DNA from: Eledone cirrhosa
Taxonomy: Eukaryota
Length of the DNA stretch: 64,000 nucleotides
NCBI GenBank assembly: GCA_964016885.1
Contig: OZ024743.1
Coordinates: 299,956,001 to 300,020,000, forward strand
Direction of reading: 5' to 3'
Positions 1 through 64,000 of the stretch are shown here, piece by piece (position 1 is the first letter of the stretch; the number at the start of each line of letters is the position of its first letter). Position numbers and translations under genes: made by a program. The notes below the pieces were generated by a model. The model was not told the DNA's origin and did not search any database. It saw nothing but the letters and a program-made list of their open reading frames with translations.

Positions 1-19
1 ACATACACACGCATATATA

Positions 20-83
<64 letters not shown>

Positions 84-207
84 TTATTATTATTACAAAC
101 ATATGCATATATGTGTGTGTTATAAAGATTTTCGCCCTCAATCCTTAGAATGTCTATACTCTAATTTTCTAAATTATGGAGATGCAATTAGAATAACTAA
201 TCATGAC

Positions 208-487
208 TAATAATTGTTTCTACTTTTGTCACAATGCCAGCAATTACCCAATGTACTACTGGTACTTTATTTTATCGACCCTGTATGGATGAAAGGCAAA
301 GTTAACCGCGGCGGGATTTGAACTCAGACCATAAATTCCCGAAACCTCTTTGCTGCAAAGCATGGCGTCCGACCCTCTACCGATACGGGCAATCCACCAC
401 CGTCTTGACTAATAATTGTTTCTACTTTTGGCACAAGAACAGCAATTACCTCAGTGTATTACTAGTATTTTATTTTATCGACCCCGT
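208..487 (-). mobile_element. tRNA-derived SINE (near full copy 208-403 plus tandem partial copy 411-487)
   Basis: Minus strand has B-box GTTCAAATCC and the core GCCTTTCATCC..GGGTCGATAAAATAAAGTACCAG shared with six other copies in the window. GACTAATAA recurs at the junctions. Confidence 0.85.
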
Positions 488-548
488 CTTGACTAATAAT
501 ATCACACAAATAGACACACACGCGCTCGCATACGCACACATACACATT

Positions 549-579
<31 letters not shown>

Positions 580-2372
580 CCCCCCACACACGCGCGCACT
601 ATCTCTCTCTCTCACACACACACATATATATATCTACGTTATGGAAGACAGTTTGCTGCATTAGAGAGTGACATGTAGGCAAGACTAATATTCAAAAATA
701 CGTTAATGTTTTGGAATTATGGCGCCACTAACGCTTCGGTTGACTGTGTATTTGGTGGTTGGCCCTGCCTTAACGGGAGCAGGTATATCATGAGGTCGCT
801 TTGTAGCAGTGTTATAATATAAAATCTATTGATTATGTACCAGATGTTACATCTATCACTCGCAATCATGCAGAGATATGTCGGTATGGGACAAGCCCGT
901 TTTAAAACACGATGTTACTCGCTTGTCTCTTTCTTTTGGCACGCTAAAATGAATACTAACACAGCCTTGTCAAAATGAGTCTTGTACTTAAATGATAATG
1001 ATATCTTCCTGAAAATAGATGGTGTATTGGATTCGGTACTATAAATAACATAAATATAAAATCCCATTAGTTTAAGAAGATTAAACTGTCTATCCATAGA
1101 TATCTAGTATTTTTCTTTTTAGACTTCAACAGTTGAGATCTGGACTATTGGAAACTAGAAATCAAAGTTTAAGAAAAAGTATGGGAAAAAGCCAGTGTGG
1201 TTTATCTGCAGATTCCTCATTAGTTCAGCATAAAAATTATGTAAGAACCTGTTTAATAGGTAAGTCATTCTTCACTCTTTTGTTCTCTTTTCACGTATTT
1301 ATCCAAGTAAATCTTGAATATTTTTATATTTCGAGAAACAATTATGCTGCAATCAGATTTGTGCATTTGGTCTTGCAATCTTCTAAACGTTAAATATGTG
1401 CGTAATTTCGCTTCACTCATTATTGTTGCAGTTATGCAGCCATCATCCTCTCCGGGGCGTACATAAATATACAATTGCTGTCCGTATCCAATTTCCATGG
1501 CAGTCCGAGAAAGTAATCGATATTATGAGAGATTTTCTCACTCTTTTCATGAAATATTTTGGTCAGAAGATATCGCCTTTCCTCATATTGCACCTGTACC
1601 TTTTTCTCAAAATTATTGCTATCAAATTAGTGAAGTGCGTGTGATTTTGCAATGTTTGTTGAAAGGAGAACAACACATTAAATATGACTGTTATATAGTT
1701 GTTCATAAATCGAGGGTATGAGAAAAACGAGTTATATATTACATTAAATCTTATCTAATTTATAGTGTCATGGTGCTTTTTATAGAGAGCTAATAAAACT
1801 TACCTCCACTATTACAACTGGATGGTTCAACTTCATATCCTTCTTTGGATAGGCAAATCCGAGAAACTGCAGTCACATCGAAATGTTGTATATTTTTAAA
1901 TGAATATAGGTGTCAACTTGATCATGACTGTTTACATATTAAGAAATATTAGGAATAGACATCCGTTGCTTAAGGAGTCATACACCTCATTGTATTTGTT
2001 GAAGAGTCAGAATTTTATGCGAGGACGTTCATTTGTTATTGCGTGTGACCTAACATTGGTTTTGTTAAGTTAGAATTAAAGCTCATGTGTCTGCTTTAGC
2101 CAAGAGGTTTTGAGCCATTGTTAAAATTCACTATGGCTGAATTCTTCTTTGTAGAACTTCTGTGGCTATTATTCCTAGAGTGTCTTTTATCTTTATTTCT
2201 TATTCAGTGTACCTTTCAATGTTAGATTGTTATTTGGGTGTATAAACCCTTGTATTTTAAAATGCTGTATTGACTTGTCCTTATCTAAATATGTTGTTTT
2301 ATTCTAGTTTCTAATGAGCTTGCAATTCGTACTTTATCCATTTCTTGTTTATAGATGCACCTGATCATTGTC

Positions 2373-2555
2373 AATAATTGTTTCTACTTTGGCACAAGGC
2401 CAGCAATTATCCCATTGCGTTACTGGTGCTTTAACTTATCGACCCCGTAAGGATGAAAGGCAGAGTTAAGCTCGGTGGGATTTGAACTCAGAACGTAAAA
2501 GACCTTAGCACTTGGCCGCAAATCATGGTGTCTGATGCTCTGCTGATAACAATGC
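2373..2555 (-). mobile_element. tRNA-derived SINE, diverged copy
   Basis: Same core (ATCGACCCCGTAAGGATGAAAGGC..GGGATTTGAACTCAG) and tail (AATAATTGTTTCTACTTT). Confidence 0.8.
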
Positions 2556-2693
2556 TGCAGGACTCTTTGATCTACACAGATAACACCAGGTGTTCAATCT
2601 CTTGAGTCGGTGGCGCTGGCTCTTCACTATAAAATCTACACTTGTATTGAGTGTTGTTTCTCTCCTCACGTGTGCCATTTGTACAGATAAATA

Positions 2694-2760
2694 TCTTCTT
2701 CTTCTTCTTCTTCTTCTTCTTCTTCTTCTTCTTCTTCTTCTTCTTCTTCTTCTTCTTCTT
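2694..2760. repeat. (CTT)n microsatellite
   Basis: Perfect trinucleotide run. Confidence 0.97.
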
Positions 2761-4989
2761 TATAGTTTTATCGCCTATATCTGAATGGAACCCCAAAACA
2801 ATGGAACACATGGCACGAGTGTAAGTAGTTTGAATCATTTAGCGATACAACTTTCGGTTCTCCAGCAAATCAATTTTCATTTTAATAATATATTTTGTGT
2901 TCATTTTTGTAGACATATTTCTTCATGTATGTGCGTGTGTACAAATGATTAATGCTATACGTTATTCAGTAAGTGGTGAATGCGTTCTTTTGTTTCAACG
3001 CACGTTTGAATCTAACATTCTAAAGTGGAAATCTGTAAGAGAGTTATCAATTTTATTATATTTTCAAAACATTATTGCTATCTTAACGACAGTTAGTAAG
3101 TAGATAAACGAAGAGAAATCTAACTACAGAATTAGAACACTGCCATACAGCATTCCGTCCGCTTTGTTGTTTTCTCTTAGATAGCAATCAAGTAACACTA
3201 GTTTAATAATTATGGCTTTTTATTCTTTTATATATACATTTTATTTATTGTTTTTATTTTTCATTCCTTGAATGTTACAAGTGATAAAACAATTCTTGCA
3301 GTTTTTGATGTGTTCTTTCGTTGGCAACCAGCGTCTGTTGACTTAAAATGATTGTCTATTTCTCTGCTATCTGATTTCCTTTACTGTAAGAAAACTTTGA
3401 AGTATGATATACAAAAAGCAACTGAAGTGCTGTCAGTCAACGCCATTATCTGTCCCAAAATGTCTGATTTTCCTTTTCGCTACATATCATTACTTCTATA
3501 AGAAAAGTAGAGAGTTGATGAAAACAACACCAACAACAAGAAAAAAAGTAAAGAAAACCAACTGTAGTGCACTGGTCTATATATATCAAGTATTTATCTA
3601 CACGCCACTATCTTAATAGTCCATATACAACCCTAAACGATATTGCATTTCATATCTTGATCCATTCAACATTCCCTATATTTATCATACTTGATACAAA
3701 TACCATTTTTGAGAAAGTATCATTTTTATACTATTCCAGTGTAATCTGTCTCTGGATTTTAGTCGATAACATATTGATCTATATTGAGTTGCTAAATTCA
3801 CATTTTTGACACCACACTGTTTTTCTCAGAGCAGTTGTATCAACACAAAAATGATCGTAAATACATACAAACAAACAAATAATCAAGCTTACATACATAC
3901 ATGCGTACACACATACACACATACATTCATACATACATACGTACATACAAATGTACATACATACGTACGTACATCCATCCATCCATCCAACAATACACAC
4001 ATACATATACAGACTGACACAGGCATGCTCACACATAGAGTATGCCCTCTAATTATGTATATGTTAAAAAGCTCATACATTCATTCGTTCGTTTGTCAAA
4101 AGCGTAAATTAAATAAAGAATGAGAATCCTTAACGTGATACAGAGAAATCCTCTTTATAATATCGATATCGTAAAGTACAAACATACACTGCCGTAGTGG
4201 TTATGGGAAGTAACGTCACCACAAATTTGAGAACTTGTGCCGAGGTTTGTTACCGATTAAACAGACGTGATTAGATGGTATTTCAAGAATGTTGATGTAT
4301 TTCATATTACTTTACCTCGCTGGGAAAAACTGAAAGCGAGAGAACTTAGGGAAGCGAATGGAGTGAAAGATGGGGTCAAATGCTGAAACACCTTATGTAT
4401 GTAGCACCACCTATACTCCAGATGTATGGAACCTGTGTAAGTGAAAAGGTTAAATAAGGCACACCATTGCTCGAATAGTTAGAAATATCAGTCAGACTTG
4501 CTAACATAGGAAATACTAATTGGATAACGTAGTACTAAAGAGATTTTGCCTGAAAAAACATATTGGTCATTACAATACGAATGTATTTGTTCAGAAGTAT
4601 TTCTAGCCTACGGTCCTGTAACTGATAGAAATGATATCACACTATTTCTGTTGTGTAATATCTGACAAACATCATAATTAGCTACATTGTTGCTACTGTA
4701 AACAACATCTTATTGCCGCTGGACATATGTCTATGTCTTTGTTTCATATTGCATTCATACTGAGTCGTGTTGTTTTTAAATAATGTATATAATTAAGCCT
4801 TAGTATTTGAGACAATTGTCCGTGTTTGTTGCTTGAGATATATTTACCAGTATTCACTTTTTTATGAATGTAATTAAACATCATATCAATAATTGTTTTT
4901 ATTTGCCATCAAGTCCTATTCATAAAATGACTAATCATTAAAGTGTTTATTGGCCCTATCACAGATACAGGCATATAAATAGAAGGGGG

Positions 4990-6180
4990 TCGCAAAAAGT
5001 GTTTAGAGAGTAATGGGCATCATTTTTGATCCTTTTCACCTCTTCGAGATCGACGGTAAGGTGTCTTAAAAACGGAACCCATCCAAAATATGTATGTATG
5101 TATGTATGGTCTTCCATTTCTGTTATTTTATGAAGTTTTTCAAATAGAGAGATAATCAGCTTCTCGGGATTTGTACTGAGGCAGTAGTAACATACCTCAG
5201 AAGAGTGTGAGATCAACACCGAATCTATTACAACGCTGCCTGCAATGACAATTAAATCTAATATAAATCTACCCTCCCCAACAGTTCCAAAGAAGGGCAC
5301 ATCGAAAACGAAGTCACGCCCATAAGAAAATAAAAGCAGATGTATTGATGCCATGAGTAAAGTCACTCACACAATGCAGTTCTGCAAGGTATTGGAAACC
5401 AATGGTTATCTAACATCCTCCACAAATAGAATACTGAACACCAGGCGCGGAAACCGGAGCAGATTAAGCTTAAGATCCTACACCTCGGCAAAACAGTAAG
5501 CAGTATTATCTCCAGAGCCACCAAAGAGATGCTTATCCAGGAAACAACTCCAAAACGAAAAGAACACGTGCTCTCTTAGGAACTGTCCAATGCACATCAC
5601 ATGCCATTGCTTGCATGCTTATGTTGTATATAGTCTAGAATGTGACAAATTTAACAGTTATTACATCGGCAGAATATTTCGGTCACTGCGCATTAGAATT
5701 AAAGAACACGTCACCCCCATCTTCTCATCATTTCAGAAGCTCGTCTTTAAACGCGGAAACAAAGACAAGAGACTCACAGTTACGGCACAAGCCATAGAAC
5801 ACAACTTAGGCCCTCTGCGCTTCAACGAAGCCTTCTTTATAAAACAAATCGAAAACTCTATCAACCACATACTGGAAAGGAATGAGACTCAATACCTAAT
5901 TTGACACGGTTACCAAACTATTTAAGCAAACGAGAGAAAACCTAAATTAACGAACAATGACAAGAAACAAACTACAGAGCAGTGAAAGCATCGAACTCTC
6001 AATCGAAATACAGGTTGATCTTTACCGGAATGTGACATGTCACATTAACACAATTACATCTATTTTCCTGTTGGTCAGCAGGCCACACAGAGGTTTTTTA
6101 TATGCCTCGGTTGCGACATCCGAAATGTAAAGACGAATAAATACTTCCACGGTAAAATTATTTCCAGTTAATTTCCTTTT
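4990..6180 (+). mobile_element. Decayed Penelope-like element: RT C-terminus, GIY-YIG endonuclease, 3' UTR; possible inverted RT piece at the 5' end
   Basis: ORF 5590-5904 has VVYSLEC..YYIGR..RSLRIRIKEH..EAFFIK (GIY-YIG of PLEs). An upstream NGY motif lies near 5400. The minus strand at 4990-5170 reads ..ITEMED..GWVPFL, resembling the RT FT.E.E..LPFLD motif. Confidence 0.75.
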
Positions 6181-6354
6181 TTCTCCAAAAGCTGTTCTAC
6201 ATTCTTCCCTCTCTCGAAAAATCCTCAGCTCTGTTTGTTCTCTAGATTTTGTGTCCTCAGTATTTACAAAGCCGTCTGCATTGTAGCGGCTTTGAACTAA
6301 TTATATATATATATATATATATATATTGGAGCGAACATCAACAACAAGCACAGA

Positions 6355-6485
6355 ATGATAACAATGATGATGATGAGGATGATAATGATGATGATTAGGA
6401 TGATGATGATGAGGATAATGATGACGAACATGATGAAGATGAGGATGATAATGATGATGGTGATAATGGTGGGATGGATAATAAT
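6355..6485. repeat. Degenerate (ATG/GAT)n trinucleotide repeat
   Basis: Interrupted GAT runs. Confidence 0.9.
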
Positions 6486-6935
6486 TACGAGTGTCATCTT
6501 TGTGCCTGAAAAACGGTATAAAAAGGAAAAACATATGAAATAACAAAAATAATAACAAATTGATAAAAAAATTTGAGGAATTATTTCAGAAAAGATTTGA
6601 AGTAGGGAGTGAATAGAGATAAAGCAAACATAATTCTATATGAGAAGAAGAATAAAGCTAAGAAACAAGAAACGAGTACGAACGAAATGGAAGATAACGA
6701 AACAGAAGAATCTAACAGAACATGAATAACGTGGATTTTAATTACAACAATAGAAATACGTTTAAAATATTAGGAATGCGAGGTGGGAGATTACCAGAAT
6801 ATATGTTTGTAATAAGAAACATGGTTGCAGACAGAGTGGATTTATGTAATATATTGAACATATACATATATATGTACTTATACAAATGTAGACAAATTTA
6901 AATTTATTTCGCAAAAGTTTTTGAAACGAAACAAA

Positions 6936-7256
6936 TATGGTTATATTTGGGGAGGGTTATATTGCTACAATATTGCAAGAACAGCTAAATTATGTATAGG
7001 GATATAAAATATACGGAAGTGAAAGCCAATCCAAAACAAACAGTGAGTGTGTTTTTGGCAGTATCGGCAGAGGGTCGGACGCCATGCTTTGGAGCACAGA
7101 GTTACGTTCATTTATGGTCTAAGTTCAAATCCAGCCTAGGTTAACTTTGTCTTTCATCCTTACGGGGTCAATCAAATAAAGTACCAGTAATTCACAATTG
7201 TGCCAAACGTAGAAACAATTATTATTTCAATATGACATTCCCCAAATATAACAAAT
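6936..7256. mobile_element. Short fold-back element with inverted ends, interrupted by a SINE
   Basis: TTATATTTGGGGAGGGTTATATTG at the left and AATATGACATTCCCCAAATATAAC at the right. Same terminus as the 9963-10573 fold-back and the sequences near 34990 and 35765. Confidence 0.6.
7057..7223 (+). mobile_element. tRNA-derived SINE
   Basis: A-box-like TGGCAGTATCGG, B-box GTTCAAATCC, shared core and tail. Confidence 0.85.
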
Positions 7257-7320
7257 AAAAAGATACATGAAAACACTGAGTCATTAATGAATACACACAC
7301 ACTTGACACCATATGTAGTT

Positions 7321-7493
<173 letters not shown>

Positions 7494-8255
7494 TGTATTC
7501 ATTTAGTTACTCAGGAATATCATGTATCTTTATATTTATATTTTTCTACATTACACACACTAGCAGAAAAACCACTCCCGGGTAGTTTTCTGTTAGCATG
7601 TGTAGTGTGTATATTGATATTATACGCAAGTATATATGCATGTAGATATGATCAAATAAAATCGTAATTGACAATACACAGAAATTTTACGAATACTGCG
7701 TTACACTGTCTTATGTAATGAGTAACGTAATCCATGATACATTAAAAAAAGACAATATTATATATAAACTGCATTAGGAGAAAATTGGTGACAGAAAATT
7801 AATAAGTTTATTTAAACGTACGCTAACCAGAAGTCTTGACATTTGAAAACTTTAAAGAAGTGAATCTTTAAATAAATGATAAAATATATTTAATGAACAG
7901 CCACGAAATTTAGTAGATACATTATGTAATATTCATTCAATATTTATTCAAAGTAATCCAACATATTTTACTAAGGGGATAACAAATTATAAACCTTACG
8001 CAGTCCTGCGCTTCTTACTTTATTATAGTTTAGATACACACACTTGACAACGTATATATATATATATGTGTGTATGTCTGCGGCTTCGACTCCTATGGAC
8101 GTCAATACTCATCTTTTCCCATTTCTCTGAGGGTTCTTAACTCCAATATCAGGCTAAATAATTTCTTTAATTTCTTTAGTCAAAATACGGCGATAGCTTA
8201 CATTGCTAATAATTTCAAACCAACTCGCTGTTTCGAAAATATTCTTACTTGTATA

Positions 8256-8321
<66 letters not shown>

Positions 8322-8412
8322 GTGGATTCCCGATAGGACTATATTTAAAAAAAAGTGACAAATTTACAACTTTATCTTACATAGAAATTACTTTTACAGA
8401 AATAGAACGGTG

Positions 8413-8460
<48 letters not shown>

Positions 8461-8548
8461 CGGACAACGATAAGCGAAGTAGTTTCAGATGTTTAAGTAT
8501 CTTAATAATAATTCTGTGATATATATGTCAATGGCGAAAGTGGCCACA

Positions 8549-8585
8549 CTGTTCTGTGCGACAGTTTCGCGACATCGTCAGACAG
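8549..8585 (-). ncRNA. Degenerate minimal type I hammerhead ribozyme motif
   Basis: Minus strand CTGT-CTGACGA-TGTCGC-GAAA-CTG TCGCA CAG-A-ACAG. Both core boxes are intact but the UH cleavage site is damaged. Confidence 0.4.
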
Positions 8586-9962
8586 CTTGTTACATAATAA
8601 GGTTATGTTACCGACTCAATCCAAATTGAATCGACATGGGAACGGACGAAGTATGTGCTTTTGGGTTCTTTGTCCGTCCCCCTTTGAGTACGAATTCACC
8701 CCCACTGGTCTCCTATGTGGAATAAGTACTTTGAATGCTTGAATTGAATTGCATCAATGTTTACCCTAAGAATTTAGCTCCAATTAGTTGAGCGCTCAAT
8801 GATGTAACCGATATGGTGGAGAGGAGACGAACCAACCATGAGCTACACCCGGAAATTCCCTCTACCATGGGATGGAAACCGATGACACTGGACGGACATA
8901 ATAATAACTTTCGGCAGGATATATACGCGGAAACAAAAACAAAGCTAAACCCCTATTTTTCTGCACCAAATCGCATTATAACTGAAGTCTCCTCAATTCA
9001 AATGGACAAATTGACAATAATATGGATCATTTTGCATATATGTACTCTATGTGATTTTGCATTCATTCATTCATTCATTCATTCATTCATTCATTCATTC
9101 ATTTATTCATTCATTGGTTCTTTTCTTTTGTGTACTTTATATACGTTTTTATTGGTTTTGTTCCATGTGAGGGAAATTTGATTATGTACCCGATTAACTA
9201 CTAACTTTCATACTGTAATTTACCCTCAGTTCTACTGTACGGTACCATCGTTCAGTATGTAGATAGTGTAACTGTAACATTAGGACCCCTTTCAGAACTT
9301 CTTACTTAAACATCTCTCTGCATATTATTTACTCACTTCAATCTATATTTTTTGTACTCACCTCAATCGGATTCTCACTTGAAAATTCTTTTAATTGTTT
9401 AATTTCTGATTTCTGATACTTGATTTAGGATTTTCGATTTCAAATTGTAATTTTTAGTTCTAATTTCACTTGTCACTACCAATATGAAACCATGATACAT
9501 AGGATTAAATATATTCTCTTAGGGGTTGATGGTTAGTTATACTGTCCATAATTAGTGAGAGGTACTAAAGAGACCTGTAAATACAAACACTCTCCCATCC
9601 CCACTGGCCTTCGGCTGACTGTCACAGACGGGATGGGTAGCAGTAAACTACGGTGCAGGCTTGAATGGGTCATTGTTTGGCTGAGAGGGGGAACTGACTA
9701 AGCGAATTTCGTTGAAATCTGCGGTAGCTAATGGTCAACTTCCCCCTGGACCTGAGCTTGCGCAGACCAGTGGCGGTGAATTGGTACTCACAGGGGAACG
9801 GACGAAGAACCCAAAAGCACATACTTCGTCAATATTTACCCTAAGTATATATATATATATATATACATATCTATCTATCTCTCTCTCTCTATATATATAT
9901 ATATATAACGGCGATGAATTAGTTTTGCGAGGTTTTTGATATGAAATCGTGTGTCGAAACAA

Positions 9963-10673
<711 letters not shown>

Positions 10674-11132
10674 ACGCCTGTGTCTGTGTGTGCGTCTGTG
10701 TGTATGATTGTGCGTGTAGTATGTCGTAGATGAAAGATAATGGAAATCAATGCACAATCTGTGTGAAAGAAAACTTATTTAGTATAAACGAAGGTTCATA
10801 CACTTAACAAGTGTGTGTTACCATCGGTTTCGGGGACCAGTTTTTGTCACCATTGTATATTGTTGGACGCACTCTTAAACTGACTCGTCATCGCGCACGG
10901 GAACCCTGAAATCAATGGTCACACATCGATGTTAACCGTATGGAACATTTTTTATATTATATATATACTATAACAAATGGTGACGCTCGAACATTGCTTC
11001 ACCAGAGCAATCCTTCCACTTAATTCAACCCCCTGACTTCCATTACTTGAGTTAAGTATTTCCGAAGAAGAAACAAAGGAAACAAGAATACAGAGCTATT
11101 AAATACACACACACACACACATGCCCCCCCCT

Positions 11133-11185
<53 letters not shown>

Positions 11186-11374
11186 TATATATATAGTGTA
11201 TGTGTGTATATAAGTTGCCTATAACAACATAAACAAGTGGAATAATAGATTTGAATACGTGAAAATAATCATTAGGTTTTACCTTGCCCATTTCCTATCA
11301 CTACTTATTTGACTGTGTAAAATGTCTACCATACTAAAATATGGAATGATACGCGGCGATGCCCCCCCCCCCCC

Positions 11375-11885
11375 CCCAGCCCCGGTGGACAGAATGGAGA
11401 AGGCGTTTCCCCGGAGGACGGCAAGGGAGACGCGCTGAAAAAGCCACTCCAACTCGCGGGGACCACACCTGCGTCTGGCCAGCTCAGTGCCTATGGTAGT
11501 TAGTAGGGAGATAGCCCTAGGACCGAGGGCACCAGAAGTCTCCATTGCCAAGGGCAGGACAACGAAGCTGTCGGAAAGCGACCGGTATTTAAGGAGTTTG
11601 ACCTCCTCAGCCCGACGTGCAGCAGAACCTAGGTTAGTCGCAGACTGCAACAGGTTGCGGCTGGAGAAAGTGTCAGTGTAAGTGGCATCCCAGACGAGAG
11701 GATTGCCACCGCGGAAAGGGAAGATGGTTATACCGCCTGGCCTTTTGCCATCCCATCGGTCCAGCCCCACCGGCTCGAGCTGAGAAGGGAAGCCTGCAGC
11801 GTCCAAGCCATGCTTTATGACCTCGTTGAGTGCAGCATGGCGTGGAAGGCGACCGACACAGTGGCGACAGGAAAGCGGGTGGAGG
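11375..11885 (-). mobile_element. CRE-clade non-LTR retrotransposon 3' fragment (restriction-like endonuclease domain)
   Basis: HPLSC..RHAALNEVI..LEPVGL.R.DGKRPGG.T..PF..G..LVWDAT..E..K..KY..P.AMETSGA.G..FQRVSLAVLRGNA, the typical CRE RLE C-terminus. Confidence 0.88.
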
Positions 11886-11998
11886 TTAAACATAAATATT
11901 TGATTATTGTAGTTATCGTAATTTATTATTCCTTTATTAAGATTTTGTAATTGCATCCTAGGAATAAATTAGTAGTCTATATCTTTGACTGCAATTAT

Positions 11999-12470
11999 AT
12001 CTTCTTCTTCTTCTTCTTCTTCTTCTTCTTCTTCTTCTTCTTCTTCTTCTTCTTCTTCTTCTTCTTCTTCTTCTTCTTCTTCTTCTTCTTCTTCTTCTTC
12101 TTCTTCTTCTTCGACACCACTTACTCTTACACGGGTCTACCATGGTTTCTCCTGCCGGTTAGTTATACCCATAAATTCTGTCCAACGATTCTTTCCTGAA
12201 ACATTCTAACCACATACCCATAGTATCGGAGAAGTGATGACTTAAATCGAAGAAGTAGCGTCTCAACCTGGCGTGCTCCTCTGATTTCTCAAGCTACGTA
12301 TTCTATCGAGTAACGTTACTCTAAAGAGCCTTCGGCCACTTGTATTCACGATCGCATTTTTTCGGTCAATAAATGGTTCCTGACCATAGGTAAGGATTGC
12401 CAAGAATATCGAATTGAATATCTTCTGATGAACGAATGCTGAAGCTCCAGCATTGCTTCCACAGAGCACT
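11999..12470 (-). mobile_element. Decayed RTE-type LINE 3' fragment ending in a (GAA)n tract (11999-12112)
   Basis: Minus strand IFNSIFLAILTYGQE..RRLFRVTLLDRIRS resembles the post-RT region of RTE elements. Frameshifted. Confidence 0.6.
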
Positions 12471-12504
12471 TAATTGAAGCCCTACCTTCCGTCACTCGAG
12501 TTTA

Positions 12505-12581
<77 letters not shown>

Positions 12582-12751
12582 TATGTTAAGTATTTCCGGA
12601 GAAAAAGCAAAGGAAAATAGTGGTCTATGTATAATACAGAGCTATTAAATATATATATATAGTAATAATAATAAATTTGAAGACTAAAATCCAAAGAGGG
12701 TTCGATAAGGATAAATATATATCAAATATTTACGAACCGTAGCGCAAATAG

Positions 12752-12831
<80 letters not shown>

Positions 12832-12875
12832 TATAAAAAGGAATAATAGATACAATATACCTATTTTTACTTTAG

Positions 12876-12965
12876 TCCCGACTGTACAATTTCGCTGGTC
12901 ACTATGAAAAACATTATATCGTAGATATGTAACATTGTTGTGAGGTAAGCCAGCTTATCAAGAGA
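12876..12965 (-). ncRNA. Type I hammerhead, U3:A8 core variant, long stem II (mirror copy 13696-13785 on plus)
   Basis: TCTC-TTGATAA-GCTGG..(about 50 nt)..CCAGC-GAAA-TTGTACAG-TC-GGGA. Confidence 0.72.
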
Positions 12966-13174
12966 GCACCTCAGGAAAGAGCCCTAACTACATACGTCCG
13001 TAGCAAGCGAGAAAACCTCAGAAAGGCGGAGGGAGACTCTATCACGTGATTCACCTGTCAAGAAAGGGGATTAATCCCTTGTAGCAGTGAAAATATCTCA
13101 GAAGGCGGAAGGAGATATTGATATGATACATAGGCTACAGAAGGGTGGTAAGGTTGACGAGAAGTGTATATAGT

Positions 13175-13358
13175 TGTCTCTACTTTAGGCACAAGGCCAT
13201 CAATTAGCCAGTGCATTACTGGTACTTTATTTTATCGACCCCGTAAGGATGAAAGGCAAAGTCAACATCGGCGGGATTTGAACTCAGATCGTAAAGGGGC
13301 GTAACTATGCTGGAAAGCATGGCGTCCGACCCTCTACTGATACTGCCAATCCACCGCC
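13175..13358 (-). mobile_element. tRNA-derived SINE with 15-bp target-site duplication
   Basis: Full core. AGAAGTGTATATAGT at 13160-13174 and 13361-13375. Confidence 0.92.
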
Positions 13359-14012
13359 CTAGAAGTGTATATAGTGTTTGCTTGAAAGCAGTCACTATAC
13401 TTCCGTGGTTACTCTACCGTGAGGGAGTTAGAGACAATAATGAGAGGTATACAAATATATGTGTATACATACATATACCTGTATATATAAACATATAGTT
13501 TTCACAAGTATGTGAGCTTGTATGTTGTAGACCTTAACCAGTGTTACTCTATGATTATGAGAGACAAGATAATCGAAATAATTAAATTTACACAATATCA
13601 GAGTTATGTAAAATATTATAAAAAGGAATAATAGATACAATGTACCTATTTTTTTGTTTAGTCCCGACTGTAGTTAGCGTTCTTCCCTGAGGTTATCTCT
13701 TGATAAGCTGGCTTACCTCACAACAATGTTACATATCTATGATATTAAATTTTTGCATAGTGACCAGCGAAACTGTAAGTCGGGACTAAACAAAAAAATA
13801 GGTATATGATATCTATTATTCCTTTTTATAATAGTTTACATTACTCTGACATTGAGTCAATTTAATTATTTCGATTATCTTGTCTCTCATAATCATAGAA
13901 TAACACTGGTTAAGGTCGACAACATACAATCTCACATACTTGTGTAAAATATATGTTTATATATACATGTATATGTATGTATACTCACATATGTGTATAC
14001 CTCTCATTATTG

Positions 14013-14103
<91 letters not shown>

Positions 14104-15166
14104 TACTCTTCCCAAACGTATGTTTCGTTTAGTCTAGTGGTTTCTATTTTAATTGTAGTTATGTATATGGTCGTTTTTTAAACGCTTGTATGTGGTACTG
14201 ATATTCCAAAGAAGACGAAAAGTGTTCAGATCGATCCTCATTTCTCTGTCGACGAAGATGTTGTAAGAAGATGGAAAACCCGCTCTACTCTATAATTCTT
14301 TTGCATTATATATTTAACTGAAATGTAGTATATCTTTGCTGAGCAGGCAAGAGGAGTTTCCTGTGTGACTGGGCATATAGCTGCAAGAGTATATATACAA
14401 ATGACAATATATGGGGTTGACCCACAACAATTTAGCACAATCACAGACTCAGCGATCGTGCAGTAAACCTGAACTTATATACGGATTATAATGAATAGTT
14501 GCAATAAATCCAATATTATCAATCATTTCAGCTAAATTTTTAATGAATCTATATTTTTTAAATTCACAATTTTATTTCGATTTGATGTTTTATTTATTTT
14601 TTTGTCTTTCGAAAGTCTCAAGTCTGAGAATATATTATCAGTTGTGCGTAGCTAAAATGACCATGAATCAAATCAAAGAAACGTGTGACGGATTTAAGTA
14701 GTTTAACGATGTAACGTCTCGAAACTAATAGTTAACAAAAACTATTCTGACATAGTGTTTTTAAAAATGAAATTGAGGTTTTCAACACTTCGTTGATTCA
14801 TATTCTGTAAAGTTATTCTTCTGAAGAATAAGAGTTAACGTATTTGAAACGTCGTGTGATTAATATTAGATGCTTGATTGGTTAAATAAATCTACTGAAA
14901 ATGTCAATTTCCGAACGGATGTGATGAAATACAATCATGTTTCTAACCAAGCAATCAATAGCACAGTTGGAAATGGCATTTACAGAATATATGAAACGTT
15001 GCTCATTGAGAGACTGTTATACAACTAAACTTTAGATAATATTGCTTCAACAAATTTGGAGCTTTAGAGAATAAATATCGATGGATACTTTACTTCACAA
15101 ATGTATGCAAGAAATAACTATTTTTATTTCATCATTGGTCAGCAAAATCTGATTTCGAAAGATGTC

Positions 15167-15897
15167 TATTTCCGACTAAATAAACATGAATCATTCGAAT
15201 TGAACTTCTGTCAAGCTGAAGAAATGTACTGGCTAATTTCATAATAATCTGTATCCTAAATTATATACACAAATATAAACTATCAATATCTACCACAACA
15301 TTACACAGCTACTAAAAATCCAGAACAATACTGAAAAAGCATTCTCGAAACTAACATTTAAAGTTCAAATTTTAGGCACACGCAAAGACACATAAACGCG
15401 CGCACACACGCACATACAGAAAAACACATACGCACACACACGCACACAAACACACACATAGACAGTCATACGCATACACACACACACACACATATACACT
15501 CATACGCACACACACACACACGCATATACACTCATACGCATACATACACACACAAACAAGCACATATAAATAATAGCAGGAGCATCATTACACTAGACTT
15601 ATATCCCGTGAAGTACAACGACAATAACAAATTCCGTACGGAATTTTAACCACAGCTTCTATCGCCTGCACTTGATGCTGCCACCGAGTGAATGAATATG
15701 TGTCCTGTCAGTTTACATTTCACACACATATTTATATATAGAATTGATAGTTTATATTTTTGTATATAATTTAGGATACAGATTATTATGAAATTAGCCA
15801 GTACATTTCTTCAGCTTGACAGCAGTTCAATTCGAATGATTCATGTTTATTTAGTCGGAAATATATATATAGAAATGTGTGTGTGTGAAATGTAAAC
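15167..15897. repeat. Interlocked inverted repeats (15167-15287 / 15743-15863; 15711-15740 / 15865-15897)
   Basis: About 120 bp near-perfect reverse-complement match, itself bracketed by a shorter inverted pair. Confidence 0.85.
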
Positions 15898-17189
15898 GGA
15901 ATTAATAAAGCAAAATACACAGTACGTCAGAAAAATATATTAGTTTAACACTTGAAATAGCAAGAAAAGAATCTTAACGTTTTGAACACTATTCATTCAT
16001 CAGAATATAGAGGTAGACATATGAGATAAAATAGAAAGATACCCTTGTATATATGTACGTGGTATTCCTCATTAGTCAGTCCTCATATGCATTGGTTAAT
16101 ATATATGTATATTTATATATTACTATGTCGTCATATATTTCCATACATATATACGTGGGAAACTATACATAAGCTAAAACGTAGATATATTTAGCTACAT
16201 CTCTGTGTGTAGCTGTACATATATGTGTGCGTATATGTATGTGCATGTGCATCTCATTGAATATATGTTTCATTATATATTTCTGTGTTAATATGTATGT
16301 GCACACACGTGTGTGTTGATGACTGCATGAAAGATAGAAGAATTTAAGGAAATTGTCATAGCCAAGAATTGTGTTATCAAAAAGGTCGTTTTAAGATTAA
16401 ATTTTGTCATAGTAAATGCTAATGTTTTTGGAATTAACTTAAAGATAAGAGAATCACAGCAAATGTAATTATATACACTGTGTTCTCAGAAGTTGATTTA
16501 CTACATCATTATTCTAAACGTTTACATATTACTGCGAAATAACTCGACGTTGTTGAGTACATGGTCTCGTTACATATTCTCTCAATCTTTGTAGCTATAT
16601 ATTACAATGTTGTTCGCGCTGATTATTACTTCAATTATATCCTGAACAGTGGATAATATACACGAAATATGATATAGCTGATATAATCGATTCTACACAC
16701 CCCTTTTAAAAGCTAATATTTCCTTAGTTGAAAGGGAAACGAGTTCTTCAATTGATAACCACTTTTAAAATAACTCTTATGCTTCCTTCTAAATTTACGA
16801 ACATGTGTACGGCTGTACATTTATTCAGTCTTCTCTATGATTATTAAGAAGTGGTTATAAAAAGGAATGGGCTGAGAAACCTATAGGACAATCTATCGTA
16901 AAGACGCCGGGAGATGCTACGATACCAGCCGGAGCATCTTCCGTCTACAAGCATGAGGATGATAGAAGAATGAAAAGCAAACATTACAAATGTTGAGTAT
17001 GATGAAGAACGCTATGAGAAAGATGGGGCCGGCTTGGGAGATAAATCGTATCAAGGCTTGCAACCGTGCTTGGTGGTCATTTCTCGTCACTCGATACTTC
17101 ATAGGTGCTAATTAACTGCATGGTAGTGCATTTATTTAAACCTCTATTTTCATTGTTGTTATATTATTTACATATCTATGCCAATCAAA

Positions 17190-17230
<41 letters not shown>

Positions 17231-18234
17231 CTACCATCATAAATATAATGTTTATAATAGTACGTGTATCTAAAGCCCAACCCCTGCATTGTTTGGCTGA
17301 CATTTTATATCATAAATTCATATTTTAAATCTTTTTGAATATGCATGAAGACTCTATGAAATGACAATTGTATAATTCCTATTAGCAGGGATGGTCGTGC
17401 TCTATACTGAATAAACCAATCCAATAGATACAGTGCTATAACACTGCAATAAGAATTATTTTGCTGAAAGGCAACTCCGACAAAACAAAAGTTTTCAGCT
17501 ATGACAAAGATGCAAAATATAAAACATGAACTATATTAAATTCAGGTTGTTAAATACAGAGGCGCTATGAAATAAATATTGCAAGCACACCAACATTTAT
17601 TGAGAGAATCTTCAGATACATTCGAACTTATATAAATATTATTAATGTAATAATAAATGTTTAATGTGACCACTGCTTACAATCGAAAGTGAATTAACAA
17701 ATGAAGATAACCAGAAGCAAAAGAAATATAACGTTTAGAAGACATAATTCAGATTTACAAATTGAAATATGGAAAATTGCGTACAGGCTTTAAATTCACA
17801 TAAACGGTGAGGTATATGAAAATCTGACATTTCCCTCCATTTAGAAGCTTATGCCATAAATCTGATATTTAATATATGGATATTTTTCCATAGTATTTCA
17901 TTTCGAAACTATCTTCCCGTTATAAATGTATAAACACCATTTATAACAGAATATAACATCAATATGTATATTATAACATACGGCACCATATATTCTACTA
18001 AAAATGTGAAATACAAATCAGTTATAATATATCCTGTTTCCTCAGTAGAAAATATGCATAAATCGTACACGAAGTTGAAGTAATGATTATTTTACAGAAG
18101 TGTGACCACGTCCGTTTCCATGGCTAATGATTGTCGATGCTATTTCACTTTTTCTTTTTTTTTTCACAAAACAAACATTTATTTACAATTGTTTATAACT
18201 TTGTCTATTAATCCGTATGGTGAGTAAATGGAGT

Positions 18235-19067
18235 CCCCCGGCAGGCAGGATGGAGAAGGCGTTTCCCCGGAGGATGGTAAGGGAGATGCGCTGGAAGAGC
18301 CATTCCAAATTGCGAGGCTCACACCTGCGGCTGGATTGCTCAGGGCATATGGTGGCTAATAGGAAGGTAGCCCTAGGGCAAAGGACACCAGAACACCAAT
18401 GCCAGAGGCACGACCGCGAAGCTGTCGGAGAGCGACCGGTATGTGGAGAGTTTGGCCTCCTCCGCCCGATGTGCAGGAGTATCTGGGTTAGTCGCAGACT
18501 GTACCAGATTGCGGCTGGAGCAAGTGGCATCACGGACGAGGGATTTGCCACCGCGGAACGGCAAGATGGTCATACCGCCTGGCCTTTTACCAAACACTCG
18601 GTCGAGCCCTACCGGCTCGAGCTGGCAGGAGAAGCCTTCAGCGTCCAAGCCATGCTTAATGAGCTCGTTGAGGGCAGTATGGCGTGGAAGGCGGCCGGCA
18701 CTGTGGCGACAGGAAGCAGGTGGAGTCCGAAAGATTCCGCGGTGGATCCACAGCGACATTTATGTGACTCGCAGATCCGGAGTCGAAGTATCACGGAAAC
18801 GCTGATGCGCAGGCTATCGTTATCCAGCCGCATGCCAGTGGAAATGGAAGGCAAAGCATGGAGCCAAGCACCACTGTGGGGTTTGCAGGCCGAGCGAAAA
18901 CAGGCAAGGCGGTGCTGGTCGAGCTGGTGCGTGAGCCTGTCTAAAGGCAAGCTGCAGTGGATGGCATCCCATACGCTTTAGGGGGACTTGACATAAGAAG
19001 AGGGAAAAGGAGGAGGAACGTTTACCGGCTAAGTCCCATCGTGTCCCACATCTCACAGGCGATCTCA
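18235..19067 (-). mobile_element. CRE-clade non-LTR fragment (CCHC knuckle plus RLE), frameshifted
   Basis: HSGAWLHALP..GMRLDNDSLRI..LRL..HKCRCG..FGLH; RHTALNELI..LEPVGL..KRPGG; FQRISLTILRGNA. Confidence 0.9.
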
Positions 19068-20272
19068 ATGGTGTATAGGTGATGACAACAGGTATATTAA
19101 ATATTTAAAACCATAAATTGGAGATGGTCAGATGTGCTGATATGTATCTTTCCGAGCGGTCGATGCTAAAACGAGCAAGACGGAGACTAGGGAAGTTGAT
19201 TAACGCTGAAATCGAACAGTCGGTGCCAAGGCGATTGAGTTGTAAATAATCGAAACCGATGAACATCTAGAACGATCGGTAGGTGCCATGGCGAGAATGT
19301 CAGAGCACAACGGCACCAAGGGGCATCGCGAACGTTCTGTCGGTCCCAATACGAGTGAGAAAGAGCCCAGCGACTCGGATGCGGGCTGCGAACGATGGGT
19401 TGGTGCGAATACAGTGGAGCAGCGTCCAGCGAAGCCGATGGATGCCGAGAAAGAAGGGCCGGTACGAGATAGAGAAGCAGAACCCAGCAAAACCGATTGA
19501 CGCTGAAAAAGAAAGGTTATTGCCAAGCCGAAAACAATATTTCGTACACCTAACATATATATATATATATTCCTATATAAAATTGTAAATTATTTCAAAG
19601 TTACATAAATTTAACTCATTGTATATGTGTGAAGCAAAACGAAAGTGATCGATATAACTTGTGTTTAATAAGAAATAGCCAAATATTTAATTACTCAATA
19701 AACTTAATATATACTACTTTTTCAAATATCAAAGACTCAGAACTTTATTGAAGCTATATAGAAAACGAAGTTGAGATTGGAAGATGCCAACACTTTTAGT
19801 AATAATGGAATATATTTCATTTGACAATCTCCAACGTACAGCTTTGCAGCTTACGTAATGTAATCCATAATCTTACGTCATCGGAGATGGATTTTCTTTT
19901 TACTTCGGGATCTCTCTTCTGTCGTGTAAGGAAATAAACCATTATATGAACAGATAATGCAATCTTAATCTTTGTGGGTCTTCCTGTGTAAACATTTATT
20001 GGTGTTGTAAAGCAAACAAGATCAGTAAAGTGCTCGGAGCAACAATAGAATGGAATTAAAAAAAGGTAAAATCAAAGTTTCCATACCTAAAATTAAAAGC
20101 ACAGACAACCCACTAGTGAGATACAAACGTAGGCAGAGATCTTTGTCCCATGCTCTCAGAATTCATAGAAACTATTTTCTAATTATATACCAAAGAAGTT
20201 AAAATTACTTCCTTGTTACCTACACCCCACGCTCTCTTCTTTGCGTCTATTCGTCTTTTTCTCTAACTCACG

Positions 20273-20355
<83 letters not shown>

Positions 20356-20395
20356 CCATTTTCTCTTCCGTCTGATCCCTATATATATATATACA

Positions 20396-20482
<87 letters not shown>

Positions 20483-20486
<4 letters not shown>

Positions 20487-21176
20487 AAAAGAATGAAACG
20501 AAATTTCATTTCTCACTCTTAGTACGGCTGATACCTAAATATAAGTATGTATACGTACATACATATATGTGTACAGACGCGCAGTAGTGTGTATATATAT
20601 ACATACATGCACACATATATATGTGTACTTATGGGTTTAGCGAACATTCATTATAACGTTTGGTTTGTTTGTAAACAAACAGCCAGAATTACGCCGTACA
20701 GTGCTCGGCAACCATCGTCGCCCTTTTGTTCAACACTGACACAGGAACGATGTACTAGTTTCAAGCTTATTAGCTTTCGTCAGCATCGTATACCTTTCTG
20801 TCAGATGATTGAACGTCTGAAAGTATATACTTTCCTTATGCATATTAACGGCTGAGCAGCCAAATTTGGATATCGAGTGAGTTAGTCGGCCGGGCGTACC
20901 GAAAACTATAAATGGAAAATAATGAAACGAAATTACATTTTCACTCTTAGTACGGGCGATACCTAAATATAAGTGTGTATACGTACATACATATATGTGT
21001 ACAGACGCACAGTAGTATGTATATATATACATACATGCACATATATATATATATATGTACGTATGTGTTTCCCGAACATTTATTATAATGTTTGGTTTGT
21101 TTGTATGCACATATACATACTTATATTTAGGTATCAGCAGTATGTGACATGTGATATGTGTTTCGGTTTCATCTTT
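20483..21176 (-). mobile_element. Retrozyme-like repeat, 429-bp unit: about 1.45 tandem units plus short inverted end (21101-21176)
   Basis: ATGGAAAA.AATGAAACGAAA at 20483 and 20912. Family members at 29055-29510, 32590-32940 and 45423-45783. Confidence 0.85.
20747..20789 (-). ncRNA. Intact minimal type I hammerhead ribozyme
   Basis: ACGATG-CTGACGA-AAGCT AATA AGCTT-GAAA-CTAG-TA-CATCGT. All three stems and the core are intact; GUA cleavage predicted between 20753 and 20752. Confidence 0.92.
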
Positions 21177-21379
21177 TGGTTATTATATTTTAGTGTTGAC
21201 AAATTTTTTCTAATTTTATCAACTTAATTTTGGCAATTTTTAAATTCATATATGGATATACTACTTTATAGATAAACTGCATAAAAAATGTATATAACTT
21301 ATTTGTGGAGAATTGAAAATATTCAGACCCGTTTATATCCATGAGTGTCAACTAAATTTCCGGACCACCCGTTGAAACG

Positions 21380-21800
21380 AGCATCAAACATATGTTATAG
21401 CGGCAAAGACATCTGAGGCGAAGTAAGTGGAAGTATGGAAGAGAGAACTTAGGGTGTGTTCAGTGATGTGAACTGAAGTCGGAATCGATTGGATTTTAGA
21501 AGATATGTGTCAAAATTAAAATTAGGGTGGTCCATGGAATATTTAAGAAGTTTAAAGGCGTCCAGTAGATAGAATAAGTAATTTCTAGGGCAAGGTGGAA
21601 TGAGTTAAGCTGTTGCATGAATGAACGTTTTAGCACCGGTACAATCATCAATCTAAGGACCGTATAATTCGTCTATCTAAGGTCCGTATAAGTCGTCCGC
21701 CGTCACCAACATCCATAGCGCAACTCCAGTATCTTTCCCTACTCTTAAATCTTCAAATGTATCAATATTGGCCAACCCATCACTTTCATCTTTATCTACC
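21380..21800 (-). pseudogene. Heavily decayed Penelope-like RT fragment (duplicated at about 45980-46400)
   Basis: Broken frames give GVA.., GP.., IDDCTGA and FMQQLNSFHLALEITYSI..LNFLNI, matching PLE RT motifs (YIDD; N.FHP.LKFT..FLD). Confidence 0.5.
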
Positions 21801-22174
21801 AATCTGAATCCACAGTTTAGTAATTCGATTTATCTCTTTCAAGTTGAAATCACAACCCTAATGACGCATTTTACTTTATAAAATAGCCATTCTAAAGCTT
21901 AGATGATATTCAATTGCATTGATATATGGCAGCTGAAATTTAAAATATGTTATTTAATTATATAGAAACGAGCATTTTTGAATGGTATAAAACACTTCCC
22001 TCAACAAACAATAATAAACTGAAAACCGAATATTAAACGAAATCTACACTATAGTATTCGTATCTAAAACACATTTACATAGGAAATCCTATATCTGAAA
22101 CCACATCAACGAACTGTCAAAAGCATTATAATCAATATTATAAGAGCACAATTAAAACACCTTGTTACTGACAC

Positions 22175-23350
22175 TTGAGAAAGTGTCGCAGCAAGTGGCA
22201 TCACAGACGAGTGGTTTGCCACCGCGGAACGGGAGAAGGTCATACCGCCTGGCCTATTGTCATCCATTCGGTCGAGCCCCACCATCTCGAGCTGTGAAGG
22301 GAAGCCTGCAGTGTCCAAGCCATGCTTAACGACCTCGTTGAGGGCAGCATCGCGTGGAAGGCGGCCGGCACTGTGGCGACAGGAAAGCGGGTGGAGTCCG
22401 AAAGAATCCACGGTGGATCCACAGCGACATTTATGTGGCTCGCAGATCCGGAGTCGAAGCCTCATGGAAACGCCGATGCGCAGGCTATCGTTATCCAGCC
22501 CCATGCCAGTGGAGAAGAAGGACAAGGCGTGGAGCCAGACACCACTGTGGGGTTTGCAGGCCGCGCGAAAACAGGCAAGGCGGTGCTGGTCGACCTGGCG
22601 CGTGAGCCTGTCTGAGGGCAGGCTGCACTGGTTGGCATCCCATACGCTTTGGGGGGACTTGACGTCAGCAGGGGGAGAAGGAGGAGGAACATTCTACTGG
22701 GCTAAGCCCCATCCTGTCCCACGTCTCACAGGCGATCTCACCTTACTTGAACTCAGAGGGTTCTATTGTGTTTTGTAGAAACCTGCTGACGAGGACGCGA
22801 CATGAGGTTACCGATGAAGGAACCGCCGGGAAAGCGATGTAGATCGGGGACCGTAGGCCAAGGCCGCCAAATCTGACAGGTAAAGTGGCCTGTTGCCATC
22901 CAATGTCGTCAAACTTGACGTTGCATATCTCCTCAGCTGCCGCTCGGATACAAGTATCGAGGTCCCCGAGGAGAGATACGTGGCTGTAGCACGGAGCGCG
23001 GCGAAGGGTGTAGAGGAGCTTCGGCATGGCAAAGCAGTTCCTCAACAGGAAGAGAGCTGGGTGGTCGTCGATCAAGCCCAGTCGGCTTGTGAGGGTCTAG
23101 AGTTTTTGGAGCCTAGACCTGATGGTGGAGCGGATGGCCGGCGAGTAGATCGGTGACACGAGGATGAGGACATCCTTTTTCGGGGTCACCTGTACCTGGT
23201 GGAGAATGGACCACACGTCCAAGACGGAGGTTGCAAAGCTCTCAGCATCATAACTGACATTCACCACCTCTGACTTCGACGAGTTGACCTGGAAGCCGAT
23301 TCCCGCCAGGGAAGGAACCACCGATTGAAGGTCATTGCAGACAGTCTCAA
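22175..23350 (-). mobile_element. CRE-clade non-LTR fragment: RT C-terminus, thumb, CCHC knuckle, start of RLE
   Basis: GFQVNSSKSEV; HPALFLLRNCFAMPKLLYTLR..WQQATLPVRFGGLGLR; CRCGSTVDSFGLHPLSC; RPGG. Confidence 0.92.
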
Positions 23351-24150
23351 CATAATCTCAATTGTTCGTTGATGATCTTGGTGAAGCTTTTATTGATCTC
23401 ATGGGTGTTGTTATCAATTTGCTGTATTGCTTATAAGATAATGCATTCATTAAATCTAACCTTACCTAATGGTGGAATAATTGCAAAACTGATAGGTCTT
23501 TCCATACTTTCGGGTTCTCAGTAGTGTCTGAGCTCTCAACTGCAAATTAGCTGCAAATCTATCTAAAGCTGAAATTTTAGCCGCAGCAATAGATGTGTTT
23601 TGATAGAGGATTTGTTTTCTGCACAGAATGTATCTTTTCATGGAGTTCTACCTAATGTCGCAGGATGTGTTGTCTGCTCAACACATCTTTATGTCAGAAC
23701 TCAGCTAACTATTGGAAACTTGTACAATTGTATCAATTATACAATTATTAACATGGTTCCCTCTACTATATTTCATCTTAGTGATTTGTATACAAAACAG
23801 GACATTGTAAGTATTGGGAGAAAAAATGAATATGGTTAACTTCGTAAACATGTGGACAATTATCTTTAGTAGAGTAAATGGATGCAAATAACAGGAACAG
23901 GAGTGTTTCTAATGTATTGTTGTTTGCTTTATTGTATAATTTTTATTTTATTGCAGAAAGTTTTCTAAGGCTTTGTTATTTTAGAGATTCTGATGTCAGT
24001 ATGGTTCGTATTACTCTTGTATTTTAATGAACGTCATTGATATTGTATGTTATATGATAACATTTCATTAAAGATTCCCTATTGTTGTTGACTATTGACA
24101 AAAGGCAAAGTGTTTACGGTATAGGGTGAGCTGTAATTAGAATTATCTTC

Positions 24151-24261
24151 AATAATTGTTTCTACTTTAGGCACAAGGCCAGCAATTACCCAAGGCATTA
24201 CTGGTACTTTATTTTATCGACCCCGTAAGGATGAAAGGCAAAGTCAACCTCGGCAGGATTT
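24151..24261 (-). mobile_element. 5'-truncated SINE
   Basis: Tail and core present; stops within the B-box. Confidence 0.85.
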
Positions 24262-24390
24262 ATGGATATGAAAGACAAAAAACAAAAGATGGAGAAAGAG
24301 AATGAGATAAACAAACGAAAGAAGCACTGAAACAATACACGTTATGATTTGAGAACACTACGAACTGAATCAAATGTCAAATTGGAGGAA

Positions 24391-24483
<93 letters not shown>

Positions 24484-25488
24484 CGTGTGTGTGCGTGTGT
24501 GTATGTATTTATGTATATATAATGTTATCCGGTACGTTTACGAATAAACATTCGAAAGCATTTAGCTATGAATTTTAGAAGGTGATGGCGGGGCGCAAAC
24601 TACCGAGTTCCAGTAGAAGCAGGAGGATATTTCCAACTGCCGTTACTCACTGATGGTCGTTATCAAGGCAATGTTCATATTTACCTCGCTTTCTACAGGA
24701 ACTGAATACAGGAGTACAGGTGCAGTTTTGACACTTATGTACATCAGTTGATTAACCTCATTTGCATACGCAAATGTAGGGTGGTTCGTCCTGAACAAAA
24801 AATAAAATTAAGATGTTCCCTTCAGCATAGTATTAGGAAGATCTAAAGGTATTTTCGCCTATTTTTTTTGTTTTCTATCCTGTTTTTGTTCGAGGTAATC
24901 TTGTCGCCTAAGTCATACATCATGATCTGATGATAAAGTCGAAATATGCATGGTGTTTTTATGAATATAAATTGTAAATTAAATTTAAAGTTCGATCTTC
25001 TGCGTTTTTTATGAATACCACATCTATGATGGAGGATTTACATAACGTTGCGTGCTTTAATTTATAGCGTCATTATTTACTAATCGGAACCACCAGTTTT
25101 CCCCATTGGAAAACGAACGAACATAAGTTTATATATATGACTATGTTTCAGCATGTTCTCAGCCTTCAGGCTGGAACACTTAGAGTAATATATATGTATG
25201 ACATATATATACACATATAAATATTCCTATTTCGTCTATTTCTATAACTCTATCACAATATGTTCAATTGTATGTGACAAGAAAAATACCCTCTAAGTAA
25301 GAAAGTGAGGATTTGCTATTATATAAATGTGTGGGTGTGTGTGTATGTGTGTGTGTATATGTGTGTGTGTGCGTCTATGTGTGTATGTATATGTGTTTGT
25401 GTGAGTTACAGGTTCAATCGGGGGTGGGGGTAAACACAGGAAGTAATGTACCCAATACATTCGTAGAGTATATTCAATATATAAAAAT

Positions 25489-25584
25489 GGCTTCTACAGG
25501 ACGAGAACTGTTTCATTCAAAATCATTTAGAAAGCTTTGCTGATGAGTTCCTTCGAATGGAACAATTCTTGTCCAGTAGAAGCT
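25489..25584. repeat. Short inverted repeat of a PLE-type terminus with degenerate hammerhead (relatives at 27973-28110 and 52674-52820)
   Basis: CTTCTACAGGACGAGAACTGTTTCATTC / GAATGGAACAATTCTTGTCCAGTAGAAG, enclosing CTGATGA-GTTC CTTC GAAT-GGAA. Confidence 0.6.
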
Positions 25585-26196
25585 ATTTCTATATTAGATT
25601 GGATATATGAAGCAATGTATAGTTCACTTGAAGCATTGTATATGGTTTAAAGAAGTCGAAATTTGAAAGCCTCAACAATGCAGGCTTTGAAGGAGAATAA
25701 TGAAATTGTATGACACAGGGCCTGTTTTTTACCTTAATTTATTCATATGCTCTGATATTTTGAGATTAATATCTCTTCTTTCGAGAGAAATAAAGGAACT
25801 ATTCCAGTGCCTGATGTGGCTTGCTATACCATGCTCAGAAGAAGAGATATTAATCTCGAAGTATCATGACGTGAAAAAATTAAGGCAAAAAAAAACAAGC
25901 CCGGTTTCTTACGATTTAACTATTATCTGTCCAAACCTGCACTCTCGTGGCTTTCACACTTCGTATTCTTTAACTATTTATTTATTTATTTGAATATGGC
26001 AAAGTCGGCCATTAATCGCCCCTATACAGGAAATTGACTGGCCTGTCTGCTGATATGAAAATCTGGCTGATCAGTGGATTTGTTAATATGAGGATCTGAC
26101 TGATCAGCCAGTCTGCTTATATGCAAATCAGGCTGATCAGTCACTGTATATTTTAGAAAATATCATATATTTTCACTAGTTGGCAGGTGAACAGTG

Positions 26197-26244
26197 AACT
26201 GTACTGATGAAGGGTGATACCCAGAAACATTAGTGTCTGCAGTT
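26197..26244 (+). ncRNA. Type I hammerhead ribozyme
   Basis: AACTGTA-CTGATGA-A GGGT GAT ACCC A-GAAA-CA TTAG TG-TC-TGCAGTT. 7-bp stem I, GUC site at 26235-26237. Confidence 0.88.
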
Positions 26245-26408
26245 ATATTTACATGCCAACACAAGAGCAAGATTGAAGGGCTCATTCTACTGACATGGCT
26301 TTAAAAAATAGGATGTTCGCATAATTGCAAATTAATCGAATATTATCATTAAATTTCGAAAAACTCAGATTACATTTATTGTATTCAGTCATGTAGAGCG
26401 ATAATTTT

Positions 26409-26485
<77 letters not shown>

Positions 26486-26504
26486 GATATATATACACAT
26501 ATAT

Positions 26505-27365
26505 AGAAGTGGTTACACAACAGTTAGTTCACCATACCGAGAACAATTGTTTTACCTTAGCGGATCCTCAGCTCGTAATGGACATGGTTATTCGGAACAG
26601 GAAGGACAACCCTACGGACGCGCATGCGCAGAAACCGTCACTTCACACAGGCAATACTAAAAATCGTGTGAGAGGTGTAAGGGAGATAACTGCGAAAGTC
26701 CGAACAGTTTCTAGTTGATAAGAAAATTAGGATGTTGTGATTCAATCCAGAGCCTTGCAGTTATGTAAAAGGTGTTCCGAGACGTGCGGACGACGTGTGA
26801 AGAATTCATTTCTCGCGTTCAGGCAATCACTATTGCATACTTTCTTTAGAATATTTATTCGTTCATCAATACATAGTTCACACGACAGATTTCCCCTTGC
26901 CTATGGCTTGGACTTAGTGAAGGCTTTCCATTTAATATAGTAGTCTATACTTGAGTCCTTGAGGGACCATACGTGGCTCGCGAGTTTTGTGGATGAACGT
27001 CTGTCCGGGTACCAACAGGTTGACTGGTGGTTCAGGAAGCGTTCCTTAAATCGGCCCTCCGCCATACCCACAGAGGATTTGACCTTCTGTGGTAGGTTTG
27101 GTCGGCTGGAAGTGACCACAGCTTCAGAAATTACAGCGGGTGTGTAGCATTGCTGTTGAAGGGGACAAGCTTCGGCAAGCGCAACCTGTTGGGGTGTTGC
27201 TCTTAGGTCTGTTGGTGATGTGGGCCCTCATGTTCTTAGCGCAGGAGTATCCTAGTTTTACTTAGTGTCGGTGAAAGATGGAGCGGTATTTATGATAGAC
27301 ACTTTCCCATAGGTCATAAATGCCCCTCCGTCTTTAACCGACACAAAATAAAACTAGGATACTCC

Positions 27366-27368
<3 letters not shown>
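26505..27368 (-). mobile_element. Decayed PLE (C-terminal GIY-YIG with Cys/His motifs), 5' hairpin inversion at 27243-27368, degenerate HHR at 26538-26575
   Basis: VKLGYSC; VGMAEGRFKERFLNH..STKLASHVWSLK..IKWK; CELC; LNARNE. The 3' UTR has CGAG-CTGAGGA-..-AAAA-CAATTG-TT-CTCG. Confidence 0.82.
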
Positions 27369-27411
<43 letters not shown>

Positions 27412-27412
<1 letters not shown>

Positions 27413-27709
27413 TAGCATTAAAGCCCGGCGTTGCTCGGAGTCAGAAAGTTATCAAAGTTAGGTTGCATCATCCATTTTATGGCAGCACATTTTTGTCTGC
27501 CAGGCACTGGGTGAATGAATTGCAGACCTGGACTACCGAAGCAAGAGCTGCGCCAGCAGTGACAATTGTAGTTTCGCCTATGGATATTATCTCTGTGCAA
27601 AGAAGTGTTGAAATTTATTGTTTCAGAGTACTTGCGCAACACGCGCGTAGACGATGCACGCCGAATAACAGAGCTGCGATGGAGCTGTTCTTCATGGTTT
27701 GCTAATGTG

Positions 27710-27710
<1 letters not shown>
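27412..27710 (-). mobile_element. Probable non-autonomous Helitron 3' end
   Basis: Minus strand ends CCGAGC AAC GCCGG (hairpin) GCTTTAATG CTAG|T inside (TA)n. No 5' TC end identified. Confidence 0.5.
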
Positions 27711-27767
<57 letters not shown>

Positions 27768-27769
<2 letters not shown>

Positions 27770-27932
27770 AACGAGTGGGACTCCGACGGCTGGGCTCAAG
27801 CCGTTTCAGCGGCTAATTCTGCACTCAGCAGTCGGGTTCCTATTCGTTCCTATTACCCACTCTACTACCCTAAGTATTGAGTACTTTGGTGCGTTATGGT
27901 CCAACTGGTTCCTTACCACATTTTCTTCGTTA
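27768..27932 (-). repeat. PLE-terminus family fragment (also 33468-33588 and 36902-36958) with hammerhead-like remnant
   Basis: Shared GACTCCGACGGC.G.GCTCAAGCCGTTTC. Minus strand CTGCTGA..GAAA-CGGCT..AGCCG-TC; stem I is imperfect. Confidence 0.5.
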
Positions 27933-28147
27933 TATATACATATATATATATATAGTTTTAATATAGATTAAATTCTACAGGACTAGAACTGTTTCATTCT
28001 TTAGAAATCATCCGGAATCCGGCTTTCCAAAAATAAATGTTGTAGTATTTATATCTTTTCAGTTGGTAGGAGAGGGTGGGGAGTGGGATGGGTAGAGATC
28101 ATTGGTTGAAAGAAAAGGGAATATATATATATGTGTGTGTGTGTGTG

Positions 28148-28179
<32 letters not shown>

Positions 28180-28185
<6 letters not shown>

Positions 28186-28965
28186 TAACAGATTAAAGTT
28201 TAAGCAAATAATCGTTGCTTTCACCCTGAACGGCATCTTCTGAAACTAACAAAGTCAATCTGTGAACGCAGAAGTTAATATTTCAAAAGACGTTGCATCC
28301 GGAGGGAGACAGGAGACGATACTTTCGTTCGTGGAAACGTTCCCTGGCAAAGAACGGGAAAAACGAATATAATACGTCATTATTTGGAGCGGTGAAAAAC
28401 AATTACAGGCAAAGACAAAACCACGTTTATGGTAGACTAATATTCTATTATGTGGTTCATAGAGACGTTCTCTGGCAATGGACGGAAAAAACGAAGATAA
28501 TACGTCATATGTGGAGCGTGGAGAACAATTTCACGCAAAGACAAAACCACGTAAATGGTATAACTGAAGTCGTAGACTAAAATTCTAACTAGGAAACCGA
28601 ATGATTCTTGGCTTCAGAGTTAACAATAAGTAAATAAATACAGAGGTAATTGAAATTAAATAAATACACGTATCAATATACGTACATACACAAGCATACG
28701 CGAAAACACTCGCCATAGGTATACAAATACACGCACATATAACTATGTGTGTGTGTGTGTGCGTGTATACAAATAATTAAATAAACGTATATAAATAAAT
28801 AAATATGTATATAACAAGCGCACACATATACCTACATGTAAATACACATATGTTCGGAGACGCACGTCAACCAAAACACGAAGTACATATATACACACAC
28901 CCTACATACGTTCGAACCCGCATACAAACACAGGCTCAAAACTCACGTATACACATAATCATATA
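28180..28965 (-). mobile_element. Non-coding repeat family with internal ~125 bp tandem duplication and terminal HHR variant (28197-28247)
   Basis: Matches 48558-49350. Begins at (TA)n. Confidence 0.8.
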
Positions 28966-29054
28966 TAATTTAGTCTTCAAATTTATTATTATTACTATAT
29001 ATATATATATACATATATATATATACATATATATATATACATATATCTATATAA

Positions 29055-29510
29055 ACGGAAAAAAGGAAACGAAATTTCATTTCTCACTCTTAGTAAGGCT
29101 GTTAATTAAATATAAGTATGTATACGTACATTCATATATGTATACAGACGTACAGTAGTATGTATATATATATATATATACATGCATGCACATATATATA
29201 TATGTAGGTATGGATTCACCGAACATTTATTATAATGCCCGGTGGGATTGTAAACAAACATCCCGAATTCAGCCGTACAGTGTCTAGCAACCATCTTTGC
29301 TCATTTGTTCAACACTGAGAAAGGAACGCTGTACTCGTTTCAAGCTTATTAGCTATTGTCAGCAACGTATACCTTCCTGTTAGATAATTGAACGTCTGAA
29401 AGTATATACATTCCTTATGCATATTAACGCCTGAGCAGCCTAATTTGCATATCGAGTGAGTTAATCGGCCGGTCGCACCGAAAACGATAAATGGAAAAAA
29501 TGAAACGAAC
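29055..29510 (-). mobile_element. One unit plus restart of the 429-bp family; HHR degenerate (CTGACAA)
   Basis: Collinear with 20483-20930. Confidence 0.85.
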
Positions 29511-29702
29511 ACCATTCTTCACAATATAAGAGAGGATTGCGCTTGCCAGACTATTGATGACCATAACATCACATTCCAAGGTAATGGCAAAACACAGTGA
29601 ATACTAAACACGACCAGAACACCACAACATGCACATCGGAGCAACACAGATATAACATCAATAAGCGAGTCAATTGAATTTTTTGAGTTGAAATACATAT
29701 AG

Positions 29703-29980
29703 ATATGTGTCTGTGTGTATCGGACACACGTACACATAAGGAAACTGCTGACCTATGTACCTGTCATGCCTGTCTGAATTCCTAAGAGAATTTTCGGTCA
29801 GTTGCTACCTTGACCGATTACCCTCACAATTACTACGTATAAATATGTGTCTGTGTGTATCGGACACACGTACACATAAAGAAACTGCTGACCTAAATGT
29901 ACCTGTCATGCCTGTCTGAATTCCTAAGAGAATTCTCGGTCAGTTACTATCTTGACCGATTATCCCCACAATTACTACGT
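29703..29980. repeat. Two-copy ~141 bp tandem duplication
   Basis: ATATGTGTCTGTGTGTATCGGACAC..CACAATTACTACGTA occurs twice. Confidence 0.92.
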
Positions 29981-31232
29981 AGCGGTTCTTGCACGTGACT
30001 GCTGGACCCGGATGAAACGAAGACGAGGAATTTTATTACGTACCGTTTTGTACCACAGATGCGGTCTCACTCTGCCTCGTTAATGTTCAATCGACACCAA
30101 AGTTCTACGTTCGGGGCAATAGAATTGAATCCAACCACGGACAACATAGTTGGATGACCGATAATCACACCAAACCAGAGTACTGTGATCCTTGTGATTT
30201 CGAGATATACAACCACTGACACTGTTACGAAGACCAGAAAACCATACTCCATAATATTGAACCAAGTGATTGATTTGTGCGACCAAAATAACACCACACA
30301 CATATTGAACTAGGAATGTTGGATCCTCCGTCAATGTCTGGGTGAGCAAAAATAGATTTCTATCTTGCATTGGAATTTACGAACTTGTGCATCTGCTGTG
30401 GTGTCAAAAACAAACGCACATGACCGCACGGATGAACAATGGACTATGCCACGTGGCTTGAACCTGCAGGTGAATTGAAGGATGTGTGGCTCTGATATAC
30501 AGATTGTTTATTATTAGGATGTATAAACTTGACATGACTATTATCATCTTATATTCTCTCAAATAATCACATTTGATTATATTTCTCTATCCCATTTTCT
30601 CCCCCTATATTTATAATATTTTTGTTTGAAAAGATCGGTTTTTTACATTGTGTTTTCCCCTCCTAATACTTGCTTATATTTCTTTATATATTCTCTATAT
30701 ATTTTTTATATATATTTTTATCTTTATCCTTATTTTCACTTTTATCCTCCTTTATATTTTACTTTATTCTTACTTTTATACCTTATTATAGTGTAATCTT
30801 CCCCATGCCTTATTATACATTATTAATTATAGATTATTATTATTACTCTTTTTTCATTTCTAATTACCTCCTCCATTATATATATATTGTATGCCTTTTG
30901 TGTGTGTGTAGCCTCTGCACACATTCTGCACCCTACTATCGACGCCACCCCATCTATGGCTCAACTAACCACTCGACTCCCGGGAATGAATATGACCACA
31001 GCTAGTAAACAAGGACCAAAACCCACCCTCCTGCACCAAAATTAGACTTATCGTCCCCTGCTTTTGCTCTTTACTCTCTTTACTCTTTGTTCTTGAATGT
31101 TTGGTTGGTAGAGTCCATAACACCAATCAAACCCCCTTTATAGCTCTGACGAATCCTACGGTTACGTAAGGAAGAAACATTGTAAGCCAATAAAAATCTT
31201 TTGATGTTGTAGACGCTCTTGTGTTCTTTATC
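29981..31232 (+). mobile_element. Probable decayed PLE 3' part with pyrimidine-rich UTR, HHR and AATAAA
   Basis: Broken frame with CDPC and a C-terminal TMPRGLN (P.GLN ending of PLE GIY-YIG domains). HHR then AATAAA at about 31189, then (TA)n. Confidence 0.5.
31141..31189 (+). ncRNA. Type I hammerhead ribozyme
   Basis: TAGCT-CTGACGA-A TCCT ACG GTTA CGT A AGGA A-GAAA-CATTG-TA-AGCCA. Confidence 0.78.
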
Positions 31233-31785
31233 ATATATATATATATGTATATATGTAAACAGACATTCGTCTCATTATGACGTCACTAGCCCTGTCTCTA
31301 AATGTGCGTTTTTCTTCATAATTTCGCATGATGTTGAACTAGCCTGCTTTTAAATTCCATTTTTGGCATATTATAAACAGTGGTACTTTGGTTAACGTGT
31401 CTTTGAGCTCTTCTGATGATCGGTTGCAACCGTGACCATCCACACTGAAAGTTTCTTGAAATAGTCTTTTAAGACTATACAGAGCATTTGTAGTTTTTCC
31501 AAATTGTAGGATGTGTATTTTAAACTTTATTTTATTCTGAGTTAAGGCTCTATTGATTTTTCCCTGGATTTCACCAAATTCTGTGGATGAATCTATATCC
31601 TGATTCTTTTTGAATTGAGTTTGAATTATTTTCCCACATCCTACGTTAACTATTTTTCCATTTTGAAGCTATAGTCACTTATATATTATGGAATACTGTT
31701 GGCTTCTTGCTACAATAATTTCTACACTTTTCATTTATATATATATATATATTGGCTTTTTACTACAATATTTTCTATACCTTTC

Positions 31786-31842
<57 letters not shown>

Positions 31843-31845
<3 letters not shown>

Positions 31846-32590
31846 GTATATATAGTGTATTTTGCAATACACTGTATGCTCAATTAAAAAGTATTTCGAA
31901 GACCTTATGCTATTGTTTTAAAGTAGTGACAGATTCACTTAGTTTAATTTTCAGCAAACCCGGGGAGATAAAGCTGACAAGGCCTTGTTTAGCATTTATT
32001 GATGCTTATCAAAGCCGACTACTCGTCCTGTTTGCTGAAATCATGGATGTTTGTTTCTTATAGAATTCTAGTAGATAATCAGGAACTGATTATACAGAGT
32101 GGTTGCCGGTCAAGCAGAAATTGAAAATTAGAATTGGTGCTCTCAAATAGCTATATATATATATGAATGTATATATAGTGTATTTTGCAATACACTGTAT
32201 GCTTAATTAAAAGTATTTGGAAGACCTTATGCTATTGTTTTAGAGTAGTGCAGACTCACTTACTTTAATTTTCAGCAAACAGGGTGAGATAAAGCTGACA
32301 AGGCCTTGTTTCGCATTTATTGATGCTTATCAAAGCCAACTCCTCCTCCTGTTTGCTGAAATCATGGATGTTTGGTTCTCATAGAATTCTAGTAAATAAT
32401 CAGCAACCGATTATACAGAGCGGTTGCCGGTCAAGCAGAAATTGAAAATTTGAATTGGTGCTCTGAAATAGCTATATATATATTAATGTATATATAGTGT
32501 ATTTTGCAATACACTGTAATTAAAAGCATTTGGAAGACCTTATGCTATTGTTTTAGAGTGGTGACAGACTCACTTACTTTAATTGTCAGC
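31843..32590 (-). mobile_element. Retrozyme-like tandem array, about 321-bp unit, about 2.3 copies
   Basis: AATGTATATATAGTGTATTTTGCAATACACTGTA at 31843, 32166 and 32485. One HHR per full unit. Confidence 0.88.
32293..32337 (-). ncRNA. Type I hammerhead, U3:A8 variant (sister copy 31972-32016 has TAAA for GAAA)
   Basis: GGCT-TTGATAA-GCAT CAATAA ATGC-GAAA-CAAGGCCTTG-TC-AGCT. Confidence 0.87.
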
Positions 32591-32936
32591 GAACATTTAT
32601 TATAACTCACTCGATATGCAAATTAGGATGCTCAGCCGTTAATATGCATAAGGAAAGTATATTCTTTCAAAGGTTCAATCGACTGACAGGAAGGTATACG
32701 GTGGTGATAAGGCTAGAAACTCGTTCATCGTTCCTTTGTCAGTATAGAACAAAAGGGCAACGATGGTTGCCGAACACTGTACGGCTAATAATTCGGGATG
32801 TGTGTTTACAAACAAACCGAGCATTATAATAAATGTTCGGTAAACCCATACGTAAATATATATATATATGTGCATGTATGTATGTATATACACACTACTG
32901 TACGTCTGTATACATATATGTATGTACGTATACATA

Positions 32937-32977
<41 letters not shown>

Positions 32978-32980
<3 letters not shown>

Positions 32981-33256
32981 AAGAAAAAGGGATGAAATCG
33001 AAAATGCAACTGAAGTCTTATTTTTAAAAAAAATATATATATTTATTTGGTTCCTTTACCGGTTTCGCAGTTCTTCTGCTTTTCAAAAGGTGAGTTGAGA
33101 TGGAGGGTCTGTGGTTTTTCTCACATCTGAAAAGCAGAAGAACTTTTTGAAAAGCAGAAGAACTGCGAAACCGGTAAAGGAACCAAATAAATATATATAT
33201 TTAAAAAAAAAATAAGACTTCAGTTGCATTTTCGATTTCATCCCTTTTTCTTTATA
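32978..33256. mobile_element. Fold-back with ~110 bp near-identical arms, each with an outward-pointing HHR
   Basis: 32978-33089 is the reverse complement of 33144-33256. Confidence 0.92.
33053..33090 (-). ncRNA. Minimal type I hammerhead, U3:A8 variant (mirror 33143-33180 on plus)
   Basis: CCTT-TTGAAAA-GCAG AAGAA CTGC-GAAA-CCGG-TA-AAGG. Confidence 0.82.
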
Positions 33257-33317
33257 CTTCCACTCGTGTAGGACACCTCGGTAATTTTTCATTTTGTAAA
33301 AAAAACCTCACTTTCTA

Positions 33318-33469
<152 letters not shown>

Positions 33470-33718
33470 CGAAGGAGTTGTGGTAAGGAGAACCAGATGG
33501 ATCATAACGCACCAGAGTACTCAATACTTAGGGTAGTAGAGTGGGTAATAGGAAAATGTATGATTCCGAGCGCAGAGCTCAAGCCGTAGAAATATATTAA
33601 TATTATTAATATTCGAAAAACTCAGATTATATATATATATATAATACATATATGTGTGTGTGTGAGGACGTTCGTAAGTGTATGGCTGTTTATTAAAAAC
33701 GTACTAGTATATATATAT

Positions 33719-34218
33719 TGTCATCATCATCAGGTCGAGCTTGCTCGGCTTTCTACGACACGTTTCCTCCGTCCATCTCTGTCTCTCATACCGTCTGCCA
33801 GCTCTTTCGCAGTATCGTCCTTAAGTTGCTTGACGTATGTCTTATTGGGACGACCAGCGTTTCCTTTGGCAAGCCATAGGCTAGAAGTATCTCTCTCACG
33901 ATGGATGGAATCGAATGCTTTTGAAAAGTCAATAAACAGGAGAGTTGATGGGAGGTTTTTGGCTTTTACCCCTTCCAAGATTGGAATGTACCTGAATTTC
34001 ACCCAATACTACTAGAGTTGTGTAATGGTGTCCATAATCAAGACCCCATAGACAAATGGACTGAGGGATGTATACTCCCTTTTCCCAAAAAGGGCGATCT
34101 TGGAATGGCTAAAAACTACCGTGGCATAACACTAATGGCAATTGCAACAAAGATATACAATCTCATGTTGCTTGACAGAATAAGACCTGTCATTGACCCC
34201 TTGATGAGAAGAAACCAA
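33719..34218 (-). mobile_element. RTE-type LINE fragment, internally deleted, with inverted 5' segment (about 33990-34218 on plus) and (TGA)n tail
   Basis: Minus: LLFIDFSKAFDSIHR joined to GRPNKTYVKQL..MRDRDGRR. Plus: ILPFPKKGDL..NYRGITLMAIATKIYN.MLL.RIRP..NQ. Confidence 0.88.
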
Positions 34219-34332
34219 TTGTTTGTCAATTTACCATCCAAGCAGTATGAACATCTCGCGCGATCCAGAATGATAAGTAAGGCATCCAAGCAAGTTTTCT
34301 ATGAATCATAACAGAAAAAACCGTGATAATAT

Positions 34333-34521
34333 TAATTGTTTCTACTTTTGGTACAAGGCCGGCAATTATCCCAATGTATTACTGGTACTTTATTTTATCG
34401 AGCCCGTAAGGATGAAAGGCAAAGTTAACCTCGGCGGGATTTGAACTTAGACCGTAAAGGGACGTAACTGTACTGCAAAGCATGGCGGCCGACCCTCTAC
34501 CTATACTGCCAATCCACCGCC
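34333..34521 (-). mobile_element. Full-length SINE with TAATATTAAT target duplication
   Basis: Head, B-box, core and tail all present. Confidence 0.92.
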
Positions 34522-34689
34522 CGTTGTAATATTAATGGTATGGATAATACTTAGCTTGAGCATTACAAGGAATCGCTTTTTCCTACGTGTCCATGCCTTT
34601 TGTCGAATCGTTTGTAAACACCAGCTTTCACACCCATACAGAGAAAGTCATAAGTACATATATGATTATATGTGTGTGTGTCATTCCCT

Positions 34690-34814
34690 GACGTTATCTC
34701 TAGGGATACGGGAATCAGTAGACAGGACCTGGGGGCGGCGATGTGGGACAGAGAATTCTGGGGCATGAGAGTGAGATCCATCATCTCGACAGTAGTCGAC
34801 GAATGATGATGATG

Positions 34815-34816
<2 letters not shown>
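34690..34816 (+). mobile_element. RTE-type LINE extreme 3' end with (TGA)n tail
   Basis: [17 protein letters not shown] followed by TGATGATGATGAT. Confidence 0.6.
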
Positions 34817-34846
<30 letters not shown>

Positions 34847-34847
34847 A

Positions 34848-34932
<85 letters not shown>

Positions 34933-35330
34933 GTATATATATGCATATATATACATATATATACATATATATATATATACTATAACAATATGACCCTCCT
35001 CAAATATAAAAATATATATATATGTTATATAAGTATTTAAGAACAGGTATTGGGTTGCGCACCGTTGGAAGTAGTCTATGGTGTTACTAGGCACGTTTTG
35101 TTTGGATTATATGACATTCCAGTGGTACGTCTATGGCGTACAGAGTCGCGAATAGATTTAGAAATGTCGAAGTAAGTGTTGCAGCATATGTACACATTTT
35201 ATTTGTATGTTTATATTACAGTTCTCTCGGTATCGATCAGCTCAGGGTACAATCAATGAGATATCGAAAAAGAGTCGGGGCTCGTCACCTTAATTTTACC
35301 CTAATCTAATCGAGCTCGAAACGATTGTAA

Positions 35331-36422
<1,092 letters not shown>

Positions 36423-36707
36423 TCTGTGTGTGTGTGTGTGTCGGGATTTCATTTTGCAATGTGTTGGACGTCATATCCAGTTATAGCCTATACGGAGTGG
36501 AATCGAATACCGTTTATTGATTAGGCGAAACCCGTATGCATTTTTGCATAATAAATGAAGACAGTGGATGTTGTGTACGCTATTCCTGCATTAAGTGTGG
36601 TGGAAACTCGAGTTCGGGTAAAGTTTGAAGATACCCATTTACGTTTGTTTGCGAATAACTATGTGTCTACTCTGGGAGTTTACTTAACATTAACTATTGA
36701 GTACGCT

Positions 36708-36785
<78 letters not shown>

Positions 36786-36830
36786 CGGAGATAGAGATCT
36801 AGTGAGAGAGAGAGAGACACACACACAGAC

Positions 36831-36901
<71 letters not shown>

Positions 36902-36903
<2 letters not shown>

Positions 36904-37845
36904 AAAAGTATGACTCCGACGGCAGAGCTCAAGCCGTTTCGACGTCTATTTCTGGACTAATTATATTTTTTAGCCTGGTGAATAAATAGCTGAACTTGTC
37001 AAGGGTGTATTTCCTTATATGGAAGATTGTAGTTGAAAAGAGGATTGGCTAAAATGTGTTGTAAACACAAATACGCCTATCATGGCATTTGGTGGGAGGT
37101 AGGGGTGGCTGAACTTGCCTGTAGAACAATAGGGGAGTGAAGGAGCCGGTCAATCGTTGAAAGTGATATGTATACAGCAGATTCTAAAGATAGTATATGA
37201 AATGGGGGAGGGAGGTTATAGAGTAGGTAATTCGAATGAGAGTACGAGACAATAAAATGATAATAGAAAGAAATAAAAAATTATATAAAATTAGATAGTG
37301 AGAAATGAATTAAAAAATCACAATACTATCTTACAATTACAGGTTAATAAGTTGAGAATAGAAAAAAAATTGTAGAAATGGAGTAGTAACAAAACTGATA
37401 CAAAATTAAAGGGGTCAAACACATCTGCTATAAGTAGTTATTAACACGTATTCGGCCAATTCTATCTCAAAATTACAGGGGTGGGGGAACTGATGCTACA
37501 GAGGCCCGATGGGCTGCATCGGGGTAGGCGAAAGGGGAAAAGCAGACAAGGAACAAAATAGGGGGTGGAAGGAAGTGATGGGATGAGACAGGTGGAAGAA
37601 GAAAACATAGAGGAAAAAGAAAGAGATACATCTAGCTATGTAAGCTGGGGTTTCCTCCAACTTATTCGGCAAGTGGGGAGTTGGGTATCAGTCCTTGTCT
37701 ACCCACTCGGGTCGTTATGGGGTTTGAGGGCGAGGTAGGTCCTACGCAATCTGTGGTTGCATGCGGTTACCAGTTCGTCTTTCTTGTTTGGAGTTGGTCC
37801 TTCGAAAACAGCATTTGTAATGTTTCCTCCGAGCATAAGTTATAG
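36902..37845 (-). mobile_element. PLE extreme C-terminus and long 3' UTR
   Basis: YNLCSEETLQML then NKKDELVTACNHRLR (C.LC..E / LN.R.EL..C.H motif). Ends in the shared terminus at (TA)n. Confidence 0.62.
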
Positions 37846-37871
37846 ATAGATATAGATAGATAGATAGATAA

Positions 37872-37988
<117 letters not shown>

Positions 37989-39399
37989 TAAAGAGAGTGA
38001 GAGAGAGCGGGTGAAATCTGTGCAATGCGTAAACATATCTTAGCACACATAAATACGTTTCATCGTCAATAGAATATACAGGAACAATCGAAACGAAATT
38101 TTGTACCTGATTAGGATAATTATACGACTGCACATCGCATAATTCATTCGATTGTTCGATACGTAACTGATTGTTTCAAAAGACAACTAAATGTTAGCGG
38201 AAGAAAACTTCCAATTTATATAATAATATTGCTTCTCGATTATGCTTAAACCAATGGAATACTCCGCGTCACATTAGGAAGCTGAAATAACAAGCATACT
38301 TATATATTATGTCCAAAAACAATATCAAATTTAGCCGAAAATGCATAAAGTGTAGATAAATAGTGACAAACATGATTTTATGCAATTTGTTCTTGGACAG
38401 AACCATTGTGAATCCCGCCAATCTCCGGTGCTGGGCTGGTAATTTATTTTATGGACACTCGGTAAAGTTTCCACTCAGAGCGATGAGAGTCGGAAGAAAT
38501 TACACAAGGCATTTTGCCATAGCTCTAACGACTTTTACGTACTCTTATAGCTCTATTCCGTGACGTGCCCACTGCTGTTATATGTAATTTACAAATTATA
38601 TTACTGACGTGTTCTTTCGTATTTCATCAACTATGTCAGTAAAGCATCTTTGCTTTTCGGCTTAATTGCTCACAGTTTTATAGCTATTTGCTCATGCTGT
38701 GGCAATAATTAGCTTGTTATTTCCAGTTATTCATGTAGAATGATATTTGGCTTATTATGTGTTTGTTAACATTTCAAAGTATTTTTGCATCACCATTTTC
38801 TACGAAAGATAACATTTAAAATGAATACAAAGAAGGCTTTAGATTTTAAACAGTAGTAGAAATATGCAGTCTCCGCTTCATCATTGTGTCTCCAACGATA
38901 TTTTGTCAGAGCTAATTACTATAAAGATGTGTGAATAATTCTCTCCGTCTCTCACACTCTCTCTCATTCTCTCTCCCTGTCTCCCCCTCTCTGCCTTTCT
39001 CACTCACTCTCTCTCACTCTCTGTATATATTACTTGTGATATATATCATCGTACACTTCATCTACACACCAAATCTAATAAAGCTAGGATATGTTTCGCT
39101 CCAACTCCCTATATTTTCCCTTGTTACACTCACAAACATAAATGCCATGAATCAATGATAACTGATTTGAAATCATAATAAACGGCACTATTCCTCCTAA
39201 AATGCGGTACAATACTTAATATAAAAATAGAACCAAATACGGTATACGTTTTCCGTGTAATCTTTTGCTTATTTCATTTATTGTTGCTATTCTGTCATCA
39301 ACGGTGTTGATTTGAAGAATATAAAAACACGAATGGTGTGTGATTCACTTCGTTTGGAAGTGCTAGGTGATTTAAAATGGAAGTAACTATCATACTTCA

Positions 39400-39880
39400 G
39401 AGATTTTATCAGGTACTTGCTTCCTTAGAAAACACTAGACATAAATCTTTGGAAATTCTACAAACATGTATGAATATGCCTTTTTATAAAGTACTAAATA
39501 GAGGTGGAGTATCTGATAACATGTTAGATGTAATTATTTCGTATCATGAGGAAATGGGTGCTGAATAGGTGTGGAATAATCGGAACCTTCCAGTCTCAAG
39601 CCAGTTGTTTATGTACTGCTTGCTCTTTGGTCCTATTCTGCTTGATTGTGCATTTAAAGGCTTTGGTAATGGAATTTATTATTTGTTTAATCTTGTACTG
39701 GAGGAGGATTATTCAATCCCCAAATACGAACGACGGACATGTTAACTGATTTTTGTTATGCAATTTGCTAACGACGTTGTTCTTTTAGCAATTCTTTTGA
39801 ATAAGTGCAATTAATTGTTATACGTTTCTTGTATAGTACTAAAGCTTTTATATTCACCATAATCTTAAAGAAAACCTGAA
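39400..39880 (+). pseudogene. Old LINE (RTE-like) RT remnant
   Basis: GVSDNMLDVIISYHEEM, QFANDVV (FADD-like) and FTIILKKT in broken frames. Confidence 0.5.
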
Positions 39881-40783
39881 ATTATTGAGCTACTTAAACC
39901 AGGCACAGAAGATGAAATTTGTTGTATCTAAGCCAGCTACGCTAGGTATTCTAACTACAAAATATCACACAAACACGGATGTTTGAAATTTGAGACATGT
40001 GATAACTTCCTCATATTTGTGTAGTATATTTAATGCAAATATATTCAGAAAATAAAGAGTATAGCAAAGGTAAGCGGCTAATGAGGCAAAAAAACGCATC
40101 ATTGTATTACTGATAAAACGCATCATAAGGCTGTATGAGGGTACTGGCTATATCATCGACTAACATAATCTGTCTGATAATAAGTTCCTATTTGTTAGCT
40201 TTGACATTTAGTCCGGCTATACAAAAGGGTGTAGATTTAATCTCATAATATAGAACTGCCGCATATTATATGTTAGCAATTAACAAAGGCAGCAATTGTG
40301 TTAAAGCATTTAATAGCTAACTAGTAAAGTCCATCGCTATCCTGCCGGTAAAATACACACACTTACACACAATCAAATGAATAACTATATGGAATATTTA
40401 TATAAACATGTAAGTGTTAGGGACACATTTCATGGTCTTTTTTGAAATCTGTGTTGCGTTGTCTATATGCTGAAGTCATTTTTTAAATATATCCTTCACA
40501 CACGCACACACACACACACACACACACATACACACCCATTCTCTCCCCCTCTCTCTCTCTCACTATATTTACTCGCAACAATAACAACAACAACCACAAC
40601 AATTGTTGAATTGAGCTTTAAACTATCTATTTTTCACACACACTCTCTCTCTCTTTCACCATATTTCTCTCTCAACGACAACAATTTCCTCAAGATGAGA
40701 AAAGGGAGGAGTGAAAAGTCGTCGTTCGTGAGAAAGATACACACGGAGAGAGAGAGAGGGGGAGAGAGAGAGAAAAAGAGAGG

Positions 40784-40869
<86 letters not shown>

Positions 40870-42074
40870 GATATATTAGTTGTAGAAACTAATTTGTTGG
40901 CAGACTTGCACATATAAGTCTTTTTTGAAATCTTTCGTCATCATTTTCATTCTGTCGTCATAAACGATCCACCCATCTTTCACACTCTGTCACACACACA
41001 CTGCCACTATGTTTCTCTGTCGACAGCATAGACTTTTCACTCTTCCCCTTCTTCCCTCCTACTACGTATACGTTGTTGGGAACAGACAGACGGAGAACAG
41101 CTTATCTATTATAATATAGACAAACACAAATAATTTATACCCTACTGTATTTATTGAATTATATTCGTATGGCTTGTGTTTTCAACCTATGTATGTATGT
41201 ATGTATGTATGTATGCATGTATGTATGTATGTATGTATGTATGTATGTATGTATGTATGTATGTATGTATGTATGTATCTATGTATGTATGTATGTATGT
41301 ATTTATGTATGTATGTATGTCGTCTCCTACGGTTTTTATCGTCTGTGCGGGGATAGTCTTGTGATTCTACTCTCTACTAAAAGGCCCCAAAACGGATTGC
41401 ATATGGCCCAGTTCCTTAAAGCCTTGCGGAGGTGTTTGAAATTGATAAAGAGAAGGGGAGAATACGAGTTACTGGCACCATAAATCTAAATACCCCGTGA
41501 ATGCAGGACTCGGGAGTCTGGTAAAAGTGTTACTCTAATGTCAATACAGTGGTACTGTGTCCGCAACACTGAAAGTAGGTAGTGCTATTTAACAGTGATA
41601 AATGAGGTCTACCTAGGAAAATGAATACTCCAAAATGTAATGCAATTATACTAGACCAGAGACTACTAGTATAATGCACTAACGCGCAATATACACTTAA
41701 GAACGAGATTCTTCAGACCTTTTAATTAAAAGAAATCTAGCAGAACACAACTCCGAAATAACACCAATTTCTTTTACCCAGACAGAGATGATGCACCTGT
41801 TGGTTTCCGAAGCAACTGGTCTCATAGATGAGGGTCTTTGCATGCCCGAATGATGGAAACAGTGACGTCCAGCATGATTTATGCAATCAAACACACACAT
41901 TCGTAGACGACTTTAAAAACCAGAAGCCGGGCTCAACACCACAGAATAAAGCATTAATTTTCAGCGATAATCATATTCGTCTAATGAGTCGACAGTAATT
42001 ATTATACGTATATATTTATGTATACGCACACGCACACGCACATACACACACACATACACTCACACGCATGTATA

Positions 42075-42960
42075 CGAGGTGTGTCAGAAAAGTTCCAGGA
42101 CTGATGTCACAAAAGATTTATTTCAAACCCAAACTTCACACTAAGAGGTTTCTCCTTCAAAGTAATTCCCCTGGAGTATGTAACTGTAATCTTAGCTCTC
42201 TGCATCGATCAAACTTTTTTCTTCATAATTTTATATACATGTCCTCTGTTTCAGGTCGTCAAGCAATGAGCACAGAGCAACGAACAAACTTGAAGTTTCT
42301 GGTACGGTTGGGGAAAACTCCGACAGAAGCGCTGGGATTGTTGCAGCAAGTGTATGGAGATGAGACGATGCCACGCTCGCGTGTGTTTGAGTGGTGCAAG
42401 ATGACCCCAGGAGCGAAGGGCCCTCAACAACCCGGACTGAGGTCAACGTTGAGCGCGTCAGGCAGATAGTGCGTAGCGATCGGCGGCCGACTGTTCAACT
42501 GATGGTAAATGAGCTGGGCATGAGTCAAGAGAGCGTCTGGAAGATTCTCAATGAAGATTTGGACATGCGGAAAGCCTGCGCGAAGATGGTGCCAAAACTG
42601 CTGAACGATGACCAGAAGGGTCGATGCATGCAAGTGTGCCAGGACAGCCTCGAGCGTCTTGAAACCGAACCAGACTTGCTAGGGACAGTCATCACCGGTG
42701 ATGAGTAATGGATCTTCGAGTACGACCAGGAGGGGACCCATTTTGAAGACGTGGACGACATCAAAAAGGCCGTGACGACGGACTTGCAGAGGATTCCGGA
42801 AGAATCCTTCCAGAAGTGCATGCAAGCGTGGCAGGAAAGGATGGAAAAGTGCATTAGACTCTAGTGGGATTACTTTGAAGGAGAAACCTCTTAGTGTGAA
42901 GTTTGGTTTTGAAATAAATCTTATGTGACATCAGTCCTGGAACTTTTCTGACACACCTCG
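42075..42960 (+). mobile_element. Mariner transposon, internally deleted, ~96 bp inverted termini, TA target duplication
   Basis: TA|CGAGGTGTGTCAGAAAAGTTCCAGGACT ... AGTCCTGGAACTTTTCTGACACACCTCG|TA. EQRTNLKF.VRLGK, MVPKLL, VITGDE*WIFEYD joined directly to the C-terminal F.DV..IK..YFEG. Confidence 0.95.
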
Positions 42961-43412
42961 TATATATATATATGTATATGATGCCCATGGAATAATGCAT
43001 CAGGGTATGTAAATATAGTTATAATATAATCGTATAATACGCATGAAACGCCTGTTTTCGCGTTCAGTGAGGTGTCAACAATCGTACTTAATAAATACTA
43101 TTTTTCGAAGAAGACCTGTTTAATTTAATTACACGACAGTATAAGCCTTTTTAAAATCAGTGATTCAATAATTTATTTTTCTAGCCTGTAGTAATGGTCT
43201 GAAATGATAAGGTTATGCAATGTTAAATATTACGTGCAGTAAATCTGTAAATGCAAAGTAAAATCCATTTATTTATTTATCTATCTCTCTATATCTCTGT
43301 CTTTCTCGCTTTCTCCCATATATATATATATATATATATAATCGGTGTTGGATGCTTAAAGCGTCCGTATGCGGTAGGCCGTATGAGCACTCGATGCTCT
43401 CATAGAGCAGAG

Positions 43413-43670
43413 TATATCACAGAAAAAAGAGAATCAGTGTTGCGACGAAGGGAATGTATTGGACATATATTTATTGGTCTATGTGGTGATCAAACCTGAC
43501 TATAAGAAAATCTGCTTCGTAGAATCGAGACGTATCCGAGGACCGTGCGATTTCAGAGTCATGTTTGATCACCTCATCGATCGTGCCTCCAGCTGGTCGC
43601 CAGAGAAACAATTGTAATATGTCCAATACATTCCCTTTGTCGCAACACCAATTCTCTTTTTTCTGTAATA
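43413..43670. repeat. Inverted repeat (~70 bp arms) with degenerate HHR at 43560-43621 (plus)
   Basis: CATGT-TTGATCA-..-GAAA-CAATTG-TA-ATATG. The right arm ends in (TA)n. Confidence 0.62.
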
Positions 43671-43680
43671 TATATATATA

Positions 43681-43755
<75 letters not shown>

Positions 43756-43941
43756 GCTCAGCTAATGATTCAGACATTTCATTTTGCACTTTAATATCAT
43801 GGAATACACACCGTTAAGTACGTAAAAAAATCAATGTATACAGGCTAATTGGTAAACACACAAAAAGATTTATAAACCATACCAGGGGTTCACAGCTGTT
43901 TTTACTTCCTCCATCACTCTCATATGGAAAACGTTTCCAAC

Positions 43942-45167
43942 GACAACGTGTATAGTAAATATTTAAAACCATAAATTGGAGATGGGAAGATGTGCTGATA
44001 TGTATCTTTCCGAACGGGCGATGCTAAAACGAGCAATACGGAGACCAGGGAAGTTGATTAACGCCGAGATCGAACAGTCGGTGCCAAGGCGAATGAGTTG
44101 TAAATAAGCGAAACTGATGAACATCTAGAACAATCGGTAGGTGCCATGGCGAGCATGTCAGAGCACAACGGCACCGAGGGCCATCACGAACGTACTGTCG
44201 GTCCCAATACGAGTGAGAAAGAGCCCAGCGACTCGGATGGGAGCTGCGAACGATGGGCTGGTGCAAATATAGTGGAGCAGCGTCCAGCGAAGCCAATGGA
44301 CGCCGAGGAAGAAGGGTCGGTGCGAGATAGCGAAGTAGAACGCAGCAAAACCGATAAATCCTGAAAAAGAAAGGTTATTGCCAAGCCGAAAACAATATTT
44401 CATACACCTAACATATATATATATTTTCCTATATTAAATTGTAAATTATTTCAAAGTTACATAATTTTAACTCATTGTATATGTGTGAAGCATAACGTAA
44501 GTGATCGATATAACTTGTGTTCTACTATAATAAGAAATATCCAAATATTTAATTACTCAAAAAACTTAATATATATTTCTTTTTCAAATATCAAATACTC
44601 AGAACTTTATTGAAGCTATATAGAAAACGAAGTTGAGATTGGAAGATGCCAACACTTTTAGTAATAATGGAATATATTTCATTTGATAATCTCCAACGTA
44701 CAGCTTTGCAGCTTACGTAATGTAATCCATAATCTTACGCCATCTGAGATTGATTCTCTTTTTACTTCAGAATCTGTCTTCTGTCGTATAAGGAAATAAA
44801 CTTTTATATGAACAGATAATGCAACATTAATCTTTGTGGGTCTTCCTGTGTAAACATTTATTGGTGTTGTAAAGCAAACAAGATCAGTAAAGTGCTCGTA
44901 GCAACAATACATAAAAAAAGGAAAACTCAAAGATTCCATATCTGAGATTAAAAGCACAGACAACCCACTAGTGAGATACAAACGTAGTCAGAGATCTTTG
45001 TCCCTTGCTCTCAGAATTCATAGAAACTATTTTCTAATTATATACCAAGGAAGTTTAAATTACTTCCTTGTTACCAACACCTCACGCTCTCTTCTTTGCG
45101 TCTATTCGTCTCCTTCTCTAACTCACGCACCCTCACTCTCACTCGCTTTCTCATGTTCCCTCCCGCT

Positions 45168-45247
<80 letters not shown>

Positions 45248-45596
45248 TTATGTTTATATATACATATATGTGTGGAGGGATTAGTTCGTATGGGTTTATC
45301 TGAATTGCTTTGTAGATGTTTAAAATAGAAATAATACAATATATTTTCATTTTAGATTATGGGTCGAGAATTATTGTATGCAGTATATCATTCTTAAAGC
45401 ACTTATTTTAATATCTAACGAAGCATATTAACGGCTGAGTAGACTTATTTGCATATCGAAAACGATAAATGGAAAAGTATGAAACGAAATTTCATTTCTC
45501 ACACTTAGTACGGCTGATACCTAATATAAGTATGTATACGTAGATACATATATGTCTACAGACGCACAGTAGTATGTATATATATATACATACATG

Positions 45597-45667
<71 letters not shown>

Positions 45668-46769
45668 GTATGGGTTTACTGAACATTTATTATAATGTTT
45701 GGTTTGTTTGTGTGTACGTATACATACTTATATTTAGGTATCAGCCGTATGTGATATGTGATATGAGTTCCGTTTTCATCTTTTGGTTATTATATTTAGT
45801 GTTGACACATTTCTTCTAATTTTGTCAACTTGATTTTTGCAATTTTTAAATTCATATAGGGATATACTACTTTATAGATAAACTGCATAAAAAATGTATA
45901 TATTTATTTGTGGAGAATTGAAAATGTTCGGACCCGTTTATATCCATGAGTGTCAACTAATTTTCGGACCACCCGTTGAAACGAGCATCAAACATATGCT
46001 ATAGCCTCAAAGACATCTGAGGCGAAGTAAGTGGAAGTACGGAAGAGAGAACTTAAGGTGTGTTGAGTGATGTGAGCTGAAGTCGGAAGCGATTGGATTT
46101 TGGAAGATATATGTCAAAGTTAAAATTATGGTAGTCGATGGAATCTTTAAGAAGTTGAAAAGCGTCCATTAGATAGAATAAGTAATTTCTAGGGCAAGGT
46201 GGAATGAGTTAAGCCGTTGTATGAATGAAGGGTTTAGCACCGGTACAATAATCTATCTAAGGACCGTATAATTATGCGTGAGTCGTCCGTTGTCACCAAC
46301 CTCCATAGCGCAACTCCAGTATCTTTCTCTACGCTTAAATCTTCAAATGTATCAATATTGGCCAACCCATCACTTTCATCTTTATCTACCAATCTGAATC
46401 CACAGTTTAATAATTCGATTTATCTCTTTCAAATTGAAATCACAACCCTAATGACGCATTTTACTTTATAAAATAGTCCTTCTAAAGCTTAGATGATATT
46501 CAATTGCATTGATATATGGCAGCTGAAATTTAAAACATGTTATTCAATTATATAGAAACGAACATTGTATAATGGTATAAAACATTTCCCTCAACAAACA
46601 ATAATAAACTGAAAACCGAATATTAAACGAAATCTACACTATAGTATTCGTATCTAAAACACATTTACACAGGAAATCTTATATCTGAAACCACAGTCAA
46701 CGAACTGTCAAAAGCTTTCTAATCAATATTTTAAGAACTATTCACAATTAAAACACCTTGTTAGTGACA
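43942..46769 (+). repeat. Local duplication, copy 2 (of 19083-22174)
   Basis: Collinear similarity. Differs mainly around the microsatellite and the 429-bp family insert. Confidence 0.93.
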
Positions 46770-46887
46770 TATTTCACGTAGAAATCAATCTAATCTTGAA
46801 CCATTACTCTAACCACCTCATTACATAACAATTAATTATATGTTGCAGTAAGCGTGGCAAAAGATCATTATTAACAAATAAACAAAA

Positions 46888-47078
46888 GGGCGGTGTATTG
46901 GCAGTATCGGTAGAGAGTTGGGCGCCATGTTTTCTAGCATAGTTACGTCCCTTTACTGTCTAAGTTCAAATCCCGTCGAGGTTAACTTTGCCTTTCATCC
47001 TTATAGGGTCGATATAATAAAGTAGCAGTAATGTACTGGGTAATTGCTGGCCCTGTGCCAAAAGTAGAAACACTTATT
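46888..47078 (+). mobile_element. Full-length SINE with TTATTAACAAATA target duplication
   Basis: A-box TGGCAGTATCGG at 46900 and B-box GTTCAAATCCC at 46964. Confidence 0.92.
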
Positions 47079-48460
47079 AACAAATAACCAATGTTTACAC
47101 TACCTGCTTGATATAGTACCAATATATTTCTGATACCAAATATATAAAGGGGAATATAATTCTAAATACACAGTCTGAAGGAAAGCAATGCGAACATTCT
47201 CCTGAACCATATTGAAATAAGCGATAAAGTATAATTCATTTTCAATATTTTTCAAAATTATTCCGCGAAATGAGGCTTAATCATCTCTTAGTTAGCCTTC
47301 TGTGTACAAATTGTCCTTTCGTAGAATCTCTATTCAGATAAATGTTCCTTGGTAGATTGGAAGTCCACGGCTCAGCTCCTGGCATGTCACAAAAAAAAGA
47401 CGAAAATAAATATGTTAAAGAAGTAATACTTAGTACACGCTTAGTATTGTGACTCGATCTGCTAAACCTAGAATTCGAATCCATCTGAAATCAAGACTGA
47501 TTACATTATATAAGAAGATATTGAATTATGTAGTCCAAAACTCTCCTTAAAAGCGTTGTCACGTCTGGAATTACTTTAAATATATGGATGATATATCAGG
47601 TTTGAGTTAGTGAAACACAAAACAACTGAAAGCAGGAGCTTATCAAATTTGTTTTCCGTCTCCAGCAGTAGACGCAACCAGACTTCCCATGTCTAAATCA
47701 AAATTAAAACATTGATAACTTGGCATGGTGAATTCCTATATGTAACATATCCAAAATACAATAAAGATTAATAACGTTTGTAATGTTTTCTACAGATATT
47801 CCTGCTAAATCGTAGCTGTTTTATGATTAAACAACAATAAGTTTTTAAGTGATAAACTGCGGTAAACTGTAATCTATATTTAATTATTAAACCACTTAAA
47901 CCAATGATAACCTATAAATGTTCATATTCGCTTAAGAAGTGAAGTGTAATTTGCAGCTGTATCCATGCTGCAGCGGGAAATGTGGGAACGTTTCTAAAAT
48001 AACCTTGGATTGGCGAACACTTTCTGATTATAATTTGATAGAAACTGCTTAAATACATTTGGTATATACACATACCATTAGATTGATTCTATATAAAATA
48101 TCTTCACAAATTGATAAAAATAACAATCGAGTTATTAGCACACTTCACCAGCAGACGTTTTTGTTTGAATTTCTATGAAAACGCTACTTATACCTCATCT
48201 CTTAACAATGTTAAAACACCTGAAACATATCAATGTTATATATAAACATTTCACCATTCGATTTCCATCAATGTTAAATGATACTGTGCTGAAGTTCAAT
48301 GCCTCAACGGTGAGATACATAGGGTACACGGTGTTTGATGAAACATAGAGTGATGTCTAAAATGCATAGATATACACTGCAATGGAGTGTAGTACAGCTT
48401 AACACACACACGCACAGACACACACACATACAGACACGCATGCACACACACATATATGTA

Positions 48461-48491
<31 letters not shown>

Positions 48492-48528
48492 TCATATATA
48501 TATATATATATATATAGGTGTGTGTGTG

Positions 48529-48557
<29 letters not shown>

Positions 48558-48563
<6 letters not shown>

Positions 48564-49852
48564 TAAAATAACAGATAAAGTTTAAGCGAAGAATCGCTGC
48601 TTTCACCCTTAACGGGATCTTCTGAAACTAACAAAGTCAATCTGTGAACGCAGAAGTGAATATTTCAAAAAACGTTGCAACCGGAGGAAGACAGGAAGAC
48701 GATACTTTGGTTTGTGGAAACGTTCCCTGGCAAATAACGGGAAAAACGAATATAATACGTCATTATTTGGAGCGGTGAAAAAACAATTGGACGCAAAGAT
48801 AAAACCACGTCTATGGTATAAAAGAAGTCGTAGACTAATATTCTCTTAGGTGGTTCATAGAGACGTTCTCTGGGAATGAACGGAAAAAAACGAAGATAAT
48901 ACGTCATATGTGGACCGTGGAGAACAATTGCACGCAAAGACGAAACCATGTAAATGGTATAACTGAAGTTGTAGCCTAAAATTCTAACTAGGGTCCGAAT
49001 ATACTCGGCTTCAGAGTTAAGAATAAAGTAAATACAATATAGAGGTAATTTAAATTAAATAAATACATACACGCATCCATATACGTACATACACAAGCAT
49101 ATGCGAAAAACTCGCCATTGGTATACAAAAACACGCACATATAAATATGTGTGTGTGTGTGCGTGTGTACAAATAATTAAATAAACGTATATAAATAAAT
49201 AAATACGTATATAACAAGCGCACACACATACCTACATGTAAATACACATATGTTCTGAGACGATCGTCAACCAAAACACGAGGTACACATATACCTACAT
49301 ACGTACGAACCCGCATACTCACACAGACGCAAAACTCACGTATACACATAACCAAAAGCATATGTACCAGAATATATAAAATAGACGCCATAACATATAC
49401 AATCAAAAATACGTACGATAAAGTATACGTACCTTCACAAAAGATACAGGTAATATATACTTACCTATGCAAATAAGTAATGGTATCAATATAACATATA
49501 CCTTGCTACCACATCAAGACGTAAAATATCCGCGCATAGATCGTACTATCCGTTAGGGTATAATGTATTATTAGTCTACGACTTCTTTTATACCATAAAC
49601 GTGGTTTTGTCTTTGCGTGCAATTGTTTTTCACTGCTCCAAATAATGACGTATTATATTCGTTTTTTACCGTTCTTTGCCAGGGAACGTTTCCACGAACC
49701 AAAGTATCGTCTGCCTGTCTTCCTCCGTTTGCAACGTTTTTTGAAATATTCACTTCTGCATTCACAGATTGACTTTGTTAGTTTCAGAAGATCCCGTTAA
49801 GGGTGAAAGCAACGATTCTTTGCTTAAACTTTAATCTGTTATTTTAATAAAT
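48558..49852 (-). mobile_element. Non-coding element with inverted terminal copy (48558-48838 / 49569-49852)
   Basis: About 280 bp reverse-complement match. Same family as 28180-28965. Confidence 0.88.
49780..49830 (+). ncRNA. Type I hammerhead with CAGAAGA core (also 48579-48629 and 28197-28247, minus)
   Basis: AGTTT-CAGAAGA-T CCC GTTAA GGG T-GAAA-GCAA CGATTCT TTGC-TT-AAACT. Confidence 0.68.
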
Positions 49853-49934
49853 ATTTGCTCTACGGTTCTTATATATTTGATATATATTTATCGCTATCGA
49901 GCCTTCTTTGGATTTTATTCTTCAAATTTATTAT

Positions 49935-49991
<57 letters not shown>

Positions 49992-50999
49992 TGTGTGTGT
50001 GGGAAAGTAGAGAAGTGACACTCGAGTTGATATGTATACAAGAAATAGTGAAAAAGACAAAAAACACAGTAGAAAATTCTAAAGGGGTTTTCTCTCACAA
50101 TAACATTAAAACATTTACTTACAAAATAGGGATTTCCGCATTTATTTGTACCGGTTTCAGCTTATATGCTTTTTCACCGACGGAAGTGTATAATGCAATT
50201 AAATTGCATATTAATAAGAATAATAAGTATATGGAAAAAAATGTGTTTTTACATACATATTTAGGAAGAAAAGTTCTATATTATCGTACATAATACCTCT
50301 TCTAACACCTGCTTCATGAAATTACCACATTTCAGGGAAAGCAAACCCAGATCTATGCGCAGAGCTATCCACAAAGAAGGATTGGAAGTACAAGTAGCAC
50401 ACTCCAGCCCTTCACTGCTTGGATACCTGTCTACAAAGCAATCAAGAGACAACAATAATCATATATATATAAACATTTCAGGTTATCAATAATGTATTGA
50501 TAATATATCATCACGTTAGAGTTGAACAGCGTACGTGTAGGTTTGCTCAACGAGTATAAATTATATTCCGGAGAAAATGTAGAAAAGATGAATATAAAAT
50601 GAAAGTGCTTTTATAAAGGAATTTATTAGGTATTAACACATGTTTCTGTAACAGATGGAATACCTATGTATCGCTGCTTGCGTAATCATATAATGTTAGC
50701 AAGTATTCAATAGCAAATGTATAATCAGTTGTCACTTCTTCAGAGATAATGGTTACATTTGAAAAAATCAGAAACATTGAAGTATTTATATTAGTTGTAA
50801 GAAAGGAAGAGGTGAGGGGGTAGTATATGACGGATGGCAATTCAATTTACAGGTAAACAAGTATCTAAAAGGTTTCTAATGAGAATACAATGAGTATATG
50901 GTTTATTTTATCTAAATAAGAATTTTTGGTTAAACCGTTCCCTAAACTATTAAATCAATCCCTAGAAATATTTCCCTTAGGATCTCCCGCCTGTCGTCC

Positions 51000-51975
51000 A
51001 ACCAGAAAAGCTTCAAAGAACATGCTGAATATTATGATGATGCACTTAGGAAGGCTGGACACCTAGATAATATATAGTATATAGTCGACGATCACCAAAA
51101 CACACAAAATAAATCTCATAGTGGTAGAAATAGCATAGAATCACCACCATACATACAGTACCGCACTAGACACACTAATAGTCGCACACCACCAAACAGA
51201 AGGCGATGTAAAGAGTATACATGGTACAACCCGGTCTATAACAAATCTATTAAAACCAATCTACCCTCACAATTCTTTCGATTAGTTAAAAAACACTTTC
51301 CAACATCACATAAATATAATAAAATCTTAAACCCTAACAATATTCGACTTTCATATTCAACCGCCCCTAATATTGAACAATATATAAAAAAGATTAATGC
51401 AAAACGGTTGTATAAACGCCTTCCAACACATAACAATACACGTAAAACATCGGCTATAACATTACAAAACAACAAACAAGATCTCGTCCTACCTAAGCAA
51501 CCTCATCAACCCTTCCATGCCAATACAACAACGCAAAATTATAACTGTAACTGTGTCCAACCAGGAATGTGTCCGTTGAACAATCAGTGTCTTGAACGCA
51601 ACATCATATACAAATGTACTATCGTATCGGATAGCCAGAAGTGGTACTATGTGGGGTCTACAGCAACCTCCTTCAAATATCACCTTTATAGACATCGTTA
51701 CTCAATAAAACATGAAAACCAGCGTTATGTAATAACACTCGCAGACAAGGCTTGGCAGGTGCGCGAAAATAACCAACAATTTAACCTAAGATGTGATATA
51801 ATAGTGTATGCCCCTGCATTCCCACGGACAGGAATTTTGTAAATTGTGTAATATGGAATTATTTTGTATTATGGAATCCAAAAATATTTTATTAAATAAC
51901 AGAATAGAGCGATCGTTATACTGTAAGCATCGCTTGAAATCTACATTTTCATATTACAAACACTACCAGGATTGA
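51000..51975 (+). pseudogene. PLE RT thumb/linker plus GIY-YIG endonuclease, frameshifted
   Basis: YDDALRKAG; WYNPVYNKSIKTNL..F.RLVKKHF; RLSYSTAPN; CNC..CPLNNQCL..IIYKC..YYVGSTATSFK; CKLC..E; LNNR.E..CKH. Confidence 0.9.
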
Positions 51976-52449
51976 ACGCGTGTCTCCATCTCCGTTTGAT
52001 TGTCAAAATACATATTAACCTTCTCTATTAGTCTTAATTCTATCAACTCTTCTATTCTTTACCATTTAATATAAAGTGCTATAGATAAAATGAGATTTCT
52101 TAATTCAATTCCCTAATGCATATACCAACAGGCTACCAGCATTGTTGTTATTCAGTAGCAGTGAAAATCTCCCTCTTCCTTAATTGACACTTTATATCTA
52201 TTAATACTACTAAACCAAACGACCAGCCCTGTCCATTGTTCAATTGGCCAAGTATAGATTAAAATAGGCACTCCAAAAAATTATTATTTTGATAAAACCA
52301 TATACTCATTGTATTCTCATTAGAAACCTTTTAGATACTTGTTTACCAGTAAATTGAATTGCCATCTGTCATTACTATCCCCTCTCCTCTTCCTTTCTTA
52401 CAACTACTATAAATACTTCAACTTTTCAGATTTTTTCCTATGTATCCAA

Positions 52450-52568
52450 TATCTCTGAAGAAGTGACAACTGATTACACATTTGCTATCGAATACTTGCT
52501 AATATTATATGATTATGCAAGCAGCGATACATAGATATTCCGTCTGTTACAGAAACATATGTCAATAC
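52450..52568 (+). ncRNA. Hammerhead motif in the pseudo-LTR with ~90 nt stem II
   Basis: CTGAAGA (52455)-A GTGACA..TGTTAC A-GAAA (52552)-CATATG-TC. Stem I is weak. Confidence 0.6.
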
Positions 52569-52616
52569 CTAATAAATTCCTTTATAAAAGCACTTTCATT
52601 TTATATTCATCTTTTC

Positions 52617-52668
<52 letters not shown>

Positions 52669-53185
52669 TGAGATTCTACAGGACTAGAACTGTTTCATTC
52701 TTTAACACTTCAGGAATCTGGGTATAAAAAAATAAATATGGTATTTATAGGTCTCTACAAGTGGTAGGAGAGGGTGGGGAGTGGGATGGGTGTAGGTCAT
52801 TGGTTGATAGAAAAGGAAATTCATTAAAAGCTGATTCTACAAAGCTAAATTCTTTAAGGTTCTACTGAGTGACAAAGGTTTAGAGAATTCTGTAGACAAA
52901 TTCAAAATATTGAGTGGATATCATACAATTATCTTCAAATTTCTCTTACACTATTCAACTATATGCCAAAAATCAACACACACGTTCATAAACACACTCA
53001 CTCACACACTCACTCACACACTCGCGCGCACCCATAAACACACACACATACACATATACATATATATACACATATATATATATAGATATATATACATGTA
53101 TATATATATATACATATATACATATATATATACATACACACACATACATACACCCATATATATATATATATACACACAGACACAC

Positions 53186-53216
<31 letters not shown>

Positions 53217-53275
53217 TATATACACATATATACATATATACACACATACATACACATATACATACACACACATAC

Positions 53276-53365
<90 letters not shown>

Positions 53366-53420
53366 TATATATATATATACACATATACATACACACATAC
53401 ACATATACATATATATATAT

Positions 53421-55256
<1,836 letters not shown>

Positions 55257-55323
55257 TACACATACATACACATACATACACACACACACACATATATATA
55301 TACACAAACACACACACATACAC

Positions 55324-55372
<49 letters not shown>

Positions 55373-55392
55373 TATATATATATATATATACA

Positions 55393-55625
55393 GACTGAGG
55401 TCAGCTGGACATGCTCACCGACATCCAGAGTTGACATTGCACTCAGTACTCCTTTAGGAGCCCCTACATGGACACACTAGAAGGGGAAGACCAAGGTTAA
55501 CGTATGTTGATGCGCTAAGGAATGACACTGGTCTGTTGGAGATGCAGGACATGGCAGCGATAATGGGGGACAGAGACCGCTGGAGAGAACTCGTCCATGG
55601 ATCTCGGGAAGTTTACCCGCCTTAG
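55393..55625 (+). mobile_element. RTE-type LINE 3' fragment
   Basis: [44 protein letters not shown]. Confidence 0.82.
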
Positions 55626-55657
<32 letters not shown>

Positions 55658-56522
55658 TAAGACAGGGGGGAAGAAAAACTGGCTTCACTTGTGCTTTCAA
55701 CAAATTTATTTTCTTCACAAAATCCAAAAAGAATTTTTTTCCGGATTAGAAACATTTTTGTTTTTTTTCTTAAAAAAATTATTTTATAAATTAAGTTGTT
55801 GGTTGTTGGTTAGGTCTTAGGAGTTCTTGGTTAACGTAGGAGGTATTGTTTCGTTTTTAGAACGACCTTTCACGCTGAGGTGCGCTTGTCAATCTGATGT
55901 GTATGTGGTGTGTTGTTCTATATATAGGGATTTAACATGTACGTGGTGTGGTGGGGGTTTCTTTTCTCCCCTTTAATAAGTGTATGTGTGTAGGTGTGTT
56001 GAAAAAGTGTTAATAGCAGTAATGAGTTTAGACGGTGAGTAGGGTTGGGTGGGGAGAAATGTAGCAAGTGCGGCATGCCCCAGTCATTCTCGAAACATTC
56101 CTTTATTCAGGGGAAAAAAGCTTTTAGTATTCCTTTTGTGTTGAGAATGGTCACAGTCAAATCGCACCTGCCAAGTTTGTAAATAATTATTTTTTTCATA
56201 TTTTCTGAAGAATTTTTCTACGTCAATCCCAAAATTAGTCCTTTGTTCAACACACACATATTTGCGTATATACGTACATACACACACGGGCATATGTAGG
56301 AATATATAGGCACACACCATCAATCACACACCCATGTACAAATACATCCACATACATACACAAGAACATATAGAGACACATATAAAAACAGATATACACA
56401 TACGTACACACACGAATATGTACTCATACCTCTACAAGGGTATATATATATATATAACGGCATTCCTGTCTTAACGACATCACAACTTTCTCCGCTTGGC
56501 CTGTTCCCCCCCTTTTGGAACT

Positions 56523-56560
56523 ATCCCCCGTTGATGGGCGTGAGCCCGAAATATTGGGAT
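56523..56560 (+). ncRNA. Minimal HHR scaffold with mutated core, inside a ~250 bp insert unique to the left palindrome arm
   Basis: ATCCC-CCGTTGA-T GGGC GTGA GCCC-GAAA-TA-TT-GGGAT. Confidence 0.6.
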
Positions 56561-56705
56561 TAAATCTCCACTACGGTAACCCTTCTGCCTTTGTTTTGTT
56601 TTCATCCTTGTCTCTCTCAATTTTCACTTTCACCTGTTTTTCCTATCTATCTTTCACTTCCTACCTCGAGATTTCCCTCTGCATTGTTGTGGCTTTCTTA
56701 ACTAC

Positions 56706-56772
<67 letters not shown>

Positions 56773-57051
56773 CATACATATACATATACACACATATACA
56801 CACATATATATATATATATACACATATATATATATATATACATACATACACATACATACATACACATACATACATATACACACATAAAGATACATAACTA
56901 AATTTACATATATACACATACACGCACACATACACACACACTCACACACACATACACACGTGTATACACACACACACACACACATATACATATGTCCGTA
57001 TATATACCACCGTTCACACATACATGCATACACACACACACATACACACAT

Positions 57052-57081
<30 letters not shown>

Positions 57082-57082
<1 letters not shown>

Positions 57083-58471
57083 AAGAATTCATATCTAGTA
57101 ACATATATATACATACAGATGCATATCAATGCTAGCAAATATATACGTTTTGTCTTAATAACAGTGTGGTTCAATGCATGGGGTTGCAGAACAATAATAT
57201 AAGAGACGTAAAATAAGAAAATTATAAAATTAACTTACTTACTAAAATATCACTTCCAACTAATTAGTTTCTGGAATGGAGTAAATATATTTTCCGAAGA
57301 ATAATATAGAGAAGCATTCCGTCGTCAGAAAAGTCTATTCTCATGTAGGTTTCCAGGCAAAGCGAGGACACTGGAAACTTATTAAAAAATAATTCAGGGG
57401 ATAGGAAATAGCGAAGCGTGGACTGAATTCCAAGCCATTGAGAAAATCACTGCCTCTACGTCTGTGGCAAATTTAAAAAGAATCGAACACGTGACTTCGA
57501 GGTCAATCAGTGGAAAGTGGTTTGCTAATAAGACAGCGGCCTGCCTACAACCGTAGCAGCAGTCATGGCCAATATTGCTCGACAAATAATTTGGAGATAA
57601 TAATAAAGAATTCCTATCTAGTAACACATATATACATACAGATGCATATCAATGCTAGCAAATATATAGGTTTTGTCTTAATAACAGTGTGGTTCAATGC
57701 ATGGGGTTGCAGAACAATAATATAAGAGACGTAAAATAAGAAAATTATAAAATTAACTTACTCACTAAAATATCACTTCCAACTAATTAGTTTCTGGAAT
57801 GGAGTAAATATATTTTTCGAAGAATAATATGGAGAAGCATTCCGTCTTCAGGAAAGTCTATTCTCATGTATTTACTCCATTCCAGAAACTAATTAGTTGG
57901 AAGTGATATTTTAGTGAGTAAGTTAATTTTATAATTTTCTTATTTTACGTCTCTTATATTATTGTTCTGCAACCCCATGCATTGAACCACACTGTTATTA
58001 AGACAAAACCTATATATTTGCTAGCATTGATATGCATCTGTATGTATATATGTGTTACTAGATAGGAATTCTTTATTATTATCTCCAAATTATTTGTCGA
58101 GCAATATTGGCCATGACTGCTGCTACGGTTGTAGGCAGGCCGCTGTCTTATTAGCAAACCACTTTCCACTGATTGACCTCGATGTCACGTGTTCGATTCT
58201 TTTTAGATTTGCCACAGACGTAGAGGCAGTGATTTTCTCAATGGCTTGGAATTCAGTCCACGCTTCGCTATTTCCTATCCACTGAATTATTTTTTAATAA
58301 GTTTCCAGTGTCCTCGCTTTGCCTGGAAACTTACATGAGAATAGACTTTTCTGACGACGGAATGCTTCTCTATATTATTCTTCGGAAAATATATTTACTC
58401 CATTCCAGAAACTAATTAGTTGGAAGTGATATTTTAGTAAGTTAATCTTATAATTTTCTTATTTTACGTCT

Positions 58472-58476
<5 letters not shown>
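57082..58476 (-). mobile_element. Retrozyme-like array, 523-bp unit (1.5 copies), plus inverted copy 57870-58476
   Basis: HHRs at 57252-57334 and 57775-57857 (minus) are exactly 523 bp apart. Confidence 0.9.
58345..58427 (+). ncRNA. Type I hammerhead with long stem II (copies 57252-57334 and 57775-57857 on minus)
   Basis: ACTTTT-CTGACGA-C GGAATG..CATTCC A-GAAA-CTAATTAG-TT-GGAAGT. Confidence 0.82.
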
Positions 58477-58543
<67 letters not shown>

Positions 58544-58637
58544 GAAGTGGATGGATACAGCATCTGAACAGGTGATTATTTAATCATTTTTAAATTTATT
58601 TAGAAAATTGTTTAATAACCGTTTGTTTCGCTACTTT

Positions 58638-58712
<75 letters not shown>

Positions 58713-58909
58713 GTATGTATGTATATATGTGTCTTTATGTGCTCGTGTGTACACATATATATATATGTATATATACATATATGTATGTATGTACTTGTAT
58801 GTGTATGTGTGTGTGTATGTATATATATATATATAGATATATATGTATGTATATGTGTGTATGTGCCTGTATGTATTTATGTGTACATATATGTATATAT
58901 ATATGTATG

Positions 58910-58974
<65 letters not shown>

Positions 58975-59211
58975 GTGTGTATGCCTCTCTCTATGTATGT
59001 ATATATATATATATGTGTATGTGTGTATGTTGATGTGTGTATGCATGTATGTGTGAACGGAGGTATATATACGGTCATATGTATATGTGTGTGTGTGTGT
59101 ATACACGTATGTGTGTGTGTGTGTATGTGTGCGTGTATGTGTATATATGTATAATTAGTTATGTATCTTTATGTGTGTATATGTATGTATGTGTATGTAT
59201 GTATGTGTATG

Positions 59212-59252
<41 letters not shown>

Positions 59253-59297
59253 ATATATATATATATATATGTATATGCGGGTATATGTATATGTATG

Positions 59298-59379
<82 letters not shown>

Positions 59380-60454
59380 CATGTGGAGAGATGAGTACAT
59401 ATTCGTGTGTGTACGTATGTGTATATGTGTTTTTATATGTGTCTCTATATGTTTCTGTGTATGTATGTGGATGTATTTGTATATGGGTGTGTGATTGATG
59501 GTGTGTGCCTATATATTCCTACATATGCCCGTGTGTGTATGTACGTATATATGCACATATATGTGTGTTGAACAAAGGACTAATTTGGGGATGGACGTAG
59601 AAAAATTCTTCAGAAAAAAAGAAAAAAGTAATAATTTACAAACTTGGCAGGTGCGATTTGCCTGTGACCACTCTCAACACAAAAGGAACACTAAAAGCTT
59701 TTTACCCTGAATAAAGGAATTTTTCGAGAATGACCGGGCAGGCCGCACTTGCTACATTTCTCCCCACCCAACCCTACTCACCGTCTCAACTCATTACTGC
59801 TATTAACACTTTTTCAACACACCTACACCCATACACTTATTAAAGGGGGAGAAAAGAAACCCCCACCACACCACATACATGTTAAATCCCTATATATAGA
59901 ACAAAACACCACATACACATCAGTTTGACAAGCGCACCTCAGCGTGAAATGTCGTTCTAAAAACGAAACAATACCTCCTACGTTAACCAAGAACTCCTAA
60001 GACCTAACAAACAACCAACAACTTAATTTATAAAATAATTTTTTTAAGAAAAAAAAAAAAAAATATTTTTTCTAATCCGGAAAAAAATTATTTTTGGATT
60101 CTGTGAAGAAAATAATTTTGTTGAAAGCACAAGTGAAGCCACTTTTTCTTCCCCCCTGTCTTAATATACCTATCTGTACCAAGGATTACACACATTTTCC
60201 AATATATATTTATATATATATATATATATAGATACATATATATATATACATACACACACACACATATATATATATACACACAAATATACACACGCATACG
60301 TACACATACACACATACACGTATACATAAATAAATAAATATATATAAATATATATATATACACACACACACATACACACACCTACATATACACATATACA
60401 CACATATATATATATACATATATACATATATAAACATATATATATATATATCTA

Positions 60455-60485
<31 letters not shown>

Positions 60486-61401
60486 CATAAAACATGTCTA
60501 TAGAATCAATCAGATATTAAGATATATACTATTTCTTCCTCTAATCAGCATAATTAACCATATACAAAATCAAATCTAGCAAGCTTTATGAATACATTTT
60601 CTTACGGAGAAATCCCTGACAAACAATTGATCGTAGCCTCTTCGCAGCAGCTCCGTTCCACTATTTATCAAACATTTCGGCAGCATGCGGAATCTGATCA
60701 AATATACCATCAACCGCACTTAATTAGTAGTAAAATTAAACCTAGAAGAAATGCGCATATACCGTAATTATATCCCTACCTTGGTTTCTTCCTTATTTAG
60801 GAAATCCAAATAATATGGAAATATCCTGAGTTAGGTTTCATCAGGGGATAAACTCAGAATCAGACATTTATTTTCTCAAACCGACCGCGCCAAATTTAGA
60901 TTCAAAAATGGCTAAGATCGCTATGTTGCTGTGTACCAGCCAGAGAGAAAGCGTGTGATCGGTTGCTTACGGCCGGTAGGCTTGCTGCTAGAAAGCGCAG
61001 CCATATATCGCCAAATTTAATCTCAACCAATTGGAAGATTATTAAATATAAAGGTTATCACATACATACAATTAAATCAAAGATATATATATATAATGCT
61101 CTGATTTTTTATTTTAATTTATTAATTCTTCATTGAGCTTAAAAGTGAACAGTTGCAACATATATATATCTTTGATTTAATTTTATGTATGTGATATCCT
61201 TTATATTTAATAATCTCCCAATTGGTTGTGATTAAATTTAGCGATATATGGCTGCGCTTTCTAGCAGCAAGCCTACCCGCCTTAAGCAAACAATCACACG
61301 CTTTCTCTCTGGCTGGTAAACAGCTACATAGCGATCTTAGCCATTTTTGAATCTAAATTTGGCGCGGTCGGTTTGAGAAAATAAATGTCTGATTCTGAGT
61401 T

Positions 61402-61480
61402 TATCCCCTGATGAAACCTAACTCAGGATATTTCCATATTATTTGATGTCCTAAATAAGGAAGAAACCATGGTAGGGATA
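61402..61480 (+). ncRNA. Type I hammerhead ribozyme, intact core
   Basis: TATCCC-CTGATGA-AACCTA..TAAGGAA-GAAA-CCATGG-TA-GGGATA. Cleavage predicted after 61474. Confidence 0.88.
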
Positions 61481-62076
61481 TAATTACGGTATGTGCGCAA
61501 TTCTTCTAGGTTTAATTTTACTACTAATTAAGTGCGGTTGATGGTATATTTGATCGGATTCCGCATGCTGCCGAAACATTTGATAAATAGTGGAACGGAG
61601 CTGCTGCGAAGAGACAACGATCAATTGTTTGTCAGTGATTTCCCCGTAAGAAAATTTATTCTTAAAGCTTGCTAGATTTGATTTTGTATATGGTTAATTA
61701 TGCTGATTAGAGGAAGAAATAGTATATATCTTAATATCTGATTGATTCTATAGACATGTTTTATGCTATAATGCTCTGATTTTTTAATTTTAATTTATTA
61801 ATTCTTCATTGAGCTTAAAAGTGAACAGTTGCAACATATATATATCTTTGATTTAATTTTATGTAAGTGATAACCTTTATATTTAATAATCTCCCAATTG
61901 GTTGAGATTAAATTTGGCGATATATGGCTGCGCTTTCTAGCAGCAAGCCTACCCGCCGTAAGCAACCATCATACCCTTTCTCTCTGGCTGGTACATAGCT
62001 ACATAGCGATCTTAGCCATTTTTGAATCTAAATTCGGCGCGGTCGGTTTGAGAAAATAAATGTCTGATTCTGAGTT

Positions 62077-62156
62077 TATCCCCTGATGAATCCTAACTCA
62101 GGATATTTCCATATTATTTGGATGTCCTAAATAAGGAAGAAACCATGGTAGGGATA
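62077..62156 (+). ncRNA. Type I hammerhead ribozyme, intact core (third copy 60771-60850 on minus)
   Basis: TATCCC-CTGATGA-ATCCTA..TAAGGAA-GAAA-CCATGG-TA-GGGATA. Cleavage predicted after 62150. Confidence 0.9.
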
Positions 62157-62549
62157 TAATTACGGTATGTGCGCATTTCTTCTAGGTTTAATTTTACTAC
62201 TAATTAAGTGCGGTTGATGGTATATTTGATCGGATTCCGCATGCTGCCGAAATGTTTGATAAATAGTGGAACGGAGCTGCTGCGAAGAGGCTACGATCAA
62301 TTGTTTGTCAGGGATTTCCCCGTAAGAAAATTTATTCTTAAAGCTTGCTAGATTTGATTTTGTATATGGTTAATTATGCTGATTGGAGGAAGAAATAGTA
62401 TATATCTTAATATCTGATTGATTCTATAGACATGTTTTATGATATAATGCTCTGATTTTTTATTTTAATTTATTAATTCTTCATTGAGCTTAAAAGTGAA
62501 CAGTTGCAACATATATATATCTTTGATTTAATTTTATGTATGTGATAAC

Positions 62550-62618
<69 letters not shown>

Positions 62619-62638
62619 TATATACATATAACATACAC

Positions 62639-62685
<47 letters not shown>

Positions 62686-62697
62686 TACAAATACACG

Positions 62698-62759
<62 letters not shown>

Positions 62760-62798
62760 TTCACATACATACACACACACATATATACACATACATAC

Positions 62799-62829
<31 letters not shown>

Positions 62830-63119
62830 CACATATATATACACATATACACATATACATATACACATTTACATATATATATATACACACACACACACAC
62901 ACTCATATATACACATATATACACACACATATATAAATAATAAATAAATACATAAATACACACACAGAGAGAGAACCACACAAACACATACACACAAATA
63001 CCCACACACACACACGCATATATATATATATATATATACACGCATACCCACACACACACATACACACGAATATATACACATACAAATAAATAAGTACTCA
63101 ATAAATATACGCATATACA

Positions 63120-63560
63120 CAGGCACATAAAAACAGCTCTACAGGCAGAAAATGCAGATAGGTAAGAGGTACTCACATAACCATAGTGGCCGTATTTCAG
63201 GTTGAGGAGGGGTGAGGTTGGGTGGGAAGGAGGTATAGGAGCCAATAGGACGAGGTCGGTTTTAGCCATCGGGCTTTAACACTGGCTTAAAGTTTTTGAA
63301 AGTTGCAAAGTTCTTCTGCATGCAGTTCGGGCAGTGTTCAGAGAGTTTGTTCAGTAGCAGGCCCTTGGCGAATAAAATTTCGTAGCTCTCTGAGATACAA
63401 AGGTCGCAGCCCTTGTGTCCTCCTTTGTAAGAGCGCGCTGGTTGGAGTATTTTCCATTTAAGCGTGAAGAGGGTGGAGTTCCTTTTAATAAGGTCCCAAA
63501 CATAGGAGGCGAGTGTTGTCTGGTTTGATTTGTTCAGTCTTCTGAAGGAGTGGGTATGGG
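63120..63560 (-). mobile_element. PLE GIY-YIG C-terminal remnant and 3' UTR
   Basis: HTHSFR..NQTTLASYVWDL..KWKILQPARSYKGG..CDLCISESYEIL..LLNKLSEHCPNC. Confidence 0.8.
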
Positions 63561-63607
<47 letters not shown>

Positions 63608-64000
63608 AGTAGCAGAAAATTGCTTATTGTAATCCAGTTCGTGGTTAAGACACCCATTTTCATGCACAGTTTCAACGTACGGTTAGGGGTAACTCCAAAA
63701 GTTTATTTATTTATTTATTTGTATATATATATGTATTTATCCCTCTATCTCTCCCCCTCCCTCTCTCTCTTTCTTTCTCTCTCTCTCTCTCTCTCTCCCT
63801 CTCCATCCCTCCCTCTATAAACAATTAAATTCTCTTTAACTCCCTACACTCTAAATCGACGACATCATGTCTACATATATCAAAACTGATCAAAGATTCC
63901 TTCCACCTCTACCCCTCCCTCCATCTCAGTTTGTCACCCTACTTCCTAATACTTCTCCCCCTTCCTATCTCTCTCTACTACTCCCTTTGTTCCTCCAGAT

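Follow-up and report, generated by a model that had tools for sequence, protein, structure and literature searches.

Layout of the element and its hammerheads

The window, a 64,000-nt stretch of animal DNA rich in microsatellites from the 3.0-Gb assembly of Eledone cirrhosa (contig OZ024743.1), carries an element composed of two arms that diverge from a common centre. The long arm (57080–57870, minus strand) comprises positions 434–523 of a repeat unit, a full 523-bp unit (57780–57258) and positions 1–178 of a further one, and the short arm (57866–58478, plus strand) comprises positions 491/496–523, a full unit (57899–58421) and positions 1–61; unit positions are counted from the predicted hammerhead cleavage site. 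The arms meet head-to-head at 57866–57870 with an overlap of 5 nt (4/5 matching), and the inner arms of the palindrome show 99% complementarity over 577 nt. The outer end of each arm is bounded by (TA)n, with target remnants at 57062–57081 on the left and 58474–58533 on the right; such repeats on both sides would hide any target-site duplication. Only the long arm terminates in the tail, i.e., unit positions 62–178 (57080–57196, minus strand). The unit is non-coding (longest stop-free stretch of about 80 codons in six frames), and the G+C content is 33% in 56001–58000.

The initial annotation had reported two minus-strand hammerheads separated by 523 bp together with a mirror copy on the plus strand, and we found the same arrangement, with cores at 57851 and 57328 (minus) and 58351 (plus). 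The motif scan and unit mapping likewise agree with its description of a 523-nt unit and of type I hammerheads whose stem II is extended, the predicted site is GUU in all three, and its retrozyme-like reading was right. Hammerhead 1 (57775–57857, minus strand) has the core CTGAAGA at 57851–57845 and a predicted cut at 57781/57780, while hammerhead 2 (57252–57334, minus strand) has the core CTGACGA at 57328–57322 and a predicted cut at 57258/57257. Hammerhead 3 (58345–58427, plus strand) mirrors hammerhead 2, with the core CTGACGA at 58351–58357 and a predicted cut at 58421/58422. At 57871–57904 the plus strand also bears a hammerhead 3' half without the core strand, severed by the inversion.

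The motif is a type I hammerhead of three helices, with helix I open and covariation in helices I and II. Stem I counts 6 bp; stem II, also of 6 bp, lies beyond the core and a C.A apposition and is followed by an internal loop of pyrimidines and then a distal hairpin whose loop is cUUCGg, and stem III is the palindrome CUAAUUAG. Eight representatives were compared, two from the window and one from each of six sister subfamilies (68–88% identity); the core CUGANGA, GAAA and U16.1-H17 are present and invariant save for N7, with GUU as the site. Helix II is 97.9% paired with two two-sided pairs, helix I is 82.6% paired with one, and helix III is invariant, scores that are biased in favour of the structure since it was derived from the same eight sequences; slid controls drop to 36–49% paired. 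Two-sided changes occupy 13 cells vs. 5.1 in shuffles (0/500) and involve 7 pairs vs. 4.2 (22/500). The non-canonical C.A apposition intervenes between the core and the first G-C pair of stem II in 8/8 representatives, none of which has a G10.1-C11.1 pair stacked straight on the core, and in family copies C460 is found in 154/156 and A509 in 168/168 segments. Core positions vary about as much as the background across these copies. Rfam gave 0 matches in the window at the gathering score. The stem-II pattern has 278 exact matches in the 3.0-Gb genome, against 0 for its reversed control, and these matches, together with the compensatory changes across the eight representatives, argue that the hammerheads are not a product of chance.

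Real covariation comes from the sister subfamilies and not from the private variants of this locus; the two cited in the initial annotation are not evidence of selection. The A at N7 (CTGAAGA) occurs in 1/155 segments and is private to this insertion, and the U-G variant of the U-G/C-G pair in stem I occurs in 2/148 segments, both being mirror copies of this insertion. The terminal-vs-internal sequence difference at the locus was also discarded as private to this copy, which with 13 changes per kb is among the more decayed of its family. Five changes are common to the mirror arms of the locus and absent from their tandem neighbours, the most plausible cause being conversion between the arms. 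For the 96-nt motifs the folding z-scores are not significant (0.22, 0.66), the hammerhead fold costs 1.3–3.3 kcal/mol above the minimum in 105-nt windows, and for the 789-nt arm the predicted probability is 0.14–0.32 for stem II and 0.00 for stem I. The proposal that transcription either way would meet a ribozyme holds for the order of the sequences, but the predicted read-through RNA is 96% paired with a stem II probability of 0.00 in both minus-strand motifs; it would be expected to fold into dsRNA that blocks the ribozymes.

The host palindrome and the repeat families

The element was thought to form the centre of a giant palindrome. Judged by sequence, that palindrome is a hammerhead element nested inside an unrelated older repeat, whose left (55653–57061) and right (58985–60168) arms lie outside the element. 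The outer arms are 91% alike over 55653–56387/59431–60168 and belong to a family of 93–96% identity with 1346 candidates in the genome, in which the unit is absent from 11/11 other loci. The young element occupies a TA run where the left outer arm ends on its inner side, and it looks central because 250 bp are inserted on the left and about 450 bp of spacer lie on the right. The 250-bp insertion (about 56456–56706) is itself found in a TA run of that arm and has no match among the loci compared. The outer family is microsatellite-laden, shows a tandem period of about 670 bp in locus L042, and has no hammerhead core in its unique part.

We found several other repeats in the window. A second hammerhead family (60481–62552) has a 676-bp unit with a long stem II in head-to-head orientation and 2578 candidates in the genome. 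At 50582–52616 a truncated Penelope-type element with an ORF (frame 51078–51842) and a degenerate hammerhead-like core in its terminal repeat is inserted as a palindrome; this family counts 57162 candidates, has near-intact frames of 740–800 codons elsewhere in the genome, and its ends lie 107 nt apart. A GIY-YIG remnant at 5500–5904 is akin to a second Penelope-like element (PLE) family, which has frames of 881–923 codons at other places in the genome. Two more short motifs of the type I hammerhead occur at 26204 (plus) and 20783 (minus), with close relatives in the unrelated loci L076, L048, L183, and L187. Palindromic or tandem-plus-inverted repeats between TA runs, probably insertions of the same kind, are located at 9969–10567, 13490–13957, 15167–15863, 25647–25973, 32981–33252, 35549–36175, and 53425–55086. 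Decayed coding remnants of other mobile elements were noted at 11279–11968, 18199–19067, 22106–22778, and 41999–42469; the two scanned gave no Pfam match.

A genome search with the unit returned 2834 candidates, the best 40 of which show 95–100% identity, and by sequence the locus is one copy of a young dispersed non-coding family with several hundred recent copies. We mapped 82 loci: 29 of 30 from the genome search (one overlap dropped), 13 of 30 from the stem-II pattern (overlapping ones dropped) and 40 others; L137 and L138 appear to represent a single insertion that was duplicated, and two insertions are present in L131. The unit has two fixed 3' ends about 120 nt apart, at 61 and 178–184: of 151 arms, 73 end at 176–185 and 56 at 59–65, and 127/129 of these standard ends adjoin TA repeats. 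The 52 head-to-head insertions combine a long with a short end in 40 cases, two long ends in one and two short ends in none, with another end in 11; in loci chosen by the pattern alone, regardless of ends, long and short ends are paired in 24/31. Central junctions mostly overlap by 1–7 nt. The longer arm may be headed by either end type (L006, L014, L025), which implies that both ends are start sites; in L006 the short-end arm reaches about 1400 nt and its partner 147 nt. Two ends are also found in the sister 543-bp family (71–74 and 185–192) and in the 676-bp family of the window (296 and 411), and across these families and the ORF-bearing PLE family of the same genome, whose ends are 107 nt apart, the distance is 107–120 nt.

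The cDNAs run seamlessly through the 1/523 junction, and tandem units each carry a complete type I hammerhead, one unit apart, in arrays of up to nine units. The longest array, L124 (G000:C1:170795500-170805400), consists of nine 521-bp units and a short inverted arm; its inner units are nearly identical, eight of them being almost free of private changes, which the end units do carry, and one change is present in two non-adjacent units. Inner array neighbours have 5.3 changes per kb in common and differ by 5.1, the corresponding values between loci being 0.2 and 16.3. Long arrays therefore look, from their sequence, as if they had been duplicated after insertion. At the lineage marker 368, mirror arms agree in 15/16 cases (Fisher p 0.003) and tandem arms in 16/16; the mirror-arm agreement could also stem from conversion. 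The family is star-like: no locus pair among 3321 has more than two common derived alleles, and hence no source-daughter pair above this level was found.

We found no ORF with reverse transcriptase and GIY-YIG endonuclease in the unit or attached to it (82 loci, by unit boundaries), and no DNA common to the unit and an autonomous PLE in the two ORF families sampled, with 783-aa and 881-aa frames. In the 881-aa family, Pfam recognises a reverse transcriptase and, weakly, GIY-YIG. The 783-aa protein is without a Pfam match and resembles the endonuclease region of the 881-aa family only weakly (E 2e-5); judging by its motifs, we take its family to belong to the Neptune clade.

A five-base hot spot in stem II

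Sequence variation in the unit is concentrated at positions 470–474, in stem II. At the locus this hot spot occupies 57307–57311 in hammerhead 2 (minus strand; U473 = 57308, A474 = 57307), 57830–57834 in hammerhead 1 (minus strand), which bears the allele CTCCA and differs from its tandem neighbour at 473, and 58368–58372 in hammerhead 3 (plus strand). U473 is located where the internal loop meets the distal hairpin. In 159 segments the minor-allele frequency is 41% at 473, where all four bases occur, 22% at 472, 15% at 474 and 8% at 470, falling to 0.6% at 475, with a unit mean of 1.0%; position 473 is thus around forty times more mutable than the unit elsewhere. The stem-II pattern fixed the bases from 475 onward in about half of the loci, yet the 36 loci not selected by pattern have an identical profile. 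The changes span 470–474, often two or three at once, and are mostly substitutions (120/159, with 2 gaps and 1 insertion); G is the rarest change at 473 (12/66).

The allele is redrawn within single insertions. It differs between the outermost and the next unit in 19/28 arms and between mirror arms in 15/26, but between inner neighbours in 0/15; in L028, three passes carry three hot-spot alleles and yet one rare change at 517 in common. The alleles recur on both 368 backgrounds, and their frequency is independent of copy age (26/42 in young, 30/41, and 35/48 in old copies; p 0.19). The sister subfamilies provide natural controls. One with the same CTC-TA context has the same spectrum, 60 of the best 100 of 293 copies being changed in a by-eye count, while one without the U-A step has no hot spot (43/46 identical) and in a second without it about 90 of the best 100 of 351 fall into two lineage alleles. 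No equivalent hot spot was seen in the 676-bp or ORF-bearing family; since it is absent there and from two sister subfamilies, it does not represent a general step.

The context of the short start site (unit 57–69; 57201–57189, minus strand) shares 12/13 bases with that of the hot spot (unit 473–485; 57308–57296, minus strand). None of the mapped arms ends at 477, which corresponds to that start site, and 5' ends do not accumulate at 474 (one arm at 473). Separate high-depth contigs of 59–60 nt centred on 58370–58371 occur in three runs of one sample (of four runs, all consisting of contigs and uninformative on starts, strand and level) and are an indirect sign that hot-spot alleles exist outside the assembly.

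Several causes of the hot spot were discarded. CpG decay does not apply, as 473–474 is not a CpG and 13/14 CpGs stay below 5%, and DNA mutation after insertion is at odds with the lack of an age trend. Quasi-palindrome correction predicts A at 470–472 only and reciprocal changes at 495–498, which stand at 0–1%; slippage to the look-alike 57–69 accounts for 470T, 471C, and 472T only, and A-to-I editing for too few types, every substitution type being present. Three-allele sites in the 676-bp and ORF families turned out to be subfamily markers. In the published literature, taken mostly as open-access main text, we found no report that hammerheads of retrozymes or PLEs have a mutation hot spot at a fixed place, although the accessible part of PMC4209133 describes PLE hammerheads as highly variable in general.

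Mobilisation, and comparison with known systems

We consider it probable that the non-coding 523-bp hammerhead repeat is mobilised in trans by a Penelope-like protein, both target strands being primed at two internal RNA sites. This reading is supported by the two fixed ends, the (TA)n flanks and the pairing of long with short arms, by the two ends 107–120 nt apart in the sister 543-bp, 676-bp, and ORF-bearing PLE families, by the agreement of marker 368 within insertions, and by a purified lizard PLE which, as far as the accessible text of PMC11167929 describes it, cleaves both strands, extends them and initiates at two internal sites matching the tail. The GIY-YIG endonuclease would open both strands of (TA)n, and each 3' end would prime at 61 or 181 of the same RNA, or of RNAs from one locus. 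Both cDNAs would then extend upstream across the 1/523 junction and be joined by microhomology into a head-to-head palindrome with one tailed end. We infer all of these RNA-level steps, as well as those that may underlie the hot spot. There, the template would be broken at U473/A474 with stem II holding the ends together (predicted probability 0.55 for a monomer opened at 473/474); the enzyme would add one or two untemplated bases, an activity described in general terms in PMC3185545, and resume in register, giving a new allele at each pass. After insertion, duplication and gene conversion likely shape the longer arrays and the arm-to-arm identity.

That an RNA break crossed by untemplated addition and an in-register jump makes the hot spot has, in our estimate, a little less than an even chance; it is suggested by the redrawing of the allele between passes, the missing age trend and the repetition in the CTC-TA sister subfamily. 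More tentatively, every reverse-transcription pass may cross this break in stem II, so that tandems and pseudo-LTRs of the clade would be regenerated by template jumping there and not at the ribozyme cut. Inner neighbours are identical at the hot spot in 15/15 and mirror pairs in 11/26 cases, which calls for homogenisation after insertion or for a second, break-free route. Against the reading as a whole stand the lack of shared DNA with the two ORF families, the missing 5' pile-up at 474, and a recent assay in which 1/9 retrozyme dimers cleaved (bioRxiv 10.64898/2026.07.22.740005, in the part accessible), cleavage of the present motifs being a prediction.

The data are compatible with a circular template, yet they do not require a monomeric circle, and long arrays look amplified after insertion. 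In a classic retrozyme, the hammerheads would excise the 523-nt monomer, a host ligase would circularise it, and the reverse transcriptase would roll round the intact circle, misreading a modified or damaged U473 at each pass. Such circles have been shown for coral, mussel, and axolotl retrozymes (PMC7229834, accessible text) and suit the complete motifs exactly one unit apart in tandems, the seamless passage through the 1/523 junction, the 9/28 arms that keep one allele out to the outermost unit, the allele common to the nine-unit array and its inverted arm, and an error peak confined to one base. We nevertheless find this scheme doubtful: changes extend over 470–474, often several at once, and also affect 474, a position copied ahead of 473; the nine-unit array, with clean inner units and a non-adjacent common change, fits later duplication; a single circle does not give the five mirror-arm changes absent in tandem neighbours; and the main substrate of the purified PLE is unprocessed RNA according to the available text of PMC11167929. 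It is rather improbable that 474 marks a transcription start in stem II, from which a linear 573-nt RNA would arise with its first hammerhead split and its 3' end cut by the second, the 50-nt terminal repeat permitting strand transfer of the LTR type, by which the upstream promoter is restored. A start there would explain the one-sided error profile with its sharp edge at 474/475 and the fact that 12/19 outermost new-allele units stop within 423–463, soon after the site, against 0/9 same-allele units; Penelope transcripts, too, begin inside the pseudo-LTR, for whose regeneration the accessible part of PMC2377424 knows of no mechanism. Yet the unit contains 14 initiator-like matches, which makes any one of them little informative, a cap predicts a G opposite, the rarest change at 473, and two sister subfamilies would also need a start site but show no scar.

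The inverted arm might also be a fold-back copy of the first cDNA or the product of an antisense template, with the alleles representing master lineages mixed by RNA template switching. We regard this as quite unlikely, since the short-end arm of L006 could not be copied from its much shorter partner, no locus pair of the star-like family exceeds two common derived alleles, and one allele spectrum is common to the two 368 backgrounds and a separate subfamily. It would, however, account for the five derived alleles common to the mirror arms here; moreover, pairs with unlike hot-spot alleles diverge over the rest of the unit at about the between-locus rate (17.8–18.1 against 16.3 per kb), and self-priming was proposed for rotifer Penelope palindromes (PMC3846280, text available). 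Finally, the complete motifs on both strands could be taken for a functional bidirectional ribozyme cassette, retained to cut transcripts from either side. The head-to-head arrangement is, however, a routine insertion product (52 cases in 82 loci), core positions are as variable as the background, the predicted read-through hairpin is almost fully paired without stem II, and the locus copy is among the more decayed, which makes such a function highly improbable.

The element is of a known kind, a non-LTR retrozyme and non-autonomous PLE, and palindromic tailed insertions are known as well. In the text available (PMC7229834; bioRxiv 10.64898/2026.07.22.740005), metazoan non-LTR retrozymes likewise consist of AT-rich tandem units that code for nothing and carry one type I hammerhead each, with a palindromic stem III; they too are dispersed and co-occur with PLEs. 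The unit falls within the 51–972 bp range given in the bioRxiv preprint, although it is longer than the first-described RNAs of 170–400 nt. In contrast to the retrozymes described there, domain II, of about 50 nt, includes an internal loop and a distal hairpin, copies with several arms are mostly head-to-head, and the hot spot inside stem II changes per insertion. With endonuclease-bearing PLEs, as far as PMC8557442, PMC3846280, PMC11167929, and PMC2377424 are accessible, it shares partial tandems, an inverted 5'-truncated copy, a one-ended tail, two start sites downstream of the hammerhead, and (TA)n targets. Unlike them, the unit has no ORF and no DNA in common with the two ORF families checked, and its tail of 117–120 nt exceeds the usual 30–40 nt, which counts against our preferred reading of trans-mobilisation. 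PLE hammerheads and the axolotl HHR_Amex2 (PMC4209133, PMC7229834, accessible parts) are alike in their type I topology, in a long helix II, in an additional nucleotide following A9, and in a palindromic helix III suited to dimers; in Amex2, which cleaves weakly, helix II is likewise mismatched at its base. As compared with those descriptions, the extra A before G12 that produces the conserved C.A apposition and the three pairs of helix III set the present motif apart.

What is new is the five-base hot spot redrawn within single insertions, with one sister subfamily that has it and two that lack it as natural controls. It points to one exact RNA bond, U473/A474, and if the template is indeed broken there, the genome would store a per-pass record of the jump in hundreds of copies. 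Reverse transcriptases of Ty1, retroviruses, and R2 make errors at template ends during strand transfer or template jumping. These errors are comparable in being clustered, in-register substitutions at one template position, made at copying; in contrast to them, the site described here lies within the stem of a ribozyme, at a distance of 50 nt from the cut which that ribozyme is predicted to make, and depends on the U-A step.

Follow-up and report, generated by a model that had tools for sequence, protein, structure and literature searches.

The array of hammerhead motifs at 60484-62560 of the window (the whole 64,000-nt stretch of Eledone cirrhosa DNA analysed here, contig OZ024743.1, positions 299,956,001 to 300,020,000) is one member of a dispersed superfamily of non-coding units of about 650-690 nt. 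It is best explained as a non-autonomous Penelope-like element (PLE), or retrozyme, which would be moved in trans by the protein of a Hydra-clade PLE and would be able to form a circular RNA (probability about 0.55). The unit very probably depends on a PLE for its mobilization. Judged by sequence features, the mobilizing partner probably belongs to the Hydra clade.

The insertion consists of two arms placed head-to-head. A TA/CA microsatellite (60202-60483), the target, adjoins an inverted, 5'-truncated arm on the minus strand (60484-61092; unit positions 68-675), the 3' end of which lies at a site termed END1. The plus-strand arm comprises two units and a 117-nt tail: unit 1 (61093-61768), which terminates at END1, unit 2 (61769-62444), which serves as the reference unit (q1-676), and the terminal tail (62445-62560; q1-117), which forms the 3' end of this arm. 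Both outer ends (60484 and 62560) adjoin (TA)n. The 117-nt tail segment also occurs within the array (61769-61885), and its end marks the second fixed 3' end (TAIL); just 3' of it lies a CTCC-N7-GTTGAG motif (61891-61906) that is common to ORF-bearing Hydra-like PLEs and carries mutations in both unit 1 and the inverted arm. The TA/CA-rich right flank (62561-63139) is probably the microsatellite-rich 3' UTR of a neighbouring truncated PLE, judging from other copies of that family. This ORF-bearing, 5'-truncated element (63140-63561, minus strand) retains the GIY-YIG C-terminal part and is either an independent neighbour or the host of the insertion.

An earlier inspection of the same DNA, the sequence-only reading, had placed its candidate at 60483-62555; it recognized the tandem plus-strand array but missed the inverted arm, the 117-nt tail and the targeting of (TA)n. 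Its view of the monomer as non-coding agrees with the longest stop-free frame of the window unit, 69 codons (GC content 34%). It had also called the array young, a description that holds in a relative sense. In full-unit comparisons the four segments now differ pairwise by 2.9-3.8%, and at each of the 33 variable positions a single segment deviates (33/33), which indicates that the segments were near-identical at insertion and have since decayed by about 1.5% each.

Hammerhead 1 (type I; 61402-61480, plus strand) has helix I at 61402-61407/61475-61480, its core at 61408-61414 and an extended helix II at 61415-61462, followed by GAAA and CCATGG, with a predicted cut after 61474. Hammerhead 2 (62077-62156, plus strand) has its core at 62083-62089, an A·A mismatch followed by a 4-bp TCCT/AGGA helix, and a predicted cut after 62150. 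A third hammerhead lies on the minus strand in the inverted arm (60771-60850; core from 60844, site 17 at 60777), where the helix III palindrome is mutated to CCAAGG. Helix I of both plus-strand hammerheads is 6 bp long (TATCCC/GGGATA), and the core (CUGANGA/GAAA/UH) and helix I are those of a type I hammerhead. Helix III is the 6-nt palindrome CCATGG, of the dimer type; a short palindromic helix III is described as needing a dimer (PMC4209133). The strict motif (GAAA-CCATGG-TA after the core) appeared in 0 of 2,000 base shuffles of the unit. The two cuts proposed earlier, 676 nt apart, are borne out by the motif scan and delimit a predicted monomer (61475-62150) that runs from a rod hairpin through END1 (nt 294), the tail end (nt 411) and the shared motif (nt 417) to the next hammerhead.

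The description of both hammerheads as intact stands for the CTGATGA cores (61408 and 62083), GAAA, CCATGG and the 6-bp helix I, but not for positions 10.1/11.1, which are A·A rather than G-C in both plus-strand ribozymes, and helix II departs from the canonical paired, short form; an Rfam scan of the window returned no family at gathering thresholds. In the window ribozymes, helix II contains a stem of 3-4 bp, which an internal loop separates from a distal hairpin; in hammerhead 1, the 3-bp CCT/AGG helix is preceded by a pair of A·A mismatches. Because the segments appear to have been near-identical at insertion, both plus-strand ribozymes would then have opened helix II with AACCT/AGGAA. Perreault et al. 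(PMC3088659) rejected hits mispaired at 10.1/11.1 and ranked this pair as the second most conserved, yet reported one active case with U·U. Simple decay as the source of the A·A mismatch was considered and is weakened by the variation of 10.1/11.1 among subfamilies (G-C, A·C, A-U, U-A or A·A) and by mismatches at the same positions in the ORF-bearing families B and P51. In ten copies the 5' strand of helix II is largely lost (AACTA). As regards the loop I-loop II tertiary contact of canonical type I hammerheads, helix I of the window hammerheads is without a defined loop in the cut-to-cut context, and an unconstrained fold of the downstream hammerhead region was no more stable than shuffles (z 0.06). 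The activity of the window's own hammerhead copies is uncertain.

The genome searched comprises 3.0 Gb. With the window unit as query, 2,603 first-look candidates were obtained, 40 of which were scored, and a 25-mer from the 3' end of the unit matched 3,410 times genome-wide (control 0), a count that takes in related subfamilies and several matches per insertion. The genomic count proposed as a check by the sequence-only reading thus describes a dispersed family. Full units fell into nine clusters at 90%, with seven clean subfamily representatives of 647-676 nt that are 69-82% identical to the window unit and all non-coding (longest stop-free frame 72 codons).

The ends of the copies were examined in two sets. 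Set 1 comprises 46 loci near the window unit and is biased to long or cut-spanning copies; of its 68 arms, 40 end at END1, 20 at q108-120 (TAIL), five at q77-92 and three elsewhere, and none (0/68) has its 3' end near the cut (q382). Instead of the circularly permuted ends that the sequence-only reading had proposed to look for, the copies have 3' ends fixed at two sites, which lie 117 nt apart in the window unit. Set 2 comprises 63 loci in genome order, picked by the end motif alone; after 57 of 159 hits (short and microsatellite-driven) had been discarded, 102 arms remained, with 55 at END1, 33 at TAIL, 14 elsewhere, and scattered 5' ends. Set 2 includes 24 head-to-head pairs: 17 join END1 to TAIL, one joins END1 to END1 and six have an unclassifiable end, so that END1+TAIL accounts for 17 of the 18 classifiable pairs (P 2.6e-5). 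The arms within each pair are 91-100% identical in 24/24 pairs, showing at the sequence level that both come from the same subfamily. Judged by inspection, the flanks of L001-L060 were mostly TA tracts.

At L026 (1383-2951), two head-to-head arms that are 18-23% divergent both end at TAIL, and the divergent arm carries a canonical G10.1-C11.1 hammerhead; this locus represents either a single event that involved two RNAs or two separate insertions. A three-part chimera at L081 (G000:C3:102192500-102202300) joins the unit, the end of a family A ORF with its 3' UTR, and a short hammerhead element, without TA tracts at the joins.

Fixed 3' ends, 5' truncation, head-to-head arms and (TA)n targets are the signature of PLE insertion, which has been described as 5' truncation, partial tandems, an inverted copy and a tail at one end (PMC8557442, PMC3846280). 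Hydra-clade PLEs are reported to target (TA)n and to carry hammerheads (PMC8557442), and two internal starts of reverse transcription, with a requirement for RNA 3' of them, have been given as the source of the PLE tail (PMC11167929). Target-primed insertion of the PLE type is identified by three features, namely an inverted arm, a tail and targeting of (TA)n. These same observations bear on a different origin, in which the tandem and inverted copies would be products of satellite-like local duplication of DNA or artefacts of assembly. The region is rich in microsatellites, and a 2026 preprint proposes that PLE termini are amplified locally into tandem repeats (bioRxiv 10.64898/2026.07.22.740005), but dozens of unlinked loci, spread over many contigs, follow the same end rules, each window copy has its own mutations, unlike an assembly duplication, and the END1+TAIL asymmetry is also present in an ORF-bearing element of the window (L061). 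We regard such an origin as highly improbable.

It is also improbable, if slightly less so, that the units are no more than the truncated ends (pLTR plus tail) of an undetected autonomous PLE and not a self-spreading family. All of the end features match those of truncated PLE copies, and the search for a partner took in four ORF-bearing families only. Against this, units run on seamlessly without an ORF between them, 32 of the 102 set 2 arms exceed one unit, and at least seven subfamily representatives exist, all of them non-coding. Only two of the 46 loci close to the window unit (L037 and L044) have a direct join to pieces of a PLE ORF, and the families involved have ends unrelated to those of the unit. 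The copies are not routinely tied to a PLE ORF; constant attachment to one would, by the sequence-only reading, have refuted its proposal. The joins at L037 and L044 could reflect template switching or nested insertion accompanied by deletion.

PLE ORFs are abundant in the genome (54,653 first-look candidates). One copy of family P51 (L235) has an uninterrupted frame of 783 aa with RWK, DKT, CxCX5C and CxxC/CxH, which are features given for the Hydra clade (PMC8557442). The assignment of PLE ORFs rests on such motifs because Pfam and PDB sequence searches with them gave weak unrelated matches only. Copies of P51 and of family A each have two end sites, 107-110 nt and 89 nt apart, respectively, and a P51 element in the window (50577-52621; Hydra-like, ORF-bearing, 5'-truncated, with an inverted arm) ends at the tail in one arm and at END1 in the other, so that it obeys the same two-end rule as the non-coding unit. 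A CTCC-N3-10-GTYGAG motif lies about 4-6 nt 3' of the tail end in the unit, P51, family A and the 57-kb family described below; a P51 relative also carries it, as do all seven representatives in their alignment. The whole window contains four occurrences of the shared motif, three of them inside these non-coding elements. This common geometry and motif make ORF-bearing Hydra-like PLEs the likely mobilizers.

Homology between the pLTRs was not detected by blastn of the unit against P51 (20 + 4 loci), family A (30) and family B (1), nor, among the matches listed, against the 63-kb family (12 loci). A weak alignment links the window unit to the P51 5' region (z 4.0-5.8; 0/200 shuffles); for other subfamilies z was 0.4-3.6, and a profile search with nhmmer was non-significant (E 0.22-2.3). 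Family A, suspected as partner from the L044 chimera, was rejected as it has its own, different ends; the L044 junction, which shows 5 nt of microhomology, could have arisen by nested insertion and deletion. The P51 pLTR of L235 (6480-7300, minus strand) contains CTGAAGA-A ... A-GAAA-CATATG-TC with a helix II insert of about 90 nt and a weak helix I, and the shared motif of L235, whose end is 27 nt ahead of the ATG, looks like a 3' splice site (CAG/TTGAG).

Several neighbouring elements in the window are of related kinds. A second non-coding family with the same layout occupies 57080-58478 (the 57-kb element), with 523-nt units, an inverted arm, a 117-nt tail and the shared motif at 58083; its hammerhead has C·A at 10.1/11.1 and the palindrome CTAATTAG, and its relatives (L012, L018, L020, L236 and L237) show compensatory changes in helix II. 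This element is inserted in the middle of a large inverted pair (55658-60168; 94%, about 650 bp plus TG-rich stretches) that probably represents PLE 3' ends. A third TA-flanked, tandem-plus-inverted non-coding element (53418-55105) has a unit of about 630 nt and CTGATGA near its ends. A minimal hammerhead on the minus strand (20753-20783; CTGACGA/GAAA-CTAG-TA) lies in a repeat with further copies near 29.2, 32.6 and 45.5 kb, and similar motifs are found in L072, L111 and L236. By eye, 5500-5904, 26901-27227, 42391-42708, 11279-11968 and 22743-23096 contain what we take to be transposon remnants, namely two GIY-YIG-like PLE fragments, a mariner-like transposase piece and pieces of non-LTR reverse transcriptase/endonuclease; Pfam searches of four of these gave no matches.

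Traces of cleavage were sought at the 5' junctions of genomic copies. Two solo copies start at the predicted cut (L150 and L156), but only two of 66 arms that reach the cut stop there. Junction scans for copies that meet (TA)n no more than about 30 nt from the cut gave, among the matches listed for the window subfamily (100 of 112), 26 loci: at least three exactly at the cut, at least one at +1/+2, at least 14 at an ATATA microhomology (+3), at least five further downstream, at least two in the 17 nt upstream and one ambiguous. Among those listed for related subfamilies (100 of 142) there were 37 loci, with at least nine at 0 to +3 (three exact), at least 25 at +4 to +12 (AT-rich) and at least three in the 18 nt upstream. 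A control stretch yielded 14 loci in 31 nt, which scales to an expectation of 2.3 at 0 to +3. With the discovery locus left out, the excess over this control among the matches listed is significant for 0 to +3 (P 0.002) and not for the exact cut base alone (P 0.11), while the pooled exact-site count, again among the matches listed, exceeds that of the upstream flank (P 9e-4). Because the offsets were read by eye and the interval of 0 to +3 was picked after the data had been seen, this excess offers moderate evidence of cleavage in living cells.

Selection on the RNA structure of the unit is visible in the comparison of subfamilies. Compensatory changes occur in helices I and II, and the long imperfect rod hairpin directly 3' of the cut (62152-62410) is kept across subfamilies (z -3.9), with 95% of cells paired, double changes in 7 of 58 pairs and many G·U-compatible changes; the rod was derived from the same alignment, which makes these controls lenient. 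On the genomic record, hammerhead cleavage in vivo is reasonably likely to take place somewhere in the superfamily, and for the A·A subfamily of the window the balance tips slightly in its favour.

The proposed course of mobilization starts with binding of the unit RNA by the RT/GIY-YIG protein at or near the CTCC/GTYGAG motif and nicking of both strands of a (TA)n tract by that protein. Reverse transcription of the same RNA would then start at END1 and at the tail end, one start per strand, and joining of the two cDNAs at their truncated ends would yield head-to-head arms. With the motif located downstream of both starts, the daughters of a linear template would, if the motif is required as such RNA is in the PLE PAc, be one unit shorter in each round; with arrays of at most 2.3 units, the family would need a step that restores length. 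Loci with two tandem hammerheads (about 7% of arms, the plus arm of the window among them) could release a monomer with both starts and the motif. Ligated to a circle, this monomer would give seamless cDNA of more than one unit; left linear, it would give copies that stop at the cut.

Observations on tandem copies fit rolling-circle copying, which is plausible on sequence grounds. Among the 102 arms of set 2, 64 read through a cut and seven through two, with a longest arm of 1,532 nt. Variants private to a locus are common to its tandem and inverted units at L013, L016, L023, L025, L028 and L040, units of different rank differ by 2.1% and those of the same rank by 1.7% (P 0.09, non-significant), and none of 26 variable sites in three insertions separates upstream from downstream units. 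These results support the view that the units within one insertion derive from one unit sequence. Folding of the 676-nt monomer as a circle, a check suggested earlier, gave a structure slightly better than shuffles (z -2.1, 0/30). Uncleaved RNA with strand transfer, or very young source arrays, would be just as likely to yield seamless arrays and shared variants, and we put a circular template at about even odds.

The same non-autonomous PLE could instead work from a linear template, its transcripts (by read-through or from a pLTR promoter) remaining mostly uncleaved. Length would then be restored when the reverse transcriptase, on reaching the RNA 5' end, jumps to the matching homologous position in the next unit or from one end to the other, and the A·A subfamily would have a weak or dispensable hammerhead. 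Stops do become more frequent once a unit has just been completed: in the second pass, 9 of 20 END1 arms end 30-110 nt in, compared with 11 of 55 in the first (P 0.04). This rise fits a finite linear template, but the stretch is also rich in TA microhomology, and arm ends close to the unit boundary scatter across 70 nt of it instead of falling on one start site. The 10.1/11.1 mismatch, the ten copies without most of the helix II 5' strand, and apparent switches to other RNAs at L044, L042 and L037 are likewise compatible with such a template, and cleavage was reported as dispensable for PAc in vitro, where hammerhead mutants had no effect on insertion (PMC11167929). However, copies that read through the cut have a clean junction there, with one of three canonical hexamers in 102 of 114 contexts; core, palindrome and helix pairing are retained over 30% divergence; and variants specific to upstream units are absent. 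A linear working template is, on this balance, rather unlikely. Of the circle-capable retrozyme, the fullest version has a 676-nt circle as the true transposition intermediate, with the Hydra-clade protein on a conserved hairpin motif and two starts of reverse transcription about 115 nt apart, one per target strand; this version we put forward tentatively, as a possibility somewhat short of even.

Elements of this kind have been described before. Circles of animal non-LTR retrozymes were shown in coral, mussel and axolotl, with PLEs proposed as mobilizers (Cervera and de la Pena 2020, PMC7229834), and Li, Clavereau and Pollet (2026) treat retrozymes as non-autonomous PLE derivatives (bioRxiv 10.64898/2026.07.22.740005). 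The present element resembles them in being non-coding, tandemly repeated and low in GC, with a type I hammerhead and a short palindromic helix III in each repeat. The sequence-only reading thought 676 nt unusually long; the published ranges of '150 to >1000 nt' (PMC7229834) and of 51-972 bp for consensus sequences, with a mean of 650 in ray-finned fishes (bioRxiv 10.64898/2026.07.22.740005), include this length. Unlike those retrozymes, the present family forms short two-armed insertions of at most 2.3 units with fixed 3' ends and not long arrays, and has a long bipartite helix II with variable 10.1/11.1 and a 260-nt rod after the cut. In Xenopus, eight of nine retrozyme dimers were reported without cleavage and one was cleaved (bioRxiv 10.64898/2026.07.22.740005).

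With the Hydra-clade EN+ PLEs of Craig et al. (2021, PMC8557442) the family shares (TA)n targets, hammerhead, 5' truncation, partial tandems, inverted arm and tail; it differs in having no ORF and in a tail of 117 nt (107-110 in P51, about 90 in family A), compared with the 30-40 nt described there. PAc, a Poseidon element of Anolis (Frangieh et al. 2024, PMC11167929), is alike in its two internal starts, AT-rich targets and extension of both strands, but belongs to a different clade. Both strands were described as using the same starts in vitro for PAc, whereas different ends are found here in 17 of 18 pairs, and RNA ends were reported as absent from the PAc cut, whereas genomic 5' junctions are enriched at the cut here. 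Chlamys elements such as MRC1 (PMC8557442) are also non-coding PLE dependents with pLTRs and head-to-tail multimers, but are described from green algae, belong to a clade with an N-terminal EN and mostly lack canonical hammerheads. Plant LTR retrozymes have a type III hammerhead in LTRs, PBS/PPT and a 4-bp TSD; the present element instead has a type I hammerhead and PLE ends. By its sequence, the element would work like a retrozyme and is classed as a non-autonomous PLE. Our literature searches returned no account of this hammerhead superfamily; Repbase and Dfam lay outside their scope, and the supplements of the 2026 preprint could list similar families. Four points are added to the known picture: a connection with Hydra-like PLEs, seen in the geometry and in a cis motif; the length of the tail; a strict rule of two ends; and an apparent cleavage footprint.

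At issue are the reasons why PLEs carry hammerheads and the way in which copies of more than one unit are regenerated, for which a circular PLE intermediate was proposed in 2014 (PMC4209133). The family provides thousands of genomic records of the reaction in the form of end rules, arm pairing and cut junctions; the shared cis motif points to the likely partner clade, and the short, defined RNA suits a test of circle versus linear template. If the circle reading is true, it would join the PLE tail, the inverted arm, pseudo-LTR arrays of more than one unit and the retention of hammerheads in one mechanism, and a hammerhead variant without the 10.1-11.1 pair would work in vivo.
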